Of a DNA stretch of 64,000 bases, positions 1-64,000 are shown piece after piece. A model generated the notes under the pieces. That model saw only the letters and a list, made by a program, of their open reading frames with translations. It did not search any database and was not told the origin of the DNA. The translations under genes and the position numbers were made by a program. Location: the NCBI RefSeq assembly GCF_044704955.1, contig NC_091999.1:16802001-16866000 (forward strand). The letters are read 5' to 3'. Source of the DNA: Pristiophorus japonicus. Its lineage: Eukaryota. The number at the start of each line of letters is the position of its first letter. Positions within the stretch are counted from its first letter, which is position 1.

Positions 1-1080
1 GGAACATTCTCCCCACACCGGGGGAGGGGGGGGATATAAACCGGGGAACATTCTCCCCACACCGGGGGATATAAACCGGGGAACATTCTCCCCACACCGG
101 GGGAGGGGGGGGATATAAACCGGGGAACATTCTCCCCACACCGGGGGGCGGGATATAAACCGGGGAACATTCTCCCCACACCGGGGGGGGGGGATATAAA
201 CCGGGGAACATTCTCCCCACACCGGGGGGCGGGATATAAACCGGGGAACATTCTCCCCACACCGGTGGGGTGATATAAACCGGGGAACATTCTCCCCACA
301 CTGGCGGGGGGGGGGATATAAACTGGGGAACATTCTCCCCACACCGGGGGGGGATATAAACCGGGGAACATTCTCCCCACACCGGGGGGGGATATAAACC
401 GGGGAACATTCTCTCCACACCGGGGGGGGATATAAACCGGGGAACATTCTCCCCACACCGGGTGGGGGGATATAAACCGGGGAACATTCTCCCCACACCG
501 GGGGGTGGGGGGGATATAAACCGGGGAACATTCTCCCCACACCGGGGGGTGGGGGGGATATAAACCGGGGAACATTCTCCCCACACCGGGGGGAGGGGGG
601 ATATAAACCGGGGAACATTCTCCCCACACCGGGGAGGGGGGATATAAACCGGGGAACATTCTCCCCACACCGGGGAGGGGGGATATAAACCGGGGAACAT
701 TCTCCCCACACCGGGGGGGGGGCGGGGGGGATATAAACCGGGGAACATTCTCCCCACACCGGGGGGAGGGATATAAACCGGGGAACATTCTCCCCACACC
801 GGGGGGTGGGGGTGGATATAAACCGGGGAACATTCTCCCCACATCGGGGGGAGGGGGGATATAAACCGGGGAACATTCTCCCCACACCGGGGAGGTGGGA
901 TATAAACCGGGGAACATTCTCCCCACACCGGGGGGGATATAAACCGGGGAACATTCTCCCCACACCGGGGGGGGGATATAAACCGGGGAACATTCTCTCC
1001 ACACCGGGGTGGGGGGGGATATAAACCGGGGAACATTCTCCCCACACCGGGGGGGATATAAACCGGGGAACATTCTCCAC
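1..1080. repeat. G-rich minisatellite, ~26 units: invariant core GATATAAACCGGGGAACATTCTCCCCACACCGGG plus a variable G-run (units ~38-50 bp)
   Basis: Directly visible tandem array running off the left edge of the window. Confidence 0.97.
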
Positions 1081-1255
1081 CTGCCTGCCGGGTCCTGGGT
1101 CCGCTCCAGCCCGAAGGAGCGGTCAGTGCATGCGGTGTATCTGCGTCAAACTCTCAGGGAGCGTCTGTAAATCAACGAGAAATAGTAATGGACCAGGGAG
1201 CGTCTGTAAATGAAGGTTCAATGGTGACTGAGCAGGGAGCGTCTGTAAAGAATTC

Positions 1256-1921
1256 TAGAATCACAGAATATTGCAGCACAGAAGGGGGCCATTCGGCCCA
1301 TCGAGTCTGCCGATACTTTCGGGAAGCAATCCGGTTATCCCACTTCCCCCGCTCTTTCCCCAAAACCCTGCAATATCATTCTGCTTCAAGTGTTTGTCCA
1401 ATTCACTTTTGAAGGCTACGATTGACTCTGTCTCCACCGCTCCGTCAGGCAGTGCATTCCAAACCCTAACCACTCCTTGTGGGAAAATGGTTTTCCTCAT
1501 GTGACCTCTGTTTTTGCCAATCGCCTCAAATCTGTGCCCTCTGGTTATCAGCCGATAGAAACAGTGTCTCTATTTATTCTATCTAATCTTCATGATTTTT
1601 AACACCTCTATCAAATCTCGTCTTAACCTTCTCTGCTCCAAGCAGAACAATCCCAGCTTCTCCAGTCTCCACATAAATGAAGTTCCTCATCCCTGGCACC
1701 ATTCCAGTAAATCTCTTCTGTCCCCTCTCCAAAGCCTTTGTGTCCTTCCTGAAGTGTGCCCAGAATTGGACCCAACCCTCCAGCTGGGGTTGAGCTAGTG
1801 TTTTATATAGCTTTAGCATAACTTCCCGGCTTTAGTACTCTGAGCCTCGATTTATAAAGCCCAGGATCCTTTACGCTTTATTAACAGCTTTGTTAACCTG
1901 TCCTGCGACCTTCAAAGATTT
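1256..1921 (-). mobile_element. CR1 LINE 3' fragment, degenerate
   Basis: Minus-strand translations LYKTLAQPQLEGWVQFW and QGVVRVWNALP match the C-terminus of the intact CR1 ORF2 at 14527-17325. Confidence 0.9.
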
Positions 1922-1954
1922 ATTAAACTCTTTAAATATTTCAAAAAATGTAGC

Positions 1955-2320
1955 AGAAATGGAGAGTGGTCAGGGAGCGTCTGTAAAGGAAGGAGAAATG
2001 GGGAGTGGTCAGGGAGCGTCTGTAAAGGAAGGAGAAATGGAGATTGGTCAGGGAGCGTCTGTAAAGGAAGGAGAAATGATGAGTGGTCAGGGAGCGTCTG
2101 TAAAGGAAGGAGAAATGGAGAGTGGTCAGGGAGCGTCTGTAAAGGAAGGAGAAATGGAGAGTGGTCAGGGAGCGTCTGTAAAGGAAGGAGAAATGGAGAG
2201 TGGTCAGGGAGCGTCTGTAAAGGAAGGAGAAATGGAGAGTGGTCAGGGAGCATCTGTAAAGGAAGGAGAAATGGAGAGTGGTCAGGGAGCGTCTGTAAAG
2301 GAAGGAGAAATGATGACTGG
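1955..2320. repeat. 39-bp minisatellite (GAAATGGAGAGTGGTCAGGGAGCGTCTGTAAAGGAAGGA) x~9
   Basis: Near-perfect tandem copies; related units at 1155-1250, 4632-4670 and 32470-32665. Confidence 0.97.
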
Positions 2321-2334
2321 GCACGAAGCTCAAT

Positions 2335-4631
2335 TAAAAAATTCTCATCCTTGTTTTCAAATCCCTCCGTGGCCTCGTCCCTCCCTATCTCTGTAACCTC
2401 CTCCAGCCCTACAACCCTCCAGGATCTCTGGCATCCTGCACATTCCTGATTTTAATCTCACCACCATTGGTGGCTGGGCCCTAAGCTCCAGAATTCCCTC
2501 CCTAAACCTCTCCCTCCTCCTTTAAGACCCTAAGAACATAAGAAATAGGAGCAGGAGTCGGCCATTTAGCCTCTCGAGCCTGCTCCACCATTCAATAAGA
2601 TCATGGCTCATCTGGTCATGGACTGAGCTCCACTTCCCTGCCCACTCCCCATAACCCTTAATTCCCTTATTGTTCAAAAATCTGTCTATCACCACCTTAA
2701 ATATATTCAATGACCCAGCCTCCACAGCTCTCTGGGGCAGAGAATTTCACAGATTTACAACCTTCTGAGAGAAGAAATTTCTCCCCATCTCAGTTCTAAA
2801 TGGGCGGCCCCTTATTCTAAGACTATGTCCTCTAGTTTTAGATTCCCCTATGAGTGGATGCAAATATCCTCTCTGCATCCACCTTTTCGAACCCCCTCAT
2901 TATCTTATATGTTTCAACAAAATCCCATCTCATTCTTCTGAACTCCAATGAGTATAGGCCCAACCTATTCAACTTATTTTCACCAGACATCCCCCTCATA
3001 TCCGGAATCAACCTAGTGAACCTTCTCTGACAGCCTCCAATGCAAGTATATCCCTCCTTAAATAAGCAGACTAAAACTGTACGCAGTACTCCAGGTGTGG
3101 CCTCACCAATACCCTGTACAGGTGTAGCAGACTTCTCTGCTTTTATACTCCATTCCCCTTGCAATAAAGGCCAACATTCTATTTGCCTTCCTGATTACTT
3201 GCTGTACCTACATACTAACTTTATGTGTTTCTTGCACAAGGACCCCCAGGTCTCTCTGTACTGCAGCACTTTGCAATTTTTCTCCATTTAAATTATAATT
3301 TGCTTTTCTTTTATTTCTGGCAAAGTGGATAATCTCACAGTTTCCCACATTATACTCCATCTGCCAAATTTTTGCCCACTCACTGAGCCTTTGCAGATTT
3401 TTTGTGTCCTCCTCACAATTTGCTTTCCCACCCATCTTTGTATCATCAGCAAACTTGGCTACATTACACTCTGTCCCTTCATCCAAGTCATTACTATGGA
3501 TTGTAAATAGTTGAGGACCCAGCACCGATCCCTGCGGCACTCCACTAATCACTGTTTGTCAACTGTAAAAAGACCCATTTATCCCGACTGTGTTTTCTCT
3601 TAGTTAGCCAATCCTCTATCCATGCTAATATATTGCCCCTAACCCAGTGAGCTTTTATCTTGTGCAGTAACCTCTTATGTGGCACCTTATCGAATGCCTT
3701 CTTGAAATCCAAATACACCACATCCACTGGTTCCCCCTTATCCATCCTGCTCTTTACATCCTCAAAGAACTCCAGCAAATTTGTCAAACATGATTTCCCT
3801 TTCATAAAACCATGCTGACTCTGCTTGATTGAATCATGGTTTTCCAAATGTCCCATTACTGCTTCCTTAATAATGGACTCCAACATTTTCCCAACGACAG
3901 ATGTGAGGCTAACTGGTCGATAGTTTCCTGCTTTTTGTCTGCCTCCTTTTTTAAATAGGGGCGTTACATTTGTGGTTTTCCAGTCTGCTGGGACTGCCCA
4001 GAATCCAGGGAATTTTGGTAGATTAAAACCAATGCATCAACTCTGCAGCCATTTCTCTTAAGACCCTGGGATGTAAGGCATCAGGTCCAGGGGATTTGTC
4101 CACCTTTAGTCCCATTATTTTACCTAGTACCACTTCATTACTGATAGTAATTGTATTAAATTCCTCCCTACCTATCGCCCCTTGATTATCCACTATTGGG
4201 ATGTTTTTAGTGTCTTCTACCGTGAAGATCGATACAAAATATTTATTCAACGTCTCTGCCATTTCCCTGTTCTCCATTATTAATTCCCCAGTCTCATCCT
4301 CCAGGGGACCAACATTTACTTGAGCCACTCTTTTCCTTTTTAACCCTCTTTAAAATGTGCCTCTTTGACCATCGGTGTCAAATTTTATCTGATAATGCTC
4401 CTGTGAAGCACCAGGGGACATTTTACAGAGTTATTTCAAGGCTGAGATAGATACATTTTTGGTGTTTGGGGAATCGAGGGATATGGAGATCGGGCGGGAA
4501 AGTGGAGTTGAGGTTGATGATCAGCCATGATGTTATTGAATGGTGGAGCAGGCTCGAGGGGCCGTATGGCCTACTCCTGCTCATAACTCTTATGTTCTTA
4601 AAGGTGCCATATAAATGAAAGTTGTTGTTGT
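2335..4631 (+). mobile_element. L2-like LINE 3' end, split by nested CR1 insertions (pieces ~2335-2530, ~4341-4428, ~4599-4631)
   Basis: 2335-2395 reads KILILVFKSLRGLVPPYL, typical of L2 ORF2 C-termini; ends in a (GTT)n tail. Clade assignment from memory of motifs. Confidence 0.6.
2531..4340 (-). mobile_element. CR1 LINE, 5'-truncated, frameshifted RT
   Basis: [23 protein letters not shown] and FADD motifs across several minus ORFs; TAAGAACATAAGAA tail at 2531. Confidence 0.95.
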
Positions 4632-4871
4632 CTATAGAGGAAGGAGAAATGGTGATGGGTCAGGGAGAGCATTTGATCAGAACTGGGAGATATGGCAGAT
4701 GGACAGCTTAAAGGGAGCGATAGAGTGAGGGAAAGGAGAGAGAGAGAGAGAGACCATGTACACAAGACATGAACTGTAAAGTTGGGTGGGGAAGAGGAGG
4801 TGGGGAAGTGACAGCAGACAAAAGGAGGCACAATGGGAGAAGGGAGAGTAATAAAAGACATATAGAAAATA

Positions 4872-5305
4872 AAAAGACTTGCATTTATTTTGCACCTTTC
4901 ACCACCACCAGATGCCCCAAAGCCCTTCACAGTCAATTAAGTTATTTTTGAAGTGTAGTCTCTATCATAATGTAGGAAACGCAGCAACCAATTTACAATG
5001 TGATAATGACCAGATAATCTGCTTTACTGATGTTGAGGGAAAATATTGGCCAGGACATCGGGGATAACTCCCCTGTTCTGCTTGAAATAGTGCAATGGGA
5101 CCTTTTACGTACACCTGAGGGAGCAGACGGGGCCTCGATTTAACATCTTATCCAAAAGACAGCACCTCCGACAGTACAGCAGTCCCTCAGCACTGCACTG
5201 GAGCATCAGCCGAGATTTTTGTGTTCATGTCTCTGGAGTGCGACATCAACCCACAACCTTGTGACCCAGAGGCAAGTGTGTTACCCACTGAGTCACAGCT
5301 GACAC
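4872..5305 (-). mobile_element. tRNA-derived SINE (SacSINE1/Deu-SINE-like)
   Basis: Minus-strand tRNA-like head near 5235-5300; homologous copies at 26895-27330, 29650-29900 and 56190-56630. Family name from memory. Confidence 0.75.
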
Positions 5306-5408
5306 AAATACTGACATAGTTACAGCAGGTTAGCTCAGTTGGAGATGTTAGATGATGCATTTATCAATGCTTAGATATTTTGTCTATTCCTCAAAATCAT
5401 CTCACGAA

Positions 5409-6712
5409 CACCCTGTACAGTTGTAGCAAGACTTCTCTACTTTTATACTCCATTCCCCTTACAATAAAGGCCAACATTGCATTTGCCTTCCTGATTACTT
5501 GCTGTACCTGATGCTAACTTTTTGTGTTTCATGCACAAGGACCTCCAGATCCCTCTGTACCGCAGCATTTTGTAGTCTCCATTTAAATAATAATTTGCCT
5601 TTTTATTCTTCCTACCAAAGTGCATAACCTCACATTTTCCCACATTATACTCCATCTGCCAAATTTTTGCCCACTCACTGAGCCTGTCCATAACCCTTTG
5701 CAGATTCTTTGTCTTTGTCTCCTCACAACTTGCTTTCCCACCTATCTTGGTATCAGCAGCATATTTGGCTGCAGTGCACTCCGTCCCTTCATCCAAGTCA
5801 TTAATATAGATTGTAAATAGTTGAGGCCCCAGCACTGATCCCTGTGGCACCCCACTAGTTACAGTTTGCCAACCTGAAAATGACCCATTTATCTGTTTTT
5901 TCTGTTAGTTTGCCAATCCTACATCTATGCTAATATATTACCCCCAACCCTGTGAGCTCTTATATTGTGCAGTAACCTTTTATCTGGCACCTTATCGAAT
6001 GACTTCTGGAAATGCAAATACACAACTGCTACTGGTTCCTCTTCATCCACCCTGCTCGTTACATCCTCAAAGAATTCCAGCAAATTTGTCAAACCTGATT
6101 TCCCTTTCATAAAACCATGCCATCTCTGCTTGACTATTATGATTTTCTAAATGTCCTGCTACTATTTCCTTAATAATGGCCTCCAGCATTTTTCCAATGA
6201 TAGATGTTTGGCTAACTGCTCTATAGTTTCCTGCTTTCTCTCTCCCTCCCTCCCTTGTTGAATAGTGGTGTTACATTCGAGGTTTTCCAATCCACTGGGA
6301 CCTTGCCAGAATCCAGGGAATTTTGTTAGATTACAACCAATCCATCCACTTTCTCTGCAGCCACTTCTTTTAAGACCCTAGGGAGGTCCACATTTAGTCC
6401 CAATAGTTTGTCTAGTACTTTTTCTCTCGTGATAATGATTGTTTTAAGTTCCTCACTCCCTGTGACCCCTTCATTAATATTATTGGGGTGCTTTTAGTGT
6501 CTTCCACCGTGAAGACCACACAAAATATTTGTTTAAAGACTCTGCCATTTCCCTGTTTCTCATTATTAATTCCCCATCTCATCCTCTAAGGGACCAACGT
6601 TTATTTTAGCTATCTCTTCCTTTTTATATACCTGTAGAAGCTCTGACTGTGTTTATATTTCTTGCCAGTTTACTCTCAATCTACCTTTTCCCTCTTTATT
6701 ATTTTTATTAAG
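5409..6712 (-). mobile_element. CR1 LINE internal RT fragment
   Basis: [11 protein letters not shown] and LTNLLEFFEDVTSRVD motifs; frameshifted. Confidence 0.93.
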
Positions 6713-6827
6713 TCAATACTTAAAACCACACAGCAGAAGGAAAGAATGTTCCATAGAAACTAGAATTGTCTCTGTTGAATTTCGATCCTGCACTTCCAGT
6801 GATGACTTTTGTAAACACTTTTTGCAG

Positions 6828-7609
6828 GATGTTAGAAGGGGAGGATTTGAAGGAGGGAAACTCAAACTAAACGTCACGTCAAGATCTGATAGAGTCACTC
6901 AATTCATCAGGACTTGAATATCATCGGCCTTTGAATGTGGAAGGAGAAATGTTTTTTTGTTTTGCCTGTGGGGAAAGATTACAAACATCAGTGTGACTGA
7001 AAAAGCAGAGACACAAACACCCGATTGAGAGTGTTTTAGTGCACTGATTGTGGAAAGAGCTTTAACCAGTTACACAGCCTGAAACACCATCGTACCATTC
7101 ACAGCGGGGAAAACTGTAAACGTGTTGTGTGTGGAGGAGGCTTCAACTGATCATCCAACCTGGAGAGACAGAACCACACCCGCACCACGGAGAAACCGTG
7201 GAAATGTGGGGACTGTGGGAAGGGATTTAGCTACCCATCTGCACTGCAAATTCATCAACACAGTCACACTGGGGAGAGGCCGTTCACCTGCCCCGTGTGT
7301 GGGAAGGGATTCACTCGGTCATCCGACCTGCTGATACACCAGCGAGTTCACCCTGGGAAGAGGCCATTCACCTGCCCCGTGTGTGGGAAGGGATTCACTC
7401 GGTCATCCAACCTGCTGATACACCAGCGAGTTCACACTGGGGAGAGGCCATTTATCTGCTCTGAGTGTGGGAAGGGATTCAGTGTGTCATCCTGCCTGCT
7501 GACACACCAGCGGGTTCACACTGGTGAGAGGCAGTTCACCTGCTCGGAGTGTGGGAAGCGATTCACTCGGTCATTCCACCTGCTGGCACACCAGCGAGTT
7601 CACAAGTGA
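6828..7609 (+). pseudogene. C2H2 zinc-finger exon, copy 1 (5 fingers, 7187-7609; family start ATG altered to ACG)
   Basis: Acceptor TTTTTGCAG|G at 6827; frame [12 protein letters not shown]...HTGERPF repeats to TGA at 7609; in-frame TGA at 7148; paralogues have ACCATGG where this copy has ACCACGG. Confidence 0.8.
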
Positions 7610-8394
7610 CTGCAGGGGTTGGATTCTGCTGTTATTGCAGCTGTTAATCACATCCTGACTGAATCGTGTCCATTCCGACAGTTGAAGTTTGTTTCTGATG
7701 AAAATAACCCCTATAACTGGGCTGGAATATAATATTTAGATGTTTCAATAACAGAGTGTGTCGATATTTAATGTTCCAAGATAAGAGGAGACTAATTAAT
7801 GTCCTGTTACTGACTGCACCATTTTGGGGCCTTTTCTCCTTTCTAACTCTGGATTATTTCAGTTCTCATACCTTCGGTTACTCTCGTGGACAAATGCCAG
7901 TTCCCCTTACCTTCCAGAGTGCCTCTCCTAGCCTTGGTATTGTGGGAAGGTGTCGGTAACATGACTGGGAGCCCTGAACACAAAACCCAGTCTGTGAATC
8001 ACTTTCAGATACTGGACTTAGTGTGTGTCCCACAGCATCTCTCTCACCTTCGATGTGTGAATGGAGCATCACGCCTGCAAACCTGGGTTCAATTTAAATT
8101 TGAATCCACTCAGGAAATGTATTTAAGAAAATACAGATCACATCAAATAATTGCCAATGGTTTCGAGTCAACAAGATGAACAAGTAAATACATCCCGGCC
8201 CAATATTCCAGCTCTGCATTCACAGGAGAAAGTCTGTTATCAAACTCCTCGAGTAGACAGAATAGAGAACAATGCTAACTCTAAGAATATCTAGCATCTG
8301 TTGTAAATATCTTTCAAATCCCGACTGATACAATCTGGCGTTTTCCTTTCAGTTGAAGTGAATGGAAGATGAGAGGGGTATTGGCATCGGGAAT

Positions 8395-9583
8395 TCGGTT
8401 AATTCAGCTTCTGAAAGGTGTTCATGTTTAGTTCATTCCATAGCGGCGAAAATATGGTTGTTATCATTAAAGAGAGATTTCATTGAGCAACAGTTGGTGT
8501 TTGCAACCAACTGGCTGAGGATATTTTCTTCATAGAATGTTTAGATTAGAAATATTATGTTAGAATAAGAAAAGTTCAGAGACTAGTGGTTTGTGCTTGT
8601 CACAGGAAGACCAGTGCTTCCAACATTGTTGATGAATGTTGAAGAAAATGCAGACTTGTGTCTCTGGACTATGCCGTAGCCAAAGACTACCATATCAGGC
8701 AATGCCAGTTCCAGTTGGATAAGAGGTTGATGGCATAGCAAAAGATCCAGCAGTTAAAACAAAATTATCTCCAGTTATCTGCAGACATCGAATGTCGCAG
8801 CATGCTGACAAAGTTGGACTTAAGAATTTAAAGTATTGAGTTAAATTATTGGGATTGATTGTTATAGAATTGAATTGTTATAGAATGGAAAAGTGGTGAA
8901 GTTATGCTAAACTTGTATTGAACCTTGGTTAGACTTTGTGTGTGCAATTCTGGTCACCATATTATAAAAAGGATATGGAGGCACTGGAGAGGGTGCAGAG
9001 AAGATTTACAAGGATGATACCAGAAAGGTGACCGTATACCTATCGGGAAAGGATGGACAGGCCGGGTCTCTCTTCTCTTGAAAAAAGAAGGCTGAGGGGT
9101 GACCTAAAATGATGAAAGATTATGATAGAGAAGATACAGTGTTTCCACTTGTGGGGACCAGCATAATTAGAGGCCATCAACATAAGATAGTCACCAAGAA
9201 ATGAAATAGAGAATTCAGAAGAAATCTCTACCCGGAGAGTGGTGAGAATGTGGAACTCACTGCCACAGGGAGGGGTTGAAGCGAATAGTATCGATGCATT
9301 TAAGGGGAGGCTAGAGAAACATGAGGGAAAAGGGAATCGAGGGCTATGTGGATATAGTTAGATGAGGAAAGAAGGGAGGGGGCTCGAGTGGAGCATAAAC
9401 GCCGGCATGGACTGGTTGGGCCGAATGGCCTGTTTCTGGGTCCTATATCCGATGTAATCCTATTGTCCAAGACACACTGCTCGAAGGAGAAGATAAATGA
9501 CTTGCATCCAAACGCAATTGTTACTTTTGTCTTCTTTGTAAAATGACAAAGTCTGGGCATAATTTGTTTGTGAAATTAAAACT

Positions 9584-9615
<32 letters not shown>

Positions 9616-12600
9616 TGCTAAGCGTCGCTGGTCAAACACATGGGAAGGAAAATTTAGCTGAAAATTGAGATAATTAAGTTTTATTTTTGAAAAAGTCCCG
9701 TCTCTGTGGTTCTGTCCAAACTATGTATTCAGAAATAAGTTTTTTGGGGCGACTGTTATGCTAAAGGTAACTAACACCCTTCCTCGTGGCATATTTTGGA
9801 GAATAAAAGGTCCAAGAAGAGGTTCGGTTAAATAAAATTAAACAAAGAAACTGGGTCAAAACTTGGAGCAAGTGGGAATGTTTGATCGATGTTTAAAGAC
9901 AGTATGATAATATTGTATGCGACAGTAAAGTTCCTCTGGGCTCATGAATGAAATGGTGAACACTGTATAAAATGTAATGAGAGGAAATGAGTGAGGATAT
10001 AAGAGGAAAACAGGAAAGTTACACCTCCAAATAGAAATGTTTCTTCACTAATTGTTCCTGGGTGAATTGTCATAAATCACCTGGGTACAATCTGGTGTTA
10101 ATGTAAATTCTTGTTAAAGTCAGGGAAGTGTAGGAAATTGCTAAGATTTCTCTGAGATGTTTGTGTCATTGCCTACACTGAACAATAAGAAAACTGAATT
10201 TGATCGCCTGGCCCCTACCCGAGACATCAGGACCGTGCAGAGGGAGATGAGCAAAGATCTTCAGACACCCCACGATCTTTTGATAAGATCACCTCAAATG
10301 GCTTGGGTCAGATGTCACATGTGGCATGATATTGGGATACCGCTGTGTGTGTGTGTGAACGAGTCTCAGGCATGCTCATTTATCGACAACAGCACAACAT
10401 GAAATGGCTAATGTGGCTCAGGAGAGTGAGAGAACTTTTTAAACCGTCAAGGCCGTGACACGTTCTCCATAGAGAAACCGACTTTGAAATAATCAGGATG
10501 GAGTTAAACACACTGCTACCTGTCAGAGGCGTTAGAATTAACAGTAGCGAGAATGCTGATCAAATTCGGATTTCCTTACAGCTAGAATGGTTGTCAGTTT
10601 CAATGCTGCCACTAAGTACTGAACAAAGAAAGCTTGTAGAGAGGCTAAAAATAAAAAAAGTCAGCCTGTTTCTGTCTGGACAAGGTGGCCATGGCTGTGT
10701 ACAGATCAGCTACAAGCTGAAGGTGGGAGATAAGGAGGCCAGACCTTACAGGCTCCATAACAAAACATGGATCCAAGTGAGAGGCGATCTCCAGGAGGAA
10801 GCAGAGGACCTCAAAAGGGTTAGTTTTGGAATCCGTGATAAACCGAGGTATAGATCCTCAAAAGCATAATTTTGGTGGTAATAGAGAAAGAACCCTAAAG
10901 CCTGCTCCTTGGGAAGATTGGGAGACCAGGAAGACTCCCCTGAACCAGGTGGGTTGGGACACATCCTGACCCGAAACACTAAATTAATAGTGTTCACTTA
11001 AAGAGTTAGTATCACACCAGGACAATAAGTAATTCAAGACCATAATAAAATACTTCAATACAAACTTAAAATGTAATGACGGCAGGTTATTTTAAAGTAA
11101 GAAATGTCGTATGTTGATCAGTAATGTTTACTATTGGTTTGCCAAGTACAAACGCTGATAGTGATCATCATATGTGGGACTTAAATAAAATGACATCCCA
11201 CCTCACAAAAAGAACTCGACCTGTCCCATCCAGTAAAAGAACCCACATGTAATGGACTAGAAGTAACTGAATCAGGAAATGTATTATATAACAATGTGTG
11301 TTTTTAAATTGTACATTGAAATCAAAAGATTTAAACATGAGCTTGAATCTATCAACTAGATTATGTGAAGGGAGATATTCACAATTAATAGACAAAATGG
11401 GAAGAGAAATAGTAAAGGATGTGTTTGTAAAGAAAAGAAAACAGGAACCAAGGGATGAGGAAGATGGGGAACACAAGGAGAATCAGTTTAAATCACAAGG
11501 AAAGTGAGAGCTGACAGGATAGCTCAGAATATGAGCCACAGCAAGGTTAGCAGGAGTGAACAGAATAGATATAGAAAGTGAATGGGAACATGATGTGGCT
11601 TACTGGAGGTATCATGTGTAGCCTCTGACATTTATGATGAATGTAGTGCAGAAGGGACTGGACAAGAGAGAGACTAATCAAATCCCTTTGTTTATTCATG
11701 AAGAACAACTGAGAAAATGGTTTAGGGGAACCAAGTCATATGCTTTGATGTGATGCAGCCAATAGGAATGGGGATTTTGTCCCCGAGGGAAGGAGAAAGA
11801 AGTGAAGATATTAGACCAGTGGGACTAGTCTTGTTTTTGCTAAGGAAAAATGGAAATGAAACGAAACCTTGGACGGTGTATAGGGTAGAACCGTTTGCAA
11901 GGATGGAAGACTGAGCTAGGTCCGATCCATAAACAGTATGAGGAATATCCAAGATATCTGATTAAGAAGGGAGTAACTTGGATAGCACCAGATATGCAGT
12001 GTTGTACTCTGAAAGGGACAACATGGGTTTGTAGCTGTTCCAGCTTGTGGGTTCACCCTCGACAAGGAATCTCCAGAATGCCAGATTGAAATAAATAAAT
12101 GGGGCGAAGGCCAAACTAATACCATGTATAAAGGAAAAGGACAGTATTGTGTGACTACTACTGTCACGTATATGACTGTGGGTTCAACCCGATGCCCCAG
12201 ACTGGAACATCACTTTAGCTTGATTCCACCGAGGAACACATGTATCAGTGCTAAACGTTGATTCTGGTACATCATCATAACGCAACTTATCTGCAGACAA
12301 GGCTGCCTCTGGAGGATGAAGCCATTCAAGTCATTCCACATATAGGACACTATATTCTCCCTGTTTCTGGCTTTAAAGCTCATAATTCAGCGAATTAGGT
12401 CATCCCAGAAACACACAGTGCAAATCATAGAGGAAGAGAGAGACAGAACAGGCAATCCCAAGACTTGAGAATCAGGAATGGTGGAAAGTAGTATCTAGTT
12501 AGATTGTTCCAGCTGGGATTGGTGATAGCACGGATCATAGCTTCAGGGATTATGGTCATTGCATTATGCTGTAAGGAAGTCAATAAGGGACATTGAAAAT

Positions 12601-13045
12601 ATAAGGGAAGGGAAGGACGCTGAGACGAAACTGGGATTAGTAAAGACAAAGAAGGATATAAAACACTTTGTCAACAGGTAATGTAACCCATAAAAAAACC
12701 TGTGGGACAGGTTGACATGTGGACCCTGGTTAATTCAGCTTCTGAAAGGGGTTTATGTTTCATTCATTCAATAGAGGGAAAATGTGGTTCGTATTATTAG
12801 GGAGAGAGTGACAGATTTCACTTAGCAACAGCTGGTGTTTTGCGATCAACCAGGCTTCGATATTCATAATAGAATGGATTAGAAATATTGTTTGGATAAG
12901 AAAAGTCCAGAACTAGTGGTTTATGATCACCATAGCAGGCCACAATGCTTCTAAATGTGTTGCTGATGTAAACTTGTGTCTCTGTAAGATGCAGTAGCCA
13001 GAGACTACCATATTTGGCAAAGCCGGCTCCAGTTTGATAAGAAAA
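8395..13045 (+). mobile_element. Highly degenerate endogenous retrovirus relic with env remnant (~11500-12600) between diverged direct repeats (~8397-8725 and ~12728-13042)
   Basis: The two repeats align by eye. Env-like peptides YPRYLIKKGVTWIAPDMQCC..WVC.C, YKGKGQYCVTT, EWWKV and hydrophobic LGLVIARIIASGIMVIALCC. Purine run followed by TGTGG at ~12783. Confidence 0.6.
8885..9460 (+). mobile_element. CR1 LINE 3' fragment
   Basis: VQFWSP, LERVQRRFTRMIP and RVVRMWNSLP motifs followed by a CR1-type 3' UTR. Confidence 0.9.
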
Positions 13046-13678
13046 TAGTCTATAAATGTAAGCTTTTTCCTTTGTTCGTTAGCGTGGAGATACCCATGCC
13101 TGGTTACACGTGCTCCATCTGTGACTATACTCCACTTGTAAATTGATTAGAAACAGAAGATTTAATTCGTTACGACTCAAGTGAACAAACAGAAGTTTGT
13201 TTTAAATCAACACTTGGTTCTTTTTTTGAAGTTTGGAAATTCAAAACTTCCTTAGGAATTAAAAATCCGTCAAAACAGCTGAAATCATTCGAAAAGCTAT
13301 CATTATTAACCTTGAATAAAACATAGCTTAGTTCATTTCAATAGCTCCTATTTAATTCGGAACAATATTTTATTAACTAAACAATACAGAACAGATAAAA
13401 TAAAACAAAGTAGCACATGCTTACAGAACACAGTAAATTACATCATTGTTACCTTCAGGTGTTTTTCCAAATGACTAAAAATACTGAATATGAGTGGAGA
13501 AACATTGATTCAATTTGCTTAAATGTGAAAAAACAAAGTGCTTTGAGAAATTTCAAACCAAGTATCAGGCACATGGCAACCGTAACTTCAAGGCTGAAGT
13601 TTATCTTTACCGCAGGGAAAGGGTTCACAGCCAGATAGGGAATGGAAGACCAGCAGGAAGAGTAGAGCAAGGAAGGTA

Positions 13679-14341
13679 GTGCAGGGGTCCCCTGCGGTCA
13701 TCCCCCTGCAAAACAGATACACCGCTTTGGGTACTGTTGAGGGGAATGACTCATCAGGGGAGGGCAGCAGCAGCCAAGTTCATGGCACCGTGGCTGGCTC
13801 TGCTGCACAGGAGGGCAAGAAAAAGAGTGGGAGAGCGATAGTGATAGGGGATTCAATTGTGAGGGGAATAGATAGGCGTTTCTGCGGCCGCAACCGAGAC
13901 TCCAGGATGGTATGTTGCCTCCCTGGTGCAAGGGTCAAGGATGTCTCGGAGCGGGTGCAGGACATTCTGAAATGGGAGGGAGAACAGCCAGTTGTCGTGG
14001 TGCACATTGGTACCAACGACATAGGCAAAAAAAGGGATGAGGTCCTACGAAACGAATTTAAGGAGCTAGGAGCTAAATTAAAAAGTAGGACCTCAAAAGT
14101 AGTAATCTCGGGATTGCTACCAGTGCCACGTGATAGTCAGAGTAGGAATCGCAGGATAGCGCAGATGAATACGTGGCTTGAGCAGTGGTGCAGCAGGGAG
14201 GGATTCAAATTCCTGGGGCATTGGGACCGGTTCTGGGGGAGGTGGGACCAGTACAAACCGGACGGTCTGCACCTGGGCAGGACTGGAACCAATGTCCTCG
14301 GGGGAGTGTTTGCTAGTGCTGTTGGTGAGGATTTAAACTAA
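13679..14341 (+). CDS. CR1 ORF1 C-terminal SGNH/GDSL esterase domain (N-terminus missing)
   Basis: IVIGDS, HIGTND and DGLHL blocks of the SGNH hydrolase fold, known in CR1-type ORF1p. Confidence 0.93.
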   Translation: MQGSPAVIPLQNRYTALGTVEGNDSSGEGSSSQVHGTVAGSAAQEGKKKSGRAIVIGDSIVRGIDRRFCGRNRDSRMVCCLPGARVKDVSERVQDILKWEGEQPVVVVHIGTNDIGKKRDEVLRNEFKELGAKLKSRTSKVVISGLLPVPRDSQSRNRRIAQMNTWLEQWCSREGFKFLGHWDRFWGRWDQYKPDGLHLGRTGTNVLGGVFASAVGEDLN

Positions 14342-17325
14342 TATGGCAGGGGGATGGGAACCAATGCAGGGAGACAGAGGGAAACAAAAAGGAGCCAAAA
14401 GCAAAAGACAGAAAGGAGAGGAGGAAAAGTGTAGGGCAGAGAAACCCAAGGCAAAGAACAAAAAGGGCCACTGTACAGCAAAATTCTAAAAGGACAAAGG
14501 GTGTTAATAAAACAAGCCTGAAGGCTTTGTGTCTTAATGCAAGGAGTATCCGCAATAAGGTGGATGAATTAATTGTGCAAATAGATGTTAACAAATATGA
14601 TGTGATTGGGATTACGGAGACGTGGCTCCAGGATGATCAGGGCTGGGAACTCAACATTCAGGGGTATTCAACATTCAGGAAGGATAGAATAAAAGGAAAA
14701 GGAGGTGGGGTAGCATTGCTGGTTAAAGAGGAGATTAATGCAATAGTTAGGAAAGACATTAGCTTGGATGATGTGGAATCTATATGGGTAGAGCTGCAGA
14801 ACACCAAAGGGCAAAAAACGTTAGTAGGAGTTGTGTACAGACCTCCAAACAGTAATAGGGATGTTGGGGAGGGCATCAAACTGGAAATTAGGGGTGCATG
14901 CAATAAAGGTGTAGCAGTTATAATGGGTGACTTTAATATGCACATAGATTGGGCTAGCCAAACTGGAAGCAATACGGTGGAGGAGGATTTCCTGGAGTGC
15001 ATAAGGGATGGTTTTCTAGACCAATATGTTGAGGAACCAACTAGGGGGGAGGCCATCTTAGACTGGGTGTTGTGTAATGAGAGAGGATTAATTAGCAATC
15101 TCATTGTGCGAGGCCCCTTGGGGAAGAGTGACCATAATATGGTGGAATTCTGCATTAGGATGGAGAATGAAACAGTAAATTCAGAGACCATGGTCCAGAA
15201 CTTAAAGAAGGGTAACTTTGAAGGTATGAGGCGAGAATTGGCTAGGATAGATTGGCGAATGATACTTAGGGGGTTGACTGTGGATGGGCAATGGCAGACA
15301 TTTAGAGACCGCATGGATGAAGTACAACAATTGTACATTCCTGTCTGGCGTAAAAATAAAAAGGGGAAGGTGGCTCAACCGTGGCTATCTAGGGAAATCA
15401 GGGATAGTATTAAAGGCAAGGAAGTGGCATACAAATTGGCCAGAAATAGCAGCGAACCTGGGGACTGGGAGAAATTTAGAACTCAGCAGAGGAGGACAAA
15501 GGGTTTGATTAGGACAGGGAAAATGGAGTACGAGAAGAAGCTTGCAGGGAACATTAAGGCGGATTGCAAAAGTTTCTATAGGTATGTAAAGAGAAAAAGG
15601 TTGGTGAAGACAAACGTAGGTCCCCTGCAGTCAGAATCAGGGGAAGTCATAACGGGGAACAAAGAAATGGCGGATCAATTGAACAAGTACTTTGGTTCGG
15701 TATTCACTAAGGAGGATACAAACAACCTTCCGGATATAAAAGGGGTCAGAGGGTCTAGTAAGGAAGAGGAACTGAGGGAAATCTTTATTAGTCGGGAAAT
15801 TGTGTTGGGGAAATTGATGGGATTGAAGGCAGATAAATCCCCAGGGCCTGATGGCCTGCATCCTAGAGTACTTAAGGAGGTGGCCTTGGAAATAGCGGAT
15901 GCATTGACAGTCATTTTCCAACATTCCATTGACTCTGGATCAGTTCCTATGGAGTGGAGGGTAGCCAATGTAACCCCACTTTTTAAAAAAGGAGGGAGAG
16001 AGAAAACAGGGAATTATAGACCGGTCAGCCTGACCTCAGTAGTGGGTAAAATGATGGAATCAATTATTAAGGATGTCATAGCAGTGCATCTGGAAAATGG
16101 TGACATGATAGGTCCAAGTCAGCATGGATTTGTGAAAGGGAAATCATGCTTGACAAATCTTCTGGAATTTTTTGAGGATGTTTCCAGTAAAGTGGACAAA
16201 GGAGAACCAGTTGATGTGGTATATTTGGACTTTCAGAAGGCTTTCGACAAGGTCCCACACAAGAGATTAATGTGCAAAGTTAAAGCACATGGGATTGGGG
16301 GTAGTGTGCTGACGTGGATTGAGAACTGGTTGTCAGACAGGAAGCAAAGAGTAGGAGTAAACGGGTACTTTTCAGAATGGCAGGCAGTGACTAGTGGAGT
16401 GCCGCAAGGTTCTGTGCTGGGGCCCCAGCTGTTTACATTGTACATTAATGATTTAGACGAGGGGATTAAATGCAGTATCTCCAAATTTGCGGATGATACT
16501 AAGTTGGGTGGCAGTGTGAGCTGCGAGGAGGATGCTATTAGGCTGCAGAGTGACTTGGATAGGTTAGGTGAGTGGGCAAATGCATGGCAGATGAAGTATA
16601 ATGTGGATAAATGTGAGGTTATCCACTTTGGTGGTAAAAACAGAGAGACAGACTATTATCTGAATGGTGACAGATTAGGAAAAGGGAAGGTGCAACGAGA
16701 CCTGGGTGTCATGGTACATCAGTCATTGAAGGTTGGCATGCAGGTACAGCAGGCGGTTAAGAAAGCAAATGGCATGTTGGCCTTCATAGCGAGGGGATTT
16801 GAATACAGGGGCAGGGAGGTGTTGCTACAGTTGTATAGGGCCTTGGTGAGGCCACACCTGGAGTATTGTGTACAGTTTTGGTCTCCTAACTTGAGGAAGG
16901 ACATTCTTGCTATTGAGGGAGTGCAGCGAAGGTTCACCAGACTGATTCCCGGGATGGCGGGACTGACCTATCAAGAAAGATTGGATCAATTGGGCTTGTA
17001 TTCACTGGAGTTCAGAAGAATGAGAGGGGACCTCATAGAAACGTTTAAAATTCTGACGGGTTTAGACAGGTTAGATGCAGAAAGAATGTTCCCAATGTTG
17101 GGGAAGTCCAGAACCAGGGGTCACAGTCTGAGGATAAGGGGTAAGCCATTTAGGACCGAGATGAGGAGAAACTTCTTCACCCAGAGAGTGGTGAACCTGT
17201 GGAATTCTCTACCACAGAAAGTAGTTGAGGCCAATTCACTAAATATATTCAAAAGGGAGTTAGATGAAGTCCTTACTACTCGGGGGATCAAGGGTTATGG
17301 CGAGAAAGCAGGAAGGGGGTACTGA
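14329..17325 (+). CDS. CR1 ORF2: APE endonuclease plus reverse transcriptase (frame open from 14329; no AUG before the endonuclease core)
   Basis: LNARS, ITETW, YRPP, MGDFN, SDHN (APE); [21 protein letters not shown] (RT). No stops between 14329 and the terminator at 17325. Confidence 0.97.
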   Translation, partial: GFKLIWQGDGNQCRETEGNKKEPKAKDRKERRKSVGQRNPRQRTKRATVQQNSKRTKGVNKTSLKALCLNARSIRNKVDELIVQIDVNKYDVIGITETWLQDDQGWELNIQGYSTFRKDRIKGKGGGVALLVKEEINAIVRKDISLDDVESIWVELQNTKGQKTLVGVVYRPPNSNRDVGEGIKLEIRGACNKGVAVIMGDFNMHIDWASQTGSNTVEEDFLECIRDGFLDQYVEEPTRGEAILDWVLCNERGLISNLIVRGPLGKSDHNMVEFCIRMENETVNSETMVQNLKKGNFEGMRRELARIDWRMILRGLTVDGQWQTFRDRMDEVQQLYIPVWRKNKKGKVAQPWLSREIRDSIKGKEVAYKLARNSSEPGDWEKFRTQQRRTKGLIRTGKMEYEKKLAGNIKADCKSFYRYVKRKRLVKTNVGPLQSESGEVITGNKEMADQLNKYFGSVFTKEDTNNLPDIKGVRGSSKEEELREIFISREIVLGKLMGLKADKSPGPDGLHPRVLKEVALEIADALTVIFQHSIDSGSVPMEWRVANVTPLFKKGGREKTGNYRPVSLTSVVGKMMESIIKDVIAVHLENGDMIGPSQHGFVKGKSCLTNLLEFFEDVSSKVDKGEPVDVVYLDFQKAFDKVPHKRLMCKVKAHGIGGSVLTWIENWLSDRKQRVGVNGYFSEWQAVTSGVPQGSVLGPQLFTLYINDLDEGIKCSISKFADDTKLGGSVSCEEDAIRLQSDLDRLGEWANAWQMKYNVDKCEVIHFGGKNRETDYYLNGDRLGKGKVQRDLGVMVHQSLKVGMQVQQAVKKANGMLAFIARGFEYRGREVLLQLYRALVRPHLEYCVQFWSPNLRKDILAIEGVQRRFTRLIPGMAGLTYQERLDQLGLYSLEFRRMRGDLIETFKILTGLDRLDAERMFPMLGKSRTRGHSLRIRGKPFRTEMRRNFFTQRVVNLWNSLPQKVVEANSLNIFKRELDEVLTTRGIKGYGEKAGRGY

Positions 17326-19033
17326 AGTTTCATGTTCAGCCATGAACTCATTGAATGGCGGTGCAGGCTAGAAGGGCTGAATGGCCTGCTCCTGCACCTA
17401 TTTTCTATGTTTCTATGTTTCTATGTTTCTATGTAAAACAAACTCGCCTGACTTTCAGTGTTGCACAGCTTGCCCCAGTCAAAATATACCAACAGCGTCT
17501 TTAACTTCAAAATGTAAATCATAAAGATCCCCTGCTACTAGTTCCACAATCTGAATTGAAATGAACATACTGAACATATCCACACTTGCTTAAAACTCCC
17601 AACATCCAAGACAACAAAGGGTTAAACGGCTTTTAGCTCCATGCAGAGAAAAGTGGGTGAAGCTAAAACAAACATAACAGACGCTTTTTTCAAAGACAGA
17701 CTTTCAGACAAAAGGAATACTGTAAATTCTTAAACATTCATGGTCAGGAAAACTTCCACTCTAATACAATTCACACAAACTGAAATTCCAGCATCCTTTC
17801 AGGTTCCTTTCACTCAGTAATCTTGTGCTTTATTTTTCTCGGCACAGAAACTGACAGATTCAGTGTTGGTTTCAACTTCAAGTTTCCTTTTTTCGCCTTT
17901 TAAATTGTCATCTGAGCAACTTATTCCCTCATTCTGTTTTTTCCTTCCTTTGCTGAGTTCTCGGCTGGGTTAACTTGCAGCTTAGATCTTTTTCCCTCTC
18001 TGTCTCGCCTGTTCCTTATGCTTCTCCTCTCTCACCTGTTAATTTCTCAAGTCTGTGCGCAGAGGTGGGTTGCATAAGCCAATATAAGCTTCCCTTTGTC
18101 AAATTGGGACTTGCCCTCGTCAATTTGACTCTGGACCCAATCGACCGCTTTCGGTATGAGTCACCTTGTGGACTCGCGAGGAATGATGGCAAGTGAGTGG
18201 TAGGGAGCAGCTTCCCATGTTCATTGTCCCTGGCACGTTCTGTTAGGTTAGCCATGCTTAGCAAACCCATCGCTCAACTACTGGTAGGAGATTAGTCGTC
18301 CATCTCCCAGAGATTCTCCATCCTGGATTGATAGCCTGGCCAAGTAAAACTAATTGGCCACAGATCTCCGGACCCCAGTTCCACTGAACAAAATGTTGAT
18401 TAATTACTATCCGTCAAGTCAATTTGTTGAGTTTTTGGGTCTGTGCCAATTAACCCTTTCACGCCTAAGTTCAGAAAGCTTTGACTTAACTCATATTGGT
18501 GACAATAATTATATTTTATTCAGTGAAATTGAGAGACTACTATTCACCAAAACCCTCATCCCAACTCCTCTTGCTCCTCTGCTCTCCAACCATCTTCATC
18601 CCAACTCGTTTCACCCTTATTCTCCACCCTCACTTACCCCTCCTCTTAAACCCCTCTCATCTTCCATTCATTTCAATTGAAAGGAAACCGAGAGATTGTA
18701 CCAGTCAGGATTTGAAAGATATTTACAACAGATTCTACAGGTTCTTAAACTTATGGTCTTCCTATATTCTGTTCACGTGATCAGTTAGAAAACAGACATT
18801 CTCCTGTGAATACAGAGCTGGACGATTGGGCTGTGATGTGTTTACTTGTTCATCTTGGTGACTCTAAAGCTTTGCCAATTAATTAATTAATTGATGTAAT
18901 CGGTTTACTTGTTCATCTTTTGTTAAATACATTTCCTGAGTGGATTCAAATTAAAATTAAAACCAGTTTTGCAGCCATGATGCTCCATTCACACATCGAA
19001 GGTGAGCGAGATGCTGTGGGGCACACGCTAAGT

Positions 19034-19549
19034 TCAGCAGCAGAAAGCCTCTCCCCAGTGTGAAATCGCTGGTGTGTCAGCAGGTGGGATGACCAAGTGA
19101 ATCCCTTCCCCTGGTGTGACTGCGCTGATGAATATCCAGGTTAGATGGGGAACTAAATCCCCTCCTACAGTCCCCACATTTCCACGGTTTCTCCATGGTG
19201 CAGGTATCCTTGTGTCTCTCCAGGTTGGATGATCAGTTGAAGCCTGGTCCACACACACCACGTGTACGGTTCTCCCCGCTGTGAATGGTAAAATGTTTTT
19301 TCAGGCTGTGTAACTGGTTAAAGCTCTTTCCACAGTCAGTGCACTGGAACACTCACTTGGGTGTGTGTGTCTCAGTGCTTCTCCAGTCACACTGATATTT
19401 GAAATTTTTCCCACAGGCAGAACAGACAAATATTTCTCCTTCTATATTAAAAGGCCGATGATATTCAGGTCCTGAGGAATCAAGTGACTCCGTCAGATCT
19501 TGGTGTGATGTTTGGTTTGAGTTTTCCGTCTCCAAATCCTTTGAATACC
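19034..19549 (-). pseudogene. C2H2 zinc-finger exon, copy 2, internally deleted and frameshifted
   Basis: Acceptor TTTTACAG| at 19550; ATG at 19196 giving [14 protein letters not shown]; one finger, then a deletion junction; homologous to copies 1 and 3. Confidence 0.85.
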
Positions 19550-20044
19550 CTGTAAAAGGAGTTTACAGATCTCATCACCATAAGTACAGGAAAAACATTC
19601 AAAACAGTAAATTCTAGTTTCTATGGAACATTTTTTCTTCTCTTGCTCCTCCAAAGCTGTAAATCGCTGCCTCCTCCCTGTGCTGAAATCCAAACCCATC
19701 GCACGTCTCAAGACATTTTATCCTCCACTCCCAGTTTTCCCCAGCAACTCTGGCTGGGTTCAGTTCTACACTCACTGGTTCACCTTCCTCTCCTCCCCTG
19801 ATGGTGCTGACTCTGGCTGGGTTCACTTCTATACTCACTGGGACCCTGAAGACCCAAGCACTCTGTGTTCATTTACAAAGATGGCCACACATGCGCTCTG
19901 CAGCTCGATGAACAGCGATAGCGATGCACAAACTTGCGGCGTTCCTTTACAAAGGCGGCCAACCTGGGCCTGTTCCTGTGCAATGTCCCGGAGCTGCAAA
20001 CGTGAGAGCTCTAGGTTCTTAGTCAGGGTTTACCACCAACACCA

Positions 20045-20802
20045 GTTACAAATGGGTATGATCTGATAGCCATTACAGAGACGTGGTTGCAAGGTGATCA
20101 AGACTGGGAACTTAACATTTCAGGGTACTTGACAATCCGGAGGGACAGACAGAAAAGAAAAGGAGGTGGGGTAGCTCTGATGATAAAGGATGGAATCACT
20201 GCCACAGTGAGAAACGATATTGGCTCAAATGATCAGGATGTTGAAACAGTTTTAGTTACCAACGGATGGCTATCTTTTCTCTTATGCGCTTTCCTCCTCA
20301 CTGGGATATATTTTTCTTGAGAGTTGTGAAATATCTCCTTAAATGTACACCAACCGTCCTACACTTTAATCTATTTTCACAGTCCACTTTGGCCAACTCA
20401 GCCCTCACCCCTTCATAGTCTCCTTTATTTAAGCCGAGTACGCTGGTTAGAGATCCTCCATCTGAATTTGAAATTGAATCATGCTACTCATTCCAACGGG
20501 ATCCTTTACAAGGAGATTGTTTATTAATCCTGTCTCATTACACAGGACCATATCTAAGATAGCCTGCCTCCTTGTTGGTTCCATTGCATACTGTTCAAGG
20601 AACCCATCCATTATGCACTCTATGAACTCTTCCTCAAGCCTACCTGACCAATTTGATTTGTCCAATCAATATGGAGGTTAAAATCAACTATGATTATTGC
20701 TGTTCCCTTTTTGCAAGCCCCCACTATTTCTTGATTTATACTTCGACCAACAGAGTTGCTACTGTTCGGGAGCTTATAGACTACACCCACCAAGTGACTT
20801 TT
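20045..20802. mobile_element. Two CR1 endonuclease fragments in opposite orientation (+ 20045-20253; - 20254-20802)
   Basis: ITETWLQGDQDWELNI on plus; LEEEFIECIMDGFLEQY on minus. Confidence 0.85.
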
Positions 20803-23800
20803 TAAGAATTAGGAACAGGAGTAGGCCATCTGGCCCCTCGAGCCTGCTCCGCCACTCAACAAGATTATAGCTGATCTGGCAGTGGACTCAGCTCCACTTA
20901 CCCGCCCGCTCTCCATAACCCTTAATTCCCTTATTGATTAAAAATCTATCTGTGACTTGAATAAATTCAATGAGCTAGCCTCAACTGCTTCCTTGGGAAG
21001 AGAATTCCACAGATTCACAACCCTGTCGGAGAAGAAATTCCTTCTCAACTCGGTTTTAAATTGGCTCCCCCGTATTTTGAGGCTGTGCCCCCTAGTTCTA
21101 GTCTCCCTGACCAGTGGAAACAACCTTTCTGCCTCTATCTTGTCTATCCCTTTCATTATTTTAAATGTTTCTATCAGATCACCCCTCATCCTTCTGAACT
21201 CCAACGAGTAAAGACCCAGTCTACTCAATCTATCGTCATAAGGTAACCCCCTCATCTCCAGAATGAGCCTCATGAATCGTCTCTGTACCCGCTCCAAAAC
21301 CAGTACATCCTTCCTTAACTAAGGTGACCAAAACTGCACGCAGTACTCCAGCTGCGGCCTCACCAATACCCTGTACAGTTGCAGCAGCACTTCACTGCTA
21401 TTGTACTCCATCCCTCTCGCAATGAAGGCCAACATTCCATTCGCCTTCCTGATTACCTGCTGCATCTGCAAACTAACTTTTTGAGTTTCATGCACAAGGA
21501 CCCCCAGGTCCCTCTGCACCACAGCATCTTGTAATTTCTGCCCATTCAAATAATATTCCCTTTTACTGTTTTTTTTTCCCCAAGGTGGATGACCTCACAT
21601 TTTCCGACATTGTATTCCATTTGCCAAACCTTAGCCCATTCGCTTAACCTATCTCAATCTCTTTGCAGCCTCTCTGCGTCCGCTACACAACCCGCTTTCC
21701 CACTAATCTTTGTGTCATCTGCAAATTTTTTTACAATACACTCTGTCCCTTCTTCCAGATCATCTATGTATATTGTACACAGTTGTGGTCCCAGCACCGA
21801 TCCCTGTGGCACACCACTAACCACCGATTTCCAACCCGAAAAGGACCCATTTATCCCGACTCTCTGCTTTCTATTAGCCAGCCAATTCTCTATCCATGCT
21901 AATACATTTCCTCTGACTCCGCGTACCTTTATCTTCTGCAGTAACCTTTTGTGTGGCACCTTATCAAATGCCTTTTGGAAATCTAAATACACCACATCCA
22001 TCGGTACACCTCTATCCACCATGCTCGTTATATCCTCAAAGAATTCCAGTAAATTAGTTAAACATGATTTCTCCTTCATGAATCCATGTTGCGTCTGCTT
22101 GATTGCACAATTCCGATCTAAATGTCCCCCTATTTCTTCCTTAATGATAGCTTCAAGAATTTTCCCCACTGCAGATGTTAAACTAACCGGCCTATCGTGA
22201 CCTGCCTTTTGTTTGCCCCCTTTTTTAAACAGAGGCGTTACATTAGCTGCTTTCCAATCCGATGGTACCTCCCCAGAGTCCAGAGAATTTTGGTAGATTA
22301 TAACGAATGCATCTGCTATAACTTCCGCCATCTCTTTTAATACACTGGGATGCATTTCATCAGGAACAGGGGACTTGTCTACCTTGAGATCCATCAGCCT
22401 GTCCAGCACTACCCCCCTAGTGACAGTGATTGTTTCAAGGTCCTCCCTTCCCACATTTCCGTGACCATCAATTTTTGGCATGGTTTTTTTGTCTTCCACT
22501 GTGAAGATCGAAGCAAAATAATTGTTTAAGGTCTCAGCCATTTCCACATTTCCCATTATTAAATCCCCGTTCTCATCTTCTAACGGACCAACATTTACTT
22601 TAGTCACTCTTTTCCGTTTTATATATTGGTAAAAGCTTTTACTATCTGTTTTTATGTTTTGCGCAATTTTACTTTCGTAATCTATGTTTCATTTCTGTAT
22701 TGCTTTCTTAGTCATTCTTTGCTGTCATTTAAAATTTTCCCAATCTTCTAGTTTCCCACTAACCTTGGCCACCTTATACGCATTGGATTTTAATTTGATA
22801 CTCTCCTTTATTTCCTTGGTTATCCACGGCTGATTATCCCTACTCTTCACGCCCTTCTTTTTCACTGAAATATATTTTTGTTGAGCACTATGAAAGAGCT
22901 CCTCAAAAGTCCTCCACTGTTCCTCAATTGTGCCACCGTTTAGTCTGTGTTCCCAGTCTATTTTACCCAACTCTGCCCTCATCCCACTATAGTCCCCTTT
23001 GTTTAAGCATAGTATGCTCCTTTGAGTCACTACTTCTTCACCCTCAATCTGTATTACAAATTGAACCATACTGTGAACACTCATTCCAAGAGGATCATTT
23101 ACTGGGAGATCATTTATTATTCCTGTCTTATTACACAGGACCAGATATAAGATAGCTTGCTCCCTTGTTGCTTCTCTAACATACTGTTCGAAGTAACAAT
23201 CCCATATGCATTCTATGAATTCCTCCTCAAGGCTACCCCATTTGACCAATCGATATGTGGGTTAATATCCCCCATGATTACTGCCGTTCCTTTTTCACAT
23301 GCCTCCATTATTCCCTTGCTTGTTGTCCGCCCCACCGTGAAGTTATTATTTGGGGACCTATAAATACGCCCACCAGTGACTTTTTTCCCTTACTATCTCT
23401 AATCTCCACCCACAATGATTCAACTTTTTGTTCATTAGAGCCAATATCGTCTCCACAACTGCCCTGATATCATCCTTTATTAACAGAGCTATCCCACCTC
23501 CTTTCTCTTCTTGTCTATCTTTCCGAATTGTCAGATACCCCTGCATGTTTAATTCCCAGTCTTGGCCACCCTGCAACCACGTTTCTATGATGGCCACCAA
23601 ATCATACCCATTTGTAATGATTTGTGCCATCAACTCATTTACTTTGTTTCGAATGCTGCGTGCGTTTAGGTAAAGCGTTTTAATACTCGTTTTAAAACCA
23701 TGATTTTAAGTTTTGACCCCTCCTGCAACCCCTTTATATTCATTCATATTGTCCCTTCCTATCACCTTGTGGTTTACACTTACTCCAGTGCTGCTCTGCT

Positions 23801-24645
23801 CTGTTGCCGCCTGCCTTTTGCATCCTTTCTTGGGGTTCTGTTCATCTGAGCTCTCAACCACTCTAACTAGCTCAGAGCCCTCTCCTGGGTTCCCATCCCC
23901 CTGCCAAGCTAGTTTAAAGCCCTTCCAACCGCACTATCAAAACCACCCGCGAGAACATTGGTCCCGTCTCTCTTGAGGTGTAACCTGTCCGACTTGTACA
24001 GATCACACCTACTCCAGAAGCGGTCCCAATTGTTCAGGAAACTAAAGCCCTCCCTCCTACACCAATGCCCCAGCCACGTATTTATCTGACTAGCCTTCCT
24101 ATTTCTACCCTCACTAGTACGTGGCACTGGTGGTAATCCCGAGATTACCACCTTTGAGGTCCTTGCTTTCAATCTTACCCCTAGCTCCCTAAACTCAGCT
24201 TTCAGGACCTCACCCCTCTTTCTACCTATGTCGTTGGTACCAATGTGGACCACAACCACTGGCTATTCCCCTTCCCTCCCCAGAATGCCCTGCAGTCGCT
24301 CAGTTACATCATTGACCCTTGCACCAGGGAGGCAACACACCATCCTGATGTCACTTTTGCTGCCGCAGAAGCGCCGATCTGCTCCCCTAACTCTTGAATC
24401 TCCTATCACTATAGCCCTTCCCGTTTTCTTCCTCCCCCCCTGTGCAGCTGAGCCACCCACGGTGCTGTGGACTTGGCCCTGGCTGCACTCCCCAGAGTCA
24501 TCACCGCCATCGCCAGTAGTCAGAATAGAGTACTGGTTTGAGAGCGGGATAGTCTCAGGGGACTTCTGCACAACCTGCCTGGCCATACTCTTGTGCGCGA
24601 CGGTCACCAATTCCCTATCCTCCTGTACCCTTTTAATCTGTGGGG
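20803..24645 (-). mobile_element. Near full-length older CR1 LINE (ORF1 esterase plus frameshifted ORF2)
   Basis: ORF1 pieces 24263-24610 (IVIGDS) and 23909-24259 (HIGTND); ORF2 pieces from 23633 to 20938; 3' UTR at 20803-20935. Confidence 0.96.
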
Positions 24646-24877
24646 TTTGCCTTTATTATTCATTATTTCCACCCAAACTGTTTCAGCACAGAGCCAATTT
24701 AATTAACTGGTTCTCCTCAGATAAAAAAGATCACAAATATTTAATTGCAGTTCCTAACCAAAGATTTCTTAAAGAAAAAAAATACTCATCAATCCACCAG
24801 CCAATCACTTACCTGCTTGGCTGTGACGTCACACTTCGATTTCAACTTTTTTTTTTTACTTTATGTTTTTGGTGAAG

Positions 24878-25645
24878 CTGGCCTCCTGACTGCAGCCCTT
24901 TGTACTCCCGCGTCCACTCAGGTCTTGTGATGTTGGCCTCCTCCAGACTGTGGCCCTTTGTACTCCCGCGTCCACTCAGGTCTTGTGATGCTGGCCTCCT
25001 CCAGACTGTGGCCCTTTGTACTCCCGCGTCCACTCAGGTCTTGTGATGCTGGCCTCCTCCAGACTGTGGCCCTTTGTACTCCCACGTCCACTCAGGTCTT
25101 GTGATGTTGGCCTCCTCCAGACTGTGGCCCTTTGTACTCCCGCGTCCACTCAGGTCTTGTGATGCTGGCCTCCTGACTGCAGTCCTTTGTACTCCCACGT
25201 CCACTCAGGTCTCGTGATGCTGGCCTCCTCCTGACTGCTGCCCTTTGTACTCCCGCGCTCGCTCAGGTCTCACGATGCTGGCCTCCTCCTGACTGCAGCC
25301 CTTTGTACTCCCGCGCTCGCTCAGGTCTCATGATGCTGGCCTCCTCCTGACTGCCGCCCTTTGTACTCCCGCGTCTGCTCAGGTCTCGCGATGCTGGCCT
25401 CCTCCAGACTGTGGCCCTTTGTACTCCCATGTCCGCTCAGGTCTCGCGATGCTGGCCTCCTCCAGACTGTGGCCCTTTGTACTCCCGCGTCCGCTCAGGT
25501 CTCACGATGCTGGCCTCCTCCAGACTGTGGCCCTTTGTACTCCCGCTCTCGCTCAGGTCTTACGATGCTGGCCTCCTCCTGACTGCTGCCCTTTGTACTC
25601 CCGTGCTCGCTCAGGTCTCACGATGCTGGCCTCCTCCAGACTGTT
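24878..25645. repeat. 58-bp CpG-containing minisatellite x~13
   Basis: Unit GCTGGCCTCCTCCAGACTGTGGCCCTTTGTACTCCCGCGTCCACTCAGGTCTTGTGAT. Confidence 0.96.
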
Positions 25646-25769
25646 CCGCAGAAGCAGGGGGTTTGTCTGCTTTTATCCATGAATTTAACAAGTCTATATT
25701 AAAATGTTAAATTTAAAAAATCTTCATTAAAATGTGAGCCAGTGGGTTGTGAGCCCCAGAGCCTTGTGT

Positions 25770-26125
25770 CCATGGTAAACGAGCCAAAGGTGGGCAGCAG
25801 AAATGTTACAAGGACACCCTCAAAGCTTCTCTAATAAAGTGCGACATCACCACTGACACCAGGGAGTCCCTGGCCAAAGACTATCCTGGATGGAGAAAGG
25901 GCATCCAGGAGGGCACTGAGCGCCTCGAGTTTCAATGCCGAGTGCATGAAGAGGTTAAGCGCAGGCAGTGGAAGGAGTGTGCGACAAACCTGTCCTACCC
26001 ACCAGTGACACAGTCTGTGGTTCTCGTATTGGACTGTTTAGCCACCAAAGAACTCACTTCAGGAGTGGAAGCAAGTCTTCCTCGATTCAGAAGGACTGCC
26101 TATGATGATGATGATGATGATGATG
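25770..26125 (+). mobile_element. RTE-clade LINE 3' fragment with (GAT)n tail
   Basis: Reads GKRAKGGQQKCYKDTLKASL, similar to the RTE C-terminal GRPRKRYKDTLK motif; (GAT)n at 26103-26125. Confidence 0.75.
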
Positions 26126-26129
26126 TGTC

Positions 26130-26750
26130 CAAAAGGGCCCACAATAAAGGCCCATCGCCTCCCCTGGCCCCAGGCCCTGAACAAGGGACTGCACAAGGTC
26201 GTGCCCTGCGGCTCAGACAATCAGCGGCACAAATCCCGCCTCTCGGGCTCCCCGATTGGTTGGAGGACCCTCCGCCAGCTCGCTTCTCCAGCCCCGCCCC
26301 ACTCGCTCCGCATTGGTCGGAAGCTCCTGTCAATCAGGCCCGGGTCACGTGTCCCTCAAGCGCGCTCCGCCAAACTGGTGGAAACTGTTCTCGGGGACCC
26401 GGATGGGCGGACTCTCGGGTTTGGATCTCCCTTTATTCTCTCCCTATCCCCCCCGTGCAATTCCCTACACAATCGGAGCGGAGAAAACTTACTTTGCATC
26501 ACCGCTCATGGCTCTTAACAGACACAGACGCCTTTCCCCGGAAGGTGCTGTGCTGACTCCACACCACAGGATCCGAGTGAGCAGGCGCAGCTCCGAGTGT
26601 GGGGGGGAGGCGGCGGTTGGTGTCCCCTGGGCATGCGCGGTTATTACCGATATCGACCGAGACGGGGTGCTGTGCCGGACATGGTTATCGGTGCACATGC
26701 GCAGACTGTCGGCTGTCAATCACCCATCAGGCAGCGCAGCTGCTGGTGAG
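26130..26750 (+). promoter_or_regulatory. CpG island / probable promoter of zinc-finger copy 3
   Basis: High CpG density; two inverted CCAAT boxes (~26255, ~26312), GC box CCCCGCCCC (~26291), E-box CACGTG (~26346); paralogous to 43320-43412. Confidence 0.65.
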
Positions 26751-26894
26751 ACCTGTGACATCATCGAATCCCAGACATTGACAGCACAGAAGGAGGTCAT
26801 TTAGCCCATTGTGTCCCTGCCGGCCGGCACAGAGCTCTCCAGCCTAATCCCACTGTACAGCTCTTCGTCTGTAGCTCTGTAGGTTACGGCACAA

Positions 26895-27330
26895 AAAAGA
26901 AAGCCTTACATTTATATAGCGCCTTTCACGAACACCGGACGTCTCAAAGCTCTTCACAGAGAATGAAGTACTTTTGGAGTGTAGTCACTGTTGTAATGTG
27001 GGAAACACGGCAGCTAATTTGCACCCAGCAAGCTCCCACAGAGAGCAATGTGATAATGACCAGATAAATTGTTGTTGTTATTTTGGTTAAAGGATAAATA
27101 TTGGCCACGACGTCGTGGATAGCTTCCCTGTTCTTCTTCGAAATAGTGCCATGAGATCTTTTACGTCCACCAGAGAGAGAGTTGACCAGGCTTCGGTTTA
27201 AAGCCTCATCCGAAAGATGGCTCCTCCGACAGTGCAGTGGCACTGGCGTGTCAGCCTAGATTTTTTGTGCTCAAGTCTCTGGAGTGGGACTTGAACCCAC
27301 AACCTTCTGACACACTGAGCCACAGCTAAC
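26895..27330 (-). mobile_element. tRNA-derived SINE, near full length
   Basis: Minus head ...GGTTGTGGGTTCAAGTCCCACTCCAGAG (B-box like); same family as 4872-5305. Confidence 0.8.
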
Positions 27331-27334
27331 ACCT

Positions 27335-27800
27335 CTGCTAAGGCAAATAGGTCCTTCCTATCCACTCTATCTAGTCCCCTCTAGTGCATATCAGAATACT
27401 TTTAAATGTTATGAGGGTTTCTGCCTCTACCACTCTTTCAGGCAGCGAGTTCCAGATTCCCACCATCCTCTCGGTGAAAAAACTTCTCAAATCCCATCTA
27501 AACCTTTCACCAATTACTTTAAATCTATGCACCCCCAGGTATTGACCCTCTGCTAAGGGAAATAGGTCCTTCCTATCCCCTCTATCTAGGCCCCTCATAA
27601 TTTTATACACCTCAATGAGGTCTCTCCACACGTCCTCTTTTCCTAAAAAAACAACCCCAGCCTATCCAATCTGTCCTCATAGCTAAAATTCTCAAGTCCA
27701 GGCAACATCCTGGTAAATCTTTGTAACCTGAGTGGTGCAATCACATCTTTCTTGTAATGTGGTGACCAGAACTGCACACAGTACTCTAGCTGTGGCCTAA
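27335..27800 (-). mobile_element. CR1 LINE 3' fragment
   Basis: RDLIEVYKIMRGLDR and WNSLPERVVEA. Confidence 0.88.
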
Positions 27801-28270
27801 TTAGAACCCAGCCAGAGCCAGCACCTTCAGGGGAAGAGAGGGAGGGGAACCAGTGGGTGTAGAACTGACCCAGCCAGTGTCAGCACCTTCAGGGGAGGAG
27901 AGGGAGGGGAACCAGTGAGTGTAGAACTGAACCCAACCAGAGTCAGCACCTTCAGGGGAGGAGAGGGAGGGGATCCAGTGAGTGTAGAACTGAACCCAGC
28001 CAGAGTCAGCACCTTCAGGGGAGGAGAGGGAGGGGATCCAGTGAGTGTAGAACTGAACCCAGCCAGAGTCAGAACCTTCAGGGGAGGAGAGGGAGGGGAT
28101 CCAGTGAGTGTAGAACTGAACCCAGCCAGAGTCAGCACCTTCAGGGGAGGAGAGGGAGGGGAACCAGTCAGTGTAGAACTGAACCCAGCCAGTGTCAGCA
28201 CTTTCAGCGGAGAAGAGGGAGGGGAACCAGTGAGTGTAGAACTGAATCCAGCCAGAGTCAGCACCTTCAG
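27801..28270. repeat. 63-bp minisatellite x~7.5 (GTGAGTGTAGAACTGAACCCAGCCAGAGTCAGCACCTTCAGGGGAGG...)
   Basis: Tandem copies; same core at 19745-19840 (minus) and 32897-33362. Confidence 0.96.
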
Positions 28271-28464
28271 CAAGAAGGAAAAAATGTTGGTGATGATGTA
28301 ATGGGTTTGGATTTCAGCATGGGGAGTAGGGATAGTGTGTGGGTTAGGGATTTACATTTGTGGGGAAACTAGAGAGGAATATGTGTACCACAGAAACCAA
28401 AATTGACTGTTCTGAATTTATATCCTGTCCTTACAGAGATGACTTTTGTAAACTCCTTTTTCAG

Positions 28465-29415
28465 GGTATTAGAAGGGAAGGATTTGCAGATGAGAAACTG
28501 GAACCAAACATCACCAAGATCTCACAGAGTCACTTGATCCACCGCAACATGAATATCATCGGCCTTTGAATGTGGAAGGAGAAATGTTTGTCTGTTCTGC
28601 CTGTGGGCAAATATTTCAAACATCAGTGTGACTTCAAAAGCACCGAGACACACACAGACGAGTGAAAGTGTTCCCGTGCACTGCCTTTGGAAAGAGCTTT
28701 AACCAGTTACATAGCCTGAAAAAACAGCGCACCATTCACAGCGCAGAGAATCTGTAAATGTGTTGTGTGTTGGCGAGGCATCAACTGATCAACCAATCTG
28801 GAGAGACACAAGGATACCAGCACCATGGAGTAACCGTGGGAATGTGGAGACTGTGGGAAGGGATTCAGTTACCCGTCTGAGCTGGAAATTCACAAGCGCA
28901 ATCACACTGGGGAGAGGCCGTTCACCTGGTCAGAGCATGGGAAAGGATTCAATTGGCCATCCCACCTGCTGAGACACCAGCGAGTACATACCGAGGAGAG
29001 GCCGTTCACCTGCTCCATGTGTGGGAAGGGATTCAGTGATTCATCCAGCGAACTGACACACCAGCCACCTCACACTGGGGAGTGGCCATTCACGTGCTCC
29101 GTGTGTGGGAAGGGATTCACTTGTTCATCCAACCTGCTGGCACACCAACTTGTTCACACCAATAAGAAACCGTTTAAATGTTCTGACTGTGAGAAGAGTT
29201 TTAAAAGCAGAAATGATTTGAGGAAACTCCAACGCGCTCACACTGGGGAGAGGCCGTTCACCTGCTCCATCTGTGGGAAGCAATTCACTGCCCCATACAA
29301 CCTGCTGACACACCAGCGAGTTCACACTGGGGAGAGGCCGTTCACCTGCTCCGTCTGTGGGAAGGGATTCACTGCCCCATACAACCTGCTCAGACACCTG
29401 CGAGTTCACAAGTGA
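28465..29415 (+). pseudogene. C2H2 zinc-finger exon, copy 3 (7 finger units; ATG GAG TAA at 28825-28833; several zinc ligands lost)
   Basis: Acceptor TTTTTCAG| at 28464; nonsense codon two codons after ACCATGG; finger 2 has W..H for C..C; finger 5 lacks its first His. Confidence 0.85.
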
Positions 29416-29911
29416 CTGCAGGGTTGGATTCTGCTGTGAATCACATCAGGCCTGAATCGTGTTAATTCTGACAGTCGGGCTGTGTTTCCCCTGTAACTGG
29501 GCTGGATTTAATGTTCTGGATATCTGACAAATAAATCAGCTTTGGTTCCAACACACACTGTGTAGATTGCGTGACTTCTCCAATATAAGAGGAGTCTAAT
29601 TGTTGTCCTGTTACTAATTGTTCCTTTTTTGGAACTTTTCTCCTTCATTTAACAAAGACCTGTCCTTATGCAGCGCCTCACATGACCTCAAAATGTTTAC
29701 AGCCAATGAAGTGCAACAACACCAAAGTACATTTGAAGTGCATTCACTATTGTAGTATAGGAAATGCAGCAGATGCTTTGCACACATCAAGCTGCCATGA
29801 ACAGCAATGGCCAGATAATCTGTTTGAGTGATATTTGTTGAGAGCTGATGGGGCCTCAGTTGAACGACTCACCTGAAAGATGGCAACACTGACAGTGCAG
29901 CAATCCTGTGC

Positions 29912-30196
29912 GGTACCTGCCCTGGGCGTGTTTGATGGGACAGTGTAGAGGGAGCTTTACTCTGCATCTAACCCGTGCTGTACCTGCCCTGTGAGTGTTT
30001 GATGGGACAGTGTAGAGGGAGCTTTGCACTGTATCTAACCAGTACTGTACCTGCCCTGGGAGTTTTGATGGGACCGTGTAGAGGAAGCTTTACTCTGTAT
30101 CTAACCCAAGCTGTACCTGCCCTGGGAGTGTTTGTTGGGACAGTGTAGAGGGAGCTTTACTCTGTATCTAACCCCGTGCTGTACCTGCCCTGGAAG
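29912..30196. repeat. 67-bp satellite (TACCTGCCCTGGGAGTGTTTGATGGGACAGTGTAGAGGGAGCTTTACTCTGTATCTAACCCGTGCTG) x~4
   Basis: Tandem copies; same family at 45762-45830 and inverted at ~60730-62755. Confidence 0.93.
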
Positions 30197-30449
30197 TGCA
30201 TTAGGCTGACACAAGGTGCTCCGAATGACCCATTCCCAAACACTGACATCCATCACCTCGATGAGAACATCATTTAACCCAAAGATAAGGAAAACCCATC
30301 AGTTCCTCCCCTGGACACAGGTCCGGAGGGACAGTGAGTGTCCCGGACATTGTTGTACAGTGTGTTCGATAGCTCACCCTGGGTCTGAGCCTTTTGTTGA
30401 TGGTTTGAATTTGACGCCCTCGAATTACTGACTCACCGACTGGTGGAAA

Positions 30450-30780
30450 TAGTTTTTCCTCATTTACCGATCAAATTTTGAATACCTCCCTCAGATCTCC
30501 AATGACCCTTTGTTCTAATGAAAAGAGTCCCAGTTTCTCCAATCTCCCCTGATAACTAAAGCCTCTCTTCCCTCGTATCATCTCAGTGAATCTCTCTGCA
30601 CCCTCTCCATGGCCTCCACATCCTTCCTGGTGTAAGTTCCCCAAAACCTGACACAATATTCGAACTGTAGCCTAACCAATGATTTATGCAAGTTTACATG
30701 ACCTCTGCCCTTTTGTACTGCACACCCCTATTTATAAACCGTAGGACCCCATGTGCTTCTTTAACGACTTTATCAACATA
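30450..30780 (-). mobile_element. Degenerate CR1 fragment
   Basis: ERFTEMI...RLEKLGLFSLEQR. Confidence 0.75.
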
Positions 30781-32896
30781 AAATGGCTAAAATACATTGA
30801 CTTCGACTTAAATATGCATCATGGGAAAGATAAGTTTAGGCTGAGTTAGAAACGCAAACAATCGATTCGCTGCAGACAGGTCACCATGGCAACACTGATC
30901 AGACATTCCATTCGCTGAACCCACTGTTGCAATCTATAATCAGATCAGGGGAAAGAACAGGGTTTGTCTGTTAGTAACCACAATGTAAGCTTAAACCAGA
31001 GTGAGTAACACAATAGATTAGATTATAATGCGTGATGCTGATACCTATAATTGTGAAACTATAAAACATAACAACTAATAGCAGGCAGGGGAGTTTAGGG
31101 ACAATGAGAATATTACTGAAGAAAAGTAACTGCTGGGAACCAGGAAAAGTGTCCTTGTAAATCACGGATTAAAGAAGTTCCAGCTGTCTTTTCCTCGCTT
31201 CATGCCCAAACCCAGCAGAGAAGACAAAGAAGACTCCGGTGTCAGAGGTGAATCAGTGCAGGGTATAAAAGTGAGGGGAGACTGATGTAAGGGGGCAGTG
31301 GGGACTGGAGACACCGGAGATCAAGCTCAGAGCACCCGAGGTTCCATCCAGTGGGCTGACCTGGTGTCAGGTACTGTGGACACGCGGGACTTGCATCTTT
31401 ACTCTGATGTGGTAGAGCACAGAGAATCTGCTCAAATTATATTTCTTAAAATATTAATGTTTCTAATAATAATGATTGAATATATTTAAGGTGGAGATAT
31501 ACAGAGTTTTGAGCGATAAGGGAGTGAAGGGTTATGGGGAGCGGGCAGGGAAGTGGAGTTGAGGCCCGGATCAGATTAGCCATGATCTTATTGAATGGCG
31601 GAGCAGGCTCGAGGAACCAGATGACGTACTTCTGCTCCTATTTCTTATGTTCTCGTGTTATAACACTCGTCTCTCGATCCTCAATAAAATAAGGAATTAG
31701 CTAGAATCTTACAACCCTAAATCTCTCTGCTCCTCTACTCCATTGAAAGTTTTACCATTTAATATATATTGCCTCCCTTTTTCTTCCTCCCGAAATCTAT
31801 CGCAGCACATTTCTCTGCATTAAATTTCATTTCACATCTACCTGCCCAATTACTAACCTGTGTATTGACAATGAAGGCACTTAAAGTCCTCTTCACAGTT
31901 GGCCATGGGCCCTTTTTGGCGTTCCCTGGAGATTTTGATCATGTGCCGCATATACCCAAGCCCAGATCATTTCTCTATATTAAGCAGAGCAATGGTCTCA
32001 ACACTGACCCTGGGGGCACCATTGTTTACATCCCCCCAGTCTGAAAAACCTCCATTAACCGCCACTCTCTGTTTTCTGCCCTTGACCCAAATTCCTCTCT
32101 ACGCTGCCCCACTCCCTTTAATACTATAAGCCTTAATTTGATCAACAAGCCTCCTGTCCGGCATCTTATCAAACACCTTTTGACAATCCATCTGCACAAC
32201 ATTTATTTCCTTTCTCACTGCACTGTGTGATTTCCTGAAACCCTGCTGCCTGTCCTGAATGAATCCATTTCACTACCAAATGCTGCAATGTTTGCTCCAC
32301 TCCACAGGGTTCCATCTGTTTGAAGCCATAACACAAAATCCCGTTTCCTCCTGGAGTTTGAGAGACAACACTCTGCATTATCCGCCGTTCCACAACGACC
32401 TGCCAGTTTCAGATACAGACTCCAGGACCACCAGGAAGTGCTGGGAAATCTCCAGCGAGTCAGGAAATGTCTGTCAATGTAGGAGAAATGGGGAGTGGTC
32501 AGGGAGTGTCTGTAAATGGAGAAATGGGGACTGGTCAGGGAGCGTCTGTAAATGGAGGAGAAATGGGGATTGGTCATGGAGCGTCTGTAAATGGAGGAGA
32601 AATGGGGATTGGTCAGGGAACGTCTGTAAATGGAGGAGAAATGGGGACTGGTCTGGGACTTTCTGTAATTTAAGTAGAAATTACTATTTTTAGTGAACAA
32701 ATGTATCAGTGAATTAATGGAACACTTCGCGTGTCCCAGCTCCTGTAAGTACTGGCTGTAAAGGAATGGTATTCTGAGGAGGCTCCACGCTGCTGGCTGC
32801 TCATTAGTCAGTTATCTCCCATCATATTAATGTGCTTCTGCTGTGTGTGTTTAATAAAGTGCCATGAGCACTTCACAAACAGTGGGGAGCCAGGAA

Positions 32897-34405
32897 GTGT
32901 AGAACTGAACCCAGCCAGAATCAGTATCTTCAGGGGAGGGGAACCAGTGAGTGTAGAACTGAACCCAGCTAGAGACAGCACTTCAGGGGAGCGGAACCAG
33001 TGAGTGTAGAACTGAACCCAGCCAGAGTCAGTACCTTCAGGGGAGGGGAACCAGTGAGTGTAGAACTGAACCCAGCTAGAGACAGCACTTCAGGGGAGGG
33101 GAACCAGTGAGTGTAGAACTGAACCCAACCAGTGTCAGCACTTAAGGGGAGGGGAAACAGTGAGTGTAGAACTGAACCCAGCCAGAGTCAGTACCTTCAG
33201 GGGAAGGGAACCAGTGAGTGTAGAACTGAACCCAACCAGTGTCAGCACTTCAGGGGAGGGGAACCAGTGAGTGTAAAACTAAATACAGCCAGAGTCAGTA
33301 CCTTCAGGGGAAGGGAACTAGTGAGTGTAGAACTGAACCCAGCCAGAGTCAGAACCTTCAGGGGGGAGGGGGAGAGCCCGAGTTGGGGGAGGGGGAGAGC
33401 CCATGTTGGGAGAGAGGGGGAGGGGGAGAGTCCGCGGTTGGGGGAGGGGGGGAGACGGGGTTGGGAGAGAGGGGGGGAAGTGGAGAGCCGGGATTGGGGA
33501 AGGGGGAGAGATGTCGTTGGGAGAGAGGGGGAGGGGGAGAGCCCGGGTTGTGGGAGAGGAAGAGCCCGAGTTGGGGGAGCCCCAGTTGGGGAAGCCCGAG
33601 TTGGGGGAGAGAGGGAAGGAGAAAGACCGAGCTGGGGGAGGGGAGAGGGGTGGAGAGGGAGAGCCCGGAGAGGGGGAGAGCCCGAGTTGGGGGCGGGGGG
33701 ATGGGGAGAGCCCGAGTTGGGGAGAGGGGAAGGAGGAGACCCCGAATTGAGGGGGAGGGGGAGAGCCCGAATTGAGGGGGAGGGGGAGAGACGTGGTCGG
33801 GGGAGAGAGGGAGGGGGAGAGCCTGAGTTGGGGGAGAGAGGGAGGGGGAGAGCCCGAGTTGGGGGAGAGAGGGAGGGGAGAGCCCGAGTTGAGGCAGAGG
33901 GGGTGTGTGAGATTCTGAGTTGGGGGAGAGGGGGAGGGGGGCCCGAGTTGGGGGAGAGGGAGTGGGAGGGGGAGAGCCCGAGTTGGGGGAGAGAGGGAGG
34001 GGACGAGCCAGAGTTGAGGGAGAGGGGGAGGCTGAGATTTTGAGTTGAGGAGAGGGAAACGGGGCGAGACCGAGTTGGGGGAGAGGGAGAGGGAGGGGGA
34101 GTGCCCGAGTTTGAGGGGAGGGGGAGAGCCCGAGTTATTTCGGGAGGAGGGGAGAGCCCGAGTTTTTTGGGGGGAGGGGAAGGGGAGGAGCCTGAGTTGT
34201 GGGGAGGAGAGGAGTCCGAGTTGGGGCGGAGGGGAGGAGCCAGAGTCGGGGGGGAGGGGAGGGTGGAGTAACCCGAATCGGGGGAAGGGGAGGGTGGAGG
34301 AGTCCGAGTCGGGAGTGGAGGGAGCCCGAATCCGGGGGTGGTGTGTGGGAGGGGAGGGAACCCGAGTTGGGTGGGAGGTGTGGAAGACCGAATTGGGGGA
34401 GGGGG
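32897..34405. repeat. ~54-bp minisatellite x~8.5 (32897-33362) grading into a G-rich GAGCCCGAGTTGGGGG degenerate array
   Basis: Direct inspection; extreme purine and G skew on the plus strand. Confidence 0.95.
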
Positions 34406-34407
34406 AT

Positions 34408-36919
34408 TGTTGTGTATCTGTAAAGCATGAACTCCCATGCTTCGCCACCAGGGAGCACATCCCCTGAAATCCCAATGGATCCCAACATGCCTTGGGAGCA
34501 CTGTATATAAGCCGGCCCCTACGGTCTGTTCCTCACTCTGGAGTGTCTTAATAAAGACTGAGGTCACTATTACTTTCACCTCCCTGTGTGCAGTCCCATC
34601 TGTGTTTGGAACACAATAACTGGCGACGAGAATACGAATCCAACACAAAGATGCAGCAAACTGTGGGCATGCTGGAGCAGAGCTCGGAGAGTGGGGACTG
34701 GGAAGCCGATGGCGAACGGCTAGACCAGTACTTTGTAGCCAACGAGCTGGACGGAGAAGGAAGCACTGCAAAAAGGAGAAACGTCCTCCTCACGGTCTGC
34801 GGGGCACCGACCTATAGCCTCATGAAGGATCTTCTGGCTCCAGTGAAACCACAGACAAGTCATATGAGGAGCTGTGTACACTGGTTCTGGAGCATCTTAA
34901 CCCGAGGTAGATTGTGCTGATGACAAGGTATCGGTTCTACACGTGCCAGCGATCTGAAGGTCAGAAAGTGGCGAGCTACATCGCCGAGCTAAGGCGACTT
35001 GCAGGACAATGTGAGTTTGATGGCTACCTGGAGCAGATGCTCAGAGAATTTTTTTTACTGGCCATTGGCCACGAGACCATCCTATGAAAACTTTTTACTG
35101 TAGAGACACCGACCCTTAGTAATGCCATTGAAATAGCACAGGCGTTTATGTCCACCAATGATAACAACAAACAAATCTCTCAGCACACAAGTGCTAGCAA
35201 TGTTCATACATAACTGGAATTGGGTTTGCGAGCAGAAATGTACAGGGCAGAAACCATGAGTCTGCAACTGCCAGCAGGCCTCAGGTGACCAAGATGACTC
35301 AGAGTCCGCAAGGCAATTAACACCTTGTTGGCATTGTGGAGGCTTCCATTCTGCCTATTCATTCCGGTTCAAAGGGTATGTTTGCAACAGCTGTGGACCA
35401 ATGGGGCACCTCCAACGAGCTTGCAGACGAGCTGCAAGTTCAGCTAAACCTGCTGACCACCACGTGGCAGAGGAATATCGGTCCATGGTGGAACAAAGCA
35501 ATTTCAAGCCTCAGAGAGAGGAGGCAGATGCTGAAGTACACGGGCTGCACACATTTTCGACAAAATGTCCACCTATATTGTTAAATGTAAAATTCAATGG
35601 CTTACACATAGCCATGGAACTGGACACTGGTGCTAGCCAATCCATCATGAGTAAAAAGATGTTTGAGAGACTGTGGTGCAATATGGCACTCATACCAACC
35701 ATGAGCCCCATGCACACGAAACTGAGAACGTACACCAAAGAGCTCATCACTGTCCTGGGCAGTGCCATAGTCAAGTTCACCAACGAGGGCATGGTGCACG
35801 AACTGCCACTCTGGATTGTCCTGGGCGATGGCCCCACACTGCTTGGAAGGAGCTGGCTGGGAAAAATCCGCTGGAACTGGGTGACATCCGAGCGCTATCA
35901 CATGTCGATCAGGCCTCGTGTACCCAGGTTCTTAAAAATGTCTTTCCCTTTTTGAGCCAGGCATTGGAAACTTTTCCGGGGCGAAGGTGTTTATCCACTT
36001 GGTCCGAGAGGCACGGCCCATTCACCACAAGGCGCGAGCGGTACCTCACATGATGAGGGAGAGAGTGGAAATCGGGCTGGACAGGCTGCAACGCGAGGGC
36101 ATCATCTCTCCAGTGGAATTCAGTGAGTGGGCCAGCCCGATTTTTCCAGTACTCAAAAGTGATAGCACGGTCAGGATTTGCAGCGATTAGAAAGTAACTA
36201 TTAATTATTTCTCGCTACAGGACCAATACTCACTACCTAAGGCAGACGACCTATTTGTGACGCAGACAGGAGGCAAGACGTTCACCAAGCTCGACCTGAC
36301 TTTGGCATACATGACGCAGGAGCTGGAGGAGTCTTCGAAGTGCCTCACCTGCATTAACACGCACAAGGGACTGTTCATCTACAACAGATGTCCTTTTGGA
36401 ATTCGATCGGCTGCAGCGATCCACCAGTGAAACATGGAGAGCCTACTCAAGTCAGTACCACGCACGGTGGTTTTTCAGTACGACATATTGTTCACGGGTC
36501 GGGACACCATCGAGCACCTACAAAACCTGGAGGAGGTCCTCCAGCGACTGGATCGCGTAGGGCTGCAGCTGAAGAGGTCGAAATGCGTCTTCATGGCAAC
36601 AGAAGTGGAGTTTTTGGGGAGAAAGATCGCGGCGGACGGCATTCGGCCCACAGACGCCAAGACAGAGGCTATCAGGAACGCGCCCAGGCCACAGAACGTC
36701 ATGGAGCTGCGGTCGTTCCTGGGACTCCTCAACTATTTTGGTAACTTCCTACCCGGGTTAAGCACCCTCTTAGAGCCCCTACATGTGTTATTGCGTAAAA
36801 GTGAGAACTGGGTATGGGGGGGAAAAAACAAGTAATTGCTTTTGAGAAAGCCAGAAACATTTATGCTCCAACAAGCTGCTTGTATTGTATAACCTGTGTA
36901 AACGACTTGTGCTAGCATG
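34408..36919 (+). mobile_element. Ty3/gypsy LTR retrotransposon, 5' half (LTR 34408-34618, PBS 34621-34630, gag, protease, RT), disabled and truncated
   Basis: LTR TGTTGTG...CACAATA with TATATAA and AATAAA; PBS TGGCGACGAG (tRNA-Ser-like, from memory); gag ERLDQYFVAN; protease MELDTGAS; RT SEWASPI and FLGLLNYF; stops at LVLAC. Confidence 0.93.
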
Positions 36920-39900
36920 TGTTTGGATCGATAATAATAGATCCAGGTTCGGGATCTGGATGAATGTTAAATAAGAGACAAGACAAATGAAGTAAAGATA
37001 AAACACCATTTACTGAGAGAAAGGAAACATCATACAGTTTACGAAGAAAAGAGAAGTATGATAAGATGCAACAAAGCTCACAGCCTTCGGCCCGTCGGGA
37101 AATCCGCAACGACAGCTGGTCAGGAGCCTTGGGGCTCCCGGCACCGCTCGCGAATCACGGTCCAAGGTGAAATTCAAAGAGGTCCTGAACAGTTCCGTTC
37201 CTTTATACTATTGAACAAACATGGGTGCATGTGGCTTATGGCCAACTCCTAATCTGTAAGGCCCCAGCTGTTCTTCCACAAAGCATGAAGCATCGAGGCG
37301 CCTATCGTCCCATAAATAAGATGGTGTGTGCATCAAGGTCTCTCTCTCTCTCTCTCTGCATCAACAACATTCCACGAGGCATGAAGCGGAATACACACTA
37401 TAAGTGTCGGAATATCATAATTAACCCTATGTGATTAACCCTATACAATACAATCCACCCTTGAAATTTAGACATTCTAAGTATTATAATCGAGTTGAAG
37501 GCGTAATGCATCAGTTACATGTTGTGTATGCGCAAGCAACGCCCGCAATCTACACCAAAGAATACATACAAGCAGTAATATCAGTAATAACGGGACGAGT
37601 AAAACAACAATAGGATGTATTAACAGCTTCAAAGTGGCGGATGTTTTTGGGGACCATCCTTAAAAGATGTCCCACCAATGGTGTACTGTAAGGTCAGTGA
37701 TCGTTGTCGCAACTCTGACCAATGTGCCTTCACTGTAACTCATAGCAACTTGCAGAGTATGAAGAGTACGCCCTCGTTTGCTCAATTCGTCAGTAACCTT
37801 TATGATTATCTTTTAGAAATTGAGCTTAACGAGTTAGGTCTACAATGGGAGGAAGGTTAGTAATTGTCTTGCGTACGATCAGTGTTAGCCTAACCGTCAC
37901 CCTATATGGCCATCTGATGCTGGGTTTGAGGATGGAAGTTGCACAGTCACAGATAACGAGACACAGATGCTGGCCAGCACGAGTTGGTAGGTCGCCATTT
38001 TGGGCAGATTCCTGTGGGAGGAAGCATAATTATATTAATTCAGCCCCGTTTAGTCAATTTACCCTTGTCAACAGAGAGAGGAATGTATTGACCGGTCAGG
38101 AGCACCCAATAAGTGTTTCCTTCTCCTTTCGCTAAGATTTCCCCTGCTTGTAAGCGTTTCTGGAGGTACTGCACCCACACTTTTCCTCCTTCACAAACTG
38201 TGTCCTGAGTCTGATTTCCTTTTTCAATAGTAGGGACACTAACTTTGCCTAACATGTGGCTTATGGAGTTCCCCCCACAATGGTCGGTGATTCAGATTGC
38301 GCACTGCTTGTGGGAAGACCTTTAACCATCCTTGCAATGTGTTAGTGGTAGTTAATATTTTAATCTGTTGCTTAAGTAATCCATTCATGCGTTCTATTAA
38401 CCCTGCAGCTTGCGGATAGTAAGGTATGTGAAACATCCAATAGATCTCGTTGTCTACCGCCCACTGTTGCACTGTTTGACCTGTGAAGTGCGACCCATTA
38501 TCGGATTGTACTTCTGCTGGCTCACCGTAGTATGTGATTAAATTCTCCAGTCCTTTAATCATACTTTGTTGATTCGCTTTAGACACTGGTTAAGCGATCA
38601 GAAATGTAGAATAGGTATCAACAACAATGAGCAAATATTGGAACCGTTGTTGCAATGGTAAAGGTCCTACATAATCAACTTGCCATGTTTCTGCTGGTTG
38701 AGTCCCTCTCTTAATATGGCACCGGGTTGTCGTTGTAGGCGGAAATGCTTCACCTTTAACACATTTCACAGGTGTTTATGATCTGTTTAACACCGTCCAT
38801 TGTCAAATGTAACCCCCCCATTTCGTGCCCACTGTATCGTACCCTGAATGCCCAAATGTCTAGATTTGTAGTGGGCCCACTTGCCTGTGCCATATTCTTC
38901 CTCTTCCGCCTGTTTGATAGCCCGTACCCGGGCTATATTATCAACGGTGTTATTATATTCAGAGGTCTTTGAAGTGTTTTTCATGTGAGTGTCCACATGA
39001 TATACAGTTATTTTCATCTCCTGGTCTTTGGACCATATTTGTTCCCATAGGTACTTTCCCTACAAGTCTTTCCCCGTTATTTGCCAGTTATGTTCATGCC
39101 AGTTTCGCATTCAGCCCGCCATGCCATTGGCTACTGCCCCTGAGTCAGTATATATGTGTACGTGTTGCCGTTTCTCTTCTAACGCAAGGACTACAGCTGC
39201 TAGTTCGGCTTGCTGGCTGGAGCCTCCCACGCCCTCATCATGCACAATTGTCTGGGTTTTTGTATTGAAGGCAGTGGCTCGCCATCGCCGAAGGCCATTT
39301 CGCCAGACCGCTGAGCCACCTGTGAACCAGGCATGGCTACGTTCTTCGGGTGTTAACTGTTCAAAAGGCACGCCCCAGGGGATCGGTGACTCTTTGCTTA
39401 AACTGACAGACGACTGCGTAAGTTCACTCTCAGCTGTTTGTGGGTATCCAGCCACATGCTCATGTAGTCGGGTGATTACTTCTTTCCCTTTACTTGCTCT
39501 GTCTGCGATATACCATTTCCAGCGCACTATGGAGCTTTGCTGCGCTCGCCCGATCTTGTGTGTCCCATTTTCTGAGAGAACCCACGATAAAATGGGTAGG
39601 TCTGGTCTTAAATTGACTTTGTCGTCCCCTGTCTGTCCTTCTGTTTTTGTAATGGCCCAATAACATGCTAATAATTTTTTCTCAAATGGAGTGTAACGAG
39701 CAGCAGCATCTGTCAATTTTCTAGACCAGAACCCTAACGGTATACGAGTGCCATGTTGAACCTGCCACAAACTTCATACTGCAGTATCATTGGTAACGGA
39801 TACCTGTAACTCAAAAGGCTGTCCAGGCACTCGTGGGGCTAGGGGTAAAGCTTGAGCTACGGCTTCTTTGGCTGCATCAAAAGCCACCTGTTGTTCCTTT

Positions 39901-42900
39901 CCCTACTCGAAGTGGGCCTTTTTTCGTGTTACGGCATACAACGGTTTTAAAAGCATCGTGAGGTGAGGTATATGTCTCCTCCAGTAACCCAATAGTCCCA
40001 CGAACCATTGTGCCTCAGCTTTATTCGTGGAGGTGGCCATTTCTTGAATTTTATTCTTCACAGGCTCGGGTATGATGCGCTCACCCCGAGACCATTGGAT
40101 CCCCAGAAACTGGACAATCTGGCTAGGGCCCTGCACCTTCTTCGGATTTATCTCCCAGCCCATATCTCACATGTGTTGGACTAAAGTAGCTAGGGCTTCT
40201 GACACCACAGCCTCGGTGGGATTTCTTATTAGTACATCATCGATGTAGTGTGCCAGTGAGACATTAGGAGCCAACGTGCACAACCAGGTCCCGGGCCACC
40301 AATCCGTGGCATAGGGTACGGCTATGTCGGTAACCTTGAGGTAGGCTTTTAAACGTGTATTGCCTCCCTTCACAAGTGAATGCAAACTGGTCCTGGGATT
40401 CTTCCGCTATTGGAATGGAGAAAAAGGCATTGGCCAGGTCGATTACCGCATACCACTCCGCACCTTCTTGAGACAGCCGCTCTGTTATAGTTACTACATC
40501 TGGGACAGCGGTTGCCAGGGGAGGGGCACATTTGTTCAGTTGTCGGTAATCCACAGTCATCCTCCAACTTTTGTTGGGTTTCTGCACACGCCAAACAGGG
40601 CTATTGTAGGGGGACACCACATGTCTAATGATTCCCGCCTCCAAGAGCCCTTGTATGGTTTCCTCTATTTCTTTGTGTCCCCCAGGTATTTGGTACTGTT
40701 TCATTGTCACTATACGCAATGGCTGTGGTATTACCACTTGTTCCCACTTTGCTTCCCCTGCAATCTCAGTGTTCGCCCGTATCCCGAATGAAAATTGCCT
40801 GAACGAGGTGTTGTGTGTGGTTCCCTTTAAAAGGTCCATCCCAATAATATGTTCCTTTACTGCCGATATTAATACCGTTACCCAGCGCAGAGACCAATTT
40901 CCCACCGCCATTCTGATAGTTGTTTGGACAGCGGGCGTTTCTGCCCCACGAAACCATTAATCATCATACAGGTCCCTGTGTGTTTCCTAGGATTTCCATG
41001 GATAATAGTAACTTCTGCCCCTGTGTCTAGTAAAGCAACATCTCTTTGTATGTTCCCCCCCGTCCCGTCAATGTATCATAATTGGAATGTGTGGCCTCAG
41101 ATCCCCGGGAACTTGGGTTGACGTGGTTCTAACAGGGAGTACTCCCGGATCCCAGTCACAACCCAGTCGAGGGGATTACTAGCCTTCCACAGCTCTTCTA
41201 CGCTGGGGTATAGACTAGTGGGAGGTGGTTTCTCCGCATCCACAGATTATCGCTATCCGACTTAGTCGCCCTTACCTCCCTCCTTTTAACCTTCCCTGTT
41301 CCCGGGACGCAGTGTTGCTTCCACATAGAATACATTGCTCCTGTTGGGATTCCATAAATTTTTTCCTTGGGGACCCCTGCTTTCAGTAAAGCCGCGTACA
41401 TGTCCCTCCGCACAATTCTTTTTTTTTGTCTTTCCTGAACTTATATCGTTCCCAGAGGTCGAACCTTGTCGCTGGTCCCGATTCCCCTCTACATTAGCCG
41501 TTCTCGACTCTCGCACACTATCTTCGACATTCTCTAACTGTCCTAACAACAGGAAAGCGTCCCCCACCCGCTTCTCTTGGGCTGGTCCCAATAATGTACG
41601 TAGCGCATCCCTCTTCATCAGCCTGCTCCGTATTCCTGCCGTAAAGAGCTCCTGATCTGGCCCCCCATATTGTTGGTGATATATTCTTCCCTGTGTTGCC
41701 ATCTTGCACAATTGTATCACACCCTCCAGCACAGTACTCCAAGGTTTTACCTTCCCTTCCCAATCAATGGCGGAGGGATATTTTTTCTGGACCCCTATAG
41801 TAACCATGTCCCATAGCGAACTTGTGCCCTGGACATTCCGTAGCATTGCTGTGATATGGTGGTCCGTAATCATAGTCCTCATTTTTGTTAATTCTTCAGG
41901 GTTAAATATTACGCCTGATGCTCCCTGATCCCAAATCCGGGTTAGCCATTCTGACAATGATTCCCGGGTTTTTGGCGAAATCGAGACCCTATTTCTTGTA
42001 ACTCACTAGTGGTGAAGTCACGCACCCCTCTAGTGGTTACCGGCTGTTCCCCATCTTGCTGTTTCGCCTTATTTATCATAAGGGTTTAGCTTTCGTGCTC
42101 GGATCATATGGGGGAGGGTTTTTAGTTTCCTCCCGTTCCCCCCCTCTCCATCTGACCATTCATATTCTGAGTCAGAGGATTACCAGATGTCTCCTTCCCA
42201 ATGAGCCGGATCCCAAGTGGGTCCAGCTACCAATGCACGTACCTTTGACCGATCTATCTGCAATTTCCGTCGTCTGGCTTTTTAATAATGTTGTACTGTC
42301 ACCAGATGGCATATTAAAGTTTCTGATTGTTCATTGAGCTTGTCCACCCGTTATTGTGCAGTGCGGACCGCTTCAGTGAGAGTCGAGTTTTGACTTTCGA
42401 AAAACTTAACAGCTGTTTTTAACTCTAGGTTTTCTGCCTCACTTTCCTTAAGTTGTTTACACATCGTCCTTAATGCTGTCAACAAAATTCATCCCATTTG
42501 TGAGGGATTACTTTTCTCCTGTGGGACGCCCGCTTCCTCCAGGAGAGACAGTACCGCGTGGGCTACGGTTCTATCTTTGCTCTGTTCCAATAACTGCATA
42601 TCCCAATGTTGTGGGGGTGCAAACTGGGCTAGCACATTGGCAAGAGAGCCAAAACCCTCATCCCTCATGCTCCACCCTGGTATTCTATACTTCTCTCCCG
42701 CAGGAGGAGACTGCTCCTTGTCTTTTCTCATAAACATTTTACCAGATCCTGTTCATGACACCAACATTTTTTGGATCGATAATAATAGACCCAGGTTCGG
42801 GATCTGGATGGATGTTAAATAAGAGACACGACAAATGAAGTAAAGATAAAACACCGTTTACTGAGGGAAAAGAAACATAATACAGTTTACAAAGAAAAGA

Positions 42901-43301
42901 GAAGTATGATAAGATGCAACAAAGCTCACAGCTTTCGGCCCACCGGGAACTCCACAACGATGGCTGGTCTGGAGCCTTGGGGGTCCCGGCACCGCTCGCG
43001 AATCACGGTTCAAGGTGAAGTTCAAAGAGCTACTGAACAGTTCCATTCCTTTATACTATTGAACAAACGTGGGTGCATGTGGCTTATGGTCAACTCCTAA
43101 TCAGTAAGGCCCCAGCTGTTCTTCCACAAAGCATGAGACCTCGAGGCGCCGACCGTCCCATAAACAAGATGGTGTGTGCATCAAGTTCTCTCTCTCTCTC
43201 TCTCTCTGCATCAACAACATTCCACTCGGCATGAAGCAGAAACATACTGTAAATGTCGAAATATCATAATTAACCCTATGTGATTAACCCTATACAATAC
43301 A
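36920..43301 (-). mobile_element. Class III (ERV-L-like) endogenous retrovirus: two LTRs, gag-pro-pol, internally deleted env
   Basis: LTRs 36920-37452 and 42768-43301; PBS TGGTGTCA.. at 42746-42763 (tRNA-Leu-like); PPT next to 37453; protease LLDTGAEVTII; RT IDLANAFF and YIDD; RNase H QQAEL and IYTDS; integrase SDNGSHF and PYYPQAAGLIERMNG. Confidence 0.93.
37477..37683 (-). pseudogene. env: ERV env C-terminal remnant (membrane-proximal region plus transmembrane helix)
   Basis: Manual translation HHWWDIF*GWSPKTSATLKLLIHPIVVLLVPLLLILLLVCILWCRLR...* ending just before the PPT. Confidence 0.8.
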
Positions 43302-43314
43302 GGGGCCGCACCAC

Positions 43315-43535
43315 TTGCACACGCCGATTGGTTGGAAGACTAAGCGCTCACCCAGTCCTCCAGCTCCACAACTGCTTTCCCTATTGGTCGGGAGCTGCCA
43401 TCAATCAGCCAGGCAGTGTGAGCTGAGCATGCTCAGTGGGCGAGACAGGGGGTCAGAGATGGGTGGAGGGAGGCAGCGAGTTAATAAAGGACGCGCTTAT
43501 TTGTACTGCAAAAATGGCCGCCATGTTCCAACCAT
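43315..43535 (+). promoter_or_regulatory. Promoter-like CpG segment paralogous to 26250-26340
   Basis: CCGATTGGTTGGA...ATTGGTCGG..GCT...TCAATCAG shared with the 26 kb island; YY1-like AAAATGGC at ~43512. Confidence 0.55.
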
Positions 43536-43702
43536 TTTCCATGATTGGTTCCTTTGGAGGATGAGCCAAATCCTGAGGTTTCACTCGAATGTGTAACTGA
43601 AAACACCCATCCCAACGTATCATTGACTTGCAAATTGTAACTTGATCCACTTTGATTTCCTGAAACAACAGAGGCAGAGCTCCCAGAAGACAGCGACTGC
43701 TA

Positions 43703-44525
43703 GCCAAAGTGCCTTGCCCCAATCCCAGTGCACCCCTCCCCAGCCGAAGTGCCTTACTCCAGTCGCAGTTCAGGCCTCCCCCAGCCGAAGTGCCTTACCC
43801 CAGTCCCAGTGCATGCCTCCCCCATCTGAAGTGCCTTACCGCAGTCCCAGTGCCCGCCTCCCCCAGCCGAAGTGCCTTACCCCAGTCCCAGTATATGCCT
43901 CCCCTAGGCGAAGTGCCTTACCTCAGTATATGCCTCCCCCAGCCAAAGTGCCTTACCCCAGTCGCGGTGGAAGTCTCCTCCAGCCGAAGTGCCTTACCAC
44001 AGTCCCAGTGCATTCTGTCCCCAGCCGAAGTGCCTTACACCAGTCCCAGTGCATGCCTCCCCCAGCCGAAGTGCCCTACCCCAGTCCCAGTATATGCATC
44101 CCCCCGCCAAAGTGCCTTACTTCAGTCCAGTGCATGCCCCCACCCCAGCTAAATTGCCTTCCCCTTTCCCAATGCATGCCTCCCACAGCCCAAGTGCCTT
44201 ACCCTAGTCCCAGGGCACGCCTCCCCCAGCTGAAGTGCCTTACCACAGATCGAGCGTATGCCCCCCCAGCTGAAGTGTCTTACCCCAGTCCAAGTGCATG
44301 CCTCCCCCAGCCGATGTGCCTTACCGCAGTCCCAGTGCCCGCCTCTCCCAGCCGAAGTGCCTTACCCCAGTCCCAGTGCATGCCTCCCCATCTGAAATGC
44401 CTTACCCCAGTCCCAGTGTATGCATCGCGCAGCCGAAGTGCCTTACCCCAATCCCAGTGCATGCCTCCCCCATTCGAAGTGCCTTACCCCAGTCCCAGTG
44501 TATGCCTCCCCCAGCCGAAGTGCCA
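43703..44525. repeat. ~41-bp minisatellite x~20 (CAGCCGAAGTGCCTTACCCCAGTCCCAGTGCATGCCTCCCC)
   Basis: Tandem copies. Confidence 0.95.
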
Positions 44526-44559
44526 GTTTTATTTCACTGCACCACATGCATGGAATGAT

Positions 44560-44935
44560 TCGGGCCCGGATGGGGCGGGGCTTGTCGCCTGTCAGTCACA
44601 AAGTGCAGAACCAATAGTTCCCTGCGTTAATAAACCCAGGGCGGGACACACAGCAAGAGTGCGGGCCCAGGCCCGAGAGACAAAAATCCGCACCATCATC
44701 TTCACACACACCCGGGCTCGTCACCAAGAACCGAAGCACAGGCCGGTTCCAGGCCCAGTCAGTGAGCGCCCGGGGGAGCGGGCACAGCGGCCGCCATCTT
44801 GGTCAGGTTGGGGGAGAGGGCTCAGTGGTCGCCATCTTGGTTAGGGTGGGTCTCGGGGCGCATGCGCGGCCCTTTGGGCAGGGATAATGGATGGGCGGGG
44901 CTTCAGCATGTCTGTCAGTTTGATTGGACACATGT
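44560..44935 (-). promoter_or_regulatory. CpG-island promoter, probably leftward
   Basis: Two YY1 motifs CGCCATCTT (~44792, ~44830), NRF1 palindrome GCGCATGCGC (44858-44867), GC box (~44893), CCAAT on minus (~44923). Confidence 0.7.
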
Positions 44936-44987
44936 TTGTGACCAGGTCAGTAGCCCCTGACAGGGAGCCTTGTTGTGCTGATTGTTG

Positions 44988-45720
44988 TCTCACCCTAATG
45001 GGCCAGCCCGGGCTCACACTATTGGGCAGGCCCGTCTCACCCTATTGGGCCAGCACGGGTTCACCCTAATGGGCCAGCCTGGGCTCACCCTATTGTGCCA
45101 GCACTGGCTCACCCTATTGGGCCAGCCAGGGCTCACACTATTGGGCAGGCCCGTCTCACCCTATTGGGCCAGCATGGGTTCACCCTATTGGGCCAGCCTG
45201 GGCTCATCCTGTTGAGCCAGCCTGGGCTCGACATATTGAGCCAGCCCGGGCTCGCCCAATTGTACCAACCCGGTTCACTCTATTGGGCCAGCATGGGTTC
45301 ACCCTATTGGGCCAGCATGTGCTCAACCTATTGGGCCAGCCCGGGCTCACCCTATTCGGCCAGCTCGGGCTCACCCTATTGGGCCAGCCAGGGCTCACAC
45401 TATTGGGCAGGCCCGTCTCACCCTATTGGGCCAGCACGGGTTCACCCTATTGGGCCAGCCTGGGCTCACCCTGTTGAGCCAGCCTGGGCTCGACATATTG
45501 AGCCATGCCGGGCTCGCCCAATTGGACCAACCCGGTTCACTCTATTGGGCCAGCATGGGTTCACCCTATTGGGCCAGCATGTGCTCACCCTATTGGGCCA
45601 GCCCGGGCTCACCCTGTTCGGCCAGCTCGGGCTCACCCTATTGGGCAAGCCTGGCTCATTCTATTGGGCCAGCACAGGCTCACCCGATTGCGCCAGCACA
45701 GGCTCACCCTCTTGGGGGCC
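44988..45720. repeat. ~24-bp minisatellite (CTCACCCTATTGGGCCAGCCCGGG) x~30 with ~260-bp higher-order duplication
   Basis: Variant unit CTCGACATATTGAGCC recurs at ~45226 and ~45489. Confidence 0.94.
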
Positions 45721-46279
45721 ATTCTCCGGTGTTGTGCTACCTTGAGCGTTTGTATCAGATTTCTAACCCGTAATGTACCTGCCCTGGGAGAGTTTGATGG
45801 GACAGTGAAAGGTAGACTTACTCTGCCGTGTACTGAACTGTGACAATCTGTGACACAACGGAGTGCTGTTTTTTAATAGAACCTGCCATGTGACTGTGAC
45901 AGACCATAATATTAGAGGAGATTGCATGGTGCACCTGGTCGTTGTGCCGTAATTCCGCCTCTGGAACCGGATACAACAAGGCAGTGGTAGAGGTGTCTTT
46001 AATCCGATGGGACACTGGGTGGTCCCGTGGGTCCTTCACCAACGGGACTTGGGTTCAATCACAACCCAGACAGGACGGGTGAAATATACCTGTCAGGCAA
46101 ATAAAACACAGTGTGACAGGAAAAATGGAGCGGTGTACAGGAGCCATGGAGAAAATCCAAGTTACTTCAATTTGTCATTCCAGATTTATTAACAATTTCA
46201 CGGAAAACAATTTACAGGGAAGTGTAAAAACGTGAACACAAAGTGAATATAACTGAGCAATACATTGAGAACCGAACAC

Positions 46280-46662
46280 AGGCGGATTGGGCCTATAGTC
46301 TCTGGAATTTAAATTAATGAGAGGTGATCTGATTGAAACATAAGATTCTGAGGGCGCTTGACAAGTTAAATGCAGAAGGTTTGTTTACCCCGCCATTTAA
46401 GACGGAGATGAGGAGGAATTTCTTCACTTAGAGGGTTGTGAATGTTTGGAATTCCCTGCCACAGACGGCTGTGGATGCTGAGTCTCTAAATATATTCAAG
46501 ACTCAAATAGTTAGATTTTTGGAACCTAGGAGAAGCAAGGGATATGCTATCATGCGGGAAAGTGGAGTTGAGGTCGATGTTCAGCCCTGATCTTATTGAA
46601 TGGCGGAGCAGACTCGAGGGGCCGTAGGGCCTACTCCTGCTCCTATTTCTTATGTTCTTATG
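46280..46662 (+). mobile_element. CR1 3' fragment
   Basis: EMRRNFFT.RVVNVWNSLP and TTCTTATG tail. Confidence 0.87.
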
Positions 46663-47015
46663 TCGGAGCTGCCGCTATCTGCACAGTTGTGACAGACATC
46701 AGAGCGAGTGAACAGGGGCTCAGCATAAAGGGAAGGGAACACTTGTGAATAAGAATGAGAAAAGTTATTTATTTACACATGAAATGTACAAGGCACGGTG
46801 AAACTCTGAGATGCAGTTACATTACAGCCACAATTATCGAACACATTTCAAACAGAAAGACGGAAATCCCAGTTATATATTTCTCAGCGACTGATTCGGA
46901 TCTAGTAACTGAAGGTAGTTTACTCTGAGAATCACCAAGAGAACATATTTTATTTTTAGTGACACAGGGATGATAAACAGATGAGAAACATCCACGGCGG
47001 CCGAAATTCAGACCA

Positions 47016-47024
47016 TCATTTGAG
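47016..47024 (-). CDS. IGHM: IgM heavy chain TM2 exon coding part (LK-stop)
   Basis: CTTTTACAG|CTC AAA TGA, phase 0 matching TM1; candidate AATAAA on minus at ~46948 and ~46768. Confidence 0.85.
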   Translation of the reverse strand, partial: LK

Positions 47025-47164
47025 CTGTAAAAGAGGGATAAAAGAATGAAGCGGAGGTTTAGTGGTCTGGGGCATTTATCTCAGGGTTTATATTAATGAA
47101 ACATCCAGAGATTTGTCAAACGGCTTCAGTCAGATGGAAGTGTGAGCGGATTGAATCTTCCCAC

Positions 47165-47292
47165 CTTCACGAGCGTGACGGCAGCGCTGTAGGAAATGCT
47201 CAGGAAGAACAGGATGATGAATGTGGAAGCTGTTGTCCAGATGTTGCCGCTCTCGTCCTCATAGTCTTCATTCCAGATGTGGTCTGAGGAAT
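47165..47292 (-). CDS. IGHM: IgM heavy chain TM1 exon
   Basis: TAG|..|GT; translates DSSDHIWNEDYEDESGNIWTTASTFIILFFLSISYSAAVTLVK, the conserved antigen-receptor TM motif. Absent from the ORF track. Confidence 0.96.
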
Positions 47293-47487
47293 CTACGGGG
47301 ATGTAGGGGAGGAAATATATTCAGATCGTTTATTAATCCCGGGTATCATACTATTATTTTATATTCTCTTTTTTTCACCTTAAAGTATTAGTTTGATCTT
47401 TAATTGGACTTTCAATGTATATTTTGTGTTATGTTAATCACTCTCAGCAATCTCTCACTGTTCCTCACTCCACTGCCGCTCTTCCAT

Positions 47488-50400
47488 TATAGAAACATAG
47501 AAACATAGAAACATAGAAAATAGGTGCAGGAGTAGGCCATTCGGCCCTTCTAGCCTACACCGCCATTCAATGAGTTCATGGCTGAACATGCAACTTCAGT
47601 ACCCCCTTCCTGTTTTCTCACTATACCCCTTGATTCCCCTAGTAGTAAGGACTTCATCTAACTCCTTTTTGAATATATTTAGTGAATTGGCCTCAACAAC
47701 TTTCTGTGGTAGAGAATTCCACAGGTTCACCACTCTCTGGGTGAAGAAATTCCTCCTCATCTCGGTCCTAAATGGCTTCCCCCTTATCCTTAGACTGTGT
47801 CCCCTGGTTCTGGACTTCCCCAACATTGGGAACATTCATCCTGCGTCTAACCTGTCTAAACCCGTCAGAATTTTAAACGTTTCTATGAGGTCCCCTCTCA
47901 TTCTTCTGAACTCCAGTGAATACAAGCCCAGTTGATCCAGTCTTTTTTGATAGGTCAGTCCCGCCATCCCGGGAATCGGTCTGGTGAACCTTCGCTGCAC
48001 TCCCTCAATAGCAAGAATGTCCTTCCTTAGGTTAGGAGACCAAAACTGTACACAATACTCCAGGTGTGGCCTCACCAAGGCCCTGTACAATTGTAGCAAC
48101 ACCTCCCTGCCCCTGTACTCAATGCCCCTCGCTATGAAGGCCAACATGCCATTTGCTTTCTTAACCGCCTGCTGTAGCTGCATGCCAACCTTCAATGACT
48201 GATGTACCATGACACCCAGGTCTCTTTGCACCTCCCCTTTTCCTAATCTGTCACCATTCAGATAATAGTCTGTCTCTCTGTTTTTATCACCAAAGTGGAT
48301 AACCTCACATTTATCCATATTATACTTTATCTGCCATGCATTTGCCCACTCACCCACCCTATCCAAGTCGCTCTACAGCATCATAGCATCCTCTTCGCAG
48401 CTCACACTGCCACCCAACTTAGTGTCATCCGCAAATTTGGAGATACTACATTTAATCCCCTCATCTAAATCATTAATGTACAGTGTAAACAGCTGGGGCC
48501 CCAGCACAGAACCTTGCGGTACCCCACTAGTCACTGCCTGCCATTATGAAAAGTCCCATTTACTCCTACTCTTTGCTTCCTGTCTGACAACGAGTTCTCA
48601 ATCCATGTCAGCAAACTACCCCAATCCCATGTGCTTTAACTTTGCACATTAATCTCTTGTGTGGGACCTTGTCGAAAGCCTTCTGAAAGTCCAAATATAC
48701 CACATCACCTGGTTCTCCCTTGTCCACTCCATTGGAAACATCCTCAAAAAATTTCAGAAGATTTGTCAAGCATGATTTCCCTTTCACAAATCCATGCTGA
48801 CTTGGACTTGTTATATTACCTATTACCAAATGCACTGCTATGACATCCTTAATAATTGATTCCATCATTTTACCCACTACCCATGTCAGGCTGACCGGTC
48901 TATAATTCCCTGTTTTCTCTATCCCTCCTTTTTTAAAAAGTGGGGTTACATTGGCTACGCTCCACTCCATAGGAACTGATCCACAGTCAATGGAATGTTG
49001 GAAAATGACTGTCAATGCATCCACTATTTCCAAGGCCACCTCCTTAAGTACTCTGGGATGCAGTCCATCAGGCCCTGGGGATTTATCGGCCTTCAATCCC
49101 ATCAATTTCCCCAACACAGTTTCCCGACTAATAAGGATTTCCCTCAGTTCCTCCTCCTTACTCGACCCTCCGACCCCTTTTATATCCGGAAGGTTGTTTG
49201 TGCCCTCCTCAGTGATTACCGAACCAAAGTACTTGTTCAATTGGTCCGCCATTTCTTTGTTCCCCGTTATGACTTCCCCTGATTCTGACTGCAGGGGACC
49301 TACGTTTGTCTTTACTAACCTTTTTCTCTTTACATATCTATAGAAACTTTTGCAATCCGTCTTAATGTTCCCTGCAAGCTTCTTCTCGTACTCCTTTTTC
49401 CCTGCCCTAATCAAACCCTTTGTCCTCCTCTGCTGAGTTCTAAATTTCTCCCAGTCCCCGGGTTCGCTGCTATTTCTGGCCAATTTGTATGCCACTTCCT
49501 TGGCTTTAATGCTATCCCTGATTTCCCTTGATAGCCACGGTTGAGCCACCTTCCCTTTTTTATTTTTACGCCAGACAGGAATGTACAATTGTTGTAGTTC
49601 ATCCATGCGGTCTCTAAATGTCTGCCATTGCCCATCCACAATCAACCCCTTCAGTATCATTCGCCAATCTATCCTAGCCAATTCACGCCTCATACCTTCA
49701 AAGTTACCCTTCTTTAAGTTCTGGACCATGGTCTCTGAATTAACTGTTTCATTCTCCATCCTAATGTAGAATTCCACCTTATTATGGTCACTCTTCCCCA
49801 AGGGGCCTCGCACAACGAGATTGCTAATTAATCCTCTCTCATTACACAACACCCAGTCTAAGATGGCCTCCCCCCTAGTTGGTTCCTCGACATATTGGTC
49901 TAAAAAAACATCCCTTATGCACTCCAGGAAATCCTCCTCCAACGTATTGCTTCCAGTTTGGTTAACCCAATCTATGAGCATATTAAAGTCACCCATTATA
50001 ACTGCTGCACCTTTATTGCACGCACCCCTAATTTCATGTTTGATGCCCTCCCCAACATCACTACTACTGTTTGGAGGTCTGTACACAACTCCCACTAACG
50101 TTTTTTGTCCTTTGGTATTCTGGAGCTCTACCCATATAGATTCCACATCATCCAAGCTAATGTCCTTCCGAACTATTGCCTTAATTTGCTCCTTCACCAG
50201 CAATGCTACCTCACCTCCTTTTCCTTTTATTCTATCTTTCCTGAATGTTGAATACCCCTGGATGTTGAGTTCCCAGCCCTGATCATCCTGGAGCCACGTC
50301 TCCGTAATCCCAATCACGTCATATTTGTTAACATCTATTTGCACAGTTAATTAATCCACATTGTTGCGGATACTCCTTGCATTAAGACACAAAGCCTTCA

Positions 50401-50600
50401 GGCTGTTTTTTTTTAACACCCTTTGTCCTTTTAGAATTTTGCTGTACAGTGGCCCTTTTTGTTCTTTGCCTTGGGTTTCTCTGCCCTCCACTTTTCCTCA
50501 TCTCCTTTCTGTCTTTTGCTTTTGCCTCCTTTTTGTTACCCTCTGTCTCCCTGCATTGGTTCCCATCCCCCTGCCATATTAGTTTAACTCCTCCCCAACA
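47488..50600 (-). mobile_element. Young CR1 LINE (ORF2 with few frameshifts), 5'-truncated just upstream of the ORF1 stop
   Basis: Translation very close to the 14527-17325 protein; (TAGAAACA)n tail at 47488-47520. Confidence 0.97.
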
Positions 50601-51129
50601 TTATGATCCTCCTATAGTCCGTTTTGGAAAATATGATAGTTTTTCTTCCATGTCAGAGGCTAATTGATTTTGGATGACTTTGCTACGATCTACCATTCGG
50701 GAATAATACGATGAAACATCGAGGAAGGTGTACAGCAGGATATCGATTATTTTTCCGCTAGGTTAAGGTAGTTACTTAGTTGGAGGCTGCCAAGGAGGCT
50801 TTTAAGAGATTAGTTGTGAGTTATAACCTTTTTTTTATATATGTTACGGCAATGCTCTGAACATAAATAACGTTTCAGCTTGCAACAACTACATTGATCC
50901 AGTGTATGTGTAAGGCCAGAATAGTGAAATGTTAGATATTATGGTATCAGTAATTATTTATTCAGGCCAAGCATTGGATACTTTGCCCGTCCAAAAACTG
51001 CATCTTTGTTCTACATTCTTCTATAGCCTGACGTTTTTGTTTGTGCTCTTTAGTGTCTATATCACTGTATAACTATCTGTTGTTCTGGATTAGTCAGTGT
51101 TTGTGTTCCCTGTGAGGGTGTTGATCTGT

Positions 51130-52460
51130 GGGGTTGTGCGTGTGTGTATTTCTAAGATTGTGTATGTGTGTGTAAATCTTTCTTTATGTTTTGTTTAAGA
51201 ATGCGTGTGTTTTTATGTAAGTGTGTGTGTTTAAATTTAATTGTGAGTGTGAGATTTGGTGTAGGTGAGTGTGTGTACTTTTATGTGTTAGCATGTTCAT
51301 ATCAAAGGGTTTGTGTGTGTGTGTGTGTGTGTGTGCAAGTGTGTTCATGTGTGTGCTTATGTGTAAGTGTATGTGTAACCCGGTGTATATGTATGTTCAT
51401 GTGTGTGTTTCCCTGTAAGTGTATATGTATGGTTATGTCCAAGTGTTTGCTAATGTTGAGGTGTAAGTGTGTGTTTGTGAGCTTTCATGTCACATTGTGT
51501 GTACCTGTAAGTTTGTCTGTGTGTGTTTTTGTTAGATTGTGTTTGGATTTATATGCGTGTTCATACTTGTGTAAATGTGTTCAGGTGTGTGTTTCCCTGT
51601 AAGTGTACGGCTATGTCTCAGTGTTGTTCATGTTTAGGTGTAAGCGTGTGTGTGTTTATGTGTAGCAATGGGTTTGCAGGTAAGTTTGTGTGTGTTTGTG
51701 TGTGTGTGTTTTGTGAAAGTGTGTGTTTTGATTGATGTGTGTGTCTAAGTGCAATAGTATGTTTGCATGTAAGCGTGTGTGTGTTTTGTGTAAATGTGTG
51801 TTTGGATTGATGCGTTTGTTTACAAGTGTGTGTGTGTTTTGTGTAAGTGTGTGTGTGGATTGATGTGTATTTATGTGTGTGTAAGTGTGTGTAAGTGTGT
51901 TTTGTAAGTGTATGGGTATGGATTGATGCGTGTGTCTATGTGTGTATAAGTGTGTTTTGTGTAAGTGTGTGTGTGGATTGATGTATGTGTTTATGTGTGA
52001 GTAAGTGTGTGTAAGTGTGTTTTGTAAGTCTGTGTGTATGGATTGCTGCGTGTGTCTATGTGTGTGTAAGTTTGTTTTGTGTAAGTGTGTGTGTGGATTG
52101 ATGTATGTGTTTATGTGTGTGTAAGTGGGTGTAGGTGTGCTTTGTGTCAGTGTCTGTGTGGATTGATGTGTGTGTCTATGTGTGTGTAAGTGTGTGTAAG
52201 TATCCGTTGTGTAAGTGTGCATTTAGATTGACGTGTATTATTGCTATTGTTAAAATTTTCAGAGAGTACCAATAACTGGATTTGACAATGATGGTTTTCA
52301 TTATATTCGAGTTATGTATAATATTATGTGTCAGAGTGTTAACGTATGTCTTTATATGTAAGTCTATGTGTGTTACTGTGAAATTGTGCACTTACACAAA
52401 AATACACACACTTATACAAAATCATCATCACACTTACATATGAACACAGACAGACTCACT
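51130..52460. repeat. Complex (GT)-rich low-complexity tract with internal ~120-bp repeats
   Basis: Direct inspection. Confidence 0.93.
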
Positions 52461-53177
52461 TTCACATGTATTCTCCCTGCTCTGTGTAAATGTGTCCTGT
52501 GTGAGGCGCAATGTGACGTCAGCCGAAGGAATGCAACAATTCAACCGATGGGCCTCAGAAACATCAGGGACACAACTATGAGAAACCCGCAGAGGATTCA
52601 ATCACCAGTTTAGATATGGCCCATTAGAATTCAGCATGTTAGTTTACAATTAACAGGGACTATTTAATTAAAAAATATTACGTGGAATAAATAGTTATTT
52701 CAGAATATAATAATCATGTGGCAAGTTTAAAATCTTTTGACCATGGGTTAGAATGTGACATTGTACTGATGGCAACTTAGTGCATTTACAAGAGAGTGGT
52801 TCATTTCCCATCTCCCTGTGGGAGGGGCAGTGGGGGTTACGAGAATTATGCATTTCCCGTTCCCCTCTCGCTGGTGGGTATGAGAGGTACAGTGAGTTAA
52901 AATTACCCTTTACTCTCTCTCTGCTGAAGTTACTTTCAGGAATCCTGTAATGAGAGAACTTCACCCAGTCTCTAACCCATGGTGTATCTGAGCTGGGAGC
53001 GCTGGCTGTATAAGCCTTGGGACCGAGACACGCAAACACTCTACTTCAGACAAACAGCCCTCACATTGGCAAAACTAGGAAACATAGTTAATTGAGCGGC
53101 TGCCTGTTTAACTCACGATTGGAAAAAAAGCCCTTTATTGTTTTTTATTTAAGAACTGAAATGCAATCGAGAGATTC

Positions 53178-53569
53178 TCATTGACAAGAATTGACGGTGT
53201 CCATCAGAACAAGGGAAATGTTGACGAAACTGGGTTTACCGCTGGATTTATTGATGGTTCTGTTGGTGATCTTCAAGGGGATCGCTTCGTGTCCCACCAC
53301 ACAGGAGTAAGAAGCGCCGCTGGCCCACTCCTCGGCTGCAACGGATAGCAGGCTGTACATGAAGAAGGATCTGCTGCCGTTCTCTGCCATCACCTCGGTG
53401 TTCTTGTAGTTGCCGGAATCCACCGGCTTGTCAGTGACGGTCCATTTGACGAAGATCTCTCGGGGGGAGAAACCTCTCACTAAGCAGGTGAGGCTGACCA
53501 ACCTCTGAGCGGAGACTTCTTCTGCCGAGGGCAGGAGGACAGACACGGCCGGTTCCCGCGGATCTTTCG
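53178..53569 (-). CDS. IGHM: IgM heavy chain CH4 exon plus secretory tailpiece
   Basis: TACAG|CG AAA; [17 protein letters not shown]...YSCVVGHEA; tail [20 protein letters not shown] (N-glycan sequon, penultimate Cys); internal donor G|GTAAA after 53240; AATAAA on minus at 53134-53139. Confidence 0.97.
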
Positions 53570-54488
53570 CTGTAGAACAGTTACAATAAAGGCCAATGAA
53601 CTTGACAGTTCCAGAGACAATGGGAAAACTTTAAATCAATACAGCAGGCGGGTTTTGGGCGTGGAGGTTTTTAAATTGTTAAAAATAGGAATCCCGACGT
53701 CAACGCGCCCACTCCCGGTTGTAATATTATATTTGAGTAAAATATTTAAATGGGACTGGAATCTTCTATTTTAACCACCATTTGGTGTTTAACTGTCGCT
53801 GGTCCGGTTTGACACACTGTGTAAATCCCTGCAGTTACAGCGAGGCGGGGACTGCTGCACCCAGGTGGTAATTGCCCTTACACCTACCTCCTGGATCCAG
53901 GGTCCCTGTCTAACCCAGCCCCCGCGATCCGAGACCTCCTGACTCGGCTTCCAATCCTCCCGTTCTCCCGGGTGGCCTGTGAGACCACCGCCCACAACTC
54001 GCCTTCCTCATTTAAATTCAGCCAATTTCAGGTGGTTAGATGTGAGAGAAATGGACACTGCGTTGAATTTTAACGCTTTTCCTTTTCCCCTCTGGGGCCT
54101 CTCTGGTTTTCCATCCCGCAGCAGAGGGAACACAATCTTTCTCTCTGAAATCTCCAAGGGTTGGTCTGGAAAATTACATAGAATTTACTGCACAGAATGA
54201 GGAGATTTGGCCAACTGGTCTATGCCGGTGTGTATGTTTCACACAAGCCTCCTCCTAGCTCACTTAATCTATTCCTAATAACATACCCTTCTATTCCTTT
54301 CTCACTAATGGACTTGTCCAGTTTCCCCTAAAATACATAATGTCAGGTCCCAGAGTGCTGAGTTCGTGGAATTACCAAACTGAATGATCAGAGCAGCCCA
54401 TTAAACACTTTATATAATGAATTGTCCCTTGCACATGCACTGGAAATAGTCACAGTATCTCACTTATTGCAACAATCTCCCCGCTCAC

Positions 54489-54797
54489 CCTTTTCCTTGT
54501 GGATGGAATCTCTGATAGGAGTCGGCATATCCTGATGGCTCACCACGCAGTAGAAATTATCCCCACTCAGCCAGTCTTGTGTCGAGATGTTTAAGTTGCT
54601 GATCACTATGTTGGGATCCTCTCCCGGCTGGAAGGCAATCTCTGATTTCAAAGCCTCCTTTTCCCGGGTCCAAGAGACGGTGAGCCCATAAGGAGCGTCA
54701 GACACGACGCAGGTTAAGGTCACCATCGCCTCCAGTAAGACCTGTTCCAATGACGGTGGGCGAAGAGTGATTTTTGAATCGCTGCATGGGACAACCA
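54489..54797 (-). CDS. IGHM: IgM heavy chain CH3 exon
   Basis: CAG|TG...G|GTGAG, 309 bp, phase 1; [19 protein letters not shown]. Confidence 0.96.
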
Positions 54798-55492
54798 CTG
54801 CGAAACAGGAATGAGAGTCAGGAAAAGCTGAAGCTTCAGAATCCGGACACCAATATTTAGCCTTAAATCTTTCAAGGGGAATATATCACTTTTGAGATAT
54901 CAACCTCTCGCTGTTGCCTCAACACCGGCGTTATTGGAAGGACAATGAATTGGCAACGATTCCGAGAGATCTGTAACATTTCTTGTGTATTTGCAGCCAG
55001 AGCCACCTGTAATGGGCTGTGAAGCAAATACCCGGCATAAAATGGGAATACATTGTGTTAGGCATGGAATAGCGCTCTTCCTGAAATCCCTTGCTCCTTT
55101 AAGCCCGTCCATAGATCCTTGCACCCAAATGCATCACCGTTGGTTATAATAGCTGAAGCCCGAAAAGCCCGAAGTTCAAGAGGTCTACACCAGACATTAT
55201 ACTGGTTCAAAACCAGTGTCAAATTAATTTCAGGATTTATGGGACAACAGGAAACAAAGTTAAGTTTCTGGTCTCTTGCTGCGTTTTTTGTTGCAGTGAA
55301 AATGTGCAGGAACCAGTCACAGCCCCCGTCAGAGGAGAAGTGCAAGGTCGGGAGAATGGAGTTCCAAGGAATCTTTGTGGTGCGGCATCATTTGGAATGA
55401 TGTGAGGTCGTTTGTTAATTTCTGTAATTACTGAACATTTATCATGTCTGGTGAGAGAGATTCAGAGATAAATATGACCTCAGGGCATTAAT

Positions 55493-56010
55493 AGCAACAT
55501 AGGAACAGGAGGAGGGCATTCAGTCCATCCATCCTGTCTCGCCAACCAGTTAGATCATGGCTGATGAACACTCAACACCATCTTCACGCATTGGTTATGT
55601 AACCCTTGATAACCTTGCCTGACAAAAATCTATAAATCTCAATTTTCAACTTTTCAATTGAAAGCAAGTGTCAGCAGCTTTTGGGGAGGGAAATCCCGAC
55701 TTGCAATATTCTTCTTGTGAGAAAATCCTTTCTGACATCACCTCTGCACGGCCTAACTCTAATGTTAAGTTTCTGCTACTTGTTCTCGACTCTTTCATCA
55801 AACTAAATAAATGTTGTATATCTACTCGATCAATTCCATTTATCAACTTAAACACGTCAATTGGATCATCTCTTAACGTTTTATACTCGTCGACTGATCA
55901 TTTTACATTATTAGCCCCGGTTTAATTCGGGTAAACCTGCAGTTTAGCGCCTCCATGTATATTCTTCCTGTGGTGCGGAGCCGAGAATTGAGCTCAGTGC
56001 TCTGAATAGG
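55493..56010 (-). mobile_element. Old CR1 3' fragment in the CH2-CH3 intron
   Basis: FKLINGIDRVD.. and CR1-type 3' UTR. Confidence 0.75.
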
Positions 56011-56189
56011 GTAGATGCCCATTCTAGCAGGATTCCTGGACAGTTGGCAGGAAAGGGTTCCAGACTCCGACAGCCGCTCCATTTATGATCAGCCAACTCA
56101 GGATAAACCTGAGACTAAGGACACTTCACTCACTGCCTGACATCAGAGCAAGGGGAAAGCTTCTTTGGCGAGGTTAATAAATCCTGAGC

Positions 56190-56630
56190 AATGAGGAATC
56201 CTGAACCAGAAGATCCTGGATTGAATTTCCACTCCAGATATTTGATCACAAAATGTAAGCTGAGTCTCCCAGTGCAGTACTGGGGGCATGGCGCACTATC
56301 GGAGTTGCCGTCTGTCGGATCAGGTGTTAAACCGAGGATCCGTCTGGCCTCTCAGGTGGAGGTAAAAGATACTCTGGCATTATTTCAATGAAAAGCAGAG
56401 GAGTTCTCCCTGGTGGCCTGGGAATATTTATCCCTCAAGAAATATCACTCAACAAAAAAAAATGGTCATTATCACACTGCTGTTTGTGGGAGCTTGCTGT
56501 GCACTAAATGACTGCCGTACTTTGTACATTACAACTGTGACCACATTTCACAACTTAATTCATTGGCTGGCAAGCGTTTTGGTTCAGTCTGTGGTCGCTG
56601 AAGGCGCTGTATAAAGGCAAGTTTGTATCG
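56190..56630 (+). mobile_element. tRNA-derived SINE in the CH2-CH3 intron
   Basis: Reverse-complement homology to 26895-27330. Confidence 0.7.
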
Positions 56631-56756
56631 CAAGAATACACAAACTGCATGATTGGAAATTAGGAACAGTCCTCTGCTTTTTACTAATTCCAATAAAATC
56701 CTTACTGAGGTCAGCGCTCAGAATGGTGTGCAACCTCCCGGGATTGTGTCTCTTAC

Positions 56757-57074
56757 CCTGAGATCTGCTGAAGTTATGGTTTTGCGTGACCCCTTCATGA
56801 GTGACCTGGCAGGTGTAGACCGAGCCGGTGAACCATTCCTCGGCGGGGACTGTCAGCCGACTGGCCGTCAAGAAGTTCCCGTTCACCTCAAAGACGGGAG
56901 AGGTGATGATGCCCGAATCCATGAGTTGTCCACTCTTCAGCCAATTCACGGTCAGTGATTTTGGCCTGAAATCGATGATTGAACACACGGCGCTTGCATA
57001 TCTGCTGCTGGTGATTTGTTCAGTGGAACTCAGCGTGAGGAGAACAGTTGGAGGAACGATGTCCGGTTCAGGAT
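56757..57074 (-). CDS. IGHM: IgM heavy chain CH2 exon
   Basis: TTTTGAAG|AT...G|GTAAG, 318 bp, phase 1; [21 protein letters not shown]. Confidence 0.96.
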
Positions 57075-57197
57075 CTTCAAAAAAAAACATATTATTGACA
57101 TTGCTTGGAAAATAATTGATTAAGAAATGCAAAGTGTCCTTATATTTTAACAGGTTCTTTGCTGTCAGACGAACACTAACCTGGCATTTACAGAGAG

Positions 57198-57945
57198 CAG
57201 AACTGTGCACAGTATTCTCAGTTTAATATGCAGACCGGAACTGTGCATAATATTCTAAGTGCGATATGGGGACCAGAACCATGCACAATATTCTAAGTGT
57301 GATATGGAGACCAGAACTATGCACACTATTCTCAGTATGATATGGAGACCAGAACTTTACACTGTATTCTAAGTATGAGATGGAAACCAGAACTTTAAGC
57401 AATATTCTAAGTGTGATATGGAGAACAGAACTATGCATACTATTCTAAGTGTAATATGGAGACCAGAACTATGCACACTATTCTCAGTATGATATGGAGA
57501 CCAGAACTTTACACTGTATTCTAAGTATGAGATGGAAACCAGAACTTTAAGCAATATTCTAAGCGTGATATGGAGAACAGAACTGTGTACAGTATTCTAA
57601 CTGTGATATGGAGACCGGAACTGTGCATAATATTTTAAGTATGATGTGGAGAGCTAACTTTCGACAGTATTCTAAGTATGAGATGGAAACCTGAATTGTG
57701 AACAATATTCTAAATGTGATAAGGAGACTAGAACTGTGCACAGTATTCTAATTATTATATGGAAACCAGAACTGTACACAATAATCTAAGTGTAATATGG
57801 AGACCAGAACTGTACACAATATTATAAGTATGATAGGGAGAGCAGAATTGTACACAATACTCTAAGTGTGATTTGGAGACGAGAACTGTACACAGTATTC
57901 TAAGTATGATATGGAGAGCAGAACTGTACACAGTACTCTAAGTGT
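57198..57945. repeat. 38-bp minisatellite x~19 derived from CR1 coding sequence
   Basis: Unit GAACTGTGCACAGTATTCTAAGTGTGATATGGAGACCA; minus strand encodes HLEYC.QFWSP. Confidence 0.93.
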
Positions 57946-58023
57946 TGTCTAACCAAATTTCTCTACAAGTTGAACATAATTTCTCACCTTATCATTGTTT
58001 GCCCTGTAATCCACATCACTAAC

Positions 58024-58323
58024 CTAGCATTGTGATGGCCCAGACCGACACACCACGTCGAACCTCGCAGTAAATTGTGCTGCTCCCCACATCTGACTCG
58101 GCGATGGTTAACTGGCTGCTCTGGGTGTAGATTCCCTTCTTGTTGAGCACTGACGGGTAGCTATTCAATCCAGTGGTGATTGGCTCTTTATCTTTCTTCC
58201 AGGAAAGGCTGGTGATGTCGGGGGAGTAGTCCATCGCCAAACAGCCGTACGTGATGGAGCCATCGGTACTGGGTTGTTCACAGGAGGAGAGCAGGGCGTA
58301 GAGGGTGGGGGGAGACGGTGTTA
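58024..58323 (-). CDS. IGHM: IgM heavy chain CH1 exon
   Basis: TTCCCAG|TA...G|GTTAG, 300 bp, phase 1; [34 protein letters not shown], as recalled for shark mu chains. Confidence 0.96.
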
Positions 58324-59084
58324 CTGGGAAAGAATGGCCCATTGAACAAGTTAGACTCTGTAATCCGTGCTTATAAAAGAAATAAACAGCTCGAAATTTG
58401 ACTGCAGAATAAACTAATTCCACCATTTCCCCATCAAAGACTACACGGGCATTTGAGTTTCTGTCAGTTCCATCATAAGGACCTGTCGATGCCCTGGTCA
58501 GGAACACACCTCTCTATCCCCGAGCTCTATCACATTACACAACAAGAACATTTACACAACTCGTCAATAAAGAATCCTTCATTGGATCATACAATAGAAG
58601 AACAGAGACGTGTTCCTGCTATTTCGGCCTCCATTTATTTCTCAATCAGCACCATTTCTGGTCCTTTATTTAATTGCAGTTTGGGGAAATTTGCTCTGTG
58701 CACATTGCCTGCGGCGTATCCCTACAAAACAACAGTGACTGCACTTCAAAGTAACAGCGGAATTCCTGCTTCGGACGTTAGCAAAAAACCCTCTAAATTT
58801 GCATACCACATAATTCAACAGGTAGCATTTCCATAGTTAAGTTTCTAAGATTCAAGCTGTCGGTGAATTGCGATTGAGTCGAATTTCTCCCTCATTTTCT
58901 CAGCATTTGATGGAGACCGATGTCCCTCAGTGCACTGTGATCTGGGCTCTATCCCATCCCATTGAATGCATGTCTCTTGAGTTTCCTCCTCCCTGCCACT
59001 CAATTAATAATCCGAATAAAATACCATTCCAAAATCCGGTTAATTGGAAGTTTCTCCTTAAATGGCCCATTTCAGTTCCCATTG

Positions 59085-60005
59085 TTGTTCTTGTTATATC
59101 ACAATGACCTGGACTTGGTTATAGGGAATACAATTTCGAAGTTCGAAGGTGATGCAAAACCTGGCAACGTAGCCAATAGTGAGCATGAAAGCAGCAGACT
59201 CCATGAGGAGACAGATGGACCAGTGAAATGCGCCGGGACATGGCAATTGCAATTTAATGCGAATCATTGAGAAGCGATGCACATTGGGTGGAAGATGGAG
59301 AAGCAGTATAATCTAAATAGTATTGTTTTGAGGGGATGCACGAACAGAGAAATCTAGATGAACATATTCAAAAATCTTTGAAGGGGGCAGGGCAAACTGG
59401 TAAGACAGTTATGAAAGCGTATGGGATACTTGACTTTGTAAATGGGCCATTGACTACAAAAACAAGACGGTTATGCAAAACTTACAGATCACGTGTTAGG
59501 CCTCAGCTGGGGTATTGTGCACAATTCTGGAACAACAATGTAGGAAGGATGTCAAGCCATTGGGGAGTGTAGAGGGGAAGCTTTTACCAGGATGATGCCA
59601 GGGATGGGGTCTTCATTTATGTGGATAGATTGGAGAAGCTGGGATATTCTCCTTAGAGCAGAGGTTAAGAGGAGACCGAAGAGAGATATTCAACATTATG
59701 ACAGGTTTTGATAGAGCAAGTAGGGAGAAACTGCTTCCGCTGGAAAGTAGGTGGGTAACCAAAGGTCACAAATTTAAAATAATTGGCAAAAGATCAAAAG
59801 GGGAAATTGGGGTAATTTTTTCACACAGAGGGTTGGTAATTTCAGGAATGCTCCAGACATTTCCTCCTGTACGTCAGGAGGACTCAGTGGCACGTTTAGA
59901 AGGAAAACCCTGGGGAGTTGGACTAAATTGGACAGCTCTTTCAGAGCCGGCATAGGCACGATGCCTGAATGGCCTTTTCAGTGCTGTGAGATGCTATCAT
60001 TCTAC
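59085..60005 (+). mobile_element. Old CR1 3' fragment upstream of CH1
   Basis: NDLD...ISKFEGD, VRPQLGYCAQFW, TKGHKFKI. Confidence 0.85.
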
Positions 60006-60729
60006 ACGAGTCAGTGGGAATAGTTCTACTAGATTTAATGGAAGGAAACGCTTCATATTTTGGACACCTCGACCAGATCTATTTTTATTGTTTGTTGTAA
60101 TTAAAGAGGATATTTAAAATAAAGAGATCTTATAAATCTGACGCAAATTAGTCAATCGCATGCTGCTATAAAGGCTTAAAATTCATTGCGAATGATGACT
60201 TATTGCAGGTTGACTCTATCTCTTTAAATGTTTCACAGAATTGCAGCTCAGTGACTGTGCGCCTTGTGTTGTGATCCAGGCCAATAGCTGCATCTCTCAT
60301 AGTTTGTCCCTGCCTTTAACCTTTTCAGGAAGAATTGAACAACATAATGTTTCTAAACATGAGGTCCTCATGACGATTAATTCAAGTGGGAGTCTTGATA
60401 TCCTCCATTTAAATTGTGAAAATAACTTACAGCCTCCCAACAGATCAGAACAGGCGCTGCTTTCTGGAGCGTTATTCACTTCCTGAAACAGTTTGTTCTG
60501 GAAGTGAGCTGAGGATCAGGCCAATCGTGTTCAATAGTAATCTGATGCTCAAAATGTTCAAACATTAATAACTCATTAAAAATTTGGCATTTTTTCAGAA
60601 AGAATATAAACATCAATGAATGTGCGTTGTTTAATCTGGTCAATCGGACGATTTATTGTGTATATCTGTCACGAGTAGTTTATCTGCTATTTGTTAGTCG
60701 CAGCTAGCGGTATCTTGAACATTGCCTGA

Positions 60730-62755
60730 CCAAGCACTCTCAGGTCAGATACAGCAGAGATATGAGAGCAAAGCTCCCGCTATGCTGTCATGTGGGTCAG
60801 GACAGGTATAGCAAGGGTTGCACACAGAGTAATACGTTATCTGTACTATCCCGTCAAACATTCCCAGCTCAAGTACTGCAGAGAGGTGCTACGAAATGTC
60901 TCTCCATAAAATGCGTTATCAAATTGACCGATTAGATTCAGCACAATTATCACATGTACAAAGACAAGCTTCCCATACACTGCCCCTTTAAAGCGCACCA
61001 GCTCACCTATAGCTCTGATTAAATAGAAGATCAATCTATATTGAAGGACCCAATTAAGCTCCACGTCTTTGTAAATAAAAGTTTAAATACTGATTAAAGC
61101 AATCTCTGCAATGTCCCATCAAGCACTGCCAGATAAAGTAAAGTACGGGTTAGTTGCAGAGTAAAGCTCCTTCATCACTGTCATATCAAACACTCCCAGG
61201 GTAGGTACGGCACGAGTTAGATAAAAAGTAGATTTCCCTCCACATTTCCAATTAAACACACTCAGGGCAGGTACAGTCAGGCTTGGATAAAGAATAAAGC
61301 TTCCTCTACACTGTCCCATCAAACACTCCCAATACAGGTACAGAGTAAAGCTCCCTCTACAGTGTCCCATTAAACATTCCCAGGGCAGGTACAGCATGGG
61401 TTAGATACAGAATAAATCTCCCTCTACAATGTCCCATCAAACAGCCCCAGTGCAGGTCCAAAATTGCCAAAATAAATTGGAGCACCCATCAGATCAGACG
61501 AGGCGCTGTTTGTTCTGAAAGTGAGCTTCGGATCAGACCAATCTCATTCAATAATTATCTGATGCTCAACTGTATAACCATTACTAATTCGATATCTTAT
61601 TAGTTAGATGCAGATTGAAGTTTCTTCAATATTTTTAGAAAATCACTCAAATCAGATACAGGATAGATTCGATAGAGTAAATCTCTCTCTTCACTCATCA
61701 GTCTGGCGCTGTAAGGTCATGTAAAGCAAAGGATGAATGCATATTAAACTACACTACCCCGTAAGACGGGCCAAATATAGCAAGGTTTAGATTCCGAGTA
61801 AAATTATTTCTGCACTGTGCCATCAATCCAAACAGGGCAGGTACAGCATGGGTCAAGATACAGCGTAAAGCTCCCTCTACATTGTCCCATCAAACACCTC
61901 CAGAGCAGGTACAGCATGGGTCAGATACAGAGTAACACTCCCTCTACACTGTCCCATCAAACACTTCCAGAGCAGATACAGCATGGGTCAAGATACAGAG
62001 TAAAGCTCCCTCTACATTGTCCCATCAAACATGCCCAGAGCAGGTACAGAATGGGTCAGATACAGAGTAAAGCTCCCTCTACATTGTCCCATCAAACACA
62101 TAGAAACATAGAAACATAGAAACATAGAAAATAGGTGCAGGAGTAGGCCATTCGGCCCTTCTAGCCTGCACCGCCATTCAATGAGTTCATGGCTGAACAT
62201 TCAACTTCAGTACCCCATTCCTGCTTTCTCGCCATACCCCTTGATCCCCGTAGCAGTAAGGACCTCATCTAACTCCTTTTTGAATATATTTAGTGAATTG
62301 GCCTCAACAACTTTCTGTGGTAGAGAATTCCACAGGTTCACCACTCTCTGGGTGAAGAAGTTCCTCCGCATCTCGGTCCTAAATGGCTTACCCCTTATCC
62401 TTAGACTGTGACCCCTGGTTCTGGACTTCCCCAACATTGGGAACATTCTTCCTGCATCTAACCTGTCTAACCCCGTCAGAATTTTATATGTTTCTATGAG
62501 GTCCCCTCTCATTCTTCTGAACTCCAGTGAATACAAGCCCAGTTGATCCAGTCTTTCGCCCACGCCCAGAGCACGTACAGCATGGGGTTAGATACAGAGT
62601 AAAGCCCCCTCTACACTGTCCATTCAAACACTCCCAGGGCACGTACAGCATGGGCTAGATACAGAGTACAGCTCCTTCTGCACTGTCCCATCAAACACTC
62701 CCAGGGCATGTACAACTGGGTTAGAAACTGATTAAAGCTCCTTCTACTGTCCCCC
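60730..62755. repeat. Patches of the 67-bp satellite (inverted), interrupted by unique sequence and a CR1
   Basis: Repeated CAGGTACAGCATGGGTTAGATACAGAGTAAAGCTCCCTCTACACTGTCCCATCAAACAC. Confidence 0.9.
62099..62557 (-). mobile_element. Young CR1 3' fragment inserted in the 67-bp satellite
   Basis: Nearly identical to the 3' ends at ~16975-17434 and ~47488-47945; (TAGAAACA)n tail. Confidence 0.96.
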
Positions 62756-64000
62756 CATGGTGTTTCGGAACTGTTCCTTCTGACTGTCACACTCTGGGTA
62801 ACTGATCTCATTTCTGCGGCGACTCATCAACTTTAAAGTCAAACTTTTACGTTTCTCACATATACCAGTTTCTTAAATAACTGAGTTAAATGACACTCCC
62901 CGCAATACAGAATCACAATCCAGAAGGTTTACAACCGGTCAGGAGGACTCCTGATTCTCACACAGTGAGCAGGCGCACAGAAACAGAACAGACACAAACG
63001 GTGCTCCAGGCAGAGAGACCAGTTAAATCTGTTAATTTCAATGAAGCTGCTTGATTTCTAATTTATTTCTTGTCAATTTCCAACCACCTCAACTCCGCAG
63101 ATTCTTTGAAATTAAACTGATATTAATTTGAGAGACTCTTCAGAATCCAGCCATTTTTCCATCTCTGTCAACTTTCTTGGAAACCGTGTAAAAATTAACT
63201 CCCCTGAAAGCAAGTATCTGGAAATAATTCACATTCCACGGGAATTTGCTGCCGTCACGGGACTCGGTGACAGAATAAGAATGTCACAATCCAGGAGACA
63301 TCTACATTGAAATCTGACCACCCACTGATTTGATATATTTTCATCAGTAAATATAACCTGTAAAATCATCGAGGCAAAACAGGAAGTTAATTCACCAAAA
63401 TCTGCAGCGGCACCTTATCGAACTCAGCACAGCCGGGTTATAAATGCATTGATTTATAAATTAATTTTGGAATTAATTAAACATTCTCTCCAACCATTGA
63501 GGTTTTGCAATAACTATAATACGGACCAGTATGCAACGCAATTGTAAGGGATCGTTTGTGTTTAATAAATGATCACTGATGTTACATTCTAATTAATGTT
63601 CATGTTAGATGATTATTGAAAATAATCTGAGTGCCTGTCTGGCCCTTCCTCCTCAGAAGCACACTTACCTGGAACATTTGAAATTAACTTAATGTGCCTG
63701 AATTTCAGCCTTACTAATACAGCGAAATTTGTTATTGATAGACAGGTTTTGGTCTTGCAAAGTGTTCAAGATTAGTTTAGTGAAAGTTTTAACAAACAAC
63801 ACCCAATATTTATTAAACATTGTAGAAACGCCAAACGGTTTCACAAATTCTAGGTATTCTGAGTGACACAGGCACAAACTCTCCTCAGCAGATCAACACT
63901 AAATCACATCACTGAGGGGCCGAATCCCTCGACAGAACCTTTCATGGAGCAGACCCTTCACTCTATAAACACTTCCAGCAGAATCAAATGTATCCTTGCA

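Follow-up and report, generated by a model that had tools for sequence, protein, structure and literature searches.

A conserved slippery heptamer at the ORF1-ORF2 junction points to probable programmed -1 frameshifting in CR1 retrotransposons

How the second open reading frame of a bicistronic LINE RNA is translated is a long-standing question, and the answers given so far, for L1 and SART1, are reinitiation (PMC5009743, in excerpt; PMC3708506). The two ORFs lie apart in L1, and SART1 uses a UAAUG stop-start that is missing in the ORF2 frame of the junction described here. A CR1 copy in the window, a stretch of 64,000 nt of Pristiophorus japonicus DNA (NC_091999.1, positions 16,802,001 to 16,866,000), raises the question again: its ORF1 ends in a slippery heptamer, and its ORF2 lies in the -1 frame.

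Features are on the plus strand unless stated otherwise. ORF1 (13598..14341) is truncated at its 5' end relative to the family full length of 315 aa, carries an SGNH/GDSL esterase domain (PF13472, E 2.5e-14; PDB 4c1b, E 3.4e-30) and ends in ...GEDLN before the stop. ORF2 (14329..17325), open for 998 codons, encodes a variable basic linker (codons 1 to about 62), an AP endonuclease and a reverse transcriptase. The 3' tail consists of 8-nt repeats, CTATGTTT in 4.8 copies (17398..17434). Domain order, esterase ORF1 and 8-nt tail repeats are shared with canonical vertebrate CR1 with a type IV esterase ORF1, and the short tandem 3' repeats, 5' truncation and dispersed high copy number seen here are CR1 hallmarks. 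The probable assignment to CR1 rests on the ORF1 homologues and the 3' tail, the only tree built being one of 14 endonuclease rows that included no reference clades. Two other junctions lie on the minus strand. A diverged lineage B copy (23888..23921), whose ORF1 is 68% identical, has T_TTA_AAC TAG, the same G run and no ATG after the stop, and a 5'-truncated family A copy (50560..50591) has the G_TTA_AAC variant.

The heptamer T_TTA_AAC (14332..14338) is in X_XXY_YYZ phase directly before the ORF1 stop TAA (14339..14341), and the ORF2 frame is exactly -1, running stop-to-stop over 14329-17325 (998 aa), both as reported in the sequence-only reading of this DNA. The opening of this frame after a TGA at 14326-28 is true of the present copy but not of most others, where position 14326 is G; the -1 frame starts 5 codons farther upstream in 56 of 70 family copies, with an ATG there in none. 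In the classes that were listed, covering 119 copies, the -1 frame holds no ATG ahead of the heptamer. The ATG at 14343, arranged as TAA T ATG, opens a third-frame ORF that closes early, after 48 codons (14343..14489), as first described; it is not the ORF2 start and is missing in lineages B, C, I and II. Within the window, TTTAAACTAA occurs once against 0.18 expected, and it is present in 15 of 100 shuffles. A single window is therefore weak alone, and the case rests on conservation.

Junctions from the same genome, anchored on ORF1 minus its last 8 residues, fall into lineages A, A2, B and C. Either T_TTA_AAC or G_TTA_AAC is present in 116 of 124 distinct junctions, and the X position alone toggles along the family tree, from T to G and back to T. 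The distance from the heptamer to the NARS motif is 204 nt in A and A2, 252 nt in B and 213 nt in C, all multiples of three. Counting against the pattern, the decayed lineage C has just 6 of 17 single copies in phase. A search of the same genome with the endonuclease fragment at 20040-20270 returned 20 loci, none with a junction.

Distant lineages were found by an endonuclease-anchored scan. Lineages I, II and III, which are at about 40% identity and are mutually related and so not fully independent cases, carry T_TTA_AAC TAG in -1 phase, and no Met precedes NARS in them. One of them retains an intact 962-aa ORF2, and among 20 lineage I loci the heptamer is present in 15, one has TTTAAAG and four are without a junction. 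The chance of T, TTA and AAC given Leu-Asn is 0.017-0.06 per lineage, and synonymous sites vary in the DGLHL motif near the heptamer. In lineages IV and V the -1 phase is retained, but the heptamer is a different classic one, T_TTT_TTA, of the HIV-1 type; their ORF1 ends in FLV before the stop, and a hairpin of 8-9 bp lies 11 nt downstream (z -2.9 and -2.1). The -1 frame is open across six long linkers (chance 0.001-0.17). In six deep lineages the invariant positions are the heptamer with the following TA and a GGGGG at 10 nt, plus 2 stray sites in 180 nt, and every lineage read has TAA or TAG as its stop. Distant lineages share the heptamer, its phase, the stop, the open -1 frame and GGGGG after a spacer of 10 nt. 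The heptamer extends beyond the copies of the first reading, within the genome and across distant lineages. Scans of viral contigs, and of genome contigs with a tetrapod ORF1, gave no match, and the 57 distant loci from a metagenome scan included no vertebrate CR1.

ORF1 proteins show the same terminus. Among 69 with a 26-aa tail, the final Leu is kept in 64 and the final Asn in 66, while the preceding eight positions are kept in 16-44. The labelled hosts of ORF1s ending in Leu-Asn-stop include chimaera, sharks, rays, sturgeon, eel, frog, lizards, snake, turtles and birds; for the tetrapods the evidence is at the level of proteins and gene models rather than DNA. The esterase fold does not need Leu-Asn, since TI is the ending in six teleost esterase ORF1s. 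Among 66 ORF1 tails without host names, 11 end in GN, 9 of these in QGN, and K-N ends also occur; such endings would fit G_GGA_AAC and A_AAA_AAC.

The heptamer in correct phase, the -1 ORF open from the heptamer and conservation beyond coding need are the features expected of a programmed -1 site. ORF2 is very probably made by programmed -1 frameshifting at this heptamer as an ORF1-ORF2 fusion, a core claim that the comparative evidence strongly supports. Separate production of ORF2 by termination-reinitiation after the ORF1 stop, at a linker AUG or independently of AUG, with the conserved block serving reinitiation, seems improbable. SART1 is an established case of reinitiation (PMC3708506), the favoured view for L1 is AUG-independent initiation (PMC5009743, in excerpt), and the ORF2 calls P0277, P0291 and P0300 begin 4-5 codons past the slip site, by position only. 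The linker also bears on it. The sequence-only reading had described ORF2 as having no in-frame ATG before LNARS and had named such an AUG as adverse to frameshifting. The description holds for this copy, with its first Met at about codon 198, and for its branch (65 exact matches), where linker codon 30 (14419..14421) is AGG. It fails family-wide: codon 30 is ATG in most older copies, and an in-frame linker AUG is present in 54/63 in-phase copies of A (mostly at codon 30), 11/12 of A2, 11/14 of B and 12/19 of C (in one column), which counts against frameshifting. Against reinitiation, this AUG wanders between lineages (codons 20, 30, 44 and 58), is expected by chance (P about 0.55) and does not occur ahead of NARS in lineages I, II, III and V or in the youngest branch; among 38 ORF2 homologues, the first Met lies 14-98 residues before NARS. 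Nor does reinitiation predict the in-phase canonical heptamer, its swap for T_TTT_TTA or a frame open back to the heptamer. In the youngest branch, which has 65 matches and whose 30 loci read are 0.2% apart, no AUG precedes codon ~198, and the stem carries 8 synonymous versus 2 replacement changes in ORF2, which counts for frameshifting; these changes may precede or follow the loss of the AUG. Variants shared inside the branch, 1 synonymous and 1 replacement, are uninformative. The branch makes up 65 of about 20,000 junction copies and could be mobilised in trans.

A spliced sub-genomic RNA, in which the acceptor CAG at 14347-49 joins an upstream AUG to ORF2, is scarcely credible. The offset of CAG/G is shared by A, B, I, II and III, but a polypyrimidine tract is lacking, and lineage C has no AG at that offset. 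There are 20,247 unspliced junctions, and the 30 examined of 81 copies altered before the G run include 0 spliced retrocopies, all being 5' truncations, point variants or microhomology deletions. No joint to 14350 is present among 15 of the 25 joints listed from four runs, whose contigs do not bear on expression. The minor-intron donor core RTATCC, considered separately, has no shared position across six lineages and was rejected. It is also very improbable that conservation of the block has some other cause (a need for C-terminal Leu-Asn, RNP packaging or a reverse-transcription signal) and that ORF2 is translated by something else. Protein termini can be constrained, and the G run could serve packaging as a binding site for ORF1p, but the TTA and AAC codons, the preceding base and the following TA are fixed beyond peptide need, related esterases end differently, and lineages IV and V end in FLV yet keep a slippery heptamer and the -1 phase.

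Under programmed -1 frameshifting, most ribosomes would stop at the end of ORF1 and release ORF1p, and a minority would slip by -1 at the heptamer, yielding a fused ORF1-ORF2 protein of about 1,310 aa. The Leu and Asn tRNAs would slip in tandem on U_UUA_AAC. Because the standard model places the decoding of Leu and Asn ahead of the shift, the product would read ...EDLN-LIWQGDGN..., and the transframe peptide originally proposed, EDL/FKL, is wrong for tandem slippage. Slippage would set a low ORF2:ORF1 ratio, as in Gag-Pol.

The identity of the stimulator is the least certain part of this explanation. A spacer of 10 nt (14339..14348), fixed in length and variable in sequence in the deep-lineage comparison, leads to the invariant GGGGG run (14349..14353), which lies within GCAGGGGGATGGG (14346-14358) and is a candidate 3' stimulator. 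In the -1 frame, two Gs of the run occupy synonymous third positions, and G-x-G is seen at codons 7-9 of this frame in stork, frog and ray gene models. Alignment with contigs of other organisms runs to 14361-63 and diverges beyond. The G-tract block does begin 6 nt downstream, counted to its first GG, and of the G-quadruplex suggested for it only the GGGGG is invariant. Four G3 tracts are present in 64/70 copies of A, 0/15 of A2, 1/16 of B and 5/18 of C, and a three-tier quadruplex, not being conserved across these lineages, was rejected. A two-tier pattern occurs in 64/70, 12/15, 12/16 and 14/18 copies, respectively, and the deep lineages keep five Gs only. Nested folding, the only kind applied, gave no conserved pseudoknot or strong hairpin after T_TTA_AAC. 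The local fold here has -7.4 kcal/mol (z -3.6 in a 45-nt folding window, -1.6 to -1.9 in longer ones), and z-scores in lineages I-III are -0.8, -0.8 and +1.4. The usual frameshift spacer is 5-9 nt (PMC7618472); the 10 nt found here exceed it, which counts against frameshifting, and no canonical structure was found at 5-9 nt, the hairpin at 11 nt occurring in lineages IV and V only. An unstructured conserved motif about 10 nt downstream, of the arterivirus type, is present.

The unstructured G run, as a candidate protein-binding site at the mRNA entry channel, is tentatively favoured as the stimulator. A two-tier G-quadruplex appears appreciably less likely, as does, to a similar degree, pausing at the stop next to the heptamer or a local hairpin of low stability; long-range pairing is more doubtful still. 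A stretch of ORF1 (13699..13709) is exactly complementary to 14346-14356 over 11 bp; this complementarity is seen in A and A2, weak in C and absent in B, I and II, and is probably incidental. Such long-range pairing between ORF1 and the G block exceeds shuffled probes (0/100) and synonymous recoding (0-2/300) in A and A2, is mixed in C (2 and 67/300) and is absent in B (54/300), I and II. It forms in 1 of 8 whole-region folds and, found post hoc, was not adopted.

Several known systems resemble this junction in part. The coronavirus 1a/1b slip site is U_UUA_AAC, with the G_UUA variant in equine arteritis virus (PMC5009743, in excerpt); both heptamers occur in CR1, and in both settings an upstream ORF is joined to a polymerase ORF. 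In contrast to these viruses, CR1 has no detected pseudoknot, its stop adjoins the heptamer, and the host is a nuclear non-LTR retrotransposon. The -2/-1 frameshift in PRRSV nsp2, stimulated by nsp1beta/PCBP on a C-rich motif, likewise has no obvious 3' structure and a short homopolymer-rich motif after a 10-nt spacer (PMC4937337, in excerpt), whereas the CR1 motif is G-rich, its heptamer differs, and a trans-acting protein would be hypothetical. Among APE-type LINEs, ORF2 of Dictyostelium TRE5-A and TRE3-A is stated to need a -1 frameshift (PMC5911963, a review, in excerpt); their LINE clade and ORF1 type differ from those of CR1. As in retroviral gag-pol, a structural ORF would be fused to an enzyme ORF at a low ratio, and lineages IV and V combine T_TTT_TTA with a hairpin, the HIV-1 site also carrying a stem-loop (PMC7618472). 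Unlike gag-pol, ORF2 of CR1 contains no protease by Pfam, so the fusion would not self-cleave. A wider reading, which we consider possible but rather unlikely, is that all esterase-type CR1 from invertebrates to birds make a -1 fusion with an unstructured G run bound in trans either by ORF1p or by a host protein that binds G runs, the signal being a G-rich counterpart of the C-rich one in arteriviruses, and that recoding is general at CR1-group junctions, by T_TTT_TTA with a hairpin, probably G_GGA_AAC, or UGA-CUA readthrough in sister lineages.

No report of a frameshift route for CR1 was found in the literature searched, whose reach did not include the classic CR1 papers, and the main text of a 2026 survey of the CR1 group contains neither "frameshift" nor "overlap" (PMC13343379). 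CR1-group elements are described in part of that survey as the dominant retrotransposons in most vertebrates (PMC13343379). A 2016 review states, in the portion cited here, that no natural G-quadruplex frameshift stimulator is known (PMC5009743), and the CR1 junction may supply a natural G-run stimulator. If CR1 does make ORF2 by frameshifting, the picture of its RNP would change, with the esterase domain attached to the endonuclease and reverse transcriptase; the annotation of ORF2 would be corrected, and the construction of working CR1 reporters would have a guide.

A 5'-truncated CR1-type LINE lies at ~13600-17434 of the window. It carries an ORF1 with an esterase domain (PF13472; 4c1b is the nearest solved structure), an ORF2 with AP endonuclease and RT domains, and an 8-nt repeat tail; its closest named proteins come from cartilaginous fishes, and Pfam detects no protease domain in ORF2. 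ORF1 ends in GAT TTA AAC TAA, its last codons forming the heptamer T_TTA_AAC at 14332-14338 of the + strand. The sequence-only reading placed here a candidate -1 frameshift that would fuse ORF1 to ORF2, with a G-quadruplex as possible stimulator. Its account of the frames holds: ORF2 lies in the -1 frame relative to ORF1 with 998 open codons, and the ATG at 14343 belongs to the third frame, which closes after 48 codons. Because the slip-site 10-mer is weak alone, 15 of 100 shuffles of the 64 kb also containing one, and the nearest 40 scored copies are 99-100% identical, distant relatives were sought.

Inverted counterparts with 100% identity to the stretches 14150-14650, 20040-20270 and 23940-24500 lie near G000:C23:46.5 Mb, and two of these stretches are found again at several further C23 places; the window thus lies within a segmental duplication. 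A 58-bp tandem array of 13 copies (24882-25644) upstream of ORF1 of another CR1 copy, of lineage B, is probably the 5' UTR of that copy, and a 63-bp tandem repeat at 27804-28000 has at least 3 copies and continues beyond the range that was scanned.

The own-genome set comprises 175 loci, 155 anchored on ORF1 minus its last eight residues and 20 without ORF1. The anchored loci yield 124 distinct junctions from lineage A, which includes the window element, and lineages A2, B and old C (ORF1 DNA identity 84%, 74% and 58-64%, respectively). The heptamer is kept well beyond the window copy: T_TTA_AAC or G_TTA_AAC occurs in 116/124 junctions, and T_TTA_AAC recurs in distant lineages I-III. Of the other 8, one is mis-anchored, two carry deletions and the rest differ by a single base. 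The X base toggles from T to G and back to T along a tree of 111 copies, the remaining six bases being constant. Excerpts of PMC5009743 give G_UU(A) as the slip-site form of equine arteritis virus and rank U_UUA_AAC among the most shifty heptamers. The heptamer lies 204 nt from NARS, the start motif of the ORF2 endonuclease, in A and A2; the distance is 252 nt for B and 213 majority columns for C, always divisible by three; single copies are in phase in 63/69, 12/16, 14/17 and 6/17 cases for A, A2, B and C. Replacement changes outnumber synonymous ones in this linker, yet its frame remains open. The G run 3' of the slip site is expanded or contracted in many decayed lineage C copies (L061-L080), and their frame is broken because of this change in length.

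An endonuclease-alignment scan that took no account of the heptamer returned 35 loci (L233-L267). These are animal LINE DNA within prokaryote assemblies, 20 coming from a single MAG record set, and their placement is host contamination, which likewise accounts for the bacterial labels on two homologous proteins (P0007, P0288). Among 20 lineage I loci, 15 read TTTAAAC-TAG, one reads TTTAAAG and four have no junction; lineage II has 2 loci and lineage III 2 with a junction. All three lineages carry T_TTA_AAC in -1 phase, and no Met precedes NARS in their junction-bearing loci; one lineage II copy has a 1-nt deletion inside the G run. The ORF1s of I and II are 35-39% identical to that of the window, and the nearby DGLHL codons vary freely. 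Given Leu-Asn, the chance of T+TTA+AAC is 0.017 (C), 0.038, 0.038 and 0.062, lineages I, II and III being related to each other and hence not fully independent. Across 180 nt of ungapped register, six deep lineages agree only at offsets -7 to +1, which hold the heptamer and TA, at the GGGGG of +10 to +14, and at two stray positions. Alignment of contigs of three other organisms to the window extends to 14361-63 and then diverges. Judged by these comparisons, the junction signal is real and conserved far beyond the window copy.

In lineages IV and V, ORF1 ends FLV*; the heptamer there is T_TTT_TTA, again in -1 phase, and a hairpin follows it after 11 nt (z -2.9 and -2.1). The hairpin has 8-9 bp in the CR1-like L248:480-531 and L235:597-648, whose arms differ in sequence with pairing kept. 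Three other readable junctions with a different ORF1 (L253-L255) have no such slip site.

At the protein level, 48 of 85 ORF1 homologues have a scorable tail, of which 41 end in LN, 1 in IN and 6, all teleost, in TI; the other 37 are truncated or lack the motif. Among 138 further representatives, 66 are scorable (29 LN, 11 GN, the remainder varied). In proteins with a 26-aa tail, L occupies -2 in 64/69 and N occupies -1 in 66/69, and the best residue at each of the eight preceding positions reaches only 16-44/69. Labelled LN-ending hosts are chimaera, sharks, rays, sturgeon, eel, elephantfish, frog, lizards, snake, turtles and birds. Gene models of the ORF2 frame, which are predictions and in some cases have a Met in the linker, give the -1 peptides FKLDSKGEG (stork, 96 codons to NARS), VKLEEEGTG (frog, 51 codons), FKLNLQGAG (ray) and FKLGNLG (turtle); FKL and VKL would be the -1 translations of T_TTA_AAC and G_TTA_AAC, respectively. 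Two public models (P0276, P0282) begin ORF2 at the ATG of the third frame (MAGGWEP...), probably an artefact of annotating an ORF that lacks a start. Esterase ORF1 groups ending in (Q)GN*, or with K-N at the matching position (P0130, P0144, P0148, P0160, P0162, P0165, P0195, P0196-P0205), would fit G_GGA_AAC and A_AAA_AAC.

ORF2 could instead be initiated at an in-frame AUG upstream of NARS, and one is present in most copies: A 54/63 (codon 30), A2 11/12 (codon 20), B 11/14 (codon 58) and C 12/19 (codon 44). In part this counts against the sequence-only reading, which named an upstream in-frame AUG as contrary evidence. However, its position wanders, and it is missing from the window's own branch, the youngest tree tip (30 loci read, 0.2% apart; exact matches in 65 of about 20,000 junction copies). 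An AUG is expected in 55% of 65-codon linkers of this composition. On the stem of the AUG-less branch, ORF2 has 8 synonymous and 2 replacement changes, which may precede or follow the AUG loss; this branch may have been mobilised in trans. No -1-frame AUG lies upstream of the heptamer in the own-genome copies checked, and no spliced retrocopy was found among 30 examined of the 81 copies whose sequence ahead of the G run is changed.

The proposed four-tract G-quadruplex is not conserved: four G3 tracts occur in A 64/70, A2 0/15, B 1/16 and C 5/18, and a two-tier G pattern is commoner in the own-genome lineages. Nested folding gives no conserved hairpin 3' of T_TTA_AAC. ORF1 13699-13709 is an exact 11-bp complement of the G block at 14346-14356, 650 nt apart; this pairing is significant in A and A2 and not in B, I or II, and was rejected. 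The G run keeps a fixed 10-nt spacer, and two of its Gs are synonymous sites. PRRSV, as described in parts of PMC4937337 and PMC7618472, likewise combines a 10-nt spacer with an unstructured motif, bound by nsp1beta/PCBP, although that motif is C-rich and the CR1 run G-rich. Because the G run remains after the other candidates, and given the PRRSV parallel, a protein-bound G run is the preferred candidate stimulator.

Stop readthrough may join the ORFs of other LINEs. Three of 57 metagenome loci (L105, L119, L142) have an esterase ORF1 ending AAC TGA CTA CAC, with the endonuclease following in the same frame 71-73 codons past the stop, a candidate for UGA-CUA readthrough fusing ORF1 and ORF2; this context is known from alphaviruses. 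L254 and L255, which have another ORF1 type, are a second candidate: ORF2 follows a lone TGA CAA without a change of frame, and no Met precedes the endonuclease start.

The conserved CR1 junction is most simply read as a programmed -1 frameshift, and ORF2 is very probably made by a -1 slip at the heptamer as an ORF1-ORF2 fusion. The majority of ribosomes would likely stop at 14339 and release ORF1p. In a minority, the Leu and Asn tRNAs would slip by -1 and translation would resume at CTA, giving a predicted junction ...EDLN-LIWQGDGN... and, in a full-length copy, a fusion of about 315+995 aa. The CR1/LINE frameshift literature, with the classic CR1, L1 and SART1 primary papers outside its scope, yielded no report of frameshifting in CR1. 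The 1997 turtle and chicken CR1 papers reportedly describe ORFs that overlap or lie close together, and may already have suggested a frameshift. In Dictyostelium TRE5-A and TRE3-A, ORF2 needs a -1 frameshift according to a figure legend (PMC5911963). The CR1 junction, from the LINE clade that predominates in most vertebrates, would thus represent a known mechanism in a new variant, with an unusual candidate stimulator.

Follow-up and report, generated by a model that had tools for sequence, protein, structure and literature searches.

Two LINE copies with one junction

The window analysed here is a 64,000-nt stretch of the genome of the sawshark Pristiophorus japonicus (contig NC_091999.1), to which all coordinates refer. 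It contains two related LINE copies that we take to be of CR1 type, a name that comes from an earlier note on this DNA. CR1 is a major LINE of sharks, reptiles, and birds. A young copy lies on the plus strand and a divergent copy on the minus strand, with the following features.

13598..14341, plus strand: young-copy ORF1 open frame, with SGNH esterase (Pfam PF13472)
14332..14341, plus strand: heptamer TTTAAAC (14332-14338) and TAA stop (14339-14341) of the young copy, from sequence
14344..14362, plus strand: G-block of the young copy, identical to that of the divergent copy, from sequence
14329..17325, plus strand: young-copy ORF2 of 998 codons, lying in the -1 frame and encoding endonuclease and reverse transcriptase (Pfam PF03372, PF00078)
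17400..17434, plus strand: 3′ tail of short TTTCTATG-type repeats at the end of the young copy, from sequence
24882..25644, no strand assigned: 58-bp tandem repeat, 13 copies, upstream of the divergent-copy ORF1
23909..24652, minus strand: C-terminal part of ORF1 of the divergent copy, SGNH esterase domain with one internal stop at 24265-24263 (from translation; homologous to protein P0001; Pfam PF13472)
23912..23918, minus strand: slippery-type heptamer T TTA AAC of the divergent copy (from sequence), kept across nine families
23909..23911, minus strand: ORF1 stop codon TAG of the divergent copy, directly 3′ of the heptamer, from sequence
23888..23906, minus strand: 19-nt G-rich block TGGCAGGGGGATGGGAACC of the divergent copy, after TAG and CT, a candidate stimulator, from sequence
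23672..23911, minus strand: divergent-copy linker at the N-terminus of ORF2, in the -1 frame; heptamer and endonuclease motif are 82 codons apart
21654..23705, minus strand: endonuclease and reverse transcriptase region of the divergent-copy ORF2, in several broken frames (ORF list and sequence; endonuclease start translated)

The APE endonuclease (PF03372) and reverse transcriptase (PF00078) of ORF2, the SGNH esterase (PF13472) of ORF1, and the short (~8-bp) repeats that end the young copy, a mark of CR1, fit the CR1 label. In an ORF1 tree the element falls among proteins of turtle, lizard, bird, frog, and fish and away from a 4C1B-like clade. The young-copy ORF1 frame is shorter than the 316-codon frame present in many genomic copies, and the first methionine of its ORF2 is residue 199, inside the endonuclease. 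The divergent copy is dead, with stops in ORF1 (24265-24263) and in the linker (23708-23706), the latter specific to this copy. The 58-bp tandem repeat is likely its 5′ region.

The divergent copy lies within a segment duplicated on contig C23 at 97-98% identity over 2.8-3.2 kb. The copy and its flanks (~22500-25600) recur six times on that contig and also on two small contigs, at 96-98% over ~3 kb (L038-L043, L045, L046), likely as segmental duplicates, and the duplicated segment is perhaps part of an immunoglobulin cluster. An immunoglobulin C1-set exon with a secretory-type tailpiece end (Pfam), which we take to resemble the shark IgW/IgNAR isotype, lies at 53181-53630 on the minus strand. 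The window also holds further LINE ORF2 fragments with endonuclease and/or reverse transcriptase (48608-50350 and 40264-40956, both minus strand) and long open frames with no Pfam match (33242-34789, minus; 43627-44844, plus; 41286-42002, minus). The first two of these frames are in GC-richer sequence and may be repeats.

At the divergent junction the heptamer takes the last base of an Ala codon (GCT, 23920-23918) and then the Leu and Asn codons of ORF1. The first G of the G-block follows 6 nt after the heptamer, and the -1 frame reads WQGDGN there. The earlier note had stated that heptamer, adjoining stop, and G-rich block match those of the young copy and that the sequence farther downstream diverges, and both statements are borne out. 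From the heptamer to the end of the G-block 28 of 32 positions are identical, against 70% identity over the 200 nt of ORF1 before the junction, where the longest exact run is 11, and the alignment is poor beyond the G-block. The block itself is 19 nt long rather than the 18 nt reported there. That no ATG follows the stop is correct for the ORF2 frame next to it; farther on, an in-frame ATG lies at 23747, 161 nt past the stop and ahead of the endonuclease domain, and an out-of-frame ATG lies within the G-block at 23896. A short word from the junction is not rare in the window (3 matches with at most one mismatch versus 4.6 expected by chance). What makes it significant is that different families have it in one fixed position, at the ORF1 stop.

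Conservation of the junction across nine families

The sawshark genome was searched with ORF1 stretches of six different proteins and 255 loci were fetched. The queries lacked the last ORF1 residues, so that junctions were located by homology upstream of the motif. The 260 matches comprised 233 distinct ones; nine families of at least four copies took in 213 of these, and 179 were in register, a call based on positions -36 to -11 only. Six loci found by a motif pattern search of the same genome are excluded from all counts, having been selected on the motif. ORF1 DNA differed by 19-43% between families in a smaller set assembled before.

Among the 179 in-register junctions the heptamer is TTTAAAC in 114, GTTAAAC in 29, TTTAAAT in 8, and another sequence in 28; the families share ancestry and one includes segmental duplicates, so these counts, and P values drawn from them, overstate independence. 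The commonest codon right after the heptamer is TAA or TAG in 9/9 families, and every family has TTA for the terminal Leu of ORF1. At four further ORF1 positions with invariant Leu, the same families use 4, 5, 3, and 4 codons, and only 1 of 17 four-fold ORF1 columns has a single third base in all of them. The residue before the terminal Leu is itself variable (Asp, Gly, Ala, Ser, Cys, or Glu); among the 153 copies with TTA AAY its codon ends in T 122 times, in G 29 times, and in C and A once each. The G-form copies sit between older and younger T-form copies in a tree built without the junction (a quick tree with moderate support), which argues that the G form was propagated by active elements. 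A TTACCAC heptamer in 4/9 copies of one family was set aside, as these copies are 97-99% identical and count as duplicates of one dead copy. Of the sequencing runs listed as carrying the sequence none is of RNA. Contigs from four sequencing runs show no indel at the heptamer, a kind of data that cannot reveal rare variants or expression and is therefore given no weight here; in contigs from two runs of other organisms, cover runs through the G-block and drops after 14375.

The G-block is conserved in the same manner. In the 146 copies that have Gly at the respective position of the -1 frame, the first Gly codon is GGG in 136 and the second in 127, compared with 36 of 92 Gly codons (39%) in the young ORF2. 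By family, GGG is the first Gly codon in 9/9 and the second Gly codon is G-ending in 7/9. The peptide WQGDGN is kept in 5/9 families; in the other four its Trp, Gln, Asp, or Asn is altered and the G-run stays, 8-10 nt after the heptamer. By this comparison the third positions of the Gly codons in the block are not free, and the G-run outlasts the change of the peptide, so the outcome that the earlier note had named as a refutation, conservation due to the WQGDGN peptide alone, did not arise. Judged by this comparison of copies, the ORF1/ORF2 junction carries a real conserved signal at the nucleotide level. The earlier note had proposed such a constraint, and it had considered the junction to fit a recoding signal; the first point holds in that synonymous positions of heptamer and G-block are fixed across families where comparable ORF1 positions vary, and recoding is the best reading of the conservation.

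Entry into the ORF2 frame

The endonuclease motif could be located in 117 of the 158 in-register copies with an intact stop. Of these copies, 82 carry it at -1, 21 at +1, and 14 at 0; the 35 copies outside the -1 frame are tentatively attributed to decay of dead copies. The frame is open all the way from heptamer to endonuclease motif in 53 copies. Linker length varies from 53 to 82 codons, which indicates that the -1 frame was preserved as linkers grew or shrank, and stops are more numerous in the other two frames of the linker. In 143 of the 179 copies the -1 frame has a stop five codons ahead of the heptamer. Therefore, entry into ORF2 must be at the junction or later.

We consider it probable, at roughly 0.7, that the junction is a programmed -1 ribosomal frameshift site that gives an ORF1-ORF2 fusion. 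An X XXY YYZ heptamer is phased with ORF1 (T TTA AAC, with variants G TTA AAC and G GGA AAC), ORF2 stays open past the heptamer at -1 (for 998 codons in the young copy), and synonymous positions are conserved. A 3′ stem-loop stimulator was not found, which keeps the probability from being higher: RNAalifold gives 0 consensus pairs for 18 copies of the junction, local folding z-scores of single sequences are mostly near 0, and an Rfam scan of the junction yields one chance match (E 0.74). According to the frameshift model, Leu-tRNA and Asn-tRNA would occupy UUA AAC, and for most ribosomes the codon that follows would end translation, releasing ORF1p. A minority would slip one base back, re-pair on UUU AAA, and continue via a lysine-rich linker into endonuclease and reverse transcriptase, producing the fusion as a minor product. 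Slippage would thereby fix a high ORF1p:ORF2p ratio, as in gag-pol. The stimulus is the least certain part of the model; it might be the G-block, as a two-tier quadruplex or a protein site, perhaps together with the adjacent stop.

Alternatively, ribosomes may terminate at the end of ORF1 and restart ORF2 at a linker AUG or a non-AUG codon, with heptamer and G-block serving as a termination/re-initiation signal. Reinitiation is the documented route in other LINEs (PMC3894237, PMC3708506, PMC5009743, each in excerpt), the stop always adjoins the motif, and 36 of the 53 open copies, among them 21 of 27 young-family copies and the divergent copy of the window, have an in-frame ATG ahead of the endonuclease. 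These ATGs lie mostly at codons 19, 29, 39, 51, 54, and 57, codon 19 being the earliest recurrent position and codon 12 occurring in a single copy. However, their positions differ by family and are not shared, none is present in the six open copies of one family or the single open copy of another, and a Met is expected by chance in 75-88% of linkers this long. The best-conserved stretch of the -1 frame is open and lies upstream of every ATG. In addition, there is no stop-start overlap: no AUG overlaps or adjoins the ORF1 stop in the ORF2 frame, and the ATGs nearby are out of frame. The linker ATGs as such neither prove nor exclude reinitiation. The earlier note had held that the junction argues against AUG reinitiation, which is right insofar as the ATGs are unfixed and missing from some families, and too strong in view of the 36 open copies that have one. 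Nor would reinitiation lead one to expect that T TTA AAC, G TTA AAC, and G GGA AAC replace one another. Because the junction swaps among three documented heptamers in the correct phase, frameshifting is favoured, and we regard reinitiation as unlikely.

Bridging at the RNA level or internal entry is improbable. The polymerase might slip on the T/A run, the RNA might be spliced, or a G-rich element might act like an IRES; slippage of polymerases can be stimulated by G-rich tracts (PMC8310308, in excerpt), and IRES use has been raised for non-LTR ORF2 (PMC3894237, in excerpt). The runs of three T and three A are short, however, and the fixed X XXY YYZ phase to the ORF1 codons is predicted by tRNA re-pairing rather than by polymerase slippage, while for an IRES the 18 copies folded with RNAalifold offer no structure. 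Least probable, and largely refuted by the comparison of families, is the proposal that ORF1 merely needs its Leu-Asn end and ORF2 its WQGDGN, the nucleotide match being a by-product: LN is the commonest C-terminus among vertebrate homologues, WQGDGN persists in the five families and G-ending codons are common in the element, but the Leu and Gly codons are fixed at synonymous positions, the G-run survives in the four families with an altered peptide, LN is replaced by GN, KN, and other ends in relatives, and a requirement for WQGDGN would itself demand translation of the -1 frame from the junction.

The G-block, known systems, and distant relatives

A G-quadruplex in the G-block 6 nt downstream is a tentative candidate for the stimulator of the proposed frameshift, to which we give somewhat less than an even chance. 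A two-tier G4 pattern begins 3-13 nt past the heptamer in 99 of 135 copies, versus 1-8% at other offsets. A pattern with three tiers is seen in 34 of 48 copies of the young family and is rare in other families, and G4Hunter scores at the junction are 0.5-1.5, values equalled by other ORF1 windows in most families. By this score the junction does not stand out. Long-range pairing was also considered. The young copy has an exact 11-nt complement of the G-block ~640 nt upstream, inside ORF1 (13699-13709, plus strand; -28.9 kcal/mol), and this is the best pairing partner in 9 of 14 young-family copies. As a general structure it was rejected, since the other seven families tested have no common partner site.

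Studies on viral -1 frameshift sites provide the closest parallel for the heptamers. U_UUA_AAC, G_GGA_AAC, and A_AAA_AAC are among the most shift-prone heptamers, and G_UU(A) is the frameshift site of equine arteritis virus (PMC5009743, in excerpt). Coronavirus U_UUA_AAC, equine arteritis virus G_UUA_AAC, and retroviral gag-pol sites resemble the CR1 junction in heptamer, phase, and a polymerase ORF in the -1 frame (PMC5009743, same excerpt), and also in the ~6 nt to the downstream element. Unlike them, the CR1 junction has a G-rich tract and no stem-loop or pseudoknot that we could find, its zero-frame stop comes right after the heptamer, leaving an ORF overlap of about three codons, and its host is a non-LTR retrotransposon. 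A G-tract just after a slippery site stimulates frameshifting in synthetic constructs (PMC5009743, PMC6771820, in excerpt), with a placement like that at the CR1 junction, where the quadruplex is a prediction. Natural use of a quadruplex in frameshifting was not known as of the 2016 review, the excerpted text of which does not mention CR1 (PMC5009743).

Among LINEs, a -1 frameshift is stated to be required for ORF2 of the Dictyostelium elements TRE5-A and TRE3-A (PMC5911963, in excerpt), so that in principle such a route has a precedent in this class of element. These are likewise APE-type elements; they differ from CR1 and live in an amoeba, and the excerpt mentions neither an esterase ORF1 nor a G-block. 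SART1, with UAAUG coupling, and human L1, with AUG-independent reinitiation, share with the CR1 copies a bicistronic RNA and little ORF2p (PMC5009743, PMC3708506, PMC3894237, in excerpt). In contrast, both make a separate ORF2p, whereas the CR1 junction has neither stop-start overlap nor spacer and its ORF2 overlaps the end of ORF1 at -1. How translation of LINE ORF2 is initiated is described as an open question (PMC3894237, in excerpt), and such answers as have been documented are variants of reinitiation. We found no report of frameshifting in CR1 in the open-access literature; the original chicken and turtle CR1 papers of the 1990s may mention the overlap or suggest frameshifting. If the frameshift reading is true, the CR1 reverse transcriptase would be produced joined to the esterase ORF1p, ORF2 annotations that begin at an internal Met would be truncated, and a proposed cassette of ~40 nt that works without a hairpin would point to an unusual stimulator.

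Outside the sawshark genome the vertebrate evidence is at the protein level. The homologue set comprises 239 proteins, of which 130 distinct ones end at the expected place: 82 with LN, 12 with GN, 4 with FR, and 2 each with KN, EN, SN, QV, and TI. LN is the commonest C-terminus and is found in ray, eel, frog, turtle, lizard, and bird entries. The residue before LN is incompatible with a T-ending codon in 1 of 82 proteins (background 18%), and the residue before GN is incompatible with a G-ending codon in 0 of 12. Gln, which has no T-ending codon, stands before GN in 9 of these 12 and fits the heptamer rule. In a quick protein tree that leaves out the last four residues, the ends GN, KN, EN, and LN replace one another inside a non-vertebrate-type group. 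Where gene models continue through the junction, FKL is read there in 4 of 32 extended proteins; one of these comes from a turtle and two come from stingrays.

The zebrafish esterase ORF1 of PDB 4C1B, presumably of ZfL2-1 type, shares the SGNH esterase domain with the shark ORF1 (E 2.3e-39). The clade of this solved esterase (8 rows) has no LN, GN, KN, or EN ends and is a natural negative control. In an AlphaFold model the last four ORF1 residues form coil after the final helix. With 4C1B and its clade ending otherwise and these residues modelled as coil, the esterase fold has no need of LN.

More distant relatives come from a metagenome scan that gave 22 loci; among the four followed up, L099 and L101 carry an ORF2. 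L099 reads G GGA AAC TAA with a G7 run behind it; its ORF2 lies at -1 and has 49 open codons ahead of the first Met. L100, a close ORF1 match whose sequence ends at the stop, has G GGA AAC one codon ahead of that stop. In L101 the heptamer is missing and ORF2 lies at +1, and L102 has only an esterase with a weak ORF1 match and no heptamer. Scans of viral contigs for relatives gave 2, 0, and 1 unrelated esterase loci, and a genome-contig scan of other species gave none by protein and one chance bacterial match by pattern. It is possible, though we think it doubtful, that the esterase CR1 LINEs of jawed vertebrates and their distant relatives have made a fusion reverse transcriptase by -1 frameshifting for hundreds of millions of years, swapping U_UUA_AAC, G_UUA_AAC, G_GGA_AAC, and A_AAA_AAC, with a G-quadruplex beside the stop as stimulator. 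This would be a natural quadruplex-driven frameshift.

Some further observations concern these relatives. The distant esterase LINE at L101:960-1100 is a damaged copy or a lineage using another route. A distant ORF1 group (P0146, P0148, P0151, P0153, P0156, P0159, P0173) has Lys-Asn near the usual end, followed by a short tail. The residue before Lys-Asn is T, S, R, or Q in 7/7, which at the protein level is compatible with A AAA AAC; six proteins related to this group have no Lys-Asn. Finally, two shark-type LINE ORF1 proteins, P0006 and P0033, are deposited under the names of Pseudomonas aeruginosa and Proteus mirabilis, and these bacterial names likely reflect contamination.
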